A stretch of DNA of 61,945 nucleotides, counting the filler. It is 7 parts of 7 records of this genome, joined end to end, with 100 filler letters (N's around TTAATTAATTAA, not from the genome) between each part and the next. Parts side by side here need not be neighbours in the genome. Positions count along the whole stretch, not along the records: positions 6,145 to 11,794 come from SRR31147125_15868; 6 more parts are not named here. One strand, written 5' to 3'. Positions within the stretch are counted from its first letter, which is position 1. Each line of letters starts with the position of its first letter. Of the stretch, positions 1 to 61,945 are shown one piece after another. The translations under genes were made by a program, and so were the position numbers. The notes beneath the pieces were generated by a model that saw nothing but the letters and a program-made list of their open reading frames with translations, ran no database searches and was not told the origin of the DNA.

Positions 1-153
1 TTTTTTGAAAACGATATGATTTTTTTAAAAAATACTCTTGCTATTTATTTTTAGTGATGTTATACTGATATATTAGACTTTAAAAAAGTGTCTAAATCAA
101 ATTTTATGCAGGGAGGCTTTAATTTGATATCTAAATATATCTGAGAGTAAATA

Positions 154-498
154 ATGACTGCAAAATTTAAATCCACCACCCTGCCGGATGTAGAAAAGAA
201 AAAGGTCACCAGAGAGAAAAAACAACCTCTTTTAATACCGAAATACAACGTTGTGCTTCTGGATGATAATGATCATACCTATGATTATGTCATTGGGATG
301 TTGATGCAGCTCTTTGGGCACAGTCAGGGTAAAGCCTTTCAAATGGCATGTGAAGTGGATTTTACCGGACGTGTTGTTGTTCTAACAACGAATATGGAAA
401 GAGCCGAGTTAAAAAGGGATCAAATCCATTCATTTGGCCCTGATTTTCGAATTCCTCATTGCTCAGGTTCCATGTCAGCCATAATTGAACCGGTATAG
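154..498 (+). CDS. clpS: ATP-dependent Clp protease adaptor ClpS
   Basis: YNVVLLDDNDHTYDYV and 'MACEVDFTGRVVV' match the ClpS fold motifs; lies next to clpP. Confidence 0.9.
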   Translation: MTAKFKSTTLPDVEKKKVTREKKQPLLIPKYNVVLLDDNDHTYDYVIGMLMQLFGHSQGKAFQMACEVDFTGRVVVLTTNMERAELKRDQIHSFGPDFRIPHCSGSMSAIIEPV

Positions 499-586
499 AT
501 TATAATATACCGAAGGATAAGATAGTATAGAATAAAGTTTATCAAAAAAAGGCACCTTAACAAGTTCTACAAAAGGAGAATCAGTA

Positions 587-1165
587 ATGAATCAAAACAA
601 AGCACAACAGGCAGATGACTATTTACGCGCTGTTTTGGAAGATCGACTGCTGAAAACAAGAACAATCATGATTTTTGGTGAGATAAATCAAAGAGTGGCA
701 CGAGAGTTCTCTGAAAAACTTATTCTTCTTGCAGATGAATCTAAAGATGATATTAAGGTCATCATCAACTCCCAGGGAGGCCATGTCGATTCCGGAGACA
801 CTATATTTGATATGATCCGATTTGTCGAGCCACGAGTGAACATCATTGGTACCGGTTGGGTTGCCAGTGCCGGAGCACTCATTTTTTCAGCCCCGCCTTT
901 AAAACAACGTTTTTGTCTGCCCAACACCCGTTTTCTTTTACATCAGCCAAGCGGTGGAGTTGGAGGTGCGGCATCAGATATTGGTATTGAAGCGAATGAA
1001 ATTATTAAAATGAAACAACGATTAAATACTATTTTATCCGAACAAACCGGTCAGCCTATTGAAAAAATTGTTAAAGATACTGAACGGAATTTTTGGATGA
1101 ACGCCAAAGAAGCTATCGAATATGGCCTGGTTGGCAAGATTATAACGTCTATTAAAGATATTTGA
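587..1165 (+). CDS. clpP: Clp protease proteolytic subunit (ClpP2-like)
   Basis: INSQGG, VASAG (catalytic Ser), LLHQPSGG (His), EAIEYGLV; AGGAG RBS upstream. Confidence 0.95.
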   Translation: MNQNKAQQADDYLRAVLEDRLLKTRTIMIFGEINQRVAREFSEKLILLADESKDDIKVIINSQGGHVDSGDTIFDMIRFVEPRVNIIGTGWVASAGALIFSAPPLKQRFCLPNTRFLLHQPSGGVGGAASDIGIEANEIIKMKQRLNTILSEQTGQPIEKIVKDTERNFWMNAKEAIEYGLVGKIITSIKDI

Positions 1166-1388
1166 TTGAGTTAATACAAAATACGATCTGTCTGAAGACT
1201 GGAATTATTGTTTCGGGATCCGGATAGGAGCGTATCGGAATAACAAAGGGGAGAGCACACTGACCTTCCAGGATTAATAATCCTGCTCAATAGGTGTCTG
1301 GTGCAAAAAAGGGGATTGTGAAAAAAATAGAATCTGTCCAATTTTGGCCCGAAAAATAAAGATGCAATTCTTAACAGGAGACTTTTTC

Positions 1389-3608
1389 ATGAAATTATTT
1401 TCGAACGTTCGTGGTGATTTCCTTGGCGGTTTTACGACCTCTGTTGTTGCTTTGCCCTTGTCCATTGCATTCGGTGTGGCAGCTCTGGCTCCTCTTGGAC
1501 CTGAATATATAGCTCAGGGTGCTCTGGCCGGTCTTTATGCTTCCATTATTGCCGGTGCGCTTGCCAGTTTGTTTGGAGGGACGCAAACCCAGATATCCGG
1601 ACCTACGGCTCCCATGTCCGTTGTTGTGACGTCCGTCATTGTAAAATTAATGAAAGATCCAGAGATCACACAAATCGGATCAAGTCCTGCTGAAGTCATT
1701 TTATTGATTGTGGCTGTTACAATTGTCTGTGGAGGCCTGTTTCAGATTTTGCTGGGACTCATTGGAGGCGGAAAGCTGATTAAATTTATCCCGTATCCTG
1801 TTGTAGCCGGTTTTATGAATGGTATCGCCGTGATTATTTTTCTGTCACAATTAAGGCTGTTTGTCGGTGCTGACAAGTCAGCCAGTCTTGCATCTCTGTT
1901 TACTGGCCAGACACCCATACGACTGGAAATCATTATTGTTGGTGTAGCTACGATCCTGGCCTTTATTCTTGCCACTCGTTTTATAAAAGCCATTCCTGGC
2001 GCTCTGGTTGGATTGGCAGTAGGCGTTTTAACCTATTTTATCATTGGCAAACTAGCTTTTCCTGAATTTTTACAATTGCAGGGGAACTCTTTAATTGTTG
2101 GTCCTATACCCAGTGCTATTCCAACTCCAAAGCAGCTGTTTACCTTTTTTCAACTTGTTGGCGACATACCGCCGTCAAAGTGGAGTTTTGTTGTCGTTCC
2201 GGCTATGACACTCGGTATTCTGGCGGCCATAGATACCCTACTTACATCTGTTGTCGTGGACATGGTGACAAAAACCAAACACAAAAGTAACAAGGAACTG
2301 ATCGGGCAGGGGATTGGTAATATAGGTTCGGCTCTTTTTGGCGGATTGCCGGCAGCCGGCTCCACTGCTGTTACTATGGTGAATGTGAATGCCGGAGGTC
2401 GGACCCCCCTCTCCGGCTGCGCTAAAAGTCTGGCTGTTTTACTTGTTGTTCTGGTTCTTGGCAAATTTGTTCAATGGATCCCCATGGCCGTTCTGGCCGG
2501 TATCCTCATCGTTACGGCGGTGAAAATGGTGGATTATGAAAGTATAAATTTGTTTAAGAAAAAAACTGCTTTTGAAAATCTGTTCATCGTCTTTTCTGTC
2601 ACCATTATCACGGTTAGTGTCGATATTATGATTGCTGTAGGAATCGGTCTGGTCATAGCTTCCTTCCTGTTTGTAAAAGAACAAATAGGAAAGACGATTG
2701 TTCGACGCAAGTACACTGGAAATCTGGTCCATTCAAAAAGAGTACGCAGTCGCGAAGCCATGTCTATTCTGGAGGAAAAAGGTCACTCGATTACAGTCTA
2801 TGAATTGAGTGGTTCTCTCTTTTTTGGTACGTGTGACAAACTGTTTGCTGAGGTTGAAAAGGATCTGGACAGTATGTGTATTATTTTTGATCTCAAACGG
2901 GTGAGTACGATTGATCTTACCGGCGCTCAACTTATAAGACAGATTGTTGATCGTATTCATGATAAGGGCAATTGTCTGTTGCTCTCATACCTGAATATCA
3001 GTGGAAATCGCGACAAGGAGCGTTTGCAACGATTTATGGAGGATATGGAAATACCACAGTTGGTCGGCCAGGAACATATTTTCCCTGATACGGATCGTGC
3101 ACTGGAATGGGCTGAAAATGCTCTTATCCATAGAACCATGGTTGCAACGCAACAAAAGCAAGGCTTGCTTGCAGTTGAAGACCTGGCTGTACTAAAAGAC
3201 CTGTCTGCTGATCAGCTTGCTCATGTACGCCAGCATATCCAGTCCAAAACCTTTCAGAAAGGAGATATCATTTTTAAGGAAGGGGATCCGGGTGATGGTA
3301 TCTATTTTATTCAATCCGGTTATGTAAGTGTTTTGGCTGGAATGGATCATGGTGGTAATAGTCATCGTTTGGTAACTTTTGCTGAAGGTGTGTTCTTTGG
3401 AGATATGGCTATTTTGGAAGGGCAGCCTCGTTCTGCTACGGTTCGGGCAGAGGCAGAGACCCATCTTTTGTTTATCTCTAAAGAAGATTTCCAACATTTA
3501 ACCGATAGCGAGCCCCTGCTTGCCGCGCGCTTGCTGAACGGGATCGCGAGAGAATTGTCGTATCGATTAAGAGTCACAAATGCAGAAGTAAGGACTCTGG
3601 CTGAATAG
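1389..3608 (+). CDS. SulP/SLC26 anion transporter with STAS and C-terminal cyclic-nucleotide-binding domains
   Basis: GDFLGG..VALPLSIAFG, ISGPTA, NKELIGQGIGN, STAS (LFFG, DLKRVSTIDLTG), cNMP motif FFGDMAILEGQPRSATVRA; start placed at the ATG after AGGAG (1376-1380). Confidence 0.92.
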   Translation: MKLFSNVRGDFLGGFTTSVVALPLSIAFGVAALAPLGPEYIAQGALAGLYASIIAGALASLFGGTQTQISGPTAPMSVVVTSVIVKLMKDPEITQIGSSPAEVILLIVAVTIVCGGLFQILLGLIGGGKLIKFIPYPVVAGFMNGIAVIIFLSQLRLFVGADKSASLASLFTGQTPIRLEIIIVGVATILAFILATRFIKAIPGALVGLAVGVLTYFIIGKLAFPEFLQLQGNSLIVGPIPSAIPTPKQLFTFFQLVGDIPPSKWSFVVVPAMTLGILAAIDTLLTSVVVDMVTKTKHKSNKELIGQGIGNIGSALFGGLPAAGSTAVTMVNVNAGGRTPLSGCAKSLAVLLVVLVLGKFVQWIPMAVLAGILIVTAVKMVDYESINLFKKKTAFENLFIVFSVTIITVSVDIMIAVGIGLVIASFLFVKEQIGKTIVRRKYTGNLVHSKRVRSREAMSILEEKGHSITVYELSGSLFFGTCDKLFAEVEKDLDSMCIIFDLKRVSTIDLTGAQLIRQIVDRIHDKGNCLLLSYLNISGNRDKERLQRFMEDMEIPQLVGQEHIFPDTDRALEWAENALIHRTMVATQQKQGLLAVEDLAVLKDLSADQLAHVRQHIQSKTFQKGDIIFKEGDPGDGIYFIQSGYVSVLAGMDHGGNSHRLVTFAEGVFFGDMAILEGQPRSATVRAEAETHLLFISKEDFQHLTDSEPLLAARLLNGIARELSYRLRVTNAEVRTLAE

Positions 3609-3646
3609 AGACGTGCTGAGGTATATTGCTTAAAGGACTGTTTATA

Positions 3647-5074
3647 ATGAAAACCTCTAATCCCGATAGACGGAAATTTTTGAAAATATGTGGCTGTCTT
3701 TCCGCCTCGATGCTGCTGGCATCCGGTTTTTCATGTCAAAAGAACCGCTCGCGAAAGCCGAATATTATTTTTATTCTTGTGGATGATTTAGGGTGGAAAG
3801 ATGTGGGTTTTATGGGGAGCCGTTTTTACGAGACTCCCAATATCGACAAGCTTGCCAGTCAGGGTATGGTATTTACCAATGCCTATGCCAATGCGCCAAA
3901 CTGTGCACCTACGCGTGCCTGTTTGTTATCCGGCCAGTATTCACCACGACACGGCGTTTATACTGTTGCCAGTTCAGAACGGGGAAAAGCGCGATTTCGC
4001 AAACTGGTTCCTATAAAAAATACCACTACATTGTCCTCTGATATTACAACCATAGCGGAAGCTTTAAATTCGTCCGGGTATGTGAGTGCCAGTATTGGTA
4101 AATGGCATCTGGGTAACGATCCTGAAAGTGGACCTGTTGGTCAGGGATTTGATGTTAATATTGGCGGAACTCATGCAGGTTCTCCAAAAAGTTATTTTAG
4201 CCCATATAAAAATGATATGCTTTCGGATGGTCCGGAGGGCGAATTCCTGACCGACAGATTGACAGATGAAGCATTAGGATTTATTGAGCATCATCGTGAT
4301 AACCCCTTTTTCCTTTACCTGCCTCATTATGCCGTTCACACACCGATACAGGCCAAAAAGGAGATTATAAAAAAATATCAGAATAAAAAAAGTGATAACG
4401 GACAAAATAATCCTGTTTATGCGGCTATGATAGAAAGTACGGATCAGGGAGTTGGCAGGATTTTAACGAAACTGGAAGAATTAAAGCTGACGGACAATAC
4501 AATTATATTCTTTTTTTCGGATAATGGTGGATATGGTCCTGTAACGACAATGGAGCCTTTACGTGGTTCAAAAGGTATGTTGTATGAAGGAGGAATTCGT
4601 GTGCCGATGGTCGTTAAATGGCCTGAAAAAATCGCACCCGGTTCCAGGTCCGACAAGCCGGTAATCGGCATCGATTTTTATCCTACGATTTTACAGATGA
4701 CTGGTGTTCAAAAAAGACCGGATCAAATCCTGGATGGTGAAAGTTTAGTGCCATTAATGACAAAGCAGGAGACTCTGAAAAGATCTCTTTACTGGCATTT
4801 TCCAGCCTATTTACAGGCTTTTAAAGGCATGAAAGGTACCTGGCGAACAACACCAGCCGGAGCTATTCGGCAGGGGGACTGGAAGTTAATCGAATTCTTC
4901 GAGGATGGACGGTTAGAGCTTTACAATTTGAAACAGGATATCGGCGAGTCAGAAAATATAGCTAAAAAATATCCTGATAAAGTAAAATCCATGCACCAGG
5001 ATCTTGTGGCATGGCGAGAATCTATCAAGGCACCTGTTCCAACTGAAAAAAATCCCTTATATAACCCTGAATAG
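3647..5074 (+). CDS. Sulfatase (S1, Cys-type), Tat-exported lipoprotein
   Basis: PNIIFILVDDLGW, CAPTR (CxPxR), GKWHLG, SDNG; twin-arginine DRRKFLK and lipobox-like GFSC. Confidence 0.93.
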   Translation: MKTSNPDRRKFLKICGCLSASMLLASGFSCQKNRSRKPNIIFILVDDLGWKDVGFMGSRFYETPNIDKLASQGMVFTNAYANAPNCAPTRACLLSGQYSPRHGVYTVASSERGKARFRKLVPIKNTTTLSSDITTIAEALNSSGYVSASIGKWHLGNDPESGPVGQGFDVNIGGTHAGSPKSYFSPYKNDMLSDGPEGEFLTDRLTDEALGFIEHHRDNPFFLYLPHYAVHTPIQAKKEIIKKYQNKKSDNGQNNPVYAAMIESTDQGVGRILTKLEELKLTDNTIIFFFSDNGGYGPVTTMEPLRGSKGMLYEGGIRVPMVVKWPEKIAPGSRSDKPVIGIDFYPTILQMTGVQKRPDQILDGESLVPLMTKQETLKRSLYWHFPAYLQAFKGMKGTWRTTPAGAIRQGDWKLIEFFEDGRLELYNLKQDIGESENIAKKYPDKVKSMHQDLVAWRESIKAPVPTEKNPLYNPE

Positions 5075-5222
5075 AATCCTGAAAACATAACTGTGGTGTA
5101 AATGTCCCAAAATTAACTCTGGTTTGAAAGTGTGAAAAAATCATTTGAAATCCATTCGGATCTATTTATTTAATAACGAATTGTTCAATAACAAACAAAA
5201 TAATTATTCCGGAAAGGCAAGT

Positions 5223-5876
5223 ATGCGACGATATGATTGGTTACTTTTAGTTCCAATTTTCATTGGTGTTATGGCTCTGCAAACAGGACATATTGTTTTG
5301 AAACTTGGTGTTCCGTTCAGTTGCAGCGTGATTTTGTTGCTGGTGTTTAAAAAATCTCTTTGTCAAAATCGTGATCTATTTTTTGTCATTGCTGCATTCC
5401 TCTTTTCCATGCTTGGCGATCATTATCTGTCTAATAAAAGTCACCATGAAATGTATTTTGTTTATGGCATTGCCGCTTTTTTTGTAGCACATTGTGGTTA
5501 TTCCGGATATGCTCTGAGTAATGGGCGGATTCATCGATCGACATTGTTTATTTTACTGCTGATTTTTATTCCTTATTATATTTTTCTTTTGCAGCCAGCT
5601 ATTCAGGTAAGCATTCTTTCCATTTCTGTATTCATCTACCTGCTAATTTCGATCGTTGCTTTGGCACTTGCTATGGGGCTTCATTTGCATGGACCTGAAA
5701 AATATTATTATATCTTTGGAATTTTTCTTATCGTTGTATCCGATACAATTATTTCCTTCAGGGAATTTCTGGAGTTCAGATTATTAACTTTTTTAATTTT
5801 ACCAACTTATTATCTGGCGCATATTTCAATTACTCATTCTCTTCTGCGTAGACACCAAAGTAAACCGGGTGTCTGA
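5223..5876 (+). CDS. YhhN-like membrane protein (lysoplasmalogenase family)
   Basis: Multiple TM helices with FSMLGDHYL, AAFFVAHCGY, VSDTII and PTYYLAH motifs. Confidence 0.75.
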   Translation: MRRYDWLLLVPIFIGVMALQTGHIVLKLGVPFSCSVILLLVFKKSLCQNRDLFFVIAAFLFSMLGDHYLSNKSHHEMYFVYGIAAFFVAHCGYSGYALSNGRIHRSTLFILLLIFIPYYIFLLQPAIQVSILSISVFIYLLISIVALALAMGLHLHGPEKYYYIFGIFLIVVSDTIISFREFLEFRLLTFLILPTYYLAHISITHSLLRRHQSKPGV

Positions 5877-5958
5877 GACGAGTGGTAAAATAATGAATAG
5901 TTTATGAATTTATTAGTGTATTTTAAATTAAATAATTGTTAATCAGCAGGAGGTAAAG

Positions 5959-6043
5959 GTGAACCGGAAAGTAATAAATGTTATTATTATGTTATTCAGC
6001 ACGACACTCTGTTGGAGTCAGGGTAATAATACAGATCAAAAAA
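5959..6043 (+). CDS. 5' fragment of a secreted protein, cut by the contig end
   Basis: AGGAGG RBS, then GTG and a signal-peptide-like sequence (MNRKVINVIIMLFSTTLCWSQ). Confidence 0.5.
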
Positions 6044-6144
6044 ANNNNNNNNNNNNNNNNNNNNNNNNNNNNNNNNNNNNNNNNNNNNTTAATTAATTAA
6101 NNNNNNNNNNNNNNNNNNNNNNNNNNNNNNNNNNNNNNNNNNNN
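6044..6144. other. Artificial contig linker (N-run + TTAATTAATTAA + N-run)
   Basis: Six-frame stop linker; the same linker recurs at 11795-11894, 23692-23791, 41559-41658, 47853-47952 and 56621-56720. Confidence 0.99.
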
Positions 6145-6217
6145 CCAAACGTTTCACCATCGCTCCACTGCGTTCCGCTGGACTCGCTAAAGCTCGCCGG
6201 TGAACTCCACGTTACTA
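6145..6217 (+). other. Integron attC recombination site, partial (R'' cut by contig start)
   Basis: L'' GTTTCACC pairs with L' GGTGAAC with one extra base; internal CGCTCCACTGCGTTCCGCTGGACTCGCTAAAGCTCGC resembles environmental attC sites; ends CAC-GTTA. Confidence 0.7.
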
Positions 6218-6358
6218 TAGCCATCTCGAAGCTCTCTAGTTTTATAAATCTCTAAACCATTACATTATTCCTGTGCAGGTTGTCCAAGGCCGCCTATGTG
6301 ATGGGGTATAATTGAGCAAGGCACTTACGCCCTGAACCCCAACCACAGGAGGTCTACC

Positions 6359-7195
6359 ATGAAAGTCACACAGGCAGTCGATTTCCATCTGCAGTATCAC
6401 CGGGCCAACTCGAAAAAAAATACGGTCAAGACCAGCGAGTTTGTCCTCTCCAGGTTTTCAGCAAAATTCGGCAATCGTGAACTGGCCAGTATCTCGCAGG
6501 AAGAAGTCCTGGATTTCCTTTTGAGCCTGACTAAAGACAACAAACAGGCGACGAAAAGGAATCGCTATTCTGTTCTCTCGGCATTCTACAATTTCAGCAT
6601 CAACACCGGCCTACCATCTCTATCTAACCCCTGCAATACTTCCGTCATAAAGAAAATCTTCAAACGTCCCCCGCCAGTTCAATGGCAGATCGTAGACAAA
6701 GAAACGATTGATGAGATCATTTTCCGAACCACACACAAGCGCAACCGCTTGATGCTTGAACTCATGGCACGGGGCGGCATGAGAGTCGGGGAGGTGTTGA
6801 AGCTGACCCATGATGATGTTCAAGATGATTTTCTGACCATTCAGAATCCGAAAAGTGGAAAACAGGAAGAGCGGGTTTATGTTCCACGGAAAATCCTGGT
6901 AAGGTTAAGTCGGTATGTTCAAGCAGCCGGTATCGATTCACACAACCGGATCTTTCCTATCTCCTATGTTGCTGCATGGTCAATGGTAAAAAAGGCCGGC
7001 AAGCTGGTTGATATAGAACTGAAGCCTCACGACCTGAGACGCCATGCTGCAACTTATGCATCACGTTCAGGTACACCCATAGAGATCGTCAGCAAGGTGA
7101 TATTGCGCCATGCTGATCTCTCCACAACCCAGCGCTACCTCGGCAAGGTCAACGATACGGAGGCCATCAGGTGGATTGAAACACTGTACGGTTAG
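6359..7195 (+). CDS. Tyrosine recombinase/integrase (278 aa)
   Basis: Full catalytic set: GGMRVGE (R), NPKSG (K), HDLR (H-x-x-R), LRH..STTQRY (H, Y); AGGAGG RBS. Confidence 0.93.
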   Translation: MKVTQAVDFHLQYHRANSKKNTVKTSEFVLSRFSAKFGNRELASISQEEVLDFLLSLTKDNKQATKRNRYSVLSAFYNFSINTGLPSLSNPCNTSVIKKIFKRPPPVQWQIVDKETIDEIIFRTTHKRNRLMLELMARGGMRVGEVLKLTHDDVQDDFLTIQNPKSGKQEERVYVPRKILVRLSRYVQAAGIDSHNRIFPISYVAAWSMVKKAGKLVDIELKPHDLRRHAATYASRSGTPIEIVSKVILRHADLSTTQRYLGKVNDTEAIRWIETLYG

Positions 7196-7206
7196 GTGAT
7201 CCACTT

Positions 7207-7229
7207 AGGGCGGGGATGCTCCTCGCCCT
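7207..7229 (+). terminator. GC-rich hairpin after the recombinase (terminator or element-end structure)
   Basis: AGGGCGGGG-ATGCT-CCTCGCCCT stem-loop. Confidence 0.55.
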
Positions 7230-7508
7230 TTATAGCAACAGGAACTATTTCAAATTTCTATAATTCCCAGCTTGTTTGAGGTTACAACGAGCAAGATAAT
7301 GATATCTGATCGTAATGATGACCACCAATTCCCACTACCGACCGCTCACAGGCAATAAGATTTGTCGATTGCAATCTAAAATATACCTGTGATATGCTGA
7401 TTGACAGGATTGGGTCAACCATTATGCAAGAATGCGAAACATATTCTGTTTTGATGTAATCAAGTAAAAACGGACATTTTTTTGCTGACTTTTTCAAAAT
7501 TCTCTTTT

Positions 7509-7586
7509 TCTCTTGCTTATTGAACACCTCCAAAATGATGGATAATTCACTCTTCAAAAAGTGTCCACTAAAACCTTACCACTTCA
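7509..7586 (+). mobile_element. IS3-family right-end remnant
   Basis: Degenerate transposase tail S-L-A-Y-*-T-P (compare SLGYxTP), followed by GTGTCCACTAAAACCTTACCACTTCA, an IS3-type terminal repeat ending in CA. Confidence 0.5.
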
Positions 7587-7632
7587 TTTTCATTCATATC
7601 GAAATTGATATTCTTCGGAGATAAGCAATATT

Positions 7633-8499
7633 ATGTGGAAATATATTCTGGGAGGAGTTCTAAGTGGCATTCTATTCCTTTATCCATTTTTGAATTTTCT
7701 CTCTCACATTGCGTTTGAGGAGGAGTTGGGGCACAACCATACGCTTTTGGATAGTCTTTTTATAGAATTGACTGGGGCCTTTTCTTTGACAAAGATATTC
7801 TGGATTTTTGGGTTCGGATTGTTTGGTGGTATTTTGGGATTCTTATTGTTTAGAGAAAGAGAATTATTCGTCGCATTGCAAAATTCTAGTGAGCAGTACC
7901 GCAGACTCATTATTAATATTCCCGGTATGATTTATAAAGGCAACCCTGACTGGTCCGCAGAAATCAGCGAGAATTGTGAGAAACTGTGTGGGTATCAAGC
8001 CAAGGATTTCATGACTGAAGAAAATGTCTGGGCGAAAATCATTCATCCGGATGACAAGCAACGAGTTTTTAGTGAATCATCCAAAATGATGGAAGAATCG
8101 TTGACTCTAATCCAAGAATACAGAATTTTTACAAAAGATGGAAAGATAAAGTGGGTGCGCGATCATAAGAATTCATCCTTCAATGATGATGGTTCGTTTG
8201 ATGGTGTTGACGGAATCGTCTATGATATCACTGACCACAAAATGGTTGAGGAACAACGGGATAAATTATTATTGGAAACACTAGCAGAAGTTAAAATATT
8301 GCAGGGTCTTCTACCCATTTGCTCACTGTGCAAAAATATCCGTGATGACAAGGGATACTGGACTAAGATCGAATCATATATCCATAAACATTCTGAAGTT
8401 AAATTCAGCCACGGTATTTGTCCAGAATGTGCTATAAAATATTACCCAGATATGGACCTTTATGGCGATAAAGAAAATCAAGGTAAATTATCCAATTAG
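7633..8499 (+). CDS. Membrane-anchored PAS-domain protein with a C-terminal Cys-rich module
   Basis: Two TM segments; PAS (IHPDD, EYRI..DGKIKWVRD, DIT); C-terminal LPICSLCKNIRDDKGYW..FSHGICPEC. Confidence 0.85.
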   Translation: MWKYILGGVLSGILFLYPFLNFLSHIAFEEELGHNHTLLDSLFIELTGAFSLTKIFWIFGFGLFGGILGFLLFRERELFVALQNSSEQYRRLIINIPGMIYKGNPDWSAEISENCEKLCGYQAKDFMTEENVWAKIIHPDDKQRVFSESSKMMEESLTLIQEYRIFTKDGKIKWVRDHKNSSFNDDGSFDGVDGIVYDITDHKMVEEQRDKLLLETLAEVKILQGLLPICSLCKNIRDDKGYWTKIESYIHKHSEVKFSHGICPECAIKYYPDMDLYGDKENQGKLSN

Positions 8500-8792
8500 C
8501 AACATTGCAACGGTCCTTGCAACTCCAGCTTGCTGGATAAAATCTATAATTTAAAAATTGTTTTTCCGGAGCAGTTGGCTTGGTTCCAAGAATTAAATCT
8601 CCCCTGCTAACCTCAACATATAGTGAATGCCTTGAAGCGAAAATGTTTCCTGTTTCTCTTTAGCCCGGTTCGTAAGCTGACGCAAGTCATAGGCAGTCGG
8701 CGGTAGCTGCGGGAGCGGCTGAAAAAGATTGACCGGAATGTAGTTGAGTAATTCGGGTAGTCCGATTGGTCCCAAATTGGTCCGAAAACAGA

Positions 8793-8829
8793 AACAGCCA
8801 CTCAGCTATATTAGCTAAGTGGCTGTTTA
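8793..8829. terminator. Inverted repeat next to the tRNA fragment
   Basis: AAACAGCCACTCAGCTA-TAT-TAGCTAAGTGGCTGTTT, a stem with one mismatch. Confidence 0.65.
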
Positions 8830-8832
8830 AAC

Positions 8833-8857
8833 TGGTCGGGATGAGAGGATTTGAACT
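8833..8857 (-). other. 3' fragment of tRNA-Pro (att-site scar), not a full tRNA
   Basis: Minus strand reads AGTTCAAATCCTCTCATCCCGACCA: T-loop, acceptor 3' strand and CCA of tRNA-Pro; no D or anticodon arm. Confidence 0.8.
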
Positions 8858-9088
8858 TCATCACCGTTGCTTAACTAATTGAAAATATATTATAAAAAAC
8901 TGGGTTGTAATACCTGTGTATAACATCATTATCCCCTTGCTTGCATCTATCGAAGCTATTCAGGAAACATCTGAGGCAACGGTGTAAACAACGTCGAGTA
9001 TCTTCACTTAGGCAAGATCAGTGGTAGATTAGCCTGTGAAGTTGAAAAGTTACCCCGGTATCACTGGTAGGTTCAATACAGTTCCCTT

Positions 9089-9532
9089 TTACAATTCATT
9101 AAAAAACTGAACAAACCACTCCCACCCAAACCTTGTCATTTTCCCCGCAAGTCTACCCGGTACATCTCCTTCAGATTTGTACCTAATATCAACTCCGACA
9201 ATAGGAATATTGTTTGAGATTGCACAATCAATCGCACAAAGAGTCAATGGATCCGTTGAAGTATGGGCTGAGACAATAATCATCACTCCGTCTGCTTTTA
9301 TAATAGCCTGTTCAATAATGGGCTTACACTTGTCTATTTTAAGCCCCTCACGATCAAAAGATCTAAACTCTAATGAAGGGTTCGAGTAAAGTTCCCATCT
9401 ATGTTTTCCATAGATGAGTAAATTCCTATATCGTATATCAGGCTCCGCACACTCCACAAATATTTTTTTATGGTCTCTAGGCGAACTTAGCTTCGATTTA
9501 TGTTTTCCCGTTACAACATTGTGAACGATCAT
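9089..9532 (-). CDS. ThsB/DUF1863-like TIR-fold protein with the catalytic Glu position altered
   Basis: KIFV..D.RYR, IIKADGVMIIVS..T, AI..NIPIVGV and W.W...FFN.L follow the ThsB-like TIR pattern. Confidence 0.6.
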   Translation of the reverse strand: MIVHNVVTGKHKSKLSSPRDHKKIFVECAEPDIRYRNLLIYGKHRWELYSNPSLEFRSFDREGLKIDKCKPIIEQAIIKADGVMIIVSAHTSTDPLTLCAIDCAISNNIPIVGVDIRYKSEGDVPGRLAGKMTRFGWEWFVQFFNEL

Positions 9533-9595
9533 GAGTAACTCGTTTCAGCCGGAGGCTCCATATTATTTCCTTATGGTCATTTTTTTTGTTCGACC

Positions 9596-10762
9596 TTAAA
9601 CATCATAGCGAACAAATTCGTGCGTACAGGGGGTACCGGCAGCAACAAGCATAGCCTTTTGATCAGGCAGCATGATAAACGACCCTAACGACTCAGCTTG
9701 TAATCCCGGTGGCACAGCTGGGTCCGGGTGACGACAAATAGCGTTAGGATACCCTTGGTGGTCGGTCAGTGCACTACCAATGGTCTCGGGTGTGAGTCTT
9801 CCAATCAACCCTGTGGCCAATTCATTCATACGTGCGGCGCGGGCTTGGCTATCTGGAAAGATCATTTGATATCCGTCAACGGCTTGGAAACGCGGAGTTC
9901 TGTAGTTGTTGGCATGAGTTAGAAAGCCGTCACTGGGTAGAAGAACCTCATAATCGGCTAGAGTACTTTCAAAGCAAAGGAGGCCGCCTTTGTCATCTGC
10001 CAACGTGACCGCGACGATTCCTCTGCAGGCTTCTACCAGTATCTGACGAGCCTTATTTATATCAGTCTGTCGCATGGCTCGTGACAGATAGGCAGCCATA
10101 GGAATTTTGGGATTAAGATTAGGTTGCATCGCAGCAACACCATTTAGGCAGCAAGCCAGGCCGGAAGAGTTAATAGTGTATTCACCTATTCCAAGTATGG
10201 GCAGTACTAATTGACGTAATCCATCACTGCGTTTTATGTGTATGAGTGCAAGGGGGCTACCAGTAAACCAATCGATATTTTGTCCCATGATAGATTGACC
10301 GTTTGGAGTTGCCAATCCGGTACCTGCCAGAGTAGTGCACATAGCCGCCAGATTTGAGTTTACAAAAAGTAACTCTAGGCCGCACCGTGTCGTCCACGCT
10401 TCTTCCAGGCTCATCCCTGAACCTTTTGCCTGACCACGGACAAAGGGTTCCAGCTCAGGGTCGAACTGCGTAGCCGCTGGCCACAACTTCATTGCAAATG
10501 CCAGGGCCTCCCTACGTGATGTCCTATGCACATAATTAATCACGGTCAATATTCGGTCCAAGCCTTGGTACATATTGTCGGCTAAGGTTTGCCCCCAGCC
10601 CTCTCCAACCTCAGATGGCGTACCTGTCAACTCAATTAATGGCATTCTTATATTCTTTTTCATTGATGAATCTCCCCAAACAGGTTGCACCCAACTCGTT
10701 ATCGCGGCCATCCCAGCCAGTTGTAAGAATTGCCTTCTGTTGAAGTTGTAATTGGGCATCAT
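9596..10762 (-). CDS. C45 family Ntn-hydrolase (acyl-CoA:6-APA acyltransferase-like) with Tat signal
   Basis: NRRQFLQ Tat motif; autocleavage CTT, GQNIDW, INSSGL..CLN, LTHANNY, ICRH. Confidence 0.85.
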   Translation of the reverse strand: MMPNYNFNRRQFLQLAGMAAITSWVQPVWGDSSMKKNIRMPLIELTGTPSEVGEGWGQTLADNMYQGLDRILTVINYVHRTSRREALAFAMKLWPAATQFDPELEPFVRGQAKGSGMSLEEAWTTRCGLELLFVNSNLAAMCTTLAGTGLATPNGQSIMGQNIDWFTGSPLALIHIKRSDGLRQLVLPILGIGEYTINSSGLACCLNGVAAMQPNLNPKIPMAAYLSRAMRQTDINKARQILVEACRGIVAVTLADDKGGLLCFESTLADYEVLLPSDGFLTHANNYRTPRFQAVDGYQMIFPDSQARAARMNELATGLIGRLTPETIGSALTDHQGYPNAICRHPDPAVPPGLQAESLGSFIMLPDQKAMLVAAGTPCTHEFVRYDV

Positions 10763-10834
10763 TTTGTCTGTCCTTGATTTTGTGTAAATTATTTCTTGGT
10801 ATGTCTTCTTCTTGCTTGGCTTGTAGACAAAAAC

Positions 10835-10863
10835 ATGTTACATACATACTGTATGTATGTCAA
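10835..10863 (-). promoter_or_regulatory. Sigma70 promoter of the C45 gene overlapped by a perfect palindromic operator
   Basis: TTGACA (10863-10858), 17 bp, TAACAT (10840-10835); palindrome ACATACATAC-T-GTATGTATGT at 10840-10860. Confidence 0.8.
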
Positions 10864-10872
10864 GGGGATTAA

Positions 10873-11478
10873 ATGGAGAAAATGGAACAGTCAGAGAATA
10901 AGCAGGAAAAGCGTAGTCGACTCACCACCAGGCGACTTCTCACCGAAGCAAAGCGCTTGTTTGCTGAGCATGGCTTTGCGGATGTTTCTGCTGAGCAGAT
11001 CGTAGCAGCTGCCGGAGTTACCCGAGGAGCCCTGTATCACCATTATGATGGTAAAAAAGGGCTATTCCGCGCGGTACTTGAACTGGTTCAAGCTGAAATC
11101 GAACAACGGGTGAAAACAGCAGTAGAGAGAGTCCAAGATCCTATGGAGATGCTTATTGCCGGAAATGACGAGTTTTTGGCCGCATGCCTTGATCCTGGTT
11201 TGCAACGTATTTTGCTTGTTGATGCACCGGCAGTTCTGGGCTGGGAAGAATGGCGTGCGGTTGACGAAGACCACGTACAAAGGAAATATCGTGCCTTTTT
11301 AGCCCAACTAATCGAAGATGGAGTGCTTAAACCTTACCCTGTTGATGCTCTGGCCCATATCATATCAGGTGCAGCCAATGAGGCCGCTTTCTGGGCGGCT
11401 CGGACAGACGACCCGGAATTTGCCCTGGCTGAAGCTCAAATAACTATGGCTGAGATGATCCGATCATTAAGTACCTGA
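10873..11478 (+). CDS. TetR/AcrR family regulator
   Basis: LFAEHGFADVSAEQIVAAAGVTRGALYHHY helix-turn-helix. Confidence 0.95.
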   Translation: MEKMEQSENKQEKRSRLTTRRLLTEAKRLFAEHGFADVSAEQIVAAAGVTRGALYHHYDGKKGLFRAVLELVQAEIEQRVKTAVERVQDPMEMLIAGNDEFLAACLDPGLQRILLVDAPAVLGWEEWRAVDEDHVQRKYRAFLAQLIEDGVLKPYPVDALAHIISGAANEAAFWAARTDDPEFALAEAQITMAEMIRSLST

Positions 11479-11495
11479 CCTGAAAATCGACAACA

Positions 11496-11794
11496 ATGAT
11501 ACGATCAGAACAGGAAACCATGAAACGAGAAAGCAAAAAATTCACCTTAAGGCCAGCCACTGTTCATGGCATAGACTGTATTTATGATCTGAGAGTCAAA
11601 AGCATGAAACCTTTATTTGAAGGAACTTTGGGATGGAATGAGGCCAAAGAGTTCGAAAAGGCTACTGATGAACTGGCAAATGCAGAGATAGTAATGATCG
11701 GGAATAGGAGAGTCGGGGTCATTAAGGTGATCCCCGGAGCGGATGAATTACATTTTCATCAAATACAAATTCTTCCAAAATATCAAAAAGGGGG
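11496..11794 (+). CDS. GNAT family acetyltransferase, 3' truncated
   Basis: FTLRPAT.. and IQILPKYQKG (start of motif A). Confidence 0.75.
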
Positions 11795-11894
11795 NNNNNN
11801 NNNNNNNNNNNNNNNNNNNNNNNNNNNNNNNNNNNNNNTTAATTAATTAANNNNNNNNNNNNNNNNNNNNNNNNNNNNNNNNNNNNNNNNNNNN

Positions 11895-13109
11895 TTTTTT
11901 TGACGAGTCCGGTACGGCATTTGTGTATATTAATGAAGGCAAGATTAACGGCATTCAATATAGCGGTGTAAAAAAAACAAAAACATTTGTCATATCTCGA
12001 GAATTCACCCTGAATGAAGGAGAGCTTTTTCAATTAGTCAAAGCAAATACGGGATTAAATAACGTTTATGGAACAGGACTTTTCCGCTCTGTTAGCCTTA
12101 AAACAGTTAAGGATAAGAATGAGTGGAAAGTAGATCTGGATTTGCATGAAAACAGATCCAATGTTTTAAGATTAGGAAGCCGTTATGATGATGAAAGAAA
12201 AATAAAAGGCTTTATTGAGGTTTCTGATGAAAATATTTTAGGCACGGGAAATGAATTTACAATTCATGCTCTATATGGAAATAAAGATCTCAATGCATAT
12301 TTGGATTTTCGGGCTGACAGAATATTTAAGACATACCTGACAGCAAATTTTAATTTACATCATAACCGGGGAGAATACTTTACTTATGGTAAAGTAAACT
12401 CTAATTCTATTGGAGAATATGAACGGAGAGCCACCGGTTTTTCTTTAAGTGTTGGGCAACAAATTGAGAGATTTGGCACGTTGTCCGGAATAATGAAAAG
12501 TGAACAGATAAATGTCAGGAGTATATCTGGAATAGGATATGATACTGGCAAATTATTAATAAACACACTTGGCTTCAACACTCTTGTAGATACAAGAGAT
12601 CAGGTTCCTTTTCCCAGGAATGGAAAATTCCACAAATTCTTTTACGAGGTTTCTTCAGGTACTTTACTTGGAGGAGATATTTCCTATTTTAAAGTAGCCA
12701 GTCAGTTATCCGGATTTCGTACATTCGGAAGGCGACATACAATCAGCCCTAAAGTCATATGGAGTACATCAGATCTGACAACTCCTTTCTCCGAACAATT
12801 CAGAATAGGGGGAGAGAGTCTTTTTATGGTTTGAGGGAGGGAGAGCTTCAAGGCCGTCATCTTATATTGGCGAGCCTGGAATATCGTTATTTTATACCAT
12901 GGAATTCAATCATAGATATATATTTATCAGCGCGTTATGATGGCGGGGCCGTTTGGGAGAATGCTATTGAGGTGGATTCCAAAGACTTTATTAATGGAAA
13001 AGGGTTAGCTATTACTTTTAAAACGCCGTTAGGACCTATTTCTTTTGCTTATGGTCGTGCAAGTAATCAAAGAAAGCGTTTCTATTTTTCTGCTGGTTAT
13101 ATTTTTTAA
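11895..13109 (+). CDS. Omp85/BamA-TamA family outer-membrane protein, 5' truncated, one frameshift near 12810
   Basis: POTRA-like start, ENILGTG, DTRD..FPRNG, FRIGG..FYGLRE, TPLGPISFAYG and a C-terminal YxF; split over ORFs 11923-12834 and 12759-13109. Confidence 0.8.
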
Positions 13110-13110
13110 T

Positions 13111-13866
13111 TTAATCTAAATTCTGATCCATTTTTAAATCCCACTTTACCCAATCTGTTTGTTCATCTTGATCTGTGCTGGCAAAATTTCCTTGATAGGA
13201 TATTTGACCCTTTTTATCGATTTTTAATTGCTGCATACTTTTAACAATAATAGCCCAGTCTTCCAAACTCACTTCTCTTGGTCCGGGAATTTCCCGTGGT
13301 CCTTCAATTTCATAAGGTTCTATAGATTTCGGGGTGAGATCTGCTTCGGGAGCATTACTCACAACAACTTCACCTTTGTAGACTTTAAGCAAGGATGAAG
13401 AATCAGATTCCACACCTAATCGAAGTGTCGTTCCGGTTATGGCAGCAACAGCAACCGGTGTTTCTATACTCAAATTTAATTTGTTTTGTTTATTGCCTAT
13501 ATTCGCCCACAAATCCCCGTTTTGCAATTTTATTCTTGATTCAATAACGTTTTCTTTTGTCTCTTCGTAAAGTTTGAGAATATCAATAATGGTTTTAGGA
13601 GCCATTCTGATTTTATCTAATTTTGCAATATCGACTTCAGCGCGAGACTTTGTAAATGTCCTAACTCTTTCCCCACTGGTCACTTCGGCATTTTTTACCA
13701 CAGCAGACCATGCCTCCTGATCCAGCTTTTGTTTTCTAACGGCCCCCTCAACATAGGTAACCAGGCCTTTTGAACTTTGAATAACATCAGAAATGGCGAG
13801 ATAATAGAAGGATAAGATAAAAGTAAGAATAAAGAGCAGGTATAGCTTTATTTTAGCGGAAAACAT
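13111..13866 (-). CDS. FecR-domain exported protein
   Basis: Signal peptide; GERVRT..SRAEV, IETPVAVAAITGT, VYKGEVVV. Confidence 0.8.
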   Translation of the reverse strand: MFSAKIKLYLLFILTFILSFYYLAISDVIQSSKGLVTYVEGAVRKQKLDQEAWSAVVKNAEVTSGERVRTFTKSRAEVDIAKLDKIRMAPKTIIDILKLYEETKENVIESRIKLQNGDLWANIGNKQNKLNLSIETPVAVAAITGTTLRLGVESDSSSLLKVYKGEVVVSNAPEADLTPKSIEPYEIEGPREIPGPREVSLEDWAIIVKSMQQLKIDKKGQISYQGNFASTDQDEQTDWVKWDLKMDQNLD

Positions 13867-13911
13867 AAGAAGCCCCTCCTTTAATTCAAATGAAAATAAT
13901 ACTCTCTTTTT

Positions 13912-15060
13912 TTAAGAATATTTACCATTTGAAAAGAATTTAGCGAAAACAAGATCACCAAGTTTTACAGCTTCCTTTGAATACGGATCTACATGTCTTT
14001 TTTCCATTTCCCAGTCGATTAATTGCTTAGCATCTCTCCACTTGGATACTTTATCAACTCTAACAAGAAAGTCCTTAAAGGCTATTTCATTTTTCCTGAA
14101 AATTTTTCTAACAAATGTTTTTTTATCCTTTTTTTCTATACTTTCAAAAATGGAAGGATAAGGGCCTGGTGGTTGACGCTCTATTCGTTGACGTTGTACA
14201 ATAATGCCAGTATCATCTTCAAAAATAATTTTTGGGAAGATAACTTGCTTCTTTACCTTAATTGTTTCTTCAATTTCTACTTCAGCTTCATCTAATAGCA
14301 ATGCAAAAATAGATTTAATGTCTTCTAAAAGCCATTGATTTTTACCATATTGGCTTTTTGTTTTCACAACACTGGCAGCCTGCTCAAGTCCTCTGGAAAC
14401 TAAAAAAGCATAAACATAATTTACATCTATATAATTATTCTCGGAAGAATCTTCAAAAGAGAATAACTTTTGTAAAAGTTTATATTCTTTTAGTAAATAT
14501 TCAAGATGACAATTGGTATAAATTTCTTTTAGAACTTTTTGGGAGATAATTTTATAATTTAAGCGATCAATTTCAGTAAAATCTGATAGTTCGACCTCTT
14601 TAACCAATTTTTCAATCAGCGGAATATCTGCACCTATCTTTTCAACAGATCTAATAAAAACATTTTTTTCAAATCTGTCCGTGGTTTTAAAAAACACGGC
14701 TTCCAATGTCTGAATTGGTCTTATAAGAAGATCAAAACGTATTTTTATGGAATTATAGATGCATAATTTTACTTCTTCTCGGTCAAGGCGGACGCTTTTC
14801 AATAGCGCAAGCATCAGTCTTTCACCTGCTTCCTTGACATCAACGTCATCAAAGTCAATACTCGCGTCAAAATTCCACGATATTGGCTTCTCAGCTTTAA
14901 GTCGTTTTCGTGCAAGTGAAATGATGCTGTCCTTAACAAATTGAGGTAATGTTTCGTGTAAAAGATGACGGCAAGTAATAAATTCCTTACCATTCACACT
15001 TTTTTCGATCAATACCTCAGCAATCCTCCTCTTCCCTTCCTCAAATCCCTTCGAATGCAA
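13912..15060 (-). CDS. Hypothetical protein (382 aa)
   Basis: Long ORF co-oriented with gyrA; no recognisable catalytic motif. Confidence 0.7.
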   Translation of the reverse strand: MHSKGFEEGKRRIAEVLIEKSVNGKEFITCRHLLHETLPQFVKDSIISLARKRLKAEKPISWNFDASIDFDDVDVKEAGERLMLALLKSVRLDREEVKLCIYNSIKIRFDLLIRPIQTLEAVFFKTTDRFEKNVFIRSVEKIGADIPLIEKLVKEVELSDFTEIDRLNYKIISQKVLKEIYTNCHLEYLLKEYKLLQKLFSFEDSSENNYIDVNYVYAFLVSRGLEQAASVVKTKSQYGKNQWLLEDIKSIFALLLDEAEVEIEETIKVKKQVIFPKIIFEDDTGIIVQRQRIERQPPGPYPSIFESIEKKDKKTFVRKIFRKNEIAFKDFLVRVDKVSKWRDAKQLIDWEMEKRHVDPYSKEAVKLGDLVFAKFFSNGKYS

Positions 15061-15182
15061 GATAAGCTATCCTCAATTTGTATATACTGCTTCTACAGAA
15101 TGTGCCCCAACATATTATAATATAAAATGATCTAGATTAAAAGAAACAATAATTCTCATAATATTAAAAAAAATACGTAAAA

Positions 15183-17603
15183 TCATTTTACTTTTATATC
15201 CTGAAAAATCAAAGCCTTAACAATTTCATCCCCTTTGGCAATATTAACAATGACAGAGCCTGAAGTAGCTCTTCCCATCATCCGGATATCTTTAGCTTTT
15301 TGTCTTTTTCGTTTTGCTTTTTTTGTGATAAAATGAACCTGATCCCGTTGTTTTACTTGCAAAATAGCGGCCACGTTACCTGTTTTTTCCGAAATTTTAT
15401 AATTAACAATTCCTTTACCACCTCGTTTAATAGTACTATACTCCTTCAAGTCACTACGTTTTCCATAACCCAGGTTTGTTACAGAAAGGATTGGATCATT
15501 TTTTCCGGATAAAACAATCATGCCTATGACAAAATCATTTTTATCAAGTGTTATACCTTTAATACCGCCTGCTGCCAGGCCCATATCCCTGACATCTTTT
15601 TCAGAAAAACAAATGGCTTTGCCTGACGCAGTCGCAATTAAAATTTCATCTTTCCCTGATGTAACACAGGCATTGACAAGCTCGTCATCCTCTTTGAGCC
15701 CAATTGCTGCTCCATATCCCTCTTTGGATTTAGAAAAATCGATAAAGGACACTTTTTTAACCAGCCCGTTTTTGGTTACAATAAAGACATATTTTTCTTT
15801 AATAAATTTAGAAACTTCAATAAAATTAACAATTTTGTCATTTTTAATAGTGCGAACGAGTCTAGGCAGTAATTCGCCATTCTCTCCATTTTGCGCCTGA
15901 GGTATATAACTGGTTCTCACTCTATAAAAGTGACCTTTGGAAGAAAAACACAAAATATGATGGCTGTTTGCCGATAAAAAGATGTATTCTGAAAAATCTT
16001 TAGTATTGGCAAATGAGAGGGAAGAGGAATTATTTTTATAATCTGACAGTAAAATTCTTTTTATAAATCTATCATGGGATATAGCAATAACCATTTCATC
16101 TTCATTCATCATCTGCTTTAATGATTCCGTTCCTGCCTTTTTATATATCTGCGTTCTTCGAGCATCACCATATTTTTCTTTTAGAGCCAGCAATTCATCC
16201 TTAACGAGTTGCATCCTTCTGGATTTACTGGCAAGCAGAGATCGTAGTTTTTCTATCAGTTTAATAATCTGCAAATATTCTTCTTCTATTTTCTTTCTTT
16301 CCAAGCCGGTTAAGCGTTGTAATCGCATATCAAGGATAGCCTGGGCCTGAATTTCAGAGAGTTTGAAAGTCTTTATCAAATTTTTACGGGCACTATCCAC
16401 ATTTCGGGATTTTTTAATGATAGCAATAATCTCATCAATGTTATCCAGAGCAATTTTAAGGCCTTCGAGTATATGAGCTCTTTTTTCAGCTTTATCCAGA
16501 TCAAATTTAATACGTCGAAGTACAACATCATGACGAAACTCGAGAAAGTCCATTAACATATCTTTAATGCTCATAACTTTGGGCTGGCCGTTTTCCAAAG
16601 CTAAAAGAATAACACCAAACGTTGTTTGCATTTGCGTATGTTTATAAAGACTTTTTAGTATTAGTTCAGCATTTTCATCTTTACGAAGTTCAAAAACAAC
16701 TCGCATACCTTCGCGATCAGATTCATCACGAATATCTGTAATACCGTCCATCTTTTTATCGCGAACGAGTGCGGCTGCTCGTTCTATCAGAGAACTTTTA
16801 TTAACCTGATATGGAATTTCTGTGACTACAATTCTCTGCCTGGAATTGTGCATATCTTCAATATGGGCACGGGCGCGAACAAGTAGTTTTCCTCGTCCCG
16901 TTTTAAAATAGGAATCAATGGTATCTTCATCCTGAATGATCGCACCTGTTGGAAAATCCGGGCCCTGTAAATATTTACGCAAACTTTCCGGTTTTAGTTT
17001 GGGATTATTTATCAATGCCGCCAGTGCATCTACAACCTCTGATAAATTATGCGGTGGAATATTCGTCGCCATACCGACAGCGATACCAGAGGCACCATTT
17101 ATAAGTAATGAAGGAAGAAGAGAAGGCAAAACAGAGGGTTCTTTTAGGGAATTATCAAAATTGGGTACAAAATCAACAGTATCCTTTTCAATATCTCTCA
17201 AAACCTCTTCTGCAATCTCTGCCAGTTTTGCTTCCGTATACCTCATTGCAGCAGCAGAATCACCATCAATTGATCCGAAATTGCCCTGACCATTTACAAG
17301 AGGGTAGCGCAGAGAAAAATCCTGAACCATTCGAACCATAGCATCATAAACGGCTGTATCACCATGGGGATGGTATTTACCTAAAACTTCACCTACAATA
17401 CGAGCACTTTTTTTAAATTGAGATGATGGTCTCAATCCTAAATCTAACATCCCATATAAAACTCGACGATGAACGGGTTTTAAGCCATCTCTAACATCGG
17501 GTAGTGCGCGCGAAACAATTACTGACATGGAGTAATCGATATAAGAGTTTCGCATTTCTTCTTCTAATATTATGGGGACTATTTTTTCTTTTGAATCAGG
17601 CAT
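15183..17603 (-). CDS. gyrA: Type IIA topoisomerase subunit A (GyrA-type, GyrA-box degenerate)
   Basis: [28 protein letters not shown] (catalytic Tyr), beta-pinwheel C-terminal domain. Confidence 0.93.
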
Positions 17604-17717
17604 CTTTAGCGTATCTATTTTTTATAACTATTCGTAAGTATAAGGACTAATAATTTATATTTTAATCAAAAGAAAGAAACTATATCTTTCAATTATTCTT
17701 ATTAATATATTATAAAT

Positions 17718-19661
<1,944 letters not shown>

Positions 19662-19697
19662 TTAGGACAATAATAATTTTGGAAAATCATACTATAT

Positions 19698-19988
19698 TTA
19701 ATGAAAACGAATATCTTTGATAATGTTTTTACCGATAGTATTATCAATTTTTTTTAAAATTTCCATTTTATGAAACAAAAGCTCAGTGCGCCAGGTTGTG
19801 CCTTTCACTTTTACATAAAGAATTTTCTCAAAAACACGTTCCGCTTTTGCTACTTTACTAATTTTTTCACCCACTATATCAGGCCATAAATCAATTATCT
19901 GATAGGATTTTACTTTATTTTCAACACCTAACTGGTTTAATAATGAATTTATAGACTGGCCAAGAGTTTTAAATGATGATTTTGACAT
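19698..19988 (-). CDS. dciA: DUF721/DciA family helicase-loader protein
   Basis: WPDIVG..I...A..L.V.V....WRTEL pattern; canonical position between recF and gyrB. Confidence 0.85.
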   Translation of the reverse strand: MSKSSFKTLGQSINSLLNQLGVENKVKSYQIIDLWPDIVGEKISKVAKAERVFEKILYVKVKGTTWRTELLFHKMEILKKIDNTIGKNIIKDIRFH

Positions 19989-19989
19989 A

Positions 19990-21109
19990 TTATACTTTTT
20001 TCACCTTACCGGATTTAACCATAAAAACATTTTCATGAGAGCCAGTCTGTAATTTTTCAAGTGCAGAAAAATCAAATGACGTTCCAGTAATAAAAGCCTG
20101 GCAATCAGCAGAAAACAAATCTAGTACATTTTGACCACGTTCCTTATCCAGTTCAGCATACAAATCATCAAGTAACAACATTGGTTCTGTTTCTGTTTTT
20201 ATTCTCAGAAAATCAACCTCAGCAATTTTCATACTAACAAGAGCACTTTTATGTTCACCGCGGGAACCAAATACCTTTAGATTTTTATCTCCAATAAGAA
20301 AAATAAACTCGTCGCGATGTGGACCTACCAGGGTTGTACCTTGCAGTTTTTCTTTATGAAAATTTCTTTTAAATGCTCGCTCAAAATTATGTTTAATCAT
20401 ATCTTTATTATCAAAACTTACATTTGGTGCATAAACAACACGCAAGGATTCTGAAGATTTTGATATGGTTTCGTAATAATTTGTCACTTTTTTATTAATA
20501 TCATTAACCACATCATATCGAGCCTTCATTAAAAATTCGCCACGCTTTATTAATTGGCTATTCCAAATGTCCAGCTCATTTTTACTTTCGTTTTCCTTTT
20601 TTAAGATTTTTGATAATATAATATTTCTTTGTTTTAAAATTCTCTCATATTCTTTTAAATTATTCATATAAAGGGATGAACTCTGGGATAACATAATATT
20701 AAAAAAACGTCTGCGTTGGGAAGGTGGTCCATCCGTAATAGAATGATCAATTGAAGACAGAGTTACAATAGGAAAAAGACCAATTAGTTTTGAAAACTGA
20801 GCCAGATTTTTTCCATCAACATGTATTTTCTTACCTTTTATAGGCAGGTATTGAATTGCAACACGTCGAGCAATTCCTAATTCATCAATAAATTTTCCAT
20901 CTATTGAAAAGTAATCTTCCCCAAATGGTATGAGTTCACCATCATTACGAGTTCGAAAGCTCTTTGCAAGACATAATATATATATTGCTTCAAGAATATT
21001 TGATTTGCCCTGAGCATTATCTCCAAAAAAAGGTCTTTGCTTTATTAAAATTTAATTCAATTTCTTTTAAATTTCGGAATTTGTTAATGGATATTTTTTC
21101 TAAATACAC
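19990..21109 (-). CDS. recF: DNA replication/repair protein RecF, with a frameshift near 21025-21032 (probable sequencing error)
   Basis: GTG start gives MYLEKISINKFRN; then Walker A GDNAQGKSN in the shifted frame, GPHRDE, GSRGEHK, LLLDD. Confidence 0.9.
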
Positions 21110-21225
21110 AAGGCAAAAAGAGTTAAAAATGTATTGGATATAATAATCATTTAATCCTAAACGAATTTCAGATCGATTTCACTTTCAAATTAAATTGTAA
21201 AACACATCAAAAATATCAGTAGCTA

Positions 21226-22377
21226 TTATTCAGAATCAACATTTTCATTTTCTGTTGTTTCTTCATTTATTCTGATTGGCATGAGCAACAAAATAACATC
21301 TTCATTTTCATTTTGAGTAGAAGGATGAACAATAGCAGCACTAATACTGTCTTTTACATCAAATACAACATCCGGAGTATCCAGGTGTTTTAATATATCC
21401 AAAAGGTAAGAGGAATTATAACCTATTTGTAGCCAGTCTCCGTTAAAAGAGATAGGAATAACCTCTTTTCCTTCCGCACCAAATTCAATATCTTCGGATT
21501 TGATGGTCATCTCATTCGGAGTCAAAATAACTCTTACCTGGTGAGTTAAGGAATTCGAAAAAAGAGCAACTCTTCGCAAAGCTGAAATAAAAAGATCTCT
21601 ATCTACATGTAGTTGCTTATCATTATCAGTTGGAATAACTCTCTCATAATTCGGATAGGTTCCACTGATAAGTTTTGAGTAAATGAGTGCGTTTTCCAGT
21701 TTAAAAACAATATGATCCTCATTTGTTTGGATAGTAACACTTTCATCACTATTTAAATTTCTTAACAGTAAATTTAAAGTTTTTGTTGGAATGATTAATT
21801 TTCTCTGATTTTCTTCAGAAGCAGAGAAATTCTTATAATTCATTCTAACCAATCTATGTCCATCAGTGGCCACAAAACGGAGTTCGTTTTGGAAAATTTC
21901 CATATTGATACCGGTGAGTGCCGGTCGCATTTCATCGTTGGAAACGGCAAATCCTGTTTTGTCTATAATTCTTTTAACGACCTGTCCATCCAGAGAAAAA
22001 ACAAATTCTCCTTTTTCAATATCTATTTTTGGAAAATCTTCTACAGATTGAGTGGATATTTTGTATGTACCTTTATCTGTACTTATAACGATTTTATTTC
22101 CATCTTCAGAGGAAATGTGCAATGGTACATCTGGCAATTCTCTCACAATTTCTGATAAAAGTTTTGCAGGTATTGCAACAGATCCATCTTCAGAACCTTC
22201 AACAGGGAGGGAGGTACTAACAGAAATTTCCAGATCTGTACCGGTCATATTTAAAAGATTGTCTTTTAAATCTAATAATATACAGGATAATATAGATATA
22301 GTCGTTTTTTGAGGAATCACGCCTATTATCTTGAATAGAGAATTATAAAATTCAGATTTGGAAATTGTAAAATTCAT
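21226..22377 (-). CDS. dnaN: DNA polymerase III beta clamp
   Basis: TGTDLE, VATDGHRL, YPNYERVIP, LLMPIR. Confidence 0.97.
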   Translation of the reverse strand: MNFTISKSEFYNSLFKIIGVIPQKTTISILSCILLDLKDNLLNMTGTDLEISVSTSLPVEGSEDGSVAIPAKLLSEIVRELPDVPLHISSEDGNKIVISTDKGTYKISTQSVEDFPKIDIEKGEFVFSLDGQVVKRIIDKTGFAVSNDEMRPALTGINMEIFQNELRFVATDGHRLVRMNYKNFSASEENQRKLIIPTKTLNLLLRNLNSDESVTIQTNEDHIVFKLENALIYSKLISGTYPNYERVIPTDNDKQLHVDRDLFISALRRVALFSNSLTHQVRVILTPNEMTIKSEDIEFGAEGKEVIPISFNGDWLQIGYNSSYLLDILKHLDTPDVVFDVKDSISAAIVHPSTQNENEDVILLLMPIRINEETTENENVDSE

Positions 22378-22394
22378 TTGATCCTCCTGTATAT

Positions 22395-22722
22395 CTTTTA
22401 AAATTATAATATAATATATAATTTATATATATATAATATATATATCAAGTAATTTATATTAGTTATATTAGGGACTGTTGATATGTTGACAACTCTTATT
22501 ATTTATTACTAATTTAGTCTATCTTGTTATTAATCAATCTATATTTAAAAGCTCTTTATTCACAATGCGATGTTAATTGAGTGTGGAAAAAAGTTTATTA
22601 TTCCACAGATGTTTAAAATAAAAAGGGAAAATGTTGGGAAAAGGCAAGTTTTCAACAATCATTTTACACATTACCAATAGTTTTTCCCGGTTTATCCACA
22701 AGTTATCAATAGATGTTGATTA
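22395..22722. other. Chromosomal replication origin oriC
   Basis: DnaA boxes TTATCCACA 22692, TTATTCACA 22556, TGTGGAAAA 22582, TTTTCAACA 22649, TTTTACACA 22662; AT-rich unwinding region 22395-22470; lies between dnaA and dnaN. Confidence 0.9.
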
Positions 22723-22752
22723 TTTTAGTATAACTATTTTAAAAATATTAGA

Positions 22753-23691
22753 TTATAGTTGAGATATTTGTATCTTGTTCTTAATACTATCCACAATTTC
22801 TTTTATTTTAGAATCAGAACCCAACATCTTTTCAATAGAATTTATAGCATGTATAACAGTACTATGATCTCGTCCTCCAAAATGGAGTCCTATTGTTTTG
22901 AGTGAACTGTCGGTTAATAGTTTACACAAATACATAGATATCTGTCGTGCCTGAGCGATCTCTTTTTTACGTGTTTTGGCGCGAAGCATATCATCCGGGA
23001 AACCAAAATAATCAGCGGTTATTTTTTGAATATACTCTATGCTAATAGCCCTGGTTTTTTGGATACACACATCCTTTAATACTCTTTTTGCTAAATCAAG
23101 AGAAATATCTTCACCATTTAATGAAGAATAGGCCAATAGTCTAATTAATGCTCCCTCAAGTTCACGAATGTTGGATGTGATATGTGTTGCAACAAAATGA
23201 AAAATTTCTCCGGGTAATTCCAGTCCATTTTCATCTGCTTTTCTCTGTAAAATAGCCTGTCTTGTTTCAAAATCGGGAGATTGAATATCTACAACGAGTC
23301 CCCATTGAAATCTGGAGGTAAGCCGTTCTTCCATACCCTTTAATTCTTTGGGTGGCCGGTCTGATGACAAGACAATTTGTTTACCTTTTTGGTGTAAGGT
23401 ATTAAAGGTGTGGAAAAATTCTTCCTGAGTTCGTTCCTTGTTAGCGAAAAATTGTATATCATCAACCATTAACACGTCTACATTACGATAGATGCCACTA
23501 AACTCGGTAGATTTATTTTTTTGGATGGAATTAATAAATTCCATGGTAAATTTTTCACTATCAACATAAAGAACGCGAGTAGCATGAGTATTTTCTTTGG
23601 CATAATTGCCAATAGCTTGTAACAAATGTGTTTTCCCTAAACCAACACCTCCATATATGACCAATGGATTAAAAGTTGTTTTACCAGGTGA
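22753..23691 (-). CDS. dnaA: Replication initiator DnaA, 5' truncated
   Basis: GGVGLGKTHLL, DDIQF, QEEFFHTFN, SRFQWGL, GGRDHSTV. Confidence 0.98.
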   Translation of the reverse strand, partial: SPGKTTFNPLVIYGGVGLGKTHLLQAIGNYAKENTHATRVLYVDSEKFTMEFINSIQKNKSTEFSGIYRNVDVLMVDDIQFFANKERTQEEFFHTFNTLHQKGKQIVLSSDRPPKELKGMEERLTSRFQWGLVVDIQSPDFETRQAILQRKADENGLELPGEIFHFVATHITSNIRELEGALIRLLAYSSLNGEDISLDLAKRVLKDVCIQKTRAISIEYIQKITADYFGFPDDMLRAKTRKKEIAQARQISMYLCKLLTDSSLKTIGLHFGGRDHSTVIHAINSIEKMLGSDSKIKEIVDSIKNKIQISQL

Positions 23692-23792
23692 NNNNNNNNN
23701 NNNNNNNNNNNNNNNNNNNNNNNNNNNNNNNNNNNTTAATTAATTAANNNNNNNNNNNNNNNNNNNNNNNNNNNNNNNNNNNNNNNNNNNNA

Positions 23793-23906
23793 AAAAATCT
23801 TATTTGTTTTAATCCGATATTTTTCAAAGGGATGTCTCTTGATGAGATGATTGAATATATGAAATATGAAAACGAATCAATAAAAATCACAAAGATGTAT
23901 GTTTAA
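23793..23906 (+). CDS. 3' fragment of an unknown CDS
   Basis: Open frame from the contig start to TAA (KNLICFNPIFFKGMSLDEMIEYMK...). Confidence 0.4.
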   Translation, partial: KNLICFNPIFFKGMSLDEMIEYMKYENESIKITKMYV

Positions 23907-23923
23907 ATGTGAAGATTGGAAAA

Positions 23924-26383
23924 ATGATGAAAAAATTTATATTACTTATGATGTTATTCACTACATCTGTTTTATGGGCTGCTTGTCAGGATGCAAGTGT
24001 TGATCAAGATGGCTATCAAAAGTATACAATAAACTTTGAAACAAATGGTGGAACTTCTATTGAGAGTATCTCAATCGATGAAAATAATATATTTAGTCTT
24101 GATAGTATATCAACGACAAAGCAAGGCTATGTCTTTGATGGTTGGTATATCGATCAATCATTAGAAACGCTTTTTAATGAGCGTGTTATCCAAGATTTAA
24201 CATTATATGCGAAGTGGTTAGAGATATATACAATAACATGGACAGATGATGATGGCACTGTTATATCAACAAGTGAAGTTATTGAAGGAGACATACCTGT
24301 TTTTGAAGGTGAAACACCATCGAAAAACAGCGATGAAGATTATGCGTATGCATTTGATACATGGTCACCTCAAATTGCTATGGCATCAGAAGATCAAACA
24401 TATCAAGCAACATATACAAAAACAGCAATAGAAAAAGATAGTTTTGATTCTCAATCATTAAATGATATATTTGGTTTTGATATCTATAGTATGCTACCTG
24501 ATTTTGAAACAACTGATTATGTTTTAATTGATGATTCAGACGATGATATGTTTTGGGTATATCTTGATTTTTTTGATTGGACTGAAGATGACGCCTTTGA
24601 TTATATAGACTTATTAGATGAAACATTTGCATATGATGATACAGAAGATTCATATATTTTAGGTGACTATTATATCTATGTATATGAAGATGATGTGACA
24701 TATGATAGAGATATTGTTTATGGATTTTCAATTTATGGTGAAAAGGGTGAATCAATAGCATCATTTGATGATGCTATTGATGTATTAGAAAATATGTTAA
24801 GTCTAGACATGTTAAGTGAAGCATTCATCACGATGAATGATTTAGAAAACATATTGATAGAAGATGAAACTAATCAATATGTTATACATGCAGATTCAGA
24901 TATTTATAATAATGAAAATATCATTGATAGTTATTTAACAGCATTGGTAGCTCATGGGTGGGAAGAAGATCAGGTGTTATCAGCTGAGATACTTCAATCA
25001 GTTTATACATATCGTTTAAATGAAACAAAGACATTAGCGATTTATTTTGAAGTTGTTAGAGATGGATTTAGCTTATATGTATGGATAGAACAAACAAGTG
25101 TTTCTAGTGATGAAACGACGACACTATCTAATATCGAATCTATTTCAGATTATGAAAAAGAAGAACTTGGATTTTCAGGATTACCATCAACGGGTACTTA
25201 TCATGTATTAGTGATCCCTATAGAAATTAATGGATCAGATTTTCCTGCAAATTATCAATTACAACTTGATTTGGTATTCAATGGGTCAAGCGAGGATACA
25301 GGTTGGCAATCAGTCTCATCTTATTATCAAACATCTAGTTTTAACCAATTAAATATAACATTTGATATTCACGAAAAGTATGAAACAACATATGACGCAG
25401 CTTATTATGAAAACTATAGCGATGAAGGGGATCAGTATGCTATTTCTGAAGCCATGCTTGCACTAGATGATGATATAGATTTTTCGCCATATGACACCAA
25501 TGATGATGGCGCAATTGATTCAGTGATATTTGTTTACTCGTATGCATATGATTATGATACAAATCCTTGGTGGGCATGGGTTTATGATGCAGAGTATGGT
25601 GTAGCAGATGATATAGAAAATATTGATGGGGTTGATTTAGAGTATTATATGTGGGTAAGTTATCACTATTTAAATGATGAATTATCAGGGTTGCCCAATT
25701 TAGTGGTTAATGCAGAAACGTATATCCATGAAATGGGACATTTATTAGGTTTTCCTGATTTATATTCATCAACACATACCTATGATCCTGTTGGTGGATG
25801 GGATATGATGAGTTTCAATGTAGGAGATCATGGGCCGCTTAATAAATTATTATATGGTTGGCTTCAACCAGAACTTATGCTTTCTGGTCAATATGAAATA
25901 ACATTGGATTCATATAGTTTAGATGATGATGGACTAAATTCAGCAATCATTATTCCTTATCAAAGCGATGCATTTGATGATGGTGATGCATATGATGAGT
26001 TTTTAATCATTATGTTTTACACACCAGATGGTTTATATGAAGGACACATGGGCACGAGTATTAGTCTTGATCAACCAGGTGTTGTGATTTATCATGCAAA
26101 CGCATCATTAAGCGATTTTACATATTATTGGGGCATTACATTTGAATATAATAACGATGGTTCAAGTGAATTGTTTTTAGAAATTCTTGAAGCAGATGAA
26201 AATGACTCACTGCCTAGTGATCATCAAAGCATCACCATGTCTGATGTATTGACAAGTGGTACACTTGATTTAAGTCAATCGTATCAGTGGCATGATGGAA
26301 CTGATATTGATGTTATCATAGAAGTTGCAAGTATAATAACAAATAACAGTGAAGAAGTGACATTATTGTTAGACGTATCTTAA
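23924..26383 (+). CDS. M6 family metalloprotease lipoprotein with an InlB B-repeat
   Basis: Lipobox WAAC; FETNGG..GYVFDGWY..LYAKW repeat; HEMGHLLGFPDLY zinc motif; WDMM Met-turn. Confidence 0.85.
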   Translation: MMKKFILLMMLFTTSVLWAACQDASVDQDGYQKYTINFETNGGTSIESISIDENNIFSLDSISTTKQGYVFDGWYIDQSLETLFNERVIQDLTLYAKWLEIYTITWTDDDGTVISTSEVIEGDIPVFEGETPSKNSDEDYAYAFDTWSPQIAMASEDQTYQATYTKTAIEKDSFDSQSLNDIFGFDIYSMLPDFETTDYVLIDDSDDDMFWVYLDFFDWTEDDAFDYIDLLDETFAYDDTEDSYILGDYYIYVYEDDVTYDRDIVYGFSIYGEKGESIASFDDAIDVLENMLSLDMLSEAFITMNDLENILIEDETNQYVIHADSDIYNNENIIDSYLTALVAHGWEEDQVLSAEILQSVYTYRLNETKTLAIYFEVVRDGFSLYVWIEQTSVSSDETTTLSNIESISDYEKEELGFSGLPSTGTYHVLVIPIEINGSDFPANYQLQLDLVFNGSSEDTGWQSVSSYYQTSSFNQLNITFDIHEKYETTYDAAYYENYSDEGDQYAISEAMLALDDDIDFSPYDTNDDGAIDSVIFVYSYAYDYDTNPWWAWVYDAEYGVADDIENIDGVDLEYYMWVSYHYLNDELSGLPNLVVNAETYIHEMGHLLGFPDLYSSTHTYDPVGGWDMMSFNVGDHGPLNKLLYGWLQPELMLSGQYEITLDSYSLDDDGLNSAIIIPYQSDAFDDGDAYDEFLIIMFYTPDGLYEGHMGTSISLDQPGVVIYHANASLSDFTYYWGITFEYNNDGSSELFLEILEADENDSLPSDHQSITMSDVLTSGTLDLSQSYQWHDGTDIDVIIEVASIITNNSEEVTLLLDVS

Positions 26384-26387
26384 TAGA

Positions 26388-26416
26388 AAAAGGGTAGCAC
26401 ATCGTGCTACCCTTTA
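26388..26416. terminator. Bidirectional intrinsic terminator
   Basis: AAAAGGGTAGCAC-ATC-GTGCTACCCTTTT between convergent genes. Confidence 0.85.
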
Positions 26417-27096
26417 TTGTTTCTCATAGATTTTAATGTTAATTTAATGGTATCTGAAACTCTAAATGATTCTATTGCTTTTTGTATGGTCTTTTTATAA
26501 GTCCATTTATCTAATTGATTATCTTTCATATAAGCCATTCCTTTATCTGGATATTTTGCAAGAATTGTGGCAAAAGCCCAGGCAACACCCATTTTTGCAT
26601 AATAAGCATCTAATGCTTGTTGATCTAATATATTAATGACCTTATCAATATAATCATCAACTAGAAAATGGCATAAAAACATGACAGATACAATGCGTTG
26701 TTCAAACTCTTTTGTTGAATTGAAATAGGGTTCTAGAAACTGATAGACTTTTTCACGATGATTCCTTGCTTGTTTAAAATATGAACAAAGGGTATCATTA
26801 ACTGCCCATCCATCGACATAAGGGATAAATTTTTTAAAATAAGATAAAGCAATATCAATATTTTTTATTTTCGCAATCACCATAGCTTGGAGTTGTTTTA
26901 ACTCATAACAACTAAAATCATTGGTATCTAAGAATGAATAAGGATCATCTTGTTCAATTTGTTTTGCGATGTCTTTGATTTGTGGCATGGTTAGACCATA
27001 AATGAAGTTAACGCCAGGATTAAGTTTTTCATCAAATGCTCTACGTTTTGGATTTTCTAAGCGTTTAATAAGTGTTTTAATATGTTCGAGTGTCAT
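26407..27096 (-). CDS. DNA alkylation repair protein (AlkD-like)
   Basis: GLTMPQIK, VDGWAVND, YYAKMGVAW, QKAIESFR. Confidence 0.85.
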   Translation of the reverse strand: MTLEHIKTLIKRLENPKRRAFDEKLNPGVNFIYGLTMPQIKDIAKQIEQDDPYSFLDTNDFSCYELKQLQAMVIAKIKNIDIALSYFKKFIPYVDGWAVNDTLCSYFKQARNHREKVYQFLEPYFNSTKEFEQRIVSVMFLCHFLVDDYIDKVINILDQQALDAYYAKMGVAWAFATILAKYPDKGMAYMKDNQLDKWTYKKTIQKAIESFRVSDTIKLTLKSMRNNKG

Positions 27097-27204
27097 TAGT
27101 AACTCCTTAAGGTATTTAAGATATATTTTTGTAAATAAGATTTATCTTTGTATAGTTTCATGATAGACTATATATGACATTAAATCAAATTAAAGGAGAC
27201 AATC

Positions 27205-28154
27205 ATGGCTGATTTTTTTCTGCATTGTCAGATGATTGAAGATTTGTATAAAAAAATCCATCATATCAACACATTGCCTATGCAAAAATAGGGACACAAG
27301 GACCAGATCCATATTTTAATGTATTGAAAAAAGCATATAAAGAAGGTAATCGATTAGGAAATAAACTCCACCATTACCATATTAATCAATCACTTATCAC
27401 GATGACAAATTATGTTAAAGCACATTATTCCGATGAATTGATGGCGTATTATCGAGGATATTTAGCACATTATGCTCTAGATACGCATATTCATCCATAT
27501 ATATTTTATTTAACAGGTGAATACGATAAAACGCGCATAGAGACGCATCACTATTTCGGATATCATATGCGATTTGAAAGAAGTATTGATGTTGCATATA
27601 TTCAAAAAAGATATCAAAAAAACGCATCAAAATTTCATGATTATAAACGCGTGTTTCCATTAACAGATGTACCACAAGAGATTAAAGACATGATGACACA
27701 TGTAACAAAAGAAGTATTTGATGTAGATCAAGGTGGTATGTATTTTGAAAATGGGTATCACACGATGCGTTTATTATCAAAGACTTTAATTAAAGACCGC
27801 TTAGGTATAAAAAAAGTGTTTTTAAAATTTGTAGGACTGTTTTTGAAATTATCCATGTTGTATGTGCATGATTATCCATATACAACAAAACCAAATGCTT
27901 ATGATTTTTTAAATGATAAGCATCAAACATGGCATCATCCAGTCACAAATGAAGCGTTTAATTTATCAGTTGACCAAATTTATGATCAAGCATATAAAAG
28001 ATTAGAATATTTCATTCAATCAACGAATGCTTATATTTTAGATGATAAGGATATTGATTTAAGCGAAGTGTTTGCGAATCAATCTTATGACACAGGACTT
28101 GATATTGACACACAAGGTGTTATGCAGTATTTTAAACTCTATACTAAACAATAA
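27205..28154 (+). CDS. Zinc-dependent phospholipase C family protein, with a frameshift near 27250-27290
   Basis: AAGGAG + ATG at 27205 (MADFFLH); GTQGPDP in the second frame; GYLAHYALDTHIHPYI; H..FE..ID. Confidence 0.75.
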
Positions 28155-28161
28155 AAAAAGA

Positions 28162-29493
28162 TCATACTTCCATATGGAGGTATGATCTTTTTAAATATGT
28201 CATTTTATTAAATGATATTTTTTCTTCTAGTTCTTGATTTACTTCTTTTTGTTCATCAGGATGGACAAAGATAAGTAAACAAACACTAATTAATAGAGGT
28301 AAGAGTAATGTGACAACTGCGATATTTATACCATATAATGCCCCCACTAAGCCAATTAAGAATGGACTAAAAATACCACTAAATCGACCGAAGACGCTAA
28401 AGAACCCAAAAAACTCATTTGCTTTTTCTTTTGGTAACATTTTCGCAAAATAAGATCTTGAAATACCTTGAATACCACCTTGTGCACTACCTACTAATAT
28501 ACCAACTATCCACATGAGATAAGTCGTATTTTCAGTAATGAAAGACGCGACAACAACAGTAATTGCATAAACAGCAATTCCATAATAAATCATTGTTTTA
28601 CTACCGTATTTATCAGCCATGCGTCCATAGAGAATAGCACTAGGAAAAGCAATAAGCTGTACAAGTACAACAACGCCTAATAATACAGGATCACCAACAC
28701 CTAATTCTGAACCAATGGTTGTTGCAAGTCTAATGACTGTATTAACTACATCGTTATATAAAAGGAATGCAATTAAGAAAATAAAGATGTTTCTAAATTT
28801 TCTGATATGATTAAATGTAACCGCAAGGTTTTTAAATGCATCTCTAATTGGTGTATCAGATTTTTCTACCACATAAGTTTGTTCAACATCTTTTAATAAA
28901 GGTATTGAATAAACAAACCACCAAATAAGAGAGATGACAAATGCAAATGCAACACTCAAGTATTGATAAGATTCATCTAAAATACCAAAAGATACAAGTG
29001 CAAATGGAATGATTGCGACTGCGAAAGGTATCATAGATCCAATATAACCCCAAGCATAACCACTTGAACTGACATTATCCATGCGCTCTTCAGTTGTAAC
29101 ATCCATTAAAAATGCATCATAGATCACATTTGACAATGAATATCCAATACTTGAAATAGCAAAGAATGCAAGTAGAGCAATCATTTCAAATCCGGGAATA
29201 ATTAATCCAAATCCACCTACTATACCAATACCAAGGAAAAGTTTAAAGAATTTCATCTTATTTCCTTTATAATTGACTAATGATCCAATGACGGGTGATA
29301 ATAAAGCAACAATTAGAGCAATACCTGCAGTTACAAATGAATAGATAGTTGTACGATTATCATTATCAGCAGCAACAGCTTGATAATAAATCGGGAATAA
29401 TACAGTTACAACCGTCAATATGTATGCAGAGTTAGCAATATCATATAATATCCAACTACGCTCATTTTTAGTAAAACCTTTTAATTTAAACAT
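28162..29493 (-). CDS. MFS transporter (UMF1/Atg22-like)
   Basis: WILYDIANSAY, YDAFL..V, GYAWGYIG, SRSYFAK..FFGFF; 12-TM pattern. Confidence 0.88.
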   Translation of the reverse strand: MFKLKGFTKNERSWILYDIANSAYILTVVTVLFPIYYQAVAADNDNRTTIYSFVTAGIALIVALLSPVIGSLVNYKGNKMKFFKLFLGIGIVGGFGLIIPGFEMIALLAFFAISSIGYSLSNVIYDAFLMDVTTEERMDNVSSSGYAWGYIGSMIPFAVAIIPFALVSFGILDESYQYLSVAFAFVISLIWWFVYSIPLLKDVEQTYVVEKSDTPIRDAFKNLAVTFNHIRKFRNIFIFLIAFLLYNDVVNTVIRLATTIGSELGVGDPVLLGVVVLVQLIAFPSAILYGRMADKYGSKTMIYYGIAVYAITVVVASFITENTTYLMWIVGILVGSAQGGIQGISRSYFAKMLPKEKANEFFGFFSVFGRFSGIFSPFLIGLVGALYGINIAVVTLLLPLLISVCLLIFVHPDEQKEVNQELEEKISFNKMTYLKRSYLHMEV

Positions 29494-29610
29494 ATAGGCC
29501 TCTTTTCAGTTTAGTATGTACTACTTATGATTATATAGAATATATGAATCATTTATTTTGTTATTTACATGCTTTTTACACTATAATAAACATATAAGGA
29601 TGTGGTGTTT

Positions 29611-30309
29611 ATGTGTGGTAGATTTACGCTTGCAATATCAGCAAAACAATTATCTTCATATGTGATGGAAAAATATAAGATTGATCAACTCATGGATGAT
29701 GATTTTAAACCAAAATTTAATATTGCTCCAACGAGCCAAGTTATTTCTATTATACATGATTCAAAGAAATATCGTATGGGGACACTTAAATGGGGATTTG
29801 TTCCAAGTTTTTCTAAAGATGAGAAGAGTTTTCAAATGATTAATGCTAAAGCAGAAACATTATTTGATAAACCATCGTTTAAACAAGCAGCATTAAAACA
29901 AAGATGTGTTATTTTAGCAGATAGTTTTTATGAATGGGATAAGGCGAATAAAGATGAACCACCAAGACGTATTTTAACAACAGATCAGAAAGTGTTTGCA
30001 ATGGCAGGCATTTGGAATACGTTTGTTAAAGATGATGGTACTAAAGTGCATACGGTTGCTATTGTGACAACAAAAGCAAATGAAATGATGGAAACTATTC
30101 ATGATCGCATGCCTGTGATTTTAACAAAAAAAGGTGAAGATATCTGGTTGAATCCATTGATACAAGATAAAAAACAATTAGAGCAAGTATTAATACCTTA
30201 TCAAAAAGATAAAATGCGTATGTATAAAGTATCAAAAAAAGTTAATAAACCATCTTTTGATGAAGAAGAAGCGATTATTGAACTTATTGATGATGAAACA
30301 TTATTTTAA
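29611..30309 (+). CDS. SOS response-associated peptidase (SRAP/YedK/HMCES family)
   Basis: N-terminal MCGRF, NIAPT, INAKAET, FYEW, IHDRMPVIL. Confidence 0.93.
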   Translation: MCGRFTLAISAKQLSSYVMEKYKIDQLMDDDFKPKFNIAPTSQVISIIHDSKKYRMGTLKWGFVPSFSKDEKSFQMINAKAETLFDKPSFKQAALKQRCVILADSFYEWDKANKDEPPRRILTTDQKVFAMAGIWNTFVKDDGTKVHTVAIVTTKANEMMETIHDRMPVILTKKGEDIWLNPLIQDKKQLEQVLIPYQKDKMRMYKVSKKVNKPSFDEEEAIIELIDDETLF

Positions 30310-30313
30310 AGAT

Positions 30314-30339
30314 AACCGGTGCTAAGTTTAGCACCGGTT
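30314..30339. terminator. Intrinsic terminator between convergent genes
   Basis: AACCGGTGCTAA-GT-TTAGCACCGGTT. Confidence 0.8.
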
Positions 30340-30348
30340 TATTATATA

Positions 30349-31164
30349 TTAAGCAGGTATAACTGTCCCATCATATGTTTCTGTAATGAAGTCTTTAATC
30401 TCATCAGAAGTTAAAACATCAATTAAAGCTTGTATTTTAGGGAGTGTTTTTCTTCCATCTAATACAGCGAGGACATTCACATAAGGGTTGTTATCTGGCG
30501 ATTCTAAGAGAAGTGCATCATCTAGTGGATTAAGTCCACCTGATAATGCAAAGTTTCCATTGATAAAGACTAAATCACCTTGATCATTGTTGTATGCACT
30601 AAAGAGTAGTTCAGGATTGATTTGTTCAAAGTTTAAGTTTTTAGGATTCGTTGCAATGTCTTCAAGTGTTGCGGTTAATGTATCAACACCATCTTTTAAT
30701 GTGATGAGTCCTTGAGTTGCAAGGACTGACAAAAATCTTCCATGATCGGATGTTGAATTACTGATAATGACAGTTGCATCATTTGGAACATCAGATATAG
30801 ATGTATAGCGTTTTGAATATAAGCCAAGGGGTTCTATGTGGATATTTGCAACATTTAATAACTGACTATCTTCATCTGCGCTTTCGTTGTATTGATTAAG
30901 ATATGGGATATGTTGGAAGAAGTTAGCATCTGCTGAACCATTGGCAACCGCTGGATTAGGGGTTGTATAATCACTAACAACTGTAACATCAAGTGTGTAG
31001 CCAAGGTCTTCTAAATAAGGTCTTGCTTCTTCAAGTATTTCAGCATGTGGTACTGCGGTTGCAACCACGTATATTGTTGTTTCATCATCAATATCATTTT
31101 TTGCACATGATATGAGTGTTATTGATGTAATAAATAGTGTGAATATAAATAATATTTTTTTCAT
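30349..31164 (-). CDS. metQ: Methionine ABC transporter substrate-binding lipoprotein
   Basis: Own signal peptide MKKILF..LISC; VPHAEIL, DANFFQHIPYL, HIEPLGLYS, NPYVN. Confidence 0.88.
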   Translation of the reverse strand: MKKILFIFTLFITSITLISCAKNDIDDETTIYVVATAVPHAEILEEARPYLEDLGYTLDVTVVSDYTTPNPAVANGSADANFFQHIPYLNQYNESADEDSQLLNVANIHIEPLGLYSKRYTSISDVPNDATVIISNSTSDHGRFLSVLATQGLITLKDGVDTLTATLEDIATNPKNLNFEQINPELLFSAYNNDQGDLVFINGNFALSGGLNPLDDALLLESPDNNPYVNVLAVLDGRKTLPKIQALIDVLTSDEIKDFITETYDGTVIPA

Positions 31165-31178
31165 TTTAGTTTTCTCTT

Positions 31179-31845
31179 TTCTATGTATGTTTAATTTTTT
31201 TAATACGATATCAGATGCGATTTGTATAACAAATACAATCCCTAGTATAATGGCTACAGATACATATCCTGCAAGTTGCTTTTCAGAACCATTATGAATT
31301 AAGAATATAACTGCTTGATCACTTAAACCACCACCACCGATTGCGTTTGCTGCAGATACAAAGCCGATCAGTGTAATAAGAGTGACTGTAAATCCTGATA
31401 GAAGTGAGGGTAGTGCTTCACGTAGTAGTGTGAAAGTGATTTTTAATTTTGATGCACCAAGTGCAACAAGTGCTTCACTTTTACCTTTTGGGATATCATA
31501 TAAACTGTTTGCTACAATACGTGCATAAAAAGGTGTAGCACTTATGATAAGTGGTGGGAGTGCACCATTAGCACCAAGCATTTGTCCGTCTGTGATGATG
31601 AGTGTGACTGGAATCATAATTACAATTAAGATGACAAATGGCACGGAACGGAATATATTAACAATCCCTGATAATACTTGATGACATATGTGTAAGTATT
31701 TGTTTTGTGTTTGTGATTGACTTGTAAAGAATAATGAAAATCCTATGATAAGGCCAAAAACTAATATAAATAATGCGCTAATTGCAATCATATATAGTGT
31801 TTCAATAAGCCCTTCTTTAATGAGTTCAATATCATATGCGTTCAT
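31179..31845 (-). CDS. metI: Methionine ABC transporter permease (stop probably lost through a 1-nt indel)
   Basis: ETLYM, NIFRSVPFVIL, PFYARIV, EALVALGAS, EALPSL, AIGGGGL. Confidence 0.85.
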
Positions 31846-32812
31846 ATAAAGATACCTCGATACCTTGAGATTGAATAAATCTAATTGCTTGATTAATGTC
31901 TTTTCCTTGGATGCTTATATATAAGTATCCAATATGATGATCAACAATATCAAGCACATGAGCATGTAAAATGCTTATGTCGACTTGATATGTCTTAATC
32001 GCTTCGCTTAATACAGATTGATCTTGTGCATCTTTTTGATAGATGAGTTCGTAGATGTTTTCTGGTTTATGCTCTAAATGTAGTGTTTGTTTTACAAGTG
32101 ATTTTGTGACAGGATGCTGTGGATGCATAAAAAGTTCTAATATAGGATTTTCTTCAACGATTTGACCTTGATCCATCACAACCACGCGGTCACAGATTTG
32201 TTTGATTGCTTCGATTTGATGCGTGATCAGTATAATGGTCACATGCGTTTTTCTTTGTATGTTTTTAAGTAAATCAAGTATGTCATAAGATGTTGAAACA
32301 TCAAGAGCAGAAGTCGCTTCATCACATAGTAAATACTTTGGCTTGTTAGCAAGTGCTCTTGCGATTGCGACCCGTTGTTTTTGACCACCTGATAATTGTG
32401 AAGGATATGCATCTTTTTTGTCTTGCAAACCGACAAGTTCTAAAAGTTCTAAAATACGTGCATGTTGATCAGGTATTGTTTTTGAAATAGAAAGTGCTAG
32501 TTTGATATTTTGATATACAGTAAGCTGATCAAATAAATTAAAATCTTGAAAAATCATGCCGATTTGCTGACGCATTCGATTCAATGCCTTCGCTTTCAAT
32601 CTCAAAATATGGGTACCGTCAATGATGATATCACCTGATGTAGGTGTGATTAGTTTATTCATCAGTCTAATGAGTGTTGATTTACCTGCGCCACTATAAC
32701 CGACAATACCTAATATTTCACCATCATGAATCGTAAGATTAATATCTTTTAAAGCGTGAAGTTCTTTTTGATATGATTTAAATGTTTTATTGATGTTTAC
32801 TAATTGTATCAT
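31832..32812 (-). CDS. metN: Methionine ABC transporter ATP-binding protein
   Basis: GYSGAGKST, LSGGQKQR, LLCDEATSALD; C-terminal NIL-like domain. Confidence 0.92.
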   Translation of the reverse strand: MIQLVNINKTFKSYQKELHALKDINLTIHDGEILGIVGYSGAGKSTLIRLMNKLITPTSGDIIIDGTHILRLKAKALNRMRQQIGMIFQDFNLFDQLTVYQNIKLALSISKTIPDQHARILELLELVGLQDKKDAYPSQLSGGQKQRVAIARALANKPKYLLCDEATSALDVSTSYDILDLLKNIQRKTHVTIILITHQIEAIKQICDRVVVMDQGQIVEENPILELFMHPQHPVTKSLVKQTLHLEHKPENIYELIYQKDAQDQSVLSEAIKTYQVDISILHAHVLDIVDHHIGYLYISIQGKDINQAIRFIQSQGIEVSLYERI

Positions 32813-32832
32813 GCTGTAATCTCCCGATATAT

Positions 32833-32863
32833 AAAAAAGTAGCCTTATCAGCGATAAGGCTAC
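32833..32863 (-). terminator. Riboswitch expression-platform terminator
   Basis: Minus strand GTAGCCTTATC-GCT-GATAAGGCTAC-TTTTTT upstream of metN. Confidence 0.88.
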
Positions 32864-32883
32864 GTGAATAACTAAGCATATAT

Positions 32884-32967
32884 CTTATCGCTTATAGCAT
32901 TACCACCTTGCACATGAGCAGGTTGGTAGACGATCATAGAGCTATATCTCTCCCGTCTTCTTGATAA
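32884..32967 (-). ncRNA. SAM-I (S-box) riboswitch, P4-less variant
   Basis: P1 TTATC/GATAA, J1/2 AAGA, P2 AGACG/CGTCT with kink-turn, P3 ACCAACC/GGTGGT, pseudoknot ATAGC/GCTAT; lies upstream of metNIQ. Confidence 0.88.
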
Positions 32968-32983
32968 TTTTTAATTTGTAAGT

Positions 32984-33012
32984 ATTGTAACACCCATTTT
33001 TAAATCTGTAAA
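32984..33012 (-). promoter_or_regulatory. Sigma70/SigA promoter of the met operon
   Basis: TTTACA-17 bp-TACAAT. Confidence 0.7.
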
Positions 33013-33095
33013 GTCTTTTGGTATATTTTATTTATTTCATATGTTTAATGATCATGAAAATGATAAAATAATAGTAAACATAGGGAGGTAAAAAT

Positions 33096-33494
33096 ATGAA
33101 AAAGTTTTTTAAAGATTTTAATCAATTTATTGCTAAAGGTAACGCGTTAGATTTAGCGGTAGGAATTGTGATTGGGACTGCGTTTAACGCAATCGTTAAA
33201 AGTTTAGTCAGTGATATCATTATGCCATTTATTAGTTTAATAGGCGGTAAAGATATTGAAAACTGGTTTTGGGTAATGAAAGGAACATCAAGTTTTGATA
33301 TAGAATCTGGAAGTTATGTGTTTTCTGCAGATGCAGTCGTTCTATATTATGGTAGATTTATGCAATCTGTGATTGATTTCTTTTTAATTGCATTAGCAAT
33401 ATTTGTTGCACTACGCGCTATCGCATATTTTAAAAAGCGCATAGAAGAAGTTAAAGATTTATTGGACGATGAAGAAGAGCAAAAACAAGCATAA
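33096..33494 (+). CDS. mscL: Large-conductance mechanosensitive channel
   Basis: FIAKGNALDLAVGIVIGTAFNAIVKSLVSDIIMP, YGRF..VIDF. Confidence 0.95.
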   Translation: MKKFFKDFNQFIAKGNALDLAVGIVIGTAFNAIVKSLVSDIIMPFISLIGGKDIENWFWVMKGTSSFDIESGSYVFSADAVVLYYGRFMQSVIDFFLIALAIFVALRAIAYFKKRIEEVKDLLDDEEEQKQA

Positions 33495-33515
33495 TTAAAT
33501 ATAAGTATATAAAAT

Positions 33516-33547
33516 AAACTGCTAGGAACAGTGCTTCCTAGCAGTTT
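33516..33547. terminator. Bidirectional intrinsic terminator
   Basis: AAACTGCTAGGAA-CAGTGC-TTCCTAGCAGTTT. Confidence 0.85.
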
Positions 33548-33895
33548 TTATTTTAGTATTTTTTCTAATGGCTTTCCTTTTGCAAGATCATCAATGAGTT
33601 TATCAAGATATCGGATATGTCTAGCGAGTTCATCTTCTATATTTTCCACACGTAATCCACAAATAACACCTTTAATTTCAACTCTTTTTGGATGCATTGC
33701 AGGTGCTTTATCAAAAAAGGTTTTAAATGTATCATGAGTCTTAGCATAGTGATCAATATCTTTTTTAGTATATCCAGTTAACCAAGAAATGATTTGATCA
33801 ACTTCAGCATGAGTTCTGCCTTTTCTTTTAGCTTTTTGAACATAGAAAGGATAGATTTTAGAAAATGTCATGTCATAATATGGTTTTAAGTTCAT
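33548..33895 (-). CDS. DUF2200 family protein
   Basis: [47 protein letters not shown]. Confidence 0.88.
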
Positions 33896-33904
33896 AAGGA
33901 TCCT

Positions 33905-34237
33905 TTACTGATCAGTTGATAAATCAATGATCATTGATAGTGGGTACTTCATATGATTAATATATATGATTTTATTAATCATATCAACTTTAGTGACTTG
34001 TCCATAGAGTTGTTTTATATATCCATCTTGAAAATAAGTGATATAAACAGGACATTTCTCGTGAACTGCTTGTTTTAAGTGAAGGTCCATTTCATAGAGT
34101 TTATCTTCAGATAACACAGGTTTTTCTTGTTTTCCTAATCGATGTTTTAAAGCTTTATAAAGATGATTAAAACCGGCAAGTCCATCAAATGGTGCCCATT
34201 TGATAATGCCGCGGTCAACATAGACTTGATTATTCAT
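33905..34237 (-). CDS. YolD-like protein
   Basis: DRGIIKWAPF, KPVLSEDK, ITYFQDG; overlaps the Y-polymerase stop codon. Confidence 0.88.
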   Translation of the reverse strand: MNNQVYVDRGIIKWAPFDGLAGFNHLYKALKHRLGKQEKPVLSEDKLYEMDLHLKQAVHEKCPVYITYFQDGYIKQLYGQVTKVDMINKIIYINHMKYPLSMIIDLSTDQ

Positions 34238-35504
34238 GATGACCTCCCACAAAACGATTACGCTTTACAATTGTAGAATGTTCTTCTAAAGCTTCAGCGC
34301 GATTAATTGCATTTTTACCATAGCGCATTTTGATATGATCAATTGATGAGAGGAGTTGGTATTCTTTTTCGATTTCATTGGCATCTTCAAATAATGAATA
34401 TTGATAGATTTTAGAATCTGTTAATTTAGATAATGATACAGATACCGAACGTATGAGACTACCATCATAGTTTCGATGAAATATATCAAGGCATGTATGA
34501 TAAATCTCTTTAAATGATGATGTCGGTTGATCAAGTGTCACTTGCTGGTGGAGTCCTCCACCAGTAGATAGTGAATAACCAACACCAAAGTGAATCACAC
34601 GACAACGCTTTTTATTCATGCGAAGACGTCTTGTGATTTCATCAGCCATTTCTAAGATAATGGTATAAATCTCAGGTGTCTGATAATCATGAAAAAGCAC
34701 TTGGCTTGTGCCAAAACTTTTGTTTTTTGAACGTAACTTATTTTTATCTTGTATCACACTCATATCAATGCCATGTGTATGATAATAGAGTTCTTCACCT
34801 AAAATGCCAAAATGATCTTTTAGAATGGATACATTGTAGTTTGCAATATCACCAATCGTGTGTAAGCCTAAAAAGTTTAAATTACGTTCCATACGATGAC
34901 CAATACCCCACATTTTTGATAATGGTTCTATAGGCCATAGTTTTTTTGGAATATCTTCATATGTCCATTTTGCAATGGAATCTTTTTGTTTTTTAGAATC
35001 TAAATCCATCGCCAGCTTTGAGATAAGCATATTAGGACCTACCCCACAACTTGCAGGTAAACTTAATTTATCTAAGATATCTTTAACAATTTTCCTACCT
35101 AAGTCAACATCGCTCATTTGATAAAGAGATAGATAGTTTGTAACGTCTAAAAAGGCTTCATCAATAGAATAAACATATAAATCTTCATCAGCGACATAAG
35201 ATAGATAAATCTCAATAATTTTCATTGTGTATTCAAGATATGTCTTCATTTGTGGCTTTGCATAAATAATATAAGGTTTGATATCATCAGGGATATCAAA
35301 GAGTCTTGCACGAGAAGAAATGCCTAGTGATTTTAAGTAAGGTGTCACAGCAAGACACAAAGCACCGTTACCTCTGGATTGATCAGCGACCACTAAAGGT
35401 GTTGAAAAAGGATCAAGTCCTCGTAGTGCACATTCAACGGAGGCATAAAAACTTTTAAGATCAATACAGATAATATTTTTATGAATTTGATATTGTTCAT
35501 GCAT
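34230..35504 (-). CDS. Y-family translesion DNA polymerase (UmuC/UvrX-like)
   Basis: IDLKSFYASVE, YSIDEAFLD, MWGIG, C-terminal VGGHH; AAGGAGG RBS. Confidence 0.93.
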   Translation of the reverse strand: MHEQYQIHKNIICIDLKSFYASVECALRGLDPFSTPLVVADQSRGNGALCLAVTPYLKSLGISSRARLFDIPDDIKPYIIYAKPQMKTYLEYTMKIIEIYLSYVADEDLYVYSIDEAFLDVTNYLSLYQMSDVDLGRKIVKDILDKLSLPASCGVGPNMLISKLAMDLDSKKQKDSIAKWTYEDIPKKLWPIEPLSKMWGIGHRMERNLNFLGLHTIGDIANYNVSILKDHFGILGEELYYHTHGIDMSVIQDKNKLRSKNKSFGTSQVLFHDYQTPEIYTIILEMADEITRRLRMNKKRCRVIHFGVGYSLSTGGGLHQQVTLDQPTSSFKEIYHTCLDIFHRNYDGSLIRSVSVSLSKLTDSKIYQYSLFEDANEIEKEYQLLSSIDHIKMRYGKNAINRAEALEEHSTIVKRNRFVGGHHE

Positions 35505-35529
35505 AGTTTCATGCCTCCTTTGTTTTGGT

Positions 35530-35558
35530 ATTATATATGTTAAAAAGTATATTTTCAA
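35530..35558 (-). promoter_or_regulatory. Promoter of the Y-polymerase/yolD operon
   Basis: TTGAAA-17 bp-TATAAT. Confidence 0.7.
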
Positions 35559-35680
35559 GTATAATTTTGATGAAAGTTTATGAAAACATTTTACATGGAT
35601 TTTTATTTATAATATTGATTAATAAAGTTGATATAGCCTATATTTTCTATAAATAATTTAGTGAGTTGTGGAGGTCTTTT

Positions 35681-35764
35681 AGTTAGTTAAGTTATGTATC
35701 ACCAGTAGAATATAGATTAAATGATGTCTATTCTAAAAGTGTCTAAAAAACCGTCGGCAATCCG
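35681..35764 (+). mobile_element. IS3-family right-end remnant
   Basis: Degenerate tail S-*-L-S-Y-V-S-P-V-E-Y-R followed by the IS3-like end GTGTCTAAAAAACCGTCGGCAATCC. Confidence 0.45.
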
Positions 35765-35897
35765 GATTTGTATAAATTGAACCCATTTAGATGCTTACTC
35801 AAACAATTGAAAAAACGTTTATTGATAACGGTTTTGCTATTAGTGATTATTAATTACAAAAGAAGTATCATAGTAATGTCTATATACAAATGATTAT

Positions 35898-35926
35898 TTG
35901 AGTAAAAAATTACTTAGTGATATAAT
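35898..35926 (+). promoter_or_regulatory. cas9 promoter
   Basis: TTGAGT-17 bp-TATAAT with an extended TG. Confidence 0.7.
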
Positions 35927-35953
35927 AAACTAAAATACACAAAGGGGAAAAAT

Positions 35954-38900
35954 ATGAAAAAAATTATTGGTATTGACTTAGGTATCACATCAGTTGGGTG
36001 GGCAGTAATTAATCAAAAATTAGACGTTTTAGCAAGTGGTGTAAGATTGTTTGAAGAATCTAAACCATCAAATAATGTGGATAGAAGAATGCACCGAGGT
36101 CAAAGAAGATTAAAAAGAAGAAAAGCACAAAGAATTCTTGATCTTAAATATCTTTTAACCAATGAAGGATTGATTACAAATGATTTTAAGCACTTAGATG
36201 ATCCATATCAAATTAGAGCTAAAGGATTAAATGAAAAACTCTCAAATGATGAATTAGCAACAGCATTGCTTCATATCGCTAAAAGAAGAGGCAGTTGTTT
36301 AGAGACAATAGAAGATGAAAACACAAAAAACGAAGATAGTCCGAAAGTTATATTATCAAAAAACGATCAGGCATTAGACGAACATGGTTATGTTTGTCTT
36401 GTCCAATTGAATCGATTAATAGAAAATCAAAAAATCAGAGGAACAAATAATGTTTTTAGACTTGATGACTATGTCAAAGAAATTAAACAAATCTTAAAAC
36501 ATCAAGATATTGAAAAACACATTGAAGGAAAAATAATTGATATCATTACTAGAAAAAGATCTTATGAACGTGGACCTGGTAGTATTACATCACCAACTAA
36601 ATATGGCGCTTATAGAGAAATATCAGTAGAAGACGAAGTCATAGTTTTTCCCTATATAATAAAAAACTATAAGCAGATATATAAGAAAAAACAATTTGAA
36701 TTTAGTCTAGATGATGTAAGTTATACTGTATTAAAAGATGGTCGTATTGTTAATACAGAACCTTATAGTTTGATTGATTTGATGCGCGGTAGATGTAGTA
36801 TTTTTGAAGATGAATTAAGAGCACCGAAAAACGCATTCTCCGCTGAACTGCATGATTTTTTAAATGATTTAAACAACCTTTCAATAAAGCATCGTGACAA
36901 TCCAAAATTGACAACAAAAGAAAAAGAAGACATCATTAATATAATTATAGAAAATGGCGATTTCAAGCCTAAAGGTGTCAAAGGACTAGCGAAATTTTTA
37001 AATGTTGATATTGATGATATACAAGGACTTAGAGAAAAATATAGTTCAAATAAAATCACGTACTTATTAACAGAATTTAAAGGATATAAAACAATTAAAA
37101 AAGCTGTTGATAACGATAAAGATATCATTGGTAATATTAAGTTGTTAGACGAGATTGCTGAAATTTTATCAACCACACAAGATATTGAAACAAGAAAAGA
37201 TAAACTATCCCGATTAATTGATCATAAATATATTGAAAGATTAAGTGAATGTGTAGGTTTTACGAAGTTTCATAGTTTTTCATTTAAAGCATTAGATATT
37301 TTGAATAAAGAAATGTTAGAAACAACATTAAATCAACAACAAATCATTACTAAGAATAATTTAAAGCCAAATGTAGAACACACAAACTTCTTTGAAATCA
37401 AAGAAGATATTTTAAATCCTGTTGTTAAACGTGCGCAAAGAGAAGCATTGAAAGTGATTGATGCTTTATCTAAAGAGTTTGATGATATTGATAAAATCGT
37501 GATTGAAACTACAAGAAGTAAAAACAGTGATGATGAAAGAAAAAACTATAGAGATCAACAAGCATATTATAAAAAATTAAAAATAGAAGCTGAAGAATTA
37601 GTAACAGGTAGCGGATATAATGATATCCAACTGTCTAATCAAGTGATTAATAAGATTAAAATGTATAAGGAGCAAAATGGTAAATGTGCTTATACTGGAT
37701 TACCACTTGATCTTCATAGAATTATAAAGGATCACAGATCTTATGAAATTGATCACATTATACCTTATTCTGTTTCAATGGATAATAGTCAAAACAACAA
37801 AGTACTAGTTATACCTAGCGCGAATCAGCTCAAGGGAAATAAAACACCTTTTGGGTATTTTAAGTCTGGAAAAATTGTTGAAAAAGCTGTAATTAGTAAT
37901 TGGGACGCATTTAAAGTCAATGTTAGCATGAATCCTAATTATTCAAAACAAAAAAAGAATAATCTATTATTAGAAAAAACACTAACTAGATTTGATGATA
38001 TGGAAAAATTTATCGCAAGAAATTTAAATGATACTAGTTATGCAGTTAGAGTTTTCATGAATCATTTGAAGTCTTATTATAAGTCGCAAAATATGCCTAT
38101 TAAAGTGGTGACTGTTAAAGGAAAACAAACAAGTTTTTATCGCAAGATGGTTGTAATAGAGTGGTATAAACATCATGAGACCATTGGGACTGATTTAGTC
38201 AATCCGATGAAAAAAGATAGAGAAAAATACATGCATCACGCGATTGATGCGCTTATAATCGCAGGACTTAGTCAACAAAAATTGATAAGAGCGATGCATG
38301 AACAGAAAAAAGAAGCATTAATTGATGAACAAACTGGAGAGATAAGCTATATTGATCCTACACATGATAGTGATTTTATTAAGTATTTAAGAACAATATC
38401 AGAGTTAGAGAGCGATGATATAAGATTTTCATGGAAAATAGATACTAAACCAAATAGAAAGTTTTCAGATGAAACCATATATTCAACTAGAAAGATTAAT
38501 GAAAAAGATTATAAAGTCTCAAAAGAGAAAGATATTTATGCACTAGAAAGCAAGAAAATCCAAAAATTAATTATCGATCAAAAAGAACAGTTACTAATGT
38601 ATCGTCACGATGAACAAACATATCATAAATTGGTAGATATTTATCTACAATATAAACATGAAAAATATCCATTTGAAGCATATAGACAACAGCATGGATA
38701 TATTACAAAGTTTGCTAAGAAAAATAATGGGCCACAAATTAAACAATTAAAACGTTTAGATGGAACAATATCACAACCACTTGATATTTCACATAAATAT
38801 CAAACAAAAGAGAAACGTGTTATTTTAACAGGATTAAAAGCATATAGAGTTGATATTTATCAAAACGAAAAAGGTAGATATCGATTTGTTACAATTAGAT

Positions 38901-39268
38901 TTAGCGATGTAAAACCAAAAGGTGATTTTGCATATATTTCAAAAGAACACTATGATCAAAAGTTAAAAGAAAAAAATATTGATAAGACCTATGCATTTAA
39001 GTTTAGTTTATATAGAAATAGTATAGTAAGCATTAAAAAAGAAACTAAAGGTGTCATTGATGAAAACATGTATAGATTTATAGCTATCAAGAGTGACAAG
39101 ACTAATGTTTTAGAGTTTAAGAACATAGATAAGAATAATGATGCTAATAGCAGAATTACCCCTACTATAGGACCATCAATTAAGAAAATAAATAAATATA
39201 ATGTATCTGTAACTGGAAAATATAAAAAAGTCGATCGTGAACTATTGAATTTAAAAGTGCATCTATGA
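35954..39268 (+). CDS. cas9: Type II-A Cas9 (1104 aa)
   Basis: RuvC-I IGIDLGITSVGW, Arg-rich bridge helix, RuvC-II IVIETTR, HNH YEIDHIIP..N..NKVL..N..K, RuvC-III HHAIDA. Confidence 0.98.
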   Translation: MKKIIGIDLGITSVGWAVINQKLDVLASGVRLFEESKPSNNVDRRMHRGQRRLKRRKAQRILDLKYLLTNEGLITNDFKHLDDPYQIRAKGLNEKLSNDELATALLHIAKRRGSCLETIEDENTKNEDSPKVILSKNDQALDEHGYVCLVQLNRLIENQKIRGTNNVFRLDDYVKEIKQILKHQDIEKHIEGKIIDIITRKRSYERGPGSITSPTKYGAYREISVEDEVIVFPYIIKNYKQIYKKKQFEFSLDDVSYTVLKDGRIVNTEPYSLIDLMRGRCSIFEDELRAPKNAFSAELHDFLNDLNNLSIKHRDNPKLTTKEKEDIINIIIENGDFKPKGVKGLAKFLNVDIDDIQGLREKYSSNKITYLLTEFKGYKTIKKAVDNDKDIIGNIKLLDEIAEILSTTQDIETRKDKLSRLIDHKYIERLSECVGFTKFHSFSFKALDILNKEMLETTLNQQQIITKNNLKPNVEHTNFFEIKEDILNPVVKRAQREALKVIDALSKEFDDIDKIVIETTRSKNSDDERKNYRDQQAYYKKLKIEAEELVTGSGYNDIQLSNQVINKIKMYKEQNGKCAYTGLPLDLHRIIKDHRSYEIDHIIPYSVSMDNSQNNKVLVIPSANQLKGNKTPFGYFKSGKIVEKAVISNWDAFKVNVSMNPNYSKQKKNNLLLEKTLTRFDDMEKFIARNLNDTSYAVRVFMNHLKSYYKSQNMPIKVVTVKGKQTSFYRKMVVIEWYKHHETIGTDLVNPMKKDREKYMHHAIDALIIAGLSQQKLIRAMHEQKKEALIDEQTGEISYIDPTHDSDFIKYLRTISELESDDIRFSWKIDTKPNRKFSDETIYSTRKINEKDYKVSKEKDIYALESKKIQKLIIDQKEQLLMYRHDEQTYHKLVDIYLQYKHEKYPFEAYRQQHGYITKFAKKNNGPQIKQLKRLDGTISQPLDISHKYQTKEKRVILTGLKAYRVDIYQNEKGRYRFVTIRFSDVKPKGDFAYISKEHYDQKLKEKNIDKTYAFKFSLYRNSIVSIKKETKGVIDENMYRFIAIKSDKTNVLEFKNIDKNNDANSRITPTIGPSIKKINKYNVSVTGKYKKVDRELLNLKVHL

Positions 39269-39274
39269 TAAAAT
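39245..39274 (+). promoter_or_regulatory. tracrRNA promoter overlapping the cas9 3' end
   Basis: TTGAAT-18 bp-TAAAAT with an extended TG. Confidence 0.6.
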
Positions 39275-39278
39275 GAAA

Positions 39279-39385
39279 GTGTCTCAAAGAGACATTTGAA
39301 TAGCAAAGGTTTTAGAGGACCTAGCAAAACAAGGGAATTATTTCCCGAATTCGAACTCACTTCGTGTGGGTTCTTTTTCTTTTTT
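39279..39385 (+). ncRNA. tracrRNA
   Basis: Anti-repeat GAATAGCAAAGGTTTTAGAGGACCTAGCAAAAC (39298-39330) is complementary to the repeat at 41529; then nexus AAGGGAA..TTCCC and terminal hairpin GAACTCAC-TTCGT-GTGGGTTC plus U-tract. Confidence 0.92.
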
Positions 39386-40282
39386 ATGAGTTGGAGAGTC
39401 ATCTTTATTGAAGATTCTGAGCATTTATCGCTATATTTGGATAATATCAAAATCAAAAATTATGACGATGATATTTTAGTACCACTTAGCGATGTTCACT
39501 CTTTGATTATTGATAATTACAAGACTACTTTATCTATACATTTAATAAACGCACTCACAGAAAATAAAGTCAATGTAGTATTATGCGATATTGAACATAT
39601 GCCAAGTTCGATTATATTTCCTTTATTTGGGCATCATTTATCAATGGAAGCCCAAACTAAGCAGTTTAATTGGACAAAACAACAAAAAATCATATTGCAT
39701 GATATCATTGTGAAACACAAAATATACAATCAACGTGCCATGTTACAATTCATTGAAGCAGACAAAGAAGTATTAGAAAAACTAAAGCAGTTTGAAGAAG
39801 AAGTTATCAATGGTGATCAATACAATAGAGAAGGGTTAAGCGCTAAAATATATTTTAGGAATTTATTTGGACCTGACTTTATGAGATTTGAAGAGGATGT
39901 CATGAATGCAGGACTTAATTATGGTTATGCGATATTAAGATCACAGATAAGTCGTGCATTGGTTTCCAAAGGGTTAAATACAGCTTTTGGTTTTTTTCAC
40001 CATGGTCCACAAAATAAATTCAACCTAAGCGATGACTTCATTGAACCGTTTAGACCCATTATTGATTGCTATGTGTATAAAGAACTAAGAGAAACTTTAA
40101 TCTTTCAAAAAGAGCATCGTATCGCTTTAGTAAAACAAACAACCAAAAAAATTATTATTCAAAACAAAAAACAAACTATTTTTAATGCAATAAATTTATA
40201 TATTGAGTCTATTCTATCTTTTATACAGACAGGGGATATCGATCAAGTATTTCAACCAACGATGAAATTTTATGATTTATGA
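39386..40282 (+). CDS. cas1: Type II CRISPR integrase Cas1
   Basis: MSWRVIFI start, NREG..AK.YF..LFG, NAGLNYGYAILR, HH..N.FNLSDDFIEPFRP. Confidence 0.96.
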   Translation: MSWRVIFIEDSEHLSLYLDNIKIKNYDDDILVPLSDVHSLIIDNYKTTLSIHLINALTENKVNVVLCDIEHMPSSIIFPLFGHHLSMEAQTKQFNWTKQQKIILHDIIVKHKIYNQRAMLQFIEADKEVLEKLKQFEEEVINGDQYNREGLSAKIYFRNLFGPDFMRFEEDVMNAGLNYGYAILRSQISRALVSKGLNTAFGFFHHGPQNKFNLSDDFIEPFRPIIDCYVYKELRETLIFQKEHRIALVKQTTKKIIIQNKKQTIFNAINLYIESILSFIQTGDIDQVFQPTMKFYDL

Positions 40283-40595
40283 TTTTATGCGTTTAATTGT
40301 CATGTTTGATTTACCTGTCAAAACGAAAAAAGAAAGACGAAAATATACGAAGTTTAGAAAATTTTTATTATCTAAAGGGTATTTAATGCTGCAATATTCA
40401 GTATATGTGAAAATTGCAGCAAATAGAGATAGTCTAGATAAACATATAAAGTTAGTTCAAAAAAATGTTCCTGATGAAGGACAAATAAGAATCTTAATGT
40501 TAACAGAAAAACAATACGCTAGAATGGAAGTCATATTAGGAGGAAAATCAAGAAAAGAATCTATAGTTACACATGATCCATTAATTATACTGTGA
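40272..40595 (+). CDS. cas2: Cas2
   Basis: MRLIVMFDLPV, FRKFLL..GY.MLQYSVY, LTEKQY. Confidence 0.96.
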   Translation: MIYDFMRLIVMFDLPVKTKKERRKYTKFRKFLLSKGYLMLQYSVYVKIAANRDSLDKHIKLVQKNVPDEGQIRILMLTEKQYARMEVILGGKSRKESIVTHDPLIIL

Positions 40596-40604
40596 GGTGA
40601 GGTT

Positions 40605-41486
40605 ATGATAGAAATTAAATCGATAAATCAGAATAATAAATATAGTTCAAGCATTGATCGAGTCAAATATTTTTTAGGTCCTGATAGAACGGGGAAAGAA
40701 TATTTTGTAGATAGCATAAAAAGGATTTTTTACAAGATTGATCATAGTGAATATGCATATGAACATAAATTAGATTCAACAGTTACAATTGATGAAAAAA
40801 CAATTAAATTAAAAAACTGGAATTTATTGGATATACATACACATATTAATCTTAGTCAAGAATTAGCAATTGGTAGTCGTTCAATGATGCATCAATACAT
40901 TGAATCAATATTAAGAGATATAGAGTATAGTGATGAACTAAACACAATTAATATACTGTTTGAACAGTTAGCAGAAATGTTATCAGAAAAAATGATATCT
41001 TTTGATGATATTGAAATTGATCCAAGATTTGAAACAATCACACAAAAACAACTGATTAAAATGTTAAGTTTAAGATTTATAAATGAAAAAAATATAATGG
41101 ATTATTTAGATTTAAGTTATGAGGCAAAGATTCTTTTTCAAATATATATGGCTGAACAGATAGCTGAAAAAAATGAACTATTTAAGTATATGGTTATTAT
41201 AGATGTTCCAAGGATAAATAATAAAATTAAAAATGCATTAGATAGTATTACAAGTGATAATATGTTTGTTGTTGTTTTAACTGAAACTAATATTGATGTT
41301 AGTATTAAAGATGTAACATATTTTGGCACAAAAGTGATCGATTTTTCAAATGATATTAGTATATATAATGAATTGATGATGGAAGTTGATCAAGTGTATA
41401 ATTTAGATGAAATGAAGTGCGTGATTAAGAGATTTATAGAAGGTATAGATGATAAAGATACTAGAAGATTGGAGAATTATCTTTAG
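40605..41486 (+). CDS. csn2: Csn2-like protein (293 aa, long-type)
   Basis: Position between cas2 and the array in a cas9-cas1-cas2 locus; N-terminal FLGPD..GK resembles long Csn2 forms. Confidence 0.62.
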   Translation: MIEIKSINQNNKYSSSIDRVKYFLGPDRTGKEYFVDSIKRIFYKIDHSEYAYEHKLDSTVTIDEKTIKLKNWNLLDIHTHINLSQELAIGSRSMMHQYIESILRDIEYSDELNTINILFEQLAEMLSEKMISFDDIEIDPRFETITQKQLIKMLSLRFINEKNIMDYLDLSYEAKILFQIYMAEQIAEKNELFKYMVIIDVPRINNKIKNALDSITSDNMFVVVLTETNIDVSIKDVTYFGTKVIDFSNDISIYNELMMEVDQVYNLDEMKCVIKRFIEGIDDKDTRRLENYL

Positions 41487-41528
41487 GATAATTTCTTAAT
41501 TTTAAACTTATGATATAATGAGTTTGAG
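41487..41528 (+). promoter_or_regulatory. CRISPR leader with promoter and leader-anchoring sequence
   Basis: TG-A-TATAAT at 41511-41519; ends GTTTGAG, close to the II-A ATTTGAG leader end. Confidence 0.8.
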
Positions 41529-41558
41529 GTTTTGTTACCCTCTAAATTTTTGCTATTC
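41529..41558 (+). CRISPR. First CRISPR repeat (30 nt visible; array cut by the contig end)
   Basis: GTTTTGTTACCCTCTAAATTTTTGCTATTC, complementary to the tracrRNA anti-repeat; no spacers visible. Confidence 0.88.
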
Positions 41559-41658
41559 NNNNNNNNNNNNNNNNNNNNNNNNNNNNNNNNNNNNNNNNNN
41601 NNTTAATTAATTAANNNNNNNNNNNNNNNNNNNNNNNNNNNNNNNNNNNNNNNNNNNN

Positions 41659-43145
41659 TAGGTGCTGCTGCAATTGACCGAGCTGAGGAAAGAAAGATTG
41701 AAATATTAAAAAAGGAAGGGTACAATGCCATACGAATTAGCCATAATCCCGCTTCAAAATCACTATTGAATGCTTGTGACAAACTTGGAATGTTGGTTAT
41801 TGAAGAAGCATTTGATGTTTGGCAGGTTCAAAAAGTTGACAATGATTTTCATACTTTTTTTGACGATTGGTGGAAAAAAGATTTACAATCGATGATTTTA
41901 AGGGGGCGGAATCATCCTTCTATAATAATGTGGAGTATTGGGAATGAAATACCGGAAGTAGCTGATTCTTCAGGGATTGAAATTGCTAAAAACCTTACCA
42001 GCGAAGTACGAAGGCTTGATCCGACCCGTATTATCACAGAAGGTTCTGTTGATTTTGCAAATTTTCTGGGTGGGGAGAGTACATGGGACAAAAGAGAACC
42101 TCATTTTTCACTACTCGATGTTGTCGGAGTAAATTATGGATATAATATATACGAAGAAGATCATAAAAAATATCCAAATCGTATTATGTATTCATCGGAA
42201 TCAATGACTCCCTTAACATTTGAAAATTGGGAATTAGTTGAAAAACTGCCATATGTAATAGGTAATTTTAGCTGGACAGCAATGGATTACCTGGGTGAAG
42301 CCGGGATAGGCCTTGCCAGGTTAGTCCCTGAAGATTCTGATAAAGATTTTGATGATAATGGATTGAGTGTAATAACATCTGCTTTTAATATCGAATCATG
42401 GCCGGTTTTTAATGCTTTTTGCGGTGAAATTGACCTGATTGGAAATAAAAAACCATCGTCTTATTATCGGGATGTAGTAATTGGGCGAAGCGAGATAGAA
42501 ATGCTCGTTCATCGGCCAATTCCTGAGGGAAAAGTTGAAGTGACTCTTCCTTGGGGATTTCCGGATGAATTAAAATGTTGGAGCTGGCCTGGAAACGAAG
42601 GGAAAAATATTCAAATAAATGTATATACCCGAAATCCTGTAGTTACACTTGAATTAAATGGGGAAGTTGTGGCAAAACAAATTGTTGATGTAAAGAATTC
42701 TGCAAGAGCTAAATTTGAAATTCCTTATCAACCTGGTACCCTTACTGCAAGATGTTATAAAAATGGGATTGAAATAGCTTCTGAATCTATTAAAACAGTT
42801 GGTAAGCCAAACGCTGTTCGTTTAGTCGCAGACCGAAGTGCAATTAAAGCAAACAGAAACGATTTGGCATATATTCAGACTGAAATAATTGACAGCAATG
42901 GAAATTTAGTACCAGTTGCTGATGATTTTAAGGTACTTTTTGAAATTAACGGAGTTGGTGAAATTGCAGGTGTTGGAAATGGTAACCCTTCCGATATGGG
43001 AAGTTTTAAATTGCCTGAAAAATCTACTTATCAGGGTAAGTGTTTGGCAATTATTCGACCATCGGGAGAAGAAGGAAAAATATTATTAAAAGCAAAAGTT
43101 AAAGGCTTGCAGGAAACTGAATTGGAAGTAACAGTAATTAGATAA
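41659..43145 (+). CDS. GH2 beta-glycosidase, 5' truncated
   Basis: YNAIRISHNP, NHPSIIMWSIGNEI (acid/base Glu), SSES, WTAMDYLGE. Confidence 0.92.
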
Positions 43146-43199
43146 ATATAAAGTTATGAAATCATCAACTTTTATGACAGTAACAAAATTTGAATAATA

Positions 43200-45556
43200 A
43201 TGAATACAAATCAATTTGTTAGAATATTAATTATAGCCTTCTTTTGTTTAAGTGGGCTTAATATAAATGCACAAAATAAATCTATGCCACAGCTTAGCGA
43301 AAACCAATTAGAAGATGTAATTAAAACCATGACACTCGAGGAAAAAGCAAATCTTGTTGTTGGCAATGGTTTTTATCTGCCGATATCTATTCCTGGTTCA
43401 CCTCTCAATGAATTAGTAAGTGCCAATCCAAAAGATGAACAAACAAAAGTACCAGGTGCCATAGGAACTACTTGTGCTATACCAAGATTAGGTATTACTT
43501 CATTAACAATGGTTGATGGACCATCCGGGGTTAATGTTTTAGATGTTGGACAAAAAGAGTCTACTATGCTACTTTATGGCCTTGTCCGGAATTGGTAGCC
43601 TGCAACTGGGATACAGGTTTAGCTACGGAAATAGGTGAAAAGTATGGTCATGAAACGAAAGAATATGGAATTGACATTATTCTGGCTCCCGGAATAAATA
43701 TTCACAGAAATCCATTATGTGGAAGAAACTTTGAATATTTTTCAGAAGACCCTGTGGTTACGGGAAATATGGCTGCTGCTTACATTAATGGTATTCAAAG
43801 TAATGGTGTTGGTACTACCCCAAAACACCTTGCCGCGAATAATCAGGAATTTAACCGTTCAGCCTCAAATACTATTGCCAGTGAAAGAGCCTTACGTGAA
43901 ATATACCTAAAAGGTTGGGATATAACCATAAATAAATCAAATCCCTGGGCTATAATGACTTCGTATAATTTAATAAACGGCATTTATACTGCTGAACATA
44001 AAGATTTACTTACCAATATTCTTCGGGATGAATTTGGTTTTAAAGGAACGGTAATGACTGATTGGTACGGAGGAAAAAATGTTATTGCAATGATGAAATC
44101 CGGCAACAGTTTAATTATGCCGGGTACCCCTGAACAGGCTAAAACCATCATTGATGCTGTAAACAACAAAGAACTTTCTGAAGCTGAACTCAATCAAAAT
44201 GTGAAGGATATACTAAATTTAATTTTGAAATCACCTTCGTTTAATTCATATAAATACTCAGACAATCCCGATCTTTTTTCCCATGCACAAATAGCAAGGG
44301 AAGCAGCAGCAGAAAGTATGGTACTCTTGAAAAATGAAAGTGAAGCTCTGCCATTTAAAAATGAAATTAAAACGATATCTCTTTTTGGTAATAGTGGTTA
44401 TGATTTAATTCCTTATGGAAGGGGTGGCGGCCAGGTAAATAGCGCCTATAAAATCTCTCTGGACGAGGGGCTGGCCAGGGCTGGTTATACTGTAGAAAGA
44501 AATATTGGAAACGCATATAAGAATTATATCACCCAGGAAGGATCAAAACATCAGATAAAACCCACTTTTGAGGAAATGATGAATCCTACATCACTTTTAA
44601 GTCTGTTTATTTTTGATTCAGATTTACTTCAAAAAACTTCAGAAATATCCGATATAGCTGTAATATCAATTGGCAGGTTTGCAGGTGAAAGCAAAGATCG
44701 TGAATTAAAAGATGATTACTATTTGTCGGAAATCGAAAAGGAACAAATAAAGAATATTTCAAAGGCATTTCATGCACAGAACAAGAAAGTAGTTGTTGTT
44801 TTAAATATTGCCGGAGTAATTGATGTATCGGAATGGCAAAATGATGTTGATGCAATACTGCTTGCATGGCTGCCGGGATCGGAGGGAGGTAATGCAATTA
44901 CTGATATTCTTAGCGGAAAAGTAAATCCATCGGGAAAATTAGCTTCAACTTTTCCTTTGAAATACGAAGACATACCTTCTTCAAAAAATTTCCCGGGTAA
45001 ATTAGTTGAAGGGGAATCTGCAATAGCCTTTGCCGGAGCACTATCTTATCCTACAGAAGTGATATACGAAGAAGGTATTTATGTGGGTTATCGGTATTTC
45101 AGCACTTTTAATGTAAAACCTGCATACGAATTTGGGTATGGTTTATCCTATACTAATTTTCAGTACGATGACTTGAAACTAAGCAACTCTGTTTTTTCAA
45201 ATGAATTGACTGCTTCAATTAAGGTTACAAATACAGGAAAGGTAGCCGGGAAAGAGATTGTTGAATTATATATTACAGCACCTGTTAATGATTTGGATAA
45301 ACCTGCATTAGAACTTAAGGCATTTTCTAAGACTAAATTATTAGAGCCAGGTGAATCAAAAACATTAACTTTTAAAGTTAATTCAAATGATTTAGCATCA
45401 TATAATACAAAAAAATCATCATGGATTGTTGATGCCGGGAACTATAAATTGAAAATAGGGGCTTCTTCTTTAGATATCAGAAAAATTGAAACATTTGAAG
45501 TAGCAAATGATATTGTGGTTAAAAAAGTTCAAAATGCATTTGACTCCCCAGATTGA
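43200..45556 (+). CDS. GH3 beta-glucosidase, with a frameshift near 43550-43595
   Basis: MTLEEKA, DGPSG, HRNPLCGRNFEYFSEDP, VMTDW nucleophile, EGIYVGYRYF, Fn3-like C-terminus. Confidence 0.92.
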
Positions 45557-45760
45557 CATTCAGAAGCTCTTTTCAATAAAAAATGTTACTGAGTAATTAT
45601 TTTATTTTTGGGTGATGTCTCTGTAGAATAGTGACCTTCTTTTTATAGTATTTGTTATTAATGTCTTAAAGCTTATTATTTGTTGGGTAATATTTTAATT
45701 GTATTTGATATTTAGTTATAATCTTCGTTTTAGTATGATTATTTACTCGACAATTTCTAT

Positions 45761-45786
45761 AAAGAGCTGGATTTATCCAGCTCTTT
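45761..45786. terminator. Intrinsic terminator
   Basis: AAAGAGCTGGAT-TT-ATCCAGCTCTTT between convergent genes. Confidence 0.7.
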
Positions 45787-45916
45787 TATGTATTTGATAA
45801 AAACTGGTTAACAAATTTGTGGTTTTGAACCTGAAATCTCTATTCCTAGAATTATTGAAAATTGATATGAATAATTTTGTCTATTCAGATATCAATATTT
45901 AAAAAAGCAATGAAAT

Positions 45917-46780
45917 TTACACGTTTTGAATTAACAGTTTCCTAAAAACTGTTGGTGAAGTTTTACAATTTAATTTGAACTGACGATTAAAATAAGACGT
46001 GTTTTCATAACCACATTCAAAAGCAATTTCAATTATAGTTTTATCTGTTTCTGTTAACAGCTTTCGTGCATGCATAATTCGCGTTTCATTTACAAATTCA
46101 GAAAATTTTTTCTTGGTTTTTCGTTTGAAATATCTGCAAAATGCAGATTCTTGCATATTAGCAACATTGGCAGCTTCCTTAAAACTTATTGTTTTTTGAA
46201 AATTTTCAGCTACATATTTAAATACATCATTAATAATTTTGGAATCGGTCAGGTTTCTAAGATTTAAATTATTTTCAGTATTAAGTAATATGGTTTCTTC
46301 ATAAACAGACAAATGGTTAACTAAATGAATAAATTCTCCTATTCTTTCTAAATCTCTTTTTTTATTTAGTAATTGAATTCTTTTTTGTATTGCTTTTGAC
46401 GGATTAACAAATTGAACCCCAAAAATTGATTTGTTTACTAATCTTGTAAAATGTGAAACTTCTGTTTTTTCAAAAAAATGCTCACCTAAGAAATTTTTTC
46501 GAAATTGAATGACAAATGCATGAGCTTGTTTATTTCCCTTTTCATAACCCCTTGTGTTATAAAAACAATGAGGTAGTTGTGGAGCAAATAAGAATATGTC
46601 TCCATCTGAAAAATTAATTACCTGGTTTCCAATATATAATTTCCCATGACTTTTTTTTATTAAAATAAGTTCATATTCATCATGTAGATGAAATGGTGAA
46701 GTAAATCGAGGTTGTTTAAATTCTTGAAAATGGAAAATACTTTTCTCGTCAATAAAAAGCTTTTCATAGGTTATTTCCAT
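45917..46780 (-). CDS. AraC family regulator (cupin + HTH)
   Basis: FHLHDEYEL, AFCRYFK, IAFECGYENTSYFNRQFK. Confidence 0.95.
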   Translation of the reverse strand: MEITYEKLFIDEKSIFHFQEFKQPRFTSPFHLHDEYELILIKKSHGKLYIGNQVINFSDGDIFLFAPQLPHCFYNTRGYEKGNKQAHAFVIQFRKNFLGEHFFEKTEVSHFTRLVNKSIFGVQFVNPSKAIQKRIQLLNKKRDLERIGEFIHLVNHLSVYEETILLNTENNLNLRNLTDSKIINDVFKYVAENFQKTISFKEAANVANMQESAFCRYFKRKTKKKFSEFVNETRIMHARKLLTETDKTIIEIAFECGYENTSYFNRQFKLNCKTSPTVFRKLLIQNV

Positions 46781-46977
46781 GGTATAATATTAGTTGTTTA
46801 TGTGTAAAAAAATATTGTTTGTGTAAATATAGTTCATTTTTCTGCAAATTAATTACTACATAGTAATTTGTTATTTACAATACATTCGTAAAGTAAAAAA
46901 TATAGGGTTATGTTGCTTTAAGAGAGTCATGTTGACATAAAATATGGACTAAAACTAATTACATTATAAAAAATTTT

Positions 46978-47852
46978 ATGATTTCAAATTATCCTAATTT
47001 CAATAAAATAATGCAATCGGCATGGTCGAACGGAATTGTAATTCCCGGCTTTAATATTCCTTATTTGCCAATGATGGAACCGGTTGTAAAAGCTTTGGTG
47101 GATACCGAAACTTTTGGATTGATAATGGTTGCCAGGCTCGAGTGTGTAAAATTCGAATCGGGAAGTATTAAAGCAATTTCTGAGGAGTATCAAAAACTGA
47201 AAGATGAAAAATTCACTCGTCTACATCTGGATCATATTCCTGTAATTGATGAAGACAATAATCAGGTCGATTTTGTAAAAGATATAAGCGAAGCAATTGA
47301 GTGTGGTTATAATTCTGTAATGGTAGACGGTTCTCGTTTATCGCTTGAAGGAAATATCGTGTGTACAAAAGAAATTGTTGCTCTGGCGCATCAGGCGGGT
47401 ATTCCTGTAGAAGCAGAATTAGGTGCAGTTATGGGGCATGAAAAGGACCATTGCCACCCTATGAAGAATTGTTTGCCTCGGCCAAAGGATTTACTTCACC
47501 CGAAGAGGCCAAAAGGTTCGTTGATGAAACAAATGTGGATTGGCTATCGGTAGCTATTGGTAATATCCATGGAGCAATCTCAGAAGCAAGAAAAGAAAAA
47601 AAGCAGGAAGCCCGTCTGTCGATTCCTCATTTGGATTTAATCAATAAAACTGTAAACAAGCCTTTGGTATTGCATGGTGGTACAGGAATACGAAAGGAAT
47701 ATCTAATGGAATCTTTCAAAAACGGCATCTCAAAAATAAACATCGCAACAGCCATTCGTCAACCTTATGAAAGAATGATTGGTAAATCATTGAAAGCCGC
47801 TCAGGATGCAGTTTACATTGAAATGATAGATATTATTGATAACCAGCTGGAG
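46978..47852 (+). CDS. Class II fructose/tagatose-bisphosphate aldolase, frameshift near 47445, 3' truncated
   Basis: LHLDH, SVMVDGS, VEAELG, VAIGNIHG, LVLHGGTG, KINIAT. Confidence 0.9.
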
Positions 47853-47954
47853 NNNNNNNNNNNNNNNNNNNNNNNNNNNNNNNNNNNNNNNNNNNNTTAA
47901 TTAATTAANNNNNNNNNNNNNNNNNNNNNNNNNNNNNNNNNNNNNNNNNNNNGA

Positions 47955-48965
47955 CCTACTTTATTAACTTACAATTTTATTAGTAAAGATTATGCTGACA
48001 ATTGGGTACCAGAAGATCTTCCCGATCCTGAACCGGAATTACCAGCTGGATGGCAAGATGATATATCGCAAATTGTAAATACAACTATTTCGTGGAAACT
48101 TTCAGAAAGCAATCCATTGGATTGGGCGAACCTCGACGGTTCTATGATGAACGGTTGGCAGGCAGCTGAAGATTATCCCGATTGGCTGGGAACACCAGAC
48201 CCAGCTGTTTACGGAGATTTCACTATGAGAATGAATTCTGCTGATGGCTCAATTGTGTTTGTAACTCCTGAAGGAACAGAAACTTCGGGAACCTATACAT
48301 TGGATGAAAAAGGAATTTATTCTTTTGATATCCCTGTTCCAAGTTTTAGTCTTATTAGCTGGGCAAGTTTTAGTGCCGACGCAAACAATCAACTGCGTAT
48401 TCTTCAGATTGAAAAAGATGCCAGTGGTTCTGTAACAGGAATGTGGTTAGGTGCAATCAGTGCCGATAAACCGGAATACATGGCCTATCATCTGGTACCA
48501 GGTTCAGGAGGAAACAGCGATGGCAATGAACCAGAAGGAACCGAAGTAACTTTCGACAATTCAAAACTGGTCTCCGGTGACCTTGAAGGAAATGGAAATT
48601 TACGCCTTGAAATCTATAACGATTTTGGAAGTACCAAAGCCGATCCTCCACTTGATGCCACTTCCGTAGTTTTTGACAATCGCATTGAAATTACATTCAC
48701 TCTTCAGGGAATAATCCTGAATGAAGGAGCTGCTGGCAGCTACAATACCGCAATTGGATTAGCAGATAACGACTGGTCGGCTCAATATTGGGGCGATGGT
48801 GCAGGCGAAGTTTCAATAAACGGAGATGGAACCTATACCGTTTGGTGCGAACCCGGCTCGTTTGACACTGCTCTTGTTTTTGTAGTCGACATTAAATCAA
48901 TAGTACCCGATATAACTAACCTGGAATCGGTTACAGCAACTATCGATAAAATTGTAATGTATTAA
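47955..48965 (+). CDS. Surface glycan-binding protein (SGBP-B-like), 5' truncated
   Basis: Open frame from the contig start, rich in Trp, Asp and Gly beta-strand sequence; sits upstream of GH5 in a PUL. Confidence 0.6.
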   Translation, partial: PTLLTYNFISKDYADNWVPEDLPDPEPELPAGWQDDISQIVNTTISWKLSESNPLDWANLDGSMMNGWQAAEDYPDWLGTPDPAVYGDFTMRMNSADGSIVFVTPEGTETSGTYTLDEKGIYSFDIPVPSFSLISWASFSADANNQLRILQIEKDASGSVTGMWLGAISADKPEYMAYHLVPGSGGNSDGNEPEGTEVTFDNSKLVSGDLEGNGNLRLEIYNDFGSTKADPPLDATSVVFDNRIEITFTLQGIILNEGAAGSYNTAIGLADNDWSAQYWGDGAGEVSINGDGTYTVWCEPGSFDTALVFVVDIKSIVPDITNLESVTATIDKIVMY

Positions 48966-48973
48966 TTTAAAGA

Positions 48974-49011
48974 AATCTCCCGGGTAAATGAATATATTTA
49001 CCCGGGAGATC
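48974..49011. terminator. Stem-loop between the SGBP and GH5 genes
   Basis: ATCTCCCGGGTAAAT...ATTTACCCGGGAGAT. Confidence 0.75.
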
Positions 49012-49021
49012 TTCATAAGAC

Positions 49022-50509
49022 ATGAAAATACCATATAAAATATTTTACTTCCTTTTTTTAATTTCTATTTTCGGGTGCGACAAAAAAAACGACAATATAA
49101 TTCCCGAAGAAGAATTTATTCCAAATCTTTCGGTATCGCCACTTAGTTTAAGTTTTGGACAGGAAGGTGGTTCCAAAACAATTTCAGTCAATTCTAATTC
49201 AACCTGGAAAATAAATTTCAATGAAGATTGGTGCAGGCCTTCCATTCAAACAACAAAAGGAAATGCATCGGTTACAATTAATGTCGATGCCAATGACCTT
49301 GAAACAGAAAGAAATACAACTTTTTCAATATCATCGCTCAATATTGACGACATTATTTTATCGATTTCACAGGAAGCTAAAGATCCGGTTCCGGTTGATT
49401 CTTCTAAACTGGATTATATCGATCCCGATATTACCGGCATGAGTACTGATGTAACAAATTTAGCATCGCAAATATTTCTAGGCTGGAATTTAGGAAACAC
49501 CATGGAAGCTACAGGCGGAGAAACTGCCTGGGGAAATCCTAAAACAACTAACGAGTTAATTGTTACCGTAAAAGATGCCGGAGTAAATGCAATTCGAATT
49601 CCGTGTGCCTGGAATCAATACCTCGAAAATCAAACTACATATAAAATAAAAGAATCCTGGCTCTTACGTGTTCAGGAAGTGGTAGACTATTGTGTTGAGA
49701 ATGATATCTACGCAATACTAAATATTCATTGGGATGGTGGCTGGATGGAGAACAATTGCACAACTGAAAAAGAAACCGAAGTAAGCAACAAATTAACTGC
49801 AATTTGGAAACAAATAGCTATTCATTTTCGCGATTACGATGAGCATTTAATTTTTGCCGGTGCAAACGAACCAAATGCAGAGAATCAGGAAGAGGTAGAT
49901 GTTCTTGCCCGGCATATGCAAACTTTTGTCGATGTAGTACGAGCAACAGGCGGAAAAAATACCTACAGAAACCTCGTTATTCAGGCACCTTATACCGATA
50001 TCGACAGAGCCGATCAATATATGATTATGCCAACCGATGAAGTAGATAACCGATTAATGGCAGAAGTTCATTACTATACACCCTGGCAATTTTGCGGTCT
50101 TGAAGAAGACGCAACCTGGGGGAAAGCATACTATTTCTGGGGTGAGCCTTTCCATTTAGAAGGTGCGGAAGAACGTCATCCCGATTGGAATTGCGAAGAG
50201 GATTACATGGAAACACAATTCAAAAAAATAAAAACCAAATATGTTGACAATGGAATTCCGGTTATCTTAGGTGAATTTGCGGCTCAAAGAAGATTGTTTC
50301 CCAACAATGAACTTTGGCAGGAAAAACATGATGAATCCAGAGCATATTTCTATAAAAATGTTGCTGAGAAAGCAAAAAATAATGGGCTAGTCCCTTTTTT
50401 ATGGGATACAGGAAAAGGTATTATTGACAGGAATAGCTTAACAATTTTTGACGAAAAAGATTATAATGCTCTTATTGAAGGAGCAACAAAAGGAATTTAT
50501 CCGTACTAA
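49022..50509 (+). CDS. GH5 endoglucanase/xyloglucanase lipoprotein with a BACON domain
   Basis: Lipobox IFGC; BACON-like N-terminus; GWNLGNTME, IRIPC.W, NIHWDGGW, ANEP, HYY, ILGEF. Confidence 0.92.
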   Translation: MKIPYKIFYFLFLISIFGCDKKNDNIIPEEEFIPNLSVSPLSLSFGQEGGSKTISVNSNSTWKINFNEDWCRPSIQTTKGNASVTINVDANDLETERNTTFSISSLNIDDIILSISQEAKDPVPVDSSKLDYIDPDITGMSTDVTNLASQIFLGWNLGNTMEATGGETAWGNPKTTNELIVTVKDAGVNAIRIPCAWNQYLENQTTYKIKESWLLRVQEVVDYCVENDIYAILNIHWDGGWMENNCTTEKETEVSNKLTAIWKQIAIHFRDYDEHLIFAGANEPNAENQEEVDVLARHMQTFVDVVRATGGKNTYRNLVIQAPYTDIDRADQYMIMPTDEVDNRLMAEVHYYTPWQFCGLEEDATWGKAYYFWGEPFHLEGAEERHPDWNCEEDYMETQFKKIKTKYVDNGIPVILGEFAAQRRLFPNNELWQEKHDESRAYFYKNVAEKAKNNGLVPFLWDTGKGIIDRNSLTIFDEKDYNALIEGATKGIYPY

Positions 50510-50567
50510 TATGAAAATGAAAAACCAAATCTGATTCTTTATCAGCATTATAAAACAAAATGATATT

Positions 50568-53402
50568 ATGAAAACTTTTTTTGCTTTTATTATTTCTGCA
50601 CTTTTAGCCTTTTCCTGTACACAGAAAAACTGGAAAAAAGGGGAAAATGGTGTAACAGTTTACCCTTTAAACCCAAAAGAGAATTCGGCAAAAGCCATTC
50701 TTATTTCTCCTATCGACGAAGAGATAATTAAGGTTTCGGCAAGTGCAACAAAATCATTCAGCAAAACAAAAAGCCTGGTCGCACTGGAAGAAAACAAACC
50801 GGTTAATTTTAATGTTGAAGAAAAAGAAGATAACCTGGTTATTTCCACTTCAAAAACAAAAATAGAGGTAAATAAAACCACCGGTGAAATTCTTTTTGAT
50901 GAAAATGGAAACCCGATTCTTCAGGAAAAAGAAGAAGGTGGAAAAACATTGAAAGAGATTTTGGTAGACGACGTAAAAGGTTATTCTCTTCAACAAGTAT
51001 TTGAAACGACAGAAGATGAAGCATTATACGGGCGAAGCCAACATCAGGCCGATGAAATTAATTACAAAGGGAAAAACGAAGAGCTGTTTCAATACAATAC
51101 CAAAGTCTCTGTTCCTTTTATAATTTCAACCAAAAACTACGGTTTACTCTGGGATAATTATTCATTCTCGCGTTTTGGCGATCCTCGTCCATACGGGCAA
51201 ATCAATCAGTTTAAACTATTTAACAACCAGGGAAAGGAAGGTAGTTTAACAGCAACATATATCGACGATACCGATAAAAACCATGTTTATACTGAAAGAG
51301 AAGAAACAATAATAGATTACGAGAACCTGGAAACCATCGAAAACTTTCCTGAAGGATTTAATTTTAACAAAGCAAAAATTACCTGGGAAGGAGAAATACA
51401 ACCCAAAGAAACAGGCGTATTTAAATTTCTGTTGTATTATGCCGGTTATACAAAAATCTGGATTAATGGAGAATTAATGGTCAATAAATGGAGAACAGCC
51501 TGGAATCCATCGGTTGCCAAGTTTGATGTTGACATGAAAGAAGGTCAGAATTATAAATTAAAACTTGAATGGATACCCGATGGCGGAGTTTCGTATATCG
51601 GATTAAAAGCACTTTCTCCAATTCCTGCCAAACAGCAAAACGACATATCATTCTTTTCTGAAATGGGCGACCAGATTGATTACTATTTTATGAAAGGAAA
51701 TTCGATGGACGATGTAATTTCCAGATACCGAACATTAACAGGAAAAGCACAGGTAATGCCAAAATGGGCTATGGGTTTTTGGCAAAGCCGCGAGCGATAT
51801 AAAACACAAGACGAACTGTTAAATACATTAACCGAATTCAGAAAAAGACACATTCCAATTGATAATATTGTTCAGGATTGGTCGTACTGGGAAGTAGATA
51901 AATGGGGAAGTCACGAATTTGAAAAATCACGTTTCCCAGATCCTGTAGAAATGATAAATAAAGTACACGAAAACAATGCACGCATTATGATTTCGGTGTG
52001 GCCTAAATTTTATCTTGGAACAGAACATTACAATCAGTTTGACAAAAATGGTTGGATGTACAAACAAGCCATTGACGATAGTATCCGCGACTGGATTTAC
52101 CCGGGTTATATTGGCTCGTTTTATGACGCTTTTAATAAAGACGCCCGTCAATTGTTTTGGGAACAAATAGATGAACATTTATATGAAAAAGGAATTGATG
52201 CCTGGTGGCTCGACGCAACCGAACCCGATATTTTATCGAATGCAAGCGTTGAGTACCGAAAAGAGCTAATGAATCCAACTGCAATGGGACCTGCAACAAA
52301 ATATTTTAATGCTTTTGCTCTTATGAATGCAAAAGGTATTTATGAAGGCCAGCGCGAGAAAAATCCAACAGACCGGGTTTTTATTTTAACCCGCTCAGGA
52401 TTTGCCGGAATGCAACGATACGGAACAACAACATGGAGTGGTGATATTGGAACATGCTGGGAAGATTTAAAAGCACAAATCCCGGCTGGCATTAATTTTT
52501 CAATGTCGGGTCTTCCTTACTGGACAATGGACATTGGCGGATTTAGTGTTCAGAAAAAATTTGAACAAGCCAAAGAAGGAAGTGAAGAGATGAAAGAATG
52601 GCGCGAATTAAATACACGCTGGTATCAGTTTGGAGCGTTTGTTCCGCTTTTCCGGGTTCATGGGCAATTTCCTTTCCGCGAAATTTACAACCTGGCTCCG
52701 GAAACTCATCCGGCTTATAAATCGATGCTGTATTACAACAAGTTACGCTACCGGTTAATGCCATATATTTATAGTTTAACAGGGGCTGTTTACCATAAAG
52801 ATTACACGTTAATGCGTGGGCTGGCAATGGATTTCCCTGCCGACCGCCGTGTATATAATATTGACGATCAATACATGTTTGGCCCATCACTGTTAGTTTG
52901 TCCGGTACACAAATATAAAGAGCGCCAGCGCGATGTTTATTTTCCAAATAATGGTGGATGGTATAATTTGTACACGGGAGATTACATTGCCGGAGGGCAA
53001 AAAATTAGTGTAGATGCACCCTACGAAAGAATGCCACTATTTATTCGTGAAGGTTCAATAATTCCGGTAGGCTTTAAAATTGAATATACCGGACAAAAAG
53101 ATGATGAACCAATTGATTTGGTTATTTATGCCGGGAAAGACGCGAGCTTCGAAATTTACAACGATGAAGGAACAAACTACAATTACGAAAACGGAAATTT
53201 TAGTAGCATTTCATTATCATATTCAGAACAAAATAAAGCGTTAACAATTGCACAAAGAAAAGGTAATTTCGATGGAATGAACAAAGAAAGAATTTTCAGA
53301 ATAAAAGTTATTTCACGAGAAAATCCGGCGGCTTTGCTTTCAAACAAAATAAAACCAATTGAGGTAAAATATAACGGAACAGAAACAACAATATCTTTAT
53401 AA
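50568..53402 (+). CDS. GH31 alpha-xylosidase with a PA14 insert
   Basis: PKWAMGFWQSRERY, IVQDW, WWLDATEP, WSGD, WTMDIGGF; PA14-like WRTAWNP region. Confidence 0.92.
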   Translation: MKTFFAFIISALLAFSCTQKNWKKGENGVTVYPLNPKENSAKAILISPIDEEIIKVSASATKSFSKTKSLVALEENKPVNFNVEEKEDNLVISTSKTKIEVNKTTGEILFDENGNPILQEKEEGGKTLKEILVDDVKGYSLQQVFETTEDEALYGRSQHQADEINYKGKNEELFQYNTKVSVPFIISTKNYGLLWDNYSFSRFGDPRPYGQINQFKLFNNQGKEGSLTATYIDDTDKNHVYTEREETIIDYENLETIENFPEGFNFNKAKITWEGEIQPKETGVFKFLLYYAGYTKIWINGELMVNKWRTAWNPSVAKFDVDMKEGQNYKLKLEWIPDGGVSYIGLKALSPIPAKQQNDISFFSEMGDQIDYYFMKGNSMDDVISRYRTLTGKAQVMPKWAMGFWQSRERYKTQDELLNTLTEFRKRHIPIDNIVQDWSYWEVDKWGSHEFEKSRFPDPVEMINKVHENNARIMISVWPKFYLGTEHYNQFDKNGWMYKQAIDDSIRDWIYPGYIGSFYDAFNKDARQLFWEQIDEHLYEKGIDAWWLDATEPDILSNASVEYRKELMNPTAMGPATKYFNAFALMNAKGIYEGQREKNPTDRVFILTRSGFAGMQRYGTTTWSGDIGTCWEDLKAQIPAGINFSMSGLPYWTMDIGGFSVQKKFEQAKEGSEEMKEWRELNTRWYQFGAFVPLFRVHGQFPFREIYNLAPETHPAYKSMLYYNKLRYRLMPYIYSLTGAVYHKDYTLMRGLAMDFPADRRVYNIDDQYMFGPSLLVCPVHKYKERQRDVYFPNNGGWYNLYTGDYIAGGQKISVDAPYERMPLFIREGSIIPVGFKIEYTGQKDDEPIDLVIYAGKDASFEIYNDEGTNYNYENGNFSSISLSYSEQNKALTIAQRKGNFDGMNKERIFRIKVISRENPAALLSNKIKPIEVKYNGTETTISL

Positions 53403-53424
53403 AGCACAAATACAGGTAGTTTAT

Positions 53425-53461
53425 ACGGGAAATTTGAACTTTGTTCTATTTCCCGTTTTTT
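53425..53461 (+). terminator. Intrinsic terminator after GH31
   Basis: ACGGGAAAT...ATTTCCCGT followed by a T-tract. Confidence 0.65.
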
Positions 53462-53530
53462 ATTTATTTATATAAAATGTAGTACTTTAATCGTAAAACT
53501 TGTATATTTTGAAAAATAACTTCGGATACA

Positions 53531-56500
53531 ATGAGTGCTGTTCCTAATTTTAAAATAAAATGTAAAATATACTTACTTTTTCTAATCATTGGAATTATCC
53601 CACTTTTTACTTCCGGCAATGAGTCGCTAAATAACGATTCGTACAAATTTGTACACCTCGATATAAACAACGGGCTTTCAAATAATCAGGTTCGTGCCAT
53701 ATTAAAAGATTCCCGTGGTTTTATGTGGTTTGGTACCGCACGCGGATTAAACCGTTTCGACGGAACCAACTTTAAAACATACCTCCTGAACTTATACGAT
53801 TCAACTTCGATTCCTTTTAACAGTATCGATTTTTTATTTGAAGATTTAGATAAAAATATTTGGATTCGTTCGTTACAGGATTTTGTCATTTACAATCCTA
53901 CTGATGAGTCATTTACAAGAATAGGTACTCATTATAAAAATACTTCAATCCCTCTTTCATCTTTACAAACTTTGTACGCCGATAAAAAAGAAAATTTATG
54001 GTTTGTTACAGCTAACTTCGGGTTATATAAATATTCAAACCATACTAAAAAAGTTGATTCGGTAAAATATACTCCTGAATACCAGGGGAAAAACAACACT
54101 AATTATTTAAACGACATTCAAGAAGATTCCAACGGAAACCTTTGGGTAGTTTCAAATTCCGGCGTAATTCTGCAAATATCTCCATTTGACTATCAGATAC
54201 TTCAATCATTTCAATTAAATGAAGCGGTAAAAAACGAAACAAACAGTTTTAACCTTTTTATTGATAATGACGATGATGTTTGGATTTATTCTCCGGGAAT
54301 GCCCTATGGTGTTTTTTGTATTAAATCATCAACCGGTGAAATGAAAAATTACACCGATTTTTCACATCCCATAACCTTAAACAATAACCATGTAACTTCG
54401 GTTGAACAAAATACCGATGACCTTATTTGGGTTGCTACCGATCATGGCGGAATAAATATAATTAACAAGCAAAATAACTCGGTTAATTATATTACCAATA
54501 ATAGAGAAGATCCATATAGTTTAAGTCAAAATAGTGTAACATATTTATATAAAGATTCTGAAAATATAATTTGGACAGGAACCTATAAACGGGGTATCAA
54601 TTATTTTCACAATAATCTAATACGTTTTAATCATATTAATCAAACTCCCTCGAATTCAAATAGCCTGCCTTTTAACGATGTGAATTGTTTTGTTGAAGAT
54701 AACAACGGGAATTTATGGATTGGAACCAATGGTGGAGGTCTAATTTTTTTAACCGTACAAACAATACATTTACATCATACACCCACAATCCTAATAATAA
54801 CAAAAGTATAAGCAATAATATAGTTGTATCGTTATATATCGATAAAAGCGGTGCATTATGGATTGGAACTTATTATGGCGGGTTAAACCGCTTCGACGGT
54901 CAATCGTTTACACATTTCAGACACAATCCCGACGATGAAACATCGCTGTCGGACGATCGGGTTTGGGAGATTTTTGAAGACTCGAATCGAAATTTCTGGA
55001 TAGGCACGTTAAACGGGGGACTTAATTTATTCGATCGCGAACAGAACATTTTTTACAACTACAAAGTAGAAAATGTAAATTCGGTTGGTTCAAATTTTAT
55101 CATTTCAATAATAGAAGATTCACAAAATAATCTATGGTTAGGTACTTCTGATGGATTAGATCGGTTGGATTTGGGTACAAAAAGATTCTATCATTATGCT
55201 CCCGAACCGGGAACAATTGGAAAATTAAGCGATAAGAACGCGGTTGATCTTCTTGAAGATGGAAGAGGATTAATCTGGATTGCAACCCAGCAAGGTTTAA
55301 ACGTTTTAGATAAAAACACATCGCAATTCCGCAATTTTACTGAAAACGAAGGATTAATAAGTTCAAATATTAAAACAATCCAGGAGGATCAACAAGGTAA
55401 CCTTTGGATTTCAACAACAAATGGTCTGTCAAAAATAACGATTACAACCTACGAACAATCTATTGAAAGTCTGGTAATTAAAGTAGTTAACTTTAATTTA
55501 CTCGATGGACTCCAGGGAAAAGAATTTAACGAAAAAGCTGCTTACCGAACTCGCTCCGGAGAATTAATTTTTGGAGGTGCAAATGGATTTAATCTTTTTA
55601 TTCCTGAAAATATAAAAGAACAATCCACCGAAAATAAAATTGTATTAACCAGTTTCAAAGTGTTTAATCAGGAAGTGTTTGTGAATACTCCATTCCGAAA
55701 CCGGATTATTCTCGATAAATCAATAACCGAACAGGAAAAAATTACACTTCGGCATAAAGAAAATGTTTTTTCTTTTGAATTTGCAGCCTTGAATTTTTTC
55801 CATCCCGAGAAAAACGCATTTGAATACCGTTTAAGGGGTTTTAACGAAGAGTGGTTACCGGTAAATGAAGGCACAAATGATATTACTTTTACAAACCTGA
55901 ATGCCGGTGAATATGAATTGGAAATCAGGGTAACCAATGATGGACAAAACTGGGCAGAAATGAATCCTTCGTTAATCGTTGAAATTCACCCCCATTCTGG
56001 AAAAGTAATTATGCATTTATTATCTATTTCATTCTTTTTATTCTAATTATTTATTTTTCAAGAAGAATGATGCTGGAACGACATCGGTTAAAATTTGAAG
56101 CAGAACAGGAACATCGCGAAGCAGAACGAATCCAGCAACTTGATGCTTGGAAAACACGGTTTTTTACAAATATTAGTCATGAGTTCAGAACACCACTTTC
56201 ACTAATTATTTCACCGCTTGAAAAAATTATTGCACAAACCAAAGAAGAAGAGAATAAAAACCATTTGATTTTAATTCACCGCAACGCCCGACGATTATTA
56301 GCCATGGTTAACCAGCTGCTCGACTTTAGAAAAATGGAAGTTCAGAAACTGGAAGCTAAAAAAAGCTGGGGAAATATGGTGGAGTTTATTAAAGATGTTG
56401 GTTTAACTTTTGAGGATTTGGTACAGAACAAACAAATCGACTATAATTTTGATTCAGAGGAGCAGGAACTTCTCACCTTTTTCGACAAAGACAAAACCGA

Positions 56501-56620
56501 CAAAATTATATCGAATTTATTGTCTAATGCATTCAAGTTTACACCGGAAAAAGGGAAAGTATCGTTAGAAATAAAAATCATTCATGAAAATTCAGAAGTA
56601 AAAAAAGCCACAGTAATTTG
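53531..56620 (+). CDS. Hybrid two-component sensor (HTCS), frameshifts near 54745 and 55990, 3' truncated
   Basis: Repeated D..G.LWIGT..GL propeller motifs, Y_Y_Y domain (FTNLNAGEY), HisKA FFTNISHEFRTPL, NLLSNAFKFT. Confidence 0.92.
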
Positions 56621-56720
56621 NNNNNNNNNNNNNNNNNNNNNNNNNNNNNNNNNNNNNNNNNNNNTTAATTAATTAANNNNNNNNNNNNNNNNNNNNNNNN
56701 NNNNNNNNNNNNNNNNNNNN

Positions 56721-59700
56721 TTTTTGTACATATTTGTTCGAGTAATAGTTTGCTTCATTTTCAGCATCTGAAATAACTAGTTTTTCTTCGCTATTAAAGA
56801 CATAATTCACTACAGGCTCTAAAATCTCGCGATATTTTGAAAGCTCAATTCTATCAGTATTTGAATGTTTTGATTCAGTGTTGCTTTCAATAAGAATATA
56901 ATCTTTGTTATCTTCTTTAACTATGAATAAACCTCGTTCAGCACCTGCATTCTCGATAACTAGTTGCATCATTTTATTTAGTAGACTACTGGTTTTTATC
57001 TCTTTTGACAGGACTTGGGATGCCTTAACCATAGTGCTAAAGTCAAGAGTCTCTTGTATTGTTGATGATGAAAGTGTACCAAAGCGAGTGTTCTCTAAAT
57101 TATCAAAATCCTGAAGGAAGGCTCTTTCTTCAAGGTAATTGGAATATTTACTTATCATTAAATTAATTTTTCTTTTTGCTTCCCACTTTTTATACTTAAG
57201 AATAGCTTCATTTAGGAATATTTTTGCTAATTTTTCACTATCATTTTCAAGCCAAAACTTTGCATATAGTTCGTTGGCAAGAGCTTCTTCCTGCATAAAT
57301 GAATTTATTTTTGCAGATTTTATAGCTAACTCAAAATATCTAATAGTTTCAGCAAAGTTATCTAATATTCTGAACCTCTCAGCTTGAAGAATATAGAGTT
57401 TATGCTCACAGTTTTCTTTAGCTGTAGAGTTAAAGAGTTGGAGCTTATTAATGGCCTCATCAATGTAATCAATATCTGCTATCTGCTCAGCTATTGTTTT
57501 TGATTTATAAAGAGCAGTTTTGGTTAGACCTGAATAAAACCAAAATTGAACGATATCAAATTGTGGTGCTATCCACGCAATATATTCTTTAGCTTTCTCA
57601 ATATAAGTTTCAGCTATTTTGTAGTCATCGTAGATATAGTGAAGATACAGCTTCATTATATAATGTAGAGAAATCTGAAGGTTTAAGCCGTTTTCATGCC
57701 ATTCCTTTAATTTTAACACTTCGGTTTCTTTATTAGTATTCAGCAAATATTTATCTTTGTTTAGCTCCATAAGGCTAAGAATGCTATGTCTCATATTCGT
57801 ATAAAACTCAAACATTCCGGTGTGTTTAGTTTTTTCCATGAAATTGATACAGATATCTGCATGTTTTTTGGCAGAACTTAGCTTAGTTCCTTTGTAAAAA
57901 AGATATCTTCCTGATATAGCTTTTGCGTAATTGGAATAGTTGATATCTCCAGAGCTATTACCATAATCAAAAGCCTTAGCAAGAGTGTCAATTGAGTTAC
58001 TAAGGTGTTCTCTCCAAAACTGAATAAAACCACCAAACATATGGTACGTTCTACACATGATCTGTGAATTTCTGCTCTTCTCCACAAGCTCTATAGCGGC
58101 TTTACCAAATGCATATCCCTCATCAATCTTAGACTGTGAGACAAGCATTACTCCCCACCAGATATAACCAGATGGAGTAGAATCAGAATTACCGTAAATT
58201 ATAGATAGATTTACCTGTAAAAGAATAAGAAGGTTTAACATATTGGGATTTCCAAGGTATGCTGCATCGATCATCTTCTCTAAAAACTCTATACAAATTT
58301 CTTTTTCTTGAGAATTTACTCTTTCAAGTTGCGCTAACTCATTTATATTATGAATTTGAGAATAATTATGATATTTATCTTGTTCAATTTTATATAACTT
58401 TTCAATTGCTTTCTTATCATTTTGACATGGTAGTGTAATTCCCCACTCAGCTAAAGCTTTTAATCCTATATCTATACTCTCTTTAAACTTATTTATACTG
58501 ATATAATATAAAATCATAATTTTGTAAACATTGTATCTATCTTGCCTATTTTTAGACTTTTGAAGAAGTATGTTGAACTTTATTTCCGCTTCCTCGAAAT
58601 TTCTACCAAGATATTCTGCTTCTGCATTTTCGAGATGAAGTTTATATGCTAAGTCATAGTGTTCTATCCATAAATTTTCTCCCAATAAACTAATTCCAGT
58701 ATTACTATGAAGTGCAGAGATTTTATAAGCGTTGGATTTTATCTCTTTGCTAGCTGCTAAATAATTTAACTCAGCTAGCTTTATTTTTTCATCTTGATCT
58801 ATGATTAGATTTATTCCTTTGTTCAGATGTTCAAGCACAAAAAAGATTCTTTCCTCAAGTTCGTTTTCACTATAATTTTGAAGAAGTAATTTTCCTATTA
58901 TTAGGTGAATAGTTTTTTTTTGTTCCTCGGGAATAAGAGCATATGCTGCCTGTTGAACTCTGTCATGGAGAAATTTATCGGTAATATGTAATCGAAGTAA
59001 CTCTTCGGAACTGTAAGTATTACTGTCATCAAAGCTAGATAATATCTTGTGCCCAGCCCCAATAGGAATAATAAAGCCCTCTTTTACTGCCGGCCATAAA
59101 TCTTTTGCACTTTGTTTGATATTGCTCCTGCTAATATATGATAGCGTAGACAGCTCAAAATGATTACCAATACACGCTCCTAAACTAAGGATTTTTGGGT
59201 TCTCTTTGGGAGTTTCTTTAGGTTTTTAAGCATAAATTCAACAACATTTCCTGTAATATTTTGTTCCTCTATGAGATTTATATCCCATCTCCATCTAAGT
59301 TTATCAAAATCAAAATATATCAATTTCTCTTTGGCTAGTGTATTTAGAAACTCCTTTGTAAAGAAAGGGTTACCACCTGTTTTTTGAAAAGTGAGCTCAC
59401 TTAAATCTTTAGTAACATCTTTATCTTCAATTATTGTTTCTGATATTAGTCGGTTAACGTGTTCTTTTTTTAGAGGTTTTAGATTAAAATTAGTTATAAA
59501 AACCTCTTCTTTTATGTCCTCTATCATTGAGTTTAATGGGTGAGATAAAAATACGTCATCATCTCTATATGCTCCGATGAACATGAAATTTTTAAGTTTA
59601 ATGTCTTTTAGTACTGTTTTTAGAATATTTAAAGTAGCAGTATCTACCCACTGTAAATCATCTAAAAAAATGATGAGAGGGTGATTTTTATTTGCAAAAA

Positions 59701-61021
59701 CTTTGAAAAACTCCTTAAAAGTATGTTTAAATCTATTTTGGGTTTCAATGGAAGAGAGAGTTTGCACCCCACACTGTTTTCCTAATAATATTTCGAGTTC
59801 AGGGATTACACCACATAATAACTTCCCATTATCACCTAGCGCGGATTTTAATCTGTTTTTTATCTTTTCCAATTTAGATTCATTTTCTCCAAGGACTAAT
59901 CTTATTAGTTCACGAAGGGCAGAGATTAAAGCACTGTAGGGTACATCCTTTTGAAATTGATCAAACTTCCCCGAAACAAAGTAACCTCTATTTTTTGAGA
60001 TTGATTTATGCACTTCATTTATTAAAGCTGACTTACCAATTCCTGAATATCCAGAGACAAGAATAACTTCTGAGTTTCCTTCTAGTATATTATCAGCTTT
60101 CTCTATAAGTCTTCTTTTTTCCTCTTCTCTACCATATAACTTTTGTGGGATTTGAAATTCATTTTTTTTATCCTCTTGTGCAATAACAAAATTAACATCC
60201 TCCAATTTTTCGCAGATGTTATGGTATAGTTTTTTTAAATCAGAAAGAAGACCAAAATTAGATTGATACCTTTTTTCAGTGCTTTTCTCCAATAGCTTTA
60301 ATAGAATTTTAGAAAGAGTTACTGGAATATCATGATTATAAAAATGAGGATATGCTGGTTTTTTAGCGATATGAAAATGAACCGTCTCCATGGCGTCTTC
60401 AGCATTAGGGAATAGTTTTTGTCCAGTAAATAATTTATAAAAGGTTGCTCCTAATGAGTAGAAATCAGTTCTAAAATCAATGGGGGTGTTCATTCGACCA
60501 GTTTGCTCTGGTGAAAGGTAGCTGATAGTTCCCTCTAACAGATTTGGGTTTTTAATCTCCTGGATTTCACTATTTAGTTTGGTAGAGAGTCCAAAGTCAA
60601 TAATACAGAGTTCTTCAATATTATCAGTGATTAGGATGTTATTTGGGTTGATATCTTTATGAATAATCCCTTCTTTATGGATATTACCTAATATTTCAGT
60701 TGTTTTAATAAAAATCTTGAGTTTATCTTCGATGCTTCTATTCATAAATTTTGATAAAGTTTTTCCATCGAAGTACTCCTCCACAATAGCCGGAACATTA
60801 TTAATTTCTATAAAATCGAAAGTTTTTACAACTCCGTCGATATTCAAATCTTTTAATAGCTCATATTCATATCTAAACTTAAGAACTTGTTCAGGGTTGG
60901 AATAGTCTGTGTTTAGAGTTTTAATAGCGACAAAACTATTATTAACACGATTTATTCCCTGATATACAATTGTTGAGTTTAGTTCTGATATAGTATTTAT
61001 AATTTCATATTTACTATTCAT
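56721..61021 (-). CDS. Ser/Thr kinase-AAA ATPase-TPR-like-GAF multidomain sensor, frameshift near 59185, 3' truncated
   Basis: VAIK, HKDINPNN, DFGLS, YLSPEQ; GYSGIGKS, FLDDLQW, TGGNPFF; FLHDRVQQAAY in the bridging frame; GAF start IENAGAERG. Confidence 0.9.
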
Positions 61022-61150
61022 ATAATCAATCCGCCTATCATAAAATATATAATAAATGTTATTTTTAATTGTTTTTCTACTATTTAATATTACTATCAAT
61101 TGGTCTAAAAAGCAAAATAACATTGAGATTTAATCGTTTATATAAAAATC

Positions 61151-61179
61151 CCCTTTGTAGGAAAATTTCCTACAAAGGG
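61151..61179 (-). terminator. Intrinsic terminator after the HAD gene
   Basis: Perfect 14-bp inverted repeat CCCTTTGTAGGAAA-A-TTTCCTACAAAGGG. Confidence 0.8.
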
Positions 61180-61189
61180 AAAAATATTA

Positions 61190-61876
61190 TTATTTAACGA
61201 TATCAATTATCTCGCTTAATTTCTTTATCTCATATTTTGGAGTTAAACTAGTTGTATTCGTTTTTTCGCTTGGGTTAAACCAGCATGTATCAATATTTGC
61301 ATTAATTCCACCCTCTATATCTGAACTTAAATTGTCCCCTATCATCAGTACATTTTCTCGCTTAGTAAAATTTAGTTTCTTTAGTGTAATATCAAATATT
61401 TCTGCATCTGGTTTTTTTGATTTAACTTCCTCTGAGATAATAATCTCTTCGAAATAGTGGGCTATTTCAGATTGGCGGATTCTAATATTCTGAACAGCTG
61501 TTAAGCCATTTGTGACAATAACTAATCTGTAATTTTCCTTTAGATTCTCAAGTAGCTCAAAACTCTCAGGGTAGATTATAGAGCTGTGAGCTAGATTATG
61601 CATATACAATCTAGCAAATTCAGCAGGGTCAAAGCTCATTTTAGCGAGCTCTCCAAACCTCTTAAATCGTTCAACCTTTAACTTATCTTGCGTAATCAAA
61701 CCTTTTTCAAGCTCTTTCCATATTTTAGAGTTAACCTCTTTATATATTCTTAGATGATAATCTTTATCAAATAAAAATCCTAGCTCAGTTAGAGCTTTTT
61801 CAAAGGATTCGTCCTGACTTTTGTTAAAGTCAAAAAGTGTCTCATCTGCATCAAATAATAATAGTTCGTATCTCAT
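61190..61876 (-). CDS. YjjG-family HAD pyrimidine nucleotidase
   Basis: FDADETLFDF, VTNG, KPD..IF, MIGDNLSSDIEGG. Confidence 0.92.
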   Translation of the reverse strand: MRYELLLFDADETLFDFNKSQDESFEKALTELGFLFDKDYHLRIYKEVNSKIWKELEKGLITQDKLKVERFKRFGELAKMSFDPAEFARLYMHNLAHSSIIYPESFELLENLKENYRLVIVTNGLTAVQNIRIRQSEIAHYFEEIIISEEVKSKKPDAEIFDITLKKLNFTKRENVLMIGDNLSSDIEGGINANIDTCWFNPSEKTNTTSLTPKYEIKKLSEIIDIVK

Positions 61877-61945
61877 TGTTTATTCTCCTTTTATATATTT
61901 ATAAAAAGCTTTGCCTAACGTCATAATTTTCTAATAATCAGTTAT

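Follow-up and report, generated by a model that had tools for sequence, protein, structure and literature searches.

The window, that is, the whole stretch of DNA analysed, is 61,945 nt long and consists of seven contigs (GC 0.30–0.44) split by six identical linkers. The contig studied here starts at position 6145, and the DNA upstream of that point is unrelated because a contig join precedes it. The features identified around this point were as follows:

6045..6144, strand. : artificial contig linker (44 N + TTAATTAATTAA + 44 N), present in six identical copies in the window
6145..6217, + strand: 3′ part of an integron attC (last base of R″, spacer, L″, loop, L′, spacer, R′)
6211..6224, + strand: arm 14-mer GTTACTATAGCCAT, a degenerate GTTAACATTGCCAA with 4 mismatches, 43 nt from the core
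6225..6267, + strand: 43-nt arm spacer including a TCGAAG box (6226–6231), the 43-nt geometry being fixed in relatives
6268..7244, + strand: recombinase module of 977 bp, a repeated/exchangeable unit (blastn to 79 loci; ends of paralogues and metagenome copies)
6268..6274, + strand: left core TTCCTGT, putative crossover site, where conservation among relatives begins
6307..6312, + strand: TATAAT, −10 box of a promoter belonging to the module itself (GTAT(A/C)AT kept in 24 aligned leaders)
6347..6352, + strand: Shine-Dalgarno site AGGAGG (CAGGAGG nearly invariant in 24 leaders)
6359..7195, + strand: 278-aa simple (Xer-like) tyrosine recombinase (Pfam and catalytic residues)
7207..7229, + strand: terminator-like hairpin, followed by TTTAT (−10 kcal/mol, z = −2.33)
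7238..7244, + strand: right core ACAGGAA, an inverted copy of the left core, where conservation among relatives stops
7245..7300, + strand: right flank with a degenerate arm only (GGTTACAACGAGCAAG at 7280–7295, off register)

The first-pass annotation had described an attC-like site ending in CACGTTA, and the anatomy of the region bore this out. L″ (GTTTCACC, 6151–6158) pairs with L′ (GGTGAAC, 6199–6205) leaving one extra T (GTT-T-CACC), and the 5-nt spacer TCCAC (6206–6210) leads to R′ (GTTACTA, 6211–6217); an extrahelical base within the paired boxes, like spacers of 5 nt, is what attC sites show. R′ agrees with GTTRRRY for GTTA and then deviates, and the box doubles here as the first 7 bases of the arm 14-mer. 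A full R″ box is missing because the contig begins at 6145; other copies of the attC in the likely source run have the upstream R″ ACATAAC, reading ...ACATAAC CAGC, and the depth of the attC in this run was approximately 7-fold that of the recombinase unit. The segment 6145–6217 was also recognized by two covariance models, R1 (41.5 bits) and R2 (65.9 bits), which were our own family-specific models built from related attC sites and which divergent attC sites could escape. Relatives of a 78-nt attC stretch were found in 43 of the 151 genomes of the family, often 350–1000 nt apart as in arrays, and integron integrases scoring above the curated cut-off were present in all 5 related genomes tested. 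With the family-specific model R2, no attC match was detected in 7245–11794, and Rfam searches of 5800–7700 and 7245–11794 gave nothing at the gathering score, with no attC match among the results.

The recombinase is encoded by the only ORF of at least 100 aa in the unit. As annotated in the first pass, it is intact, with a match to Pfam Phage_integrase (1.4e-19) and the catalytic residues R142, K168, H224, R227, H251, and Y260, and it has a simple build of two domains, core-binding and catalytic. It is unlike IntI, as had been noted from its size: TIGR02249 gave 51.2 bits versus a cut-off of 265, only model positions 14–180 of 315 being matched, so that the enzyme falls outside IntI as defined by that cut-off and by the insertion that marks the catalytic domain of IntI. 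Identity to the IntI of a related genome was 28% over 125 aa. The nearest sequence relatives were XerA (NF040815, 116 bits) and PDB entry 4a8e (E = 6e-16), and the two-domain build is that of the Xer enzymes acting at dif/pdif modules. However, the scores were below the curated equivalog cut-offs (116/220 for XerA, 68/330 for XerD, and 55/335 for XerC), and the gene, in contrast to a single-copy housekeeping gene, is multi-copy, often broken, and located on a discrete repeat. Public annotation of the family genes reads merely "site-specific integrase/XerD".

Upstream of the ORF, the structured leader proposed earlier was not recovered. Its fold had a z value of 0.11 and no consensus structure was found in 24 relatives; the leader was thus ruled out as an RNA structure, and what is conserved there is the −10 box and the Shine-Dalgarno site. 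The −10 box was not among the reports of a generic promoter scan. The terminal hairpin, also proposed earlier, was confirmed by folding, and its position is kept in relatives, the sequence being different in one subgroup. The next gene beyond the module encodes a PAS protein.

Comparison with relatives placed the ends of the unit at the two cores. By blastn against 79 loci, similarity to the window started at 6265–6356 and ended at approximately 7185–7258. Copies within the same genome ended at the cores (L003/L051, 98.0% identity; L007/L014, 97.2%; L062/L073, 95.7%). Near-identical metagenome contigs gave the same limits: the match of a contig of X3 began at 6268, contigs of X2 and X3 diverged past 7244, and the X3 sequence continued beyond that point into an arm-type sequence. 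One subgroup has TTCCTGA as the left core and CAGTAG as the right core. The unit has discrete ends, 7-bp inverted cores, and several copies; an insertion sequence would in addition have a transposase of a recognized IS family and, usually, a target duplication, and no target duplication is present here. The ends originally assigned, 6215 and 7232, are not those of the conserved unit: deletion of 6215–7232 does yield CACGTTATAGC, as had been stated, but conservation among relatives spans 6268–7244. Neither is the unit inserted inside the attC core, since it begins 57 bp past the G of R′, behind a conserved arm. The TTA and TATAGC repeats, formerly taken as ends or as a duplicated target, do not serve as such; the left TATAGC lies within the arm 14-mer, and the right one (7231–7236) is not a target duplication because it falls within the conserved unit. 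Locus L001 carries an identical ...TTTATAGCAACAGGAA beside an unrelated flank. For the right flank, no orthologous empty site was found in 151 genomes, in which only short conserved pieces were matched.

A search of species-representative genomes gave 227 pattern matches, from which 183 relatives were confirmed and 79 loci were kept. The confirmed relatives were nearly all from Desulfocapsaceae/Desulfobulbaceae, with several per genome. Three genomes had 14, 5, and 2 recombinase matches, many of them carrying stops or split by frameshifts, and many unit copies were located on short contigs, which is typical of repeats. At the protein level, 4171 clusters were related to the recombinase at E ≤ 1e-10, and the plasmid collection contained no protein match at E ≤ 1e-20. 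The proposal of an IS-sized, single-gene tyrosine-recombinase unit beside an integron attC is supported in outline, the unit being multi-copy, often decayed, and found in varied contexts. The module belongs to a widespread family, apparently undescribed so far, whose members occur in multiple copies in sulfate-reducing bacteria of sediments. No account of this module family was found in the literature; the supplementary files of PMC8138268 may list related recombinases.

The 57 bp between the G of R′ and the left core (6211–6267) form a docking arm, composed of a GTTAAYATTGCCA-like 14-mer box overlapping R′ and then exactly 43 nt. Two arm types were recognized, one reading 14-mer, 29 nt, and core (type A) and the other core, 43 nt, and 14-mer (type B). 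When arms were called by a 14-mer with no more than 4 mismatches at the fixed register (chance approximately 0.5% per flank), they were present at 24 of 65 left unit ends (17 of type A at 29 nt and 7 of rcB at 43 nt, including the end at 6268) and at 27 of 66 right unit ends (23 of type B at 43 nt and 4 of rcA at 29 nt). At these thresholds, no arm was recognizable at 41/65 left and 39/66 right ends, and to the right of 7244 no 14-mer at the registers expected for an arm came closer than 7 mismatches. All four combinations (A..B, rcB..rcA, A..rcA, and rcB..B) were found, and units 98% identical to each other adjoin different arm types (rcB in L003 and A in L051). At the left junction, only one conserved arm adjoins the core, as against the two inverted arms of a canonical Xer-type site.

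Tens of arm copies are scattered over a genome, and arms also occur without a recombinase; a 74-nt arm query had 33, 14, 10, 5, and 2 matches in five genomes, next to ordinary genes. Arms and linkers had no hairpin potential (z = 0.2 to 0.5; 0.40 for the 43-nt spacer), and they were thus ruled out as attC-like hairpins. Scanning the metagenome for an arm plus core gave 107 stretches, 84 of which had a gap of exactly 36 nt. In 84 non-redundant junctions, the sequences behind the core were 4 recombinase units (2 forward and 2 reverse), at least 4 two-recombinase modules (395 aa + 271 aa), 20 mini-modules in which an inverted core closes within 42–137 nt, 6 S1-like modules, and 27 other sequences, the remaining 23 being too short for classing. 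Forward and reverse units were found behind an identical arm type, and the region shares with invertible, shufflon-like segments both the inverted sites and the occurrence of both orientations across loci. The 395-aa + 271-aa pair was found no more than a few kb from the unit in 5 loci, and its position and orientation there vary. The S1 module was ruled out as a structured RNA (consensus energy −0.49 kcal/mol, no compensatory pairs). A contig scan with GGTGAACNNNNNGTTNNNATTGCCA returned 120 stretches, nearly all of them chance matches in unrelated phyla because the pattern is too short, with one real junction (L189).

Fusion of arms to attC sites was recurrent. In-register fusion to an arm was observed for 9 of 39 attC sites. 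Among 80 recombinase loci, attC was found within approximately 3 kb in 5 (E < 0.01, family-specific model) and fused to an arm in 2, namely the 6145–7244 copy and L077. Direct contact with attC is exceptional among relatives; it is docking arms, rather than recombinase units, that are repeatedly found fused to R′ of attC sites. Under a crude rule based on geometry, generic attC was called at 8 of 73 junctions, versus 2.6% of shuffles. Attribution of 7 non-linker junctions of the 73 by this rule and of 4 further ones by R2 among 97 loci gives at least 11 attC-fused arms, and the share of such arms is only bounded, since the rule misses sites found by the covariance model. Judged by eye, the number seems larger than 11. 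Minimum-energy hairpin folding was unreliable for calling generic attC upstream of arms. The first base of the 14-mer was G in 1/27 "linker" junctions versus 26/48 others; no weight is placed on this G as a mark of IntI crossover, since it is also found in non-attC "type II linker" contexts. The attI regions of six intI loci were without the 14-mer arm.

Several known systems resemble parts of this arrangement. IS1111-attC elements and group IIC-attC introns, the known attC-targeting elements (PMC3001079, PMC11187229), are likewise small mobile-looking units adjoining attC. They differ in that the unit here lies outside the attC and has a tyrosine recombinase as its only ORF; no DEDD transposase or reverse transcriptase is encoded, and no Rfam match at the gathering score was found in 5800–7700. 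RIT elements are similar in linking simple tyrosine recombinases to mobility, and the 395-aa + 271-aa pair lies nearby in the 5 loci mentioned. A RIT element, as described in PMC3414803, is a unit of approximately 3.5 kb made up of three neighbouring genes that overlap; the unit here, with its single gene in 977 bp, is not a RIT element.

REPtrons share the enzyme gene between inverted copies of a dispersed intergenic repeat and the mosaic arrangements. A RAYT, however, is an HUH enzyme for single-stranded DNA that targets hairpins, whereas the unit studied here has a tyrosine recombinase, unstructured sites, and a multi-copy gene. A REPtron is a RAYT gene flanked by inverted REPs, with REPs dispersed in the genome (PMC2817692, PMC8266576). 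The shufflon (Rci/sfx) and recombinase-mediated cassette exchange (RMCE) are alike in using a tyrosine recombinase on inverted sites found in both orientations, with one conserved arm by a 7-bp core. Each sfx site has one conserved arm beside its 7-bp core. The arrangement is unlike shufflons in that the recombinase gene is itself part of the invertible segment, tens of site copies are scattered over the genome, and no alternative protein ends are encoded in the segments.

The observations show that the region joins an attC end, a 57-bp docking arm, and an autonomous 977-bp module, and they also establish the limits of the unit, its copy number and decay, its two orientations, the geometry of the arms, and the fusions of arms with attC. 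On balance, we lean towards reading the module as part of a recombinase-driven flip/exchange system that is partly coupled to integrons. Units of the family are flanked by a pair of convergent arms at set distances. We infer that the 278-aa enzyme is the one cutting at the cores and that the reaction proceeds as follows. The encoded recombinase would act on the double-stranded core sites. If the two inverted cores recombined with each other, the module would be inverted; if they recombined with cores elsewhere, at further docking sites, modules would be exchanged or inserted, in the manner of RMCE or a shufflon. Recombinase units and non-autonomous mini-modules may thereby spread among docking sites, many of them joined to attC R′. 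The two-recombinase module of 395 aa + 271 aa could be the acting enzyme instead. Simple inversion is doubtful in the subgroup with unlike cores (TTCCTGA versus CAGTAG), and flipping leaves the origin of new copies unexplained, since inverted cores alone cannot excise the unit. The unit ends without a recognizable arm, the right end at 7244 among them, and the single arm at the left junction also speak against this reading. Contigs aligned to the window contained no joints, and no circle, empty site, or flipped copy from one population was found; such contigs are uninformative on activity.

Two other explanations retain some weight, each being unlikely. In the first, the module would be a domesticated inversion switch that flips in place and toggles neighbouring genes and never moves. 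The inverted cores and the two orientations of the unit relative to the arms are consistent with this, and a TTGCCA-type box in the arm could, judging from its letters, act as a promoter element. Up to 14 matches per genome, many of them broken, near-identical units in unrelated flanks, adjoining genes that are unrelated and ordinary, and the location of many copies on repeat-like short contigs argue against it. In the second, to which we give about as little credence, the unit would be a miniature Tn916-like tyrosine transposon: staggered cuts at its ends would release a circle whose joint (ACAGGAA, 6–7 nt, TTCCTGT) integrates at arm-core targets. By sequence logic, joining the inverted 7-mers in a circle would give a core site of the classical two-arm kind; moreover, the targets are specific, and target duplication is absent. 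Opposed to this are the lack of a circle junction in the contigs and the lack in the 278-aa enzyme of an N-terminal arm-binding domain, which Tn916-type integrases possess according to PMC8138268.

Somewhat less probable still is an ordinary integron cassette with the recombinase as cargo, moved by IntI (attC × attC or attC × attI). Like cassettes, the structure is preceded by attC, the arm starts at the G|TT crossover of R′, exactly where cassettes begin, diverse modules lie behind a conserved site, and related genomes carry cassette arrays and integron integrases, the latter in all 5 genomes tested. One copy (L017) is 6.4 kb from intI and another (L022/L117) lies between weak same-strand attC matches. 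Near recombinase loci, attC was approximately 6-fold denser (4 in 441 kb, the 6145–7244 locus excluded, versus 44 in 30 Mb), a rough figure because unequal thresholds were used and the counts for whole genomes are minimum values. However, the enzyme is not IntI, and the arms and cores do not fold as single strands. The unit is bounded by 7-bp inverted cores 57 bp from R′, not by attC sites. The putative cassette begins at R′ with no closing attC of its own, R2 (family-specific, so that a divergent attC could be missed) having no match in 7245–11794. Near-identical copies share the core-to-core unit, not an R′-to-attC cassette, and 75/80 loci were without attC within approximately 3 kb at E < 0.01 with our own model. 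The original proposal, a ~1-kb element (6215–7232) transposed into the attC crossover GTTA with duplication of TTA or TATAGC, is highly improbable, for although the attC is genuine, ends in GTTA, and is restored to CACGTTATAGC by the deletion, the 79 loci and the paralogues are conserved over 6268–7244, the right TATAGC belongs to the conserved unit end (likewise in L001, with its unrelated flank), and 6211–6267 is a separate conserved arm also found without the recombinase.

The flip/exchange system at docking arms thus remains the reading that we prefer. Tyrosine recombinases of this kind are not known from any IS family, a literature search having neither shown nor excluded one, and the recognized insertion-sequence families are not known to include small mobile units driven by such a plain Xer-like enzyme. 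The family is large, its sharp ends and cognate sites of rigid geometry make it directly testable in vitro, and, if the enzyme exchanges between inverted 7-bp cores, it may provide a compact recombination tool. Repeats of the recombinase unit also break assemblies, the contig start at 6145 being an example.

A more tentative extension, possible and in our view rather doubtful, is that a second, double-strand cassette system is nested in and around integrons, in which single-gene Xer-like modules and non-autonomous mini-modules would flip and swap between docking sites, each composed of a 14-mer, a fixed spacer, and a 7-bp core, and the outer box YTTAACATTGCCA would be a G|TT partner for IntI. 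If the outer box served the integron integrases too, each recombination system would feed the other, with docking arms carried at the start of cassettes and cassettes landing next to docking arms. On this reading, no earlier family of IS-sized mobile elements would have been driven by a simple tyrosine recombinase, and the system would be RMCE's natural counterpart. The fusions of arms with attC R′ suggest cross-talk of integrons with a second site-specific system, which bears on how cassette arrays of environmental bacteria are built and reshuffled.

Relatives of the recombinase module were sought by scanning species-representative genomes, and 183 were confirmed from 227 pattern matches. The 79 loci retained were nearly all from Desulfocapsaceae or Desulfobulbaceae, several per genome; protein matches numbered 14, 5 and 2 in three genomes, many of them broken by stops or frameshifts. 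Across loci, DNA similarity to the window started at 6265-6356 and ended at 7185-7258. In flank alignments, TTCCTGT (6268) marked the left limit and AGCAACAGGAA (7244) the right one, and same-genome paralogue pairs ended at the equivalents of 6268 and 7244 (L003/L051, 98.0%, 2900-3892; L007/L014, 97.2%; L062/L073, 95.7%). The match of a contig from metagenome run X3 began at 6268, and contigs from runs X2 and X3 departed from the window past 7244. Because flank alignments, paralogues and metagenome contigs share these limits, the recombinase unit was set at 6268-7244. The features are as follows.

Features of the region and of the arms
6145-6217: attC, from the contig start (spacer, L'', loop, L', spacer, R')
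6151-6158: L'', GTTTCACC
6199-6205: L', GGTGAAC, followed by the spacer TCCAC
6211-6217: R', GTTACTA
Left arm in the window, reverse-complemented type B: GTTACTATAGCCAT, 4 mismatches, exactly 43 nt from the core
6268-7244: recombinase unit, 977 bp, with inverted 7-bp ends (locus alignments, paralogues, metagenome contigs)
6307-6312: conserved -10 box, kept in relatives
6359-7195: tyrosine recombinase ORF, 278 aa (domains: SAM-like core-binding and Phage_integrase catalytic)
Type A arm: TTGGCAATGTTAAC, 29 nt, core
Type B arm: core, 43 nt, the same 14-mer as type A (TTGGCAATGTTAAC)

The first-pass annotation had placed the ends of the element at 6215 and 7232, which are not the limits of conservation. 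Its alternative, a duplicated TATAGC, was rejected as both copies lie within conserved sequence: the left one (6216-6221) in the arm 14-mer and the right one (7231-7236) in the conserved right end of the unit. Locus L001 has the same TTTATAGCAACAGGAA as the right end in the window, followed by an unrelated flank. Also kept inside the unit among relatives were CAGGAGG, the ORF and the terminator hairpin, in agreement with the terminal hairpin proposed earlier; the structured leader was not borne out, as folding and aligned relatives gave no conserved fold in the window or its relatives.

The 278-aa recombinase has all the catalytic residues (R142, K168, H224, R227, H251, and Y260). Its nearest curated families were XerA (116 bits, cut-off 220), then XerD and XerC, and the closest solved structure was 4a8e, an archaeal XerA-like protein. 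Against the IntI family it scored 51 bits versus a cut-off of 265, with the match confined to the N-terminal half of IntI, and it was 28% identical over 125 aa to the IntI of a related genome. The gene is thus a tyrosine recombinase without IntI character, as had been proposed. Relatives carry only the public names "site-specific integrase" or "XerD". A 35-45-nt piece of the gene at 6874-6918 (encoding ...KSGKQEERVYVPRK...) had a depth of 106 in run X1, the likely source run, versus 5-8 nearby; it also matched several other X1 contigs and L056:2042-2076, and is probably common to other recombinase paralogues or another repeat.

Outside the cores, conserved sequences of fixed geometry, the arms, were found, and either type also occurs reverse-complemented at the opposite side of the unit. 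When tested at the expected registers only, with up to 4 mismatches (chance approximately 0.5% per flank), arms were present at 24 of 65 left ends (17 type A, 7 reverse-complemented B) and 27 of 66 right ends (23 type B, 4 reverse-complemented A), and all four left/right combinations were observed. No recognisable arm was detected at the expected registers to the right of the unit in the window. A fold test indicated no single-strand folding of the arms or the arm-to-arm linkers. Tandem arms that repeat every 93 nt or so (14-mer, 29 nt, core, 43 nt), with no module between them, were seen at L041 1321-1470 and L004 740-900.

The window is not one genome stretch: it contains 7 contigs, with the same 100-nt linker (44 N, TTAATTAATTAA, 44 N) at each of the six joins. 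Because GC content spans 0.30 to 0.44, these contigs may come from more than one organism. Position 6145 is base 1 of a 5650-bp contig (6145-11794), and the sequence to its left is unrelated to the feature. Depth in run X1 was 40.7 over 6145-6196 versus 5.7 over the recombinase gene, and other contigs of this run have the same attC, with R'' ACATAAC. The contig therefore breaks here as a result of the attC being a repeat.

This attC is a genuine integron attC, as first proposed. Its L''/L' pairing leaves one extra T, with 5-nt spacers. By BLAST, 6145-6222 was matched in 43 of the 151 genomes from the same family as G001, a related genome, often several times per genome and in some cases 350-1000 nt apart; the aligned matches display the full canonical order RYYYAAC, 5 nt, GTTTCACC ... 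GGTGAAC, 5 nt, GTTRRRY. Two covariance models built here, R1 from 5 attC sites and R2 from 36, scored the window site at 41.5 and 65.9 bits, respectively. Integron integrases exceeding the TIGR02249 cut-off were present in all five related genomes tested.

In the window, the arm 14-mer and the attC R' box share one GTT. The 14-mer followed in register after 9 of 39 attC matches (up to 4 mismatches), among which L110:2549 was discounted for lacking ATTGCCA, and a core stood at the expected distance in 6 of the 9 fusions. Behind the core were the recombinase unit (window), the S1 module (L132), a recombinase pair (L098) or other sequence (the rest). Of 73 metagenome arm junctions with sufficient upstream sequence, at least 11 followed an attC-like site; this estimate is weak, since the two methods were applied to overlapping but non-identical sets and 73 is not a strict denominator. 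Contact with attC was rarer when counted from recombinase loci: only 5 of 80 had an attC within approximately 3 kb (R2, E < 0.01), arm-fused in the window and L077. R2 gave at least 44 matches in about 30 Mb genome-wide, and attC enrichment around units is therefore only modest. One unit copy (L017) was located 6.4 kb from intI. The proposed insertion into the attC core does not stand, and the tie of the unit to integrons goes via the arm fused to attC R'.

The arms also occur independently of the unit. With a 74-nt A-arm as query, five genomes yielded 33, 14, 10, 5, and 2 matches, adjoining ordinary, unrelated genes. Many were part of S1, a module of about 190 nt enclosed by two direct cores, in which no RNA-like covariation was found. 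At L115-L134 (e.g. L116 1991-2208), S1 terminates in a type A arm and has the conserved boxes CCTAACAACA and TTATCCATGAGAGGTTAC; this arm has tens of dispersed copies in genome G152 (33 arm matches). A second conserved leader, S2, of at least 200 nt, likewise ends in a type A arm (L117, L118, L119, L122, G152) and stands before unrelated ORFs that belong to no Pfam family; an attC match comes after each of these ORFs, in the fashion of a cassette array.

The pattern ATTGCCA-NN-TCGAAG, a gap of 33-39 nt and TTCCTGT retrieved 107 metagenome stretches, the gap being exactly 36 nt in 84. Removal of 14 chance matches in coding DNA and of duplicates left 84 junctions. Behind the core were the recombinase unit in 4 (2 forward, 2 reverse), a two-recombinase module in at least 4, S1-like modules in 6, other sequence in 27, and mini-modules with a closing inverted core within 42-137 nt in 20, some being clear remnants of the unit 3' end; 23 did not extend far enough to be classed. 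The module with two recombinase genes (approximately 395 aa + 271 aa) carries terminal repeats (GTATACGTAACAAAA) and a promoter of its own and adjoins the same 7-bp cores and arms (L084 5360-9662, L055 3-1932, L083 13815-15663, L057 4136-6041, and L098/L189, where attC and arm precede it). Two ORFs between its recombinase genes at L084 6264-8302 (G002) were IS21 IstA/IstB-like by eye.

To the right of the unit, an intergenic stretch of about 85 nt (7503-7590) upstream of a PAS-domain gene was 80-89% identical in about ten other family genomes and may be a conserved regulatory element or small RNA; a second, of about 95 nt (8763-8859), was 80-86% identical in at least 4 genomes. An Rfam search gave no match for either. 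The cysteine-rich C-terminal part of the PAS protein (8287-8476) matched G001:C1:1188554-1188720, directly beside intI, at 75% DNA identity; it matches many other genomes too and is probably a common signalling-protein domain.

The arrangement most likely reflects a site-specific system acting on double strands: crossover would take place at the 7-bp cores, and the arms would be accessory or binding sites. Units 98% identical stand behind different arm types, and the same arm type precedes units of either orientation, as would result from inversion and from double-crossover exchange between inverted sites. We infer that the Xer-like recombinase acts at the cores, since it is the sole enzyme encoded by the unit. 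Caution is warranted because no recombination products of the unit were observed in metagenome contigs, most unit ends had no arm at the thresholds used, the left junction has a single conserved arm only, and the two cores are unlike each other in one subgroup. New copies of the inverted-end unit might arise through a Tn916-like circle or by exchange with an incoming copy.

The unit differs from IntI and from the Xer equivalogs, its recombinase scoring below the IntI and XerA cut-offs. It is neither an IS1111-attC element nor a group IIC-attC intron, and is not a RIT trio (PMC3414803). Shufflons and natural cassette-exchange systems are closest in way of working, and REPtrons have a genomic habit similar to that of the family. 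No description of the family was found in the literature covered (abstracts, and passages of PMC8138268 and PMC3414803). The first-pass annotation was partly right in both observation and interpretation; the recombinase element is real and apparently undescribed so far, with an anatomy that departs from the one first proposed.

Follow-up and report, generated by a model that had tools for sequence, protein, structure and literature searches.

The segment from position 35954 to 41558 of the DNA analyzed is very probably an ordinary chromosomal type II-A CRISPR-Cas9 adaptive immunity locus, carried by an uncultured, code-11, Acholeplasmataceae-like bacterium. The window, by which we mean the whole stretch of DNA analyzed, is 61,945 nucleotides long and is made of seven parts joined with filler. 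Within this segment the order is cas9, a tracrRNA on the + strand in the gap between cas9 and cas1, cas1, cas2, a fourth gene, a 42-nt leader, and the start of a repeat. The open reading frames (ORFs) were found where the original prediction had placed them. All four cas genes are intact and have full-length family matches, with the fourth recognized as Csn2 by profile and fold. The features are as follows.

35954..39268, + strand: cas9, 1104 aa, a SaCas9/St1Cas9-like compact Cas9; the stop codon is TGA
38744..39265, + strand: PAM-interacting part of cas9, residues about 931–1104; the segment that varies among close relatives
39245..39274, + strand: promoter-like site, a possible tracrRNA driver (TTGAAT, 18 nt, TAAAAT, with TG preceding the second hexamer)
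39298..39385, + strand: tracrRNA core, from a cofold/duplex scan, single-strand fold, and terminator scan (anti-repeat 39298–39330; stem–loop 1, or nexus, 39333–39346; terminator hairpin 39353–39373; T run 39374–39385)
39386..40282, + strand: cas1, 298 aa, its ATG directly after the tracrRNA T run; start read from the sequence
40272..40595, + strand: cas2, 107 aa (TIGR01573, 9.5e-28; Pfam CRISPR_Cas2)
40605..41486, + strand: csn2 of the Stu0660 (long, St) type, 293 aa, from profile search and predicted fold
41487..41528, + strand: CRISPR leader, 42 nt, read from the sequence (extended −10 element TGATATAAT at 41511–41519; leader end GTTTGAG at 41522–41528)
41529..41558, + strand: CRISPR repeat 1, nucleotides 1–30, truncated where the contig stops

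Genomic setting and host

The flanks of the locus are ordinary chromosomal DNA. They carry a Y-family polymerase with YolD, a SAM riboswitch with methionine ABC transporter genes (an ATPase and an ORF that fuses permease and NlpA-lipoprotein), MscL, and SRAP. The proposal of a code-11, Mollicutes-like host is supported by two observations. First, TGA is the stop codon of 5 of the contig's 15 ORFs, no in-frame TGA occurs, and there are 46 TGG codons. Second, the best named relatives of the neighboring MetN belong to Mycoplasmatota and Acholeplasmataceae, at 66–68% identity. The locus is present in 18 runs, none of which is recorded as RNA.

An intact compact Cas9

The cas9 product matches TIGR01865 (3e-182) and contains the Pfam domains HNH_4, RuvC_III, CRISPR_Cas9_WED (9.6e-29), and Cas9_PI2 (3.6e-12). 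It aligns end to end with SaCas9 chains (phmmer E 6.5e-148, residues 4–210 and 275–1093) and also matches St1Cas9 (E 1.1e-120). This full-length similarity, which includes the WED and PI domains, places the protein in the SaCas9/St1Cas9-like compact clade. Its size of 1104 aa lies between those of the solved SaCas9 chains (1053–1056 aa) and St1Cas9 (1121 aa). Residues D8, E518, H601, N624, H762, and D765 stand opposite D10, E477, H557, N580, H701, and D704 of SaCas9, which we take to be its catalytic residues, and all six are identical. The protein is intact with its catalytic motifs kept, as had been claimed.

The sequence is new among named proteins. The nearest Cas9 proteins are unnamed metagenomic entries with 95% and 76% identity, and no named Cas9 exceeds 48%. 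The closest protein from a named isolate is a Cas9 fragment of Acholeplasma palmae, whose alignment covers 78% of the query at 48% identity. Five further Cas9 variants of 1104–1105 aa, from different assemblies, are each printed as an unbroken protein.

Variation in the PAM-interacting domain

Variation among close Cas9 relatives is, as judged from the aligned proteins, concentrated in the PAM-interacting domain. Among five Cas9 proteins that are ≥92% identical, the mean pairwise difference is 16.2% in residues about 931–1104 versus 2.45% in residues 1–930, and 60 of the 111 variable columns fall within columns 901–1100. The printed alignments hold at least four natural variants of the PAM-reading loop on a nearly constant Cas9. 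The PAM-reading part of Cas9 is probably being exchanged or diversified among strains.

The domain had been called divergent, and the last 105 aa of Cas9 used alone indeed have no PDB match at E ≤ 0.01. The best solved match of the PI domain fragment is St1Cas9 (4.2e-22, versus 5.8e-18 for SaCas9). In the excerpted text of PMC13090337, R1015 of SaCas9 reads the G at the third base of its NNGRRT PAM. In our alignment, for which the per-position confidence given by HMMER is lower at R1015, N985, R991, and E993 than elsewhere, R1067 stands opposite SaCas9 R1015 and is conserved in 6/6 full-length variants and in the related locus L001. Of the SaCas9 residues that read the PAM, R1015, N985, and R991 are those whose retention would point to NNGRRT. 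SaCas9 N985, N986, R991, and E993 stand opposite N1038, M1039, A1044, and K1046, some of which vary between strains. Because these positions read N/M/A/K, an NNGRRT PAM should not be assumed for this enzyme.

The tracrRNA and guide scaffold

All three pairings proposed earlier between the repeat and the tracrRNA proved to be real by cofold and duplex scan. Repeat nucleotides 1–9 pair with 39322–39330 (9 bp, one of them G–U), nucleotides 11–18 pair with 39311–39318 (8 bp), and nucleotides 19–30 pair with 39298–39309 (12 bp, two of them G–U). Repeat C10 is unpaired and faces three unpaired tracrRNA bases, and a single bulged tracrRNA base separates the second and third blocks. The duplex has an energy of −32.8 kcal/mol, versus a mean of −7.6 (SD 3.1) for 1768 windows of 60 nt taken along both strands of this contig. 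Outside the tracrRNA region, no site is more stable than −17.5, which leaves the tracrRNA site as the single outlier on either strand.

Exactly two hairpins follow the anti-repeat, in accord with the expectation of a nexus and one terminal hairpin: a 5-bp stem at 39333–39346 and a terminator-like hairpin at 39353–39373 followed by the T run. The single-strand fold of the tracrRNA has a z score of −2.8, and an Rfam scan of this region gave no family match. The 5′ end of the primary transcript probably lies near 39281. The promoter-like site at 39245–39274 could drive it, but should be treated as a lead rather than as evidence, and the promoter consensus scan overall was at chance (20 sites versus 20.6 expected).

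The proposed chimera of 41529–41545, GAAA, and 39311–39385 folds as intended, with a minimum free energy of −36.3 kcal/mol and a z score of −7.3 against 200 mononucleotide shuffles. The description of this scaffold as short was overstated. It is 96 nt long and has the layout of SaCas9, and is not unusually short. The sgRNA of SaCas9 has the same parts after the anti-repeat, according to the excerpt of PMC13090337.

Adaptation genes

The cas1 and cas2 genes adjoin cas9, as is characteristic of type II-A loci. Cas1 matches TIGR03639 (type II Cas1, 2.9e-82) over model positions 1–277 of 278 as well as Pfam Cas_Cas1. The start of cas1 is most likely the ATG at 39386, which shares a reading frame with the TTG listed at 39296; in the longer ORF that begins with TTG, the TIGR03639 match starts at residue 33. 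No ribosome-binding site of cas1 is visible. Since cas1 also directly follows the tracrRNA terminator, the adaptation genes would need read-through or an unseen promoter to be expressed.

Even at E ≤ 10, neither Pfam nor NCBIfam contains a model that matches the product of the fourth gene (0 hits to PF16813, Cas_St_Csn2, among them), and a word-based search gave only three relatives. If the gene were not csn2, then the locus would be type II-C-like with an unrelated passenger gene. This scenario is very improbable given the profile and fold comparisons. A profile of 65 relatives matches 3zth (Stu0660) at E 1e-6, and 6 of these 65 match PF16813 at E ≤ 0.1 (best 1.4e-08). The AF2 model of the protein (pLDDT 90.9, pTM 0.85) has 3zth_A as its top Foldseek match (E 3.1e-12, TMq 0.73, TMt 0.63, rmsd 5.1 over 322 columns), and the canonical Csn2 chains 3qhq, 3s5u, 3toc, and 6qxf are matched as well. 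Moreover, the gene lies between cas2 and the leader, exactly in the place of csn2.

On the strength of profile and predicted fold, we identify the fourth gene as a Stu0660-type (long) Csn2, which is the reason for assigning the locus to type II-A. With this gene, which carries no annotation, so identified, the original type II-A claim is borne out. By sequence comparison, the protein is a remote relative of PF16813 that the Pfam family, in its current form, does not include. Its lineage of ∼290-aa proteins numbers 237 representatives at E ≤ 0.001 and lies beyond the reach of the Pfam and NCBIfam models. Stu0660-type Csn2 forms a ring-shaped tetramer that binds double-stranded DNA ends, as stated in the excerpted text of PMC3695520.

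Leader, repeat, and array

The leader–repeat junction GTTTGAG/GTTT (41522–41532) shares 6 of 7 leader bases and 4 of 4 repeat bases with the Group 1 type II-A motif ATTTGAG/GTTT, as given in the excerpt of PMC5382924. The repeat stub GTTTTGTTACCCTCTAAATTTTTGCTATTC occurs once in the window (41529–41558), and no match was found in 100 shuffles. Positions 41559–41658 are a joiner of the form N44-TTAATTAATTAA-N44, one of six in the window. The array is missing from the window because the contig, and not the genome, ends at this joiner. The remark that no spacers are visible is therefore correct for the window, which holds 30 nt of one repeat and then the joiner. Arrays of type II-A systems lie downstream of csn2 and are built of repeats of about 36 nt and spacers of about 30 nt.

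A public contig of 71.8 kb from run X1 continues with the six letters that end the repeat, a 30-nt spacer, and then nucleotides 1–18 only of a second repeat. This contig is possibly the source of the window DNA, and its one spacer is therefore not independent. The array thus seems to be very small, a single 30-nt spacer between one complete repeat and a terminal half repeat. This is the only spacer recovered, and nothing that we searched contained a protospacer. A search for CRISPR arrays in genome G001 and in viral contigs found none.

Alternatively, the real array could be long and varied, with the one-spacer reading an artifact of a simplified public contig. The window and L001 come from two independent assemblies that each break inside repeat 1, as assemblers do at repeated or polymorphic arrays, and the X1 contig may share the sample of the window and shows one path only. 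However, this contig crosses repeat 1 and the spacer and then enters unique DNA, whereas several full repeats would be expected, by our reasoning, to break such a contig. Also, the match of the second repeat copy breaks off after 18 nt, where unrelated sequence begins. We consider a long array possible but doubtful.

It is unlikely that the system is idle or decaying, with adaptation stopped, the array eroded to one spacer and a half repeat, and the cas genes intact because decay is recent. The contents of the X1 contig would fit such a history. In addition, the only system from the Acholeplasma–Asteroleplasma–Phytoplasma group in the excerpted text of a 2019 Mollicutes survey (PMC6882279), that of A. 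palmae J233, is degraded, and its Cas9 is a fragment of 861 aa. Furthermore, a search at E ≤ 1e-60 of 283 genomes from the order to which G001 belongs found the present Cas9 lineage in a single genome. Against decay, all four cas ORFs in the window are full length, as is Cas9 in the five further variants. Between the window and L001, cas1, cas2, and csn2 are 92–96% identical, whereas the tracrRNA region, leader, and repeat stub are 99–100% identical (99.1% with one gap in 117 columns for the tracrRNA region, 100% for the leader), and so have changed less than the coding DNA that flanks them. Variation in Cas9 is focused on the PAM-reading domain and not spread as in a pseudogene. Finally, the 18-nt remnant keeps both of the duplex blocks that the sgRNA needs (−18.7 kcal/mol). 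An ordinary, intact adaptive immunity locus with a very small array remains the reading that we prefer.

Proposed mode of action

By homology to known systems, the locus would work as follows. The tracrRNA would be transcribed from inside the end of cas9, ending at the hairpin and T run that immediately precede cas1, and the array from the extended −10 promoter in the leader. The anti-repeat would pair with each repeat, after which host RNase III and Cas9 would mature the crRNA. The complex of Cas9, crRNA, and tracrRNA would use the WED and PI domains to find a PAM on the 3′ side of the protospacer, and the HNH and RuvC sites would cut both DNA strands. New spacers would be inserted at the leader–repeat junction by Cas1, Cas2, long Csn2, and Cas9. 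In sum, the locus is a new sequence with a well-known way of working and is no departure from the known kind.

A more speculative and quite unlikely scenario is that the single spacer and its half repeat of two duplex blocks constitute one fixed guide. Cas9 would then be a single-target guard or regulator rather than an open-ended memory, with strains swapping PAM-reading modules on a constant chassis of Cas9 and tracrRNA.

Significance and comparison with known systems

Our understanding of type II-A systems is unchanged by this locus. In practical terms, it adds another compact Cas9 in the size class of SaCas9, for which the tracrRNA, the repeat, and a scaffold able to fold have now been defined, and the PAM-reading loop variants could serve as a small natural panel for PAM engineering. 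Large catalogs of metagenomic Cas9 proteins and PAMs already exist (PMC12996302 and PMC11741284, both in excerpt). The biological interest lies in the occurrence of an intact type II-A system within the Acholeplasma branch, and in the documentation of a Csn2 lineage missed by current family models.

The best solved relative is SaCas9 (PDB 5axw, 5czz, 7enr), which has the same RuvC, HNH, WED, and PI domains and the same guide layout. The Cas9 described here is ∼50 aa longer and has its own repeat and tracrRNA sequences. The locus also resembles CRISPR1 of Streptococcus thermophilus, which has a Cas9 of similar size (St1Cas9, PDB 6rj9), a long Stu0660-type Csn2 (PDB 3zth), and a Group 1 leader end that differs here by one base (PMC5382924, excerpt). 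However, the host phylum differs, and the Csn2 is 293 aa rather than the 350 aa of Stu0660, with 14% identity in a structural alignment that covers part of it only, as reflected by TMt.

Among Mollicutes, Ipoutcha et al. (2019; PMC6882279, excerpt) describe type II-A loci with cas9, tracrRNA, cas1, cas2, and csn2; SaCas9 was the best structural match for all of the Cas9 proteins surveyed, and WED/PI residues were not conserved. In contrast to the disrupted A. palmae J233 system in that excerpt, the present locus is intact, and unlike the surveyed systems it belongs to a host that uses TGA as a stop codon. A “hypervariable PAM-interacting domain” with high PAM diversity among close orthologs has been reported for relatives of Nme1Cas9 (Wei et al. 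2022, as cited in the excerpt of PMC11741284). As in those proteins, nearly identical Cas9 proteins here vary mostly in the PI domain, although theirs are type II-C enzymes with measured PAMs, whereas ours is a type II-A enzyme known from sequence.

Genomic setting of the locus

The 61945-base window consists of seven contigs, and the CRISPR locus occupies the 3′ end of one of them, a 17.8-kb contig (23792–41558) with a G+C content of 30.4%. Because the contigs are joined by linkers, the repeat at 41529–41558 is cut by a contig end. From 41659 onward the DNA is unrelated and includes glycoside hydrolase genes. The first two contigs have G+C values of 0.41 and 0.44, within an overall range of 0.30 to 0.44, and the window may therefore combine DNA from more than one organism.

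Features of the window outside the CRISPR locus
6045–6144, 11795–11894, 23692–23791, 41559–41658, 47853–47952 and 56621–56720: linkers between contigs, N44-TTAATTAATTAA-N44
29602–30309: SRAP gene
30349–32812: methionine ABC transporter genes (ATPase with NIL domain, and a fused permease/NlpA-lipoprotein ORF)
32882–32970, minus strand: SAM riboswitch (RF00162, 52.6 bits), upstream of the methionine ABC transporter genes
33905–35558, minus strand: Y-family DNA polymerase (IMS domains) and YolD-like gene, just upstream of cas9 on the opposite strand

The original prediction assigned the locus to a Mollicutes-like host that uses genetic code 11. This assignment stands, since TGA terminates five of the 15 ORFs on the contig (including cas9, cas1, and cas2) and never occurs in frame, TGG codons number 46, and the best named relatives of the MetN ATPase encoded on the same contig are from Mycoplasmatota and Acholeplasmataceae metagenome-assembled genomes (66–68%). 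The corresponding values for Acholeplasma, Paracholeplasma, and Mariniplasma isolates are 54–56%. A 2019 survey reported a single system for the Acholeplasma branch, a degraded one in A. palmae, and detected no system in 11 further Acholeplasma genomes (PMC6882279).

Cas9 and the adaptation genes

The ORF positions in the original prediction match the ORFs that we found. The cas9 gene (35954–39268) encodes 1104 amino acids that match TIGR01865 at 3e-182 and carry the Pfam domains HNH_4, RuvC_III, Cas9 WED, and Cas9 PI2. Among solved Cas9 structures, the best relatives are SaCas9 chains (E 6.5e-148, with residues 4–210 and 275–1093 aligned), followed by St1Cas9 (1.1e-120). Residues D8, E518, H601, N624, H762, and D765 align with D10, E477, H557, N580, H701, and D704 of SaCas9, which we take to be its catalytic residues. 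The last 105 amino acids of the protein, searched alone, gave no PDB match.

The exact Cas9 sequence is absent from the protein collection searched, where the clusters closest to it, at 95% and 76% identity, consist of unnamed metagenomic proteins. All other matches listed share at most 51% identity, and the named ones, from Izemoplasma, Acholeplasmataceae, Alteracholeplasma palmae, Erysipelotrichaceae, and Amedibacillus, at most 48%. Neither a single-protein scan nor an alignment scan of metagenomes recovered relatives. Novelty had been proposed as a check on the prediction, and near identity to a characterized Cas9 was not found among the protein collection and the solved structures searched. 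None of the papers listed for Cas9 together with Acholeplasma/tracrRNA or Izemoplasma, judged by title or abstract, characterizes such an enzyme.

The cas1 product matches the type II model TIGR03639 (2.9e-82). This match begins only at residue 33 of the longest ORF, and translation therefore probably starts at an in-frame ATG at 39386, directly 3′ of the tracrRNA T run. A TTG at 39296 was considered as an alternative start and rejected, since the ORF would then overlap the entire tracrRNA and the family model begins only at residue 33. Within 39374–39388 the ATG abuts the T run of the tracrRNA terminator, and a ribosome-binding site is not visible there. The cas2 gene (40272–40595) matches TIGR01573.

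The fourth gene encodes a divergent Csn2

The ORF at 40605–41486 (293 amino acids) matches neither a Pfam nor an NCBIfam model, even at E ≤ 10, and a word-indexed search with the protein returned three relatives only. An exhaustive profile search uncovered a family of ∼290-amino-acid proteins. It comprises 237 representatives at a cutoff of E ≤ 0.001, of which 181 remain at E ≤ 1e-10. A 65-member profile, built from the query and 64 relatives chosen by hand from the two kinds of search, matches one solved structure, Stu0660 of Streptococcus thermophilus (3zth, E 1e-6). An AlphaFold2 model of the protein (pLDDT 90.9) gives the same structure as its top Foldseek match (3zth_A, E 3.1e-12, TMq 0.73), and lower matches to canonical Csn2 proteins (3qhq, 3s5u, 3toc, 6qxf) are interspersed with ABC-type ATPase folds. 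Stu0660 defines a second, long group of Csn2 proteins (PMC3695520). By these profile and fold matches, the fourth gene is a divergent Csn2 of the long type, and the locus is type II-A.

PF16813 (Cas_St_Csn2) is matched by six of the 65 sampled family members at E ≤ 0.1, so this Csn2-like lineage is mostly missed by that model; the NCBIfam scan covered the window protein alone.

Repeat, tracrRNA, and leader

The repeat stub is found at a single place in the window and was matched in none of 100 shuffles. Three pairings between repeat and tracrRNA had been proposed, and all were reproduced by cofolding the stub with 39285–39386: 9 base pairs (one G-U), a bulge, 8 base pairs, a one-base tracrRNA bulge, and 12 base pairs (two G-U). 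The duplex has a predicted free energy of −32.8 kcal/mol, against a background mean of −7.6 (SD 3.1) over 1768 segments of 60 nucleotides from the contig, both strands included; the strongest unrelated site reaches −17.5 kcal/mol. Downstream from the anti-repeat are a 5-bp hairpin (39333–39346) and a terminator-like hairpin (39353–39373) followed by a T run. The predicted 5′ and 3′ ends of the tracrRNA lie near 39281 and 39385. An Rfam scan of 35400–41558 gave no match at E ≤ 1.

A single-guide chimera of 41529–41545, GAAA, and 39311–39385 folds as designed (−36.3 kcal/mol, z −7.3). At 96 nucleotides it is not unusually short, contrary to the description of the guide scaffold in the original prediction.

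An extended −10 element, TGATATAAT, can be read in the leader at 41511–41519. The leader end, GTTTGAG/GTTT, agrees with the Group 1 motif, which is described as accompanying the long-Csn2 branch (PMC5382924).

A related locus

A scan of the genome collection yielded a single locus, L001, a 3457-nt contig (C13) of a metagenome-assembled genome (G001) with the same locus end as the window. Between the two, identity is 99.1% for the tracrRNA region, 100% for the leader and the repeat stub, and 92–96% for cas1, cas2, and csn2. The L001 tracrRNA is that of the window less one T within the terminator T run. An alignment gap in L001 was considered as a Cas9 indel and rejected, because it is a masked run of N's. 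This run (∼640–790, in the region encoding the PAM-interacting domain) yields 45 X in translation and mimics an insertion in DNA alignments.

Among G001 and its relatives, 10 of 41 searched genomes have a Cas9 match, G001 among them, and the Cas9 proteins in loci of the relatives are only 26–34% identical. A closer Cas9 was found within its order in G001 alone (one of 283 genomes). G001 also carries a second, distant Cas9 on contig C57 (∼3637–5979), an open frame of 1159 amino acids with 28–39% identity in the matched parts.

Variation in the PAM-interacting domain

Among five full-length Cas9 proteins with at least 92% mutual identity, 60 of the 111 variable columns fall in columns 901–1100. 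The mean pairwise difference in this set is 16.2% for residues 931–1104 versus 2.45% for residues 1–930. Close Cas9 orthologs have been described before as concentrating their variation in this domain (PMC11741284). Distinct alleles are found in two blocks, near residues 931–990 and 1040–1080. In the second, the window allele nearly matches that of P0003, the 76% identical metagenomic Cas9, and not that of its 95% relatives, which points to exchange of segments.

SaCas9 R1015 is described as reading G at the third PAM base, and other residues read positions 4–6 (PMC13090337). R1015 has R1067 as its aligned counterpart, and all variants retain this arginine. The second block spans the positions aligned with the SaCas9 readers of bases 4–6 (N985 with N1038, R991 with A1044). 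E993 aligns with K1046 in the same block, where the variants have K, Y, N, or A. It can reasonably be guessed that position 3 of the PAM is G and that the bases after it are strain-specific, but this is only a guess, because the HMMER per-position alignment confidence is lower in the second-block region.

The array beyond the contig end

Positions 39200–41558 are present at least partly in 18 public sequencing runs from eight studies, with run labels that include aquatic, sand and algae metagenomes, and four of these runs were examined. Run X1 is identical over these positions and may be the source of this DNA; a single 71.8-kb contig in it covers all of them. Past 41558 it has 36 letters, then nucleotides 1–18 of the repeat only, then unrelated sequence. 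We take the 36 letters as six that probably complete a 36-nt repeat, followed by a 30-nt putative spacer. Four of the six pair, by eye, with 39294–39297, directly 5′ of the anti-repeat, and type II-A repeats are usually 36 nucleotides long (PMC5382924). In the 18-nt half repeat both blocks of the duplex persist (−18.7 kcal/mol when paired with the tracrRNA), which makes a crRNA for this single spacer plausible.

A truly minimal array is the reading we moderately favor, although it depends on a single contig and this contig is not independent of the window DNA. The array could instead be polymorphic, as the window and L001 both break inside repeat 1. The 2345-nt contig of run X15 extends past 41558 with no second repeat piece among the matches listed. 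Searches of G001 with the 30-nt repeat, its 3′ 21 nucleotides, and the downstream flank found none of them; the flank was not found in the window either, and viral contigs gave no match to the repeat.

Recovery of the array and matching of protospacers had been suggested as a route to the PAM. One spacer was recovered, from X1, but neither a protospacer nor a PAM. Viral contigs hold no exact copy of the spacer, the window has no match to it, and the 283 genomes of the G001 order have none with up to three mismatches; blastn gave only chance-level matches (best E 0.2 for phages, 0.4 for plasmids).

Comparison with known systems

The original observation is confirmed and its interpretation supported. 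The genes, duplex, hairpins, terminator, leader motif, and extended −10 TGATATAAT are present in the DNA, and we infer each step of the mechanism by which they would act from family membership. New here are the sequence itself and the finding of an intact system in this branch of bacteria, with modest further interest from the small array and the mosaic PAM-interacting domain. Overall, this is a type II-A system of the regular SaCas9/St1Cas9 kind, with a Cas9 no smaller than the compact Cas9 proteins already known.
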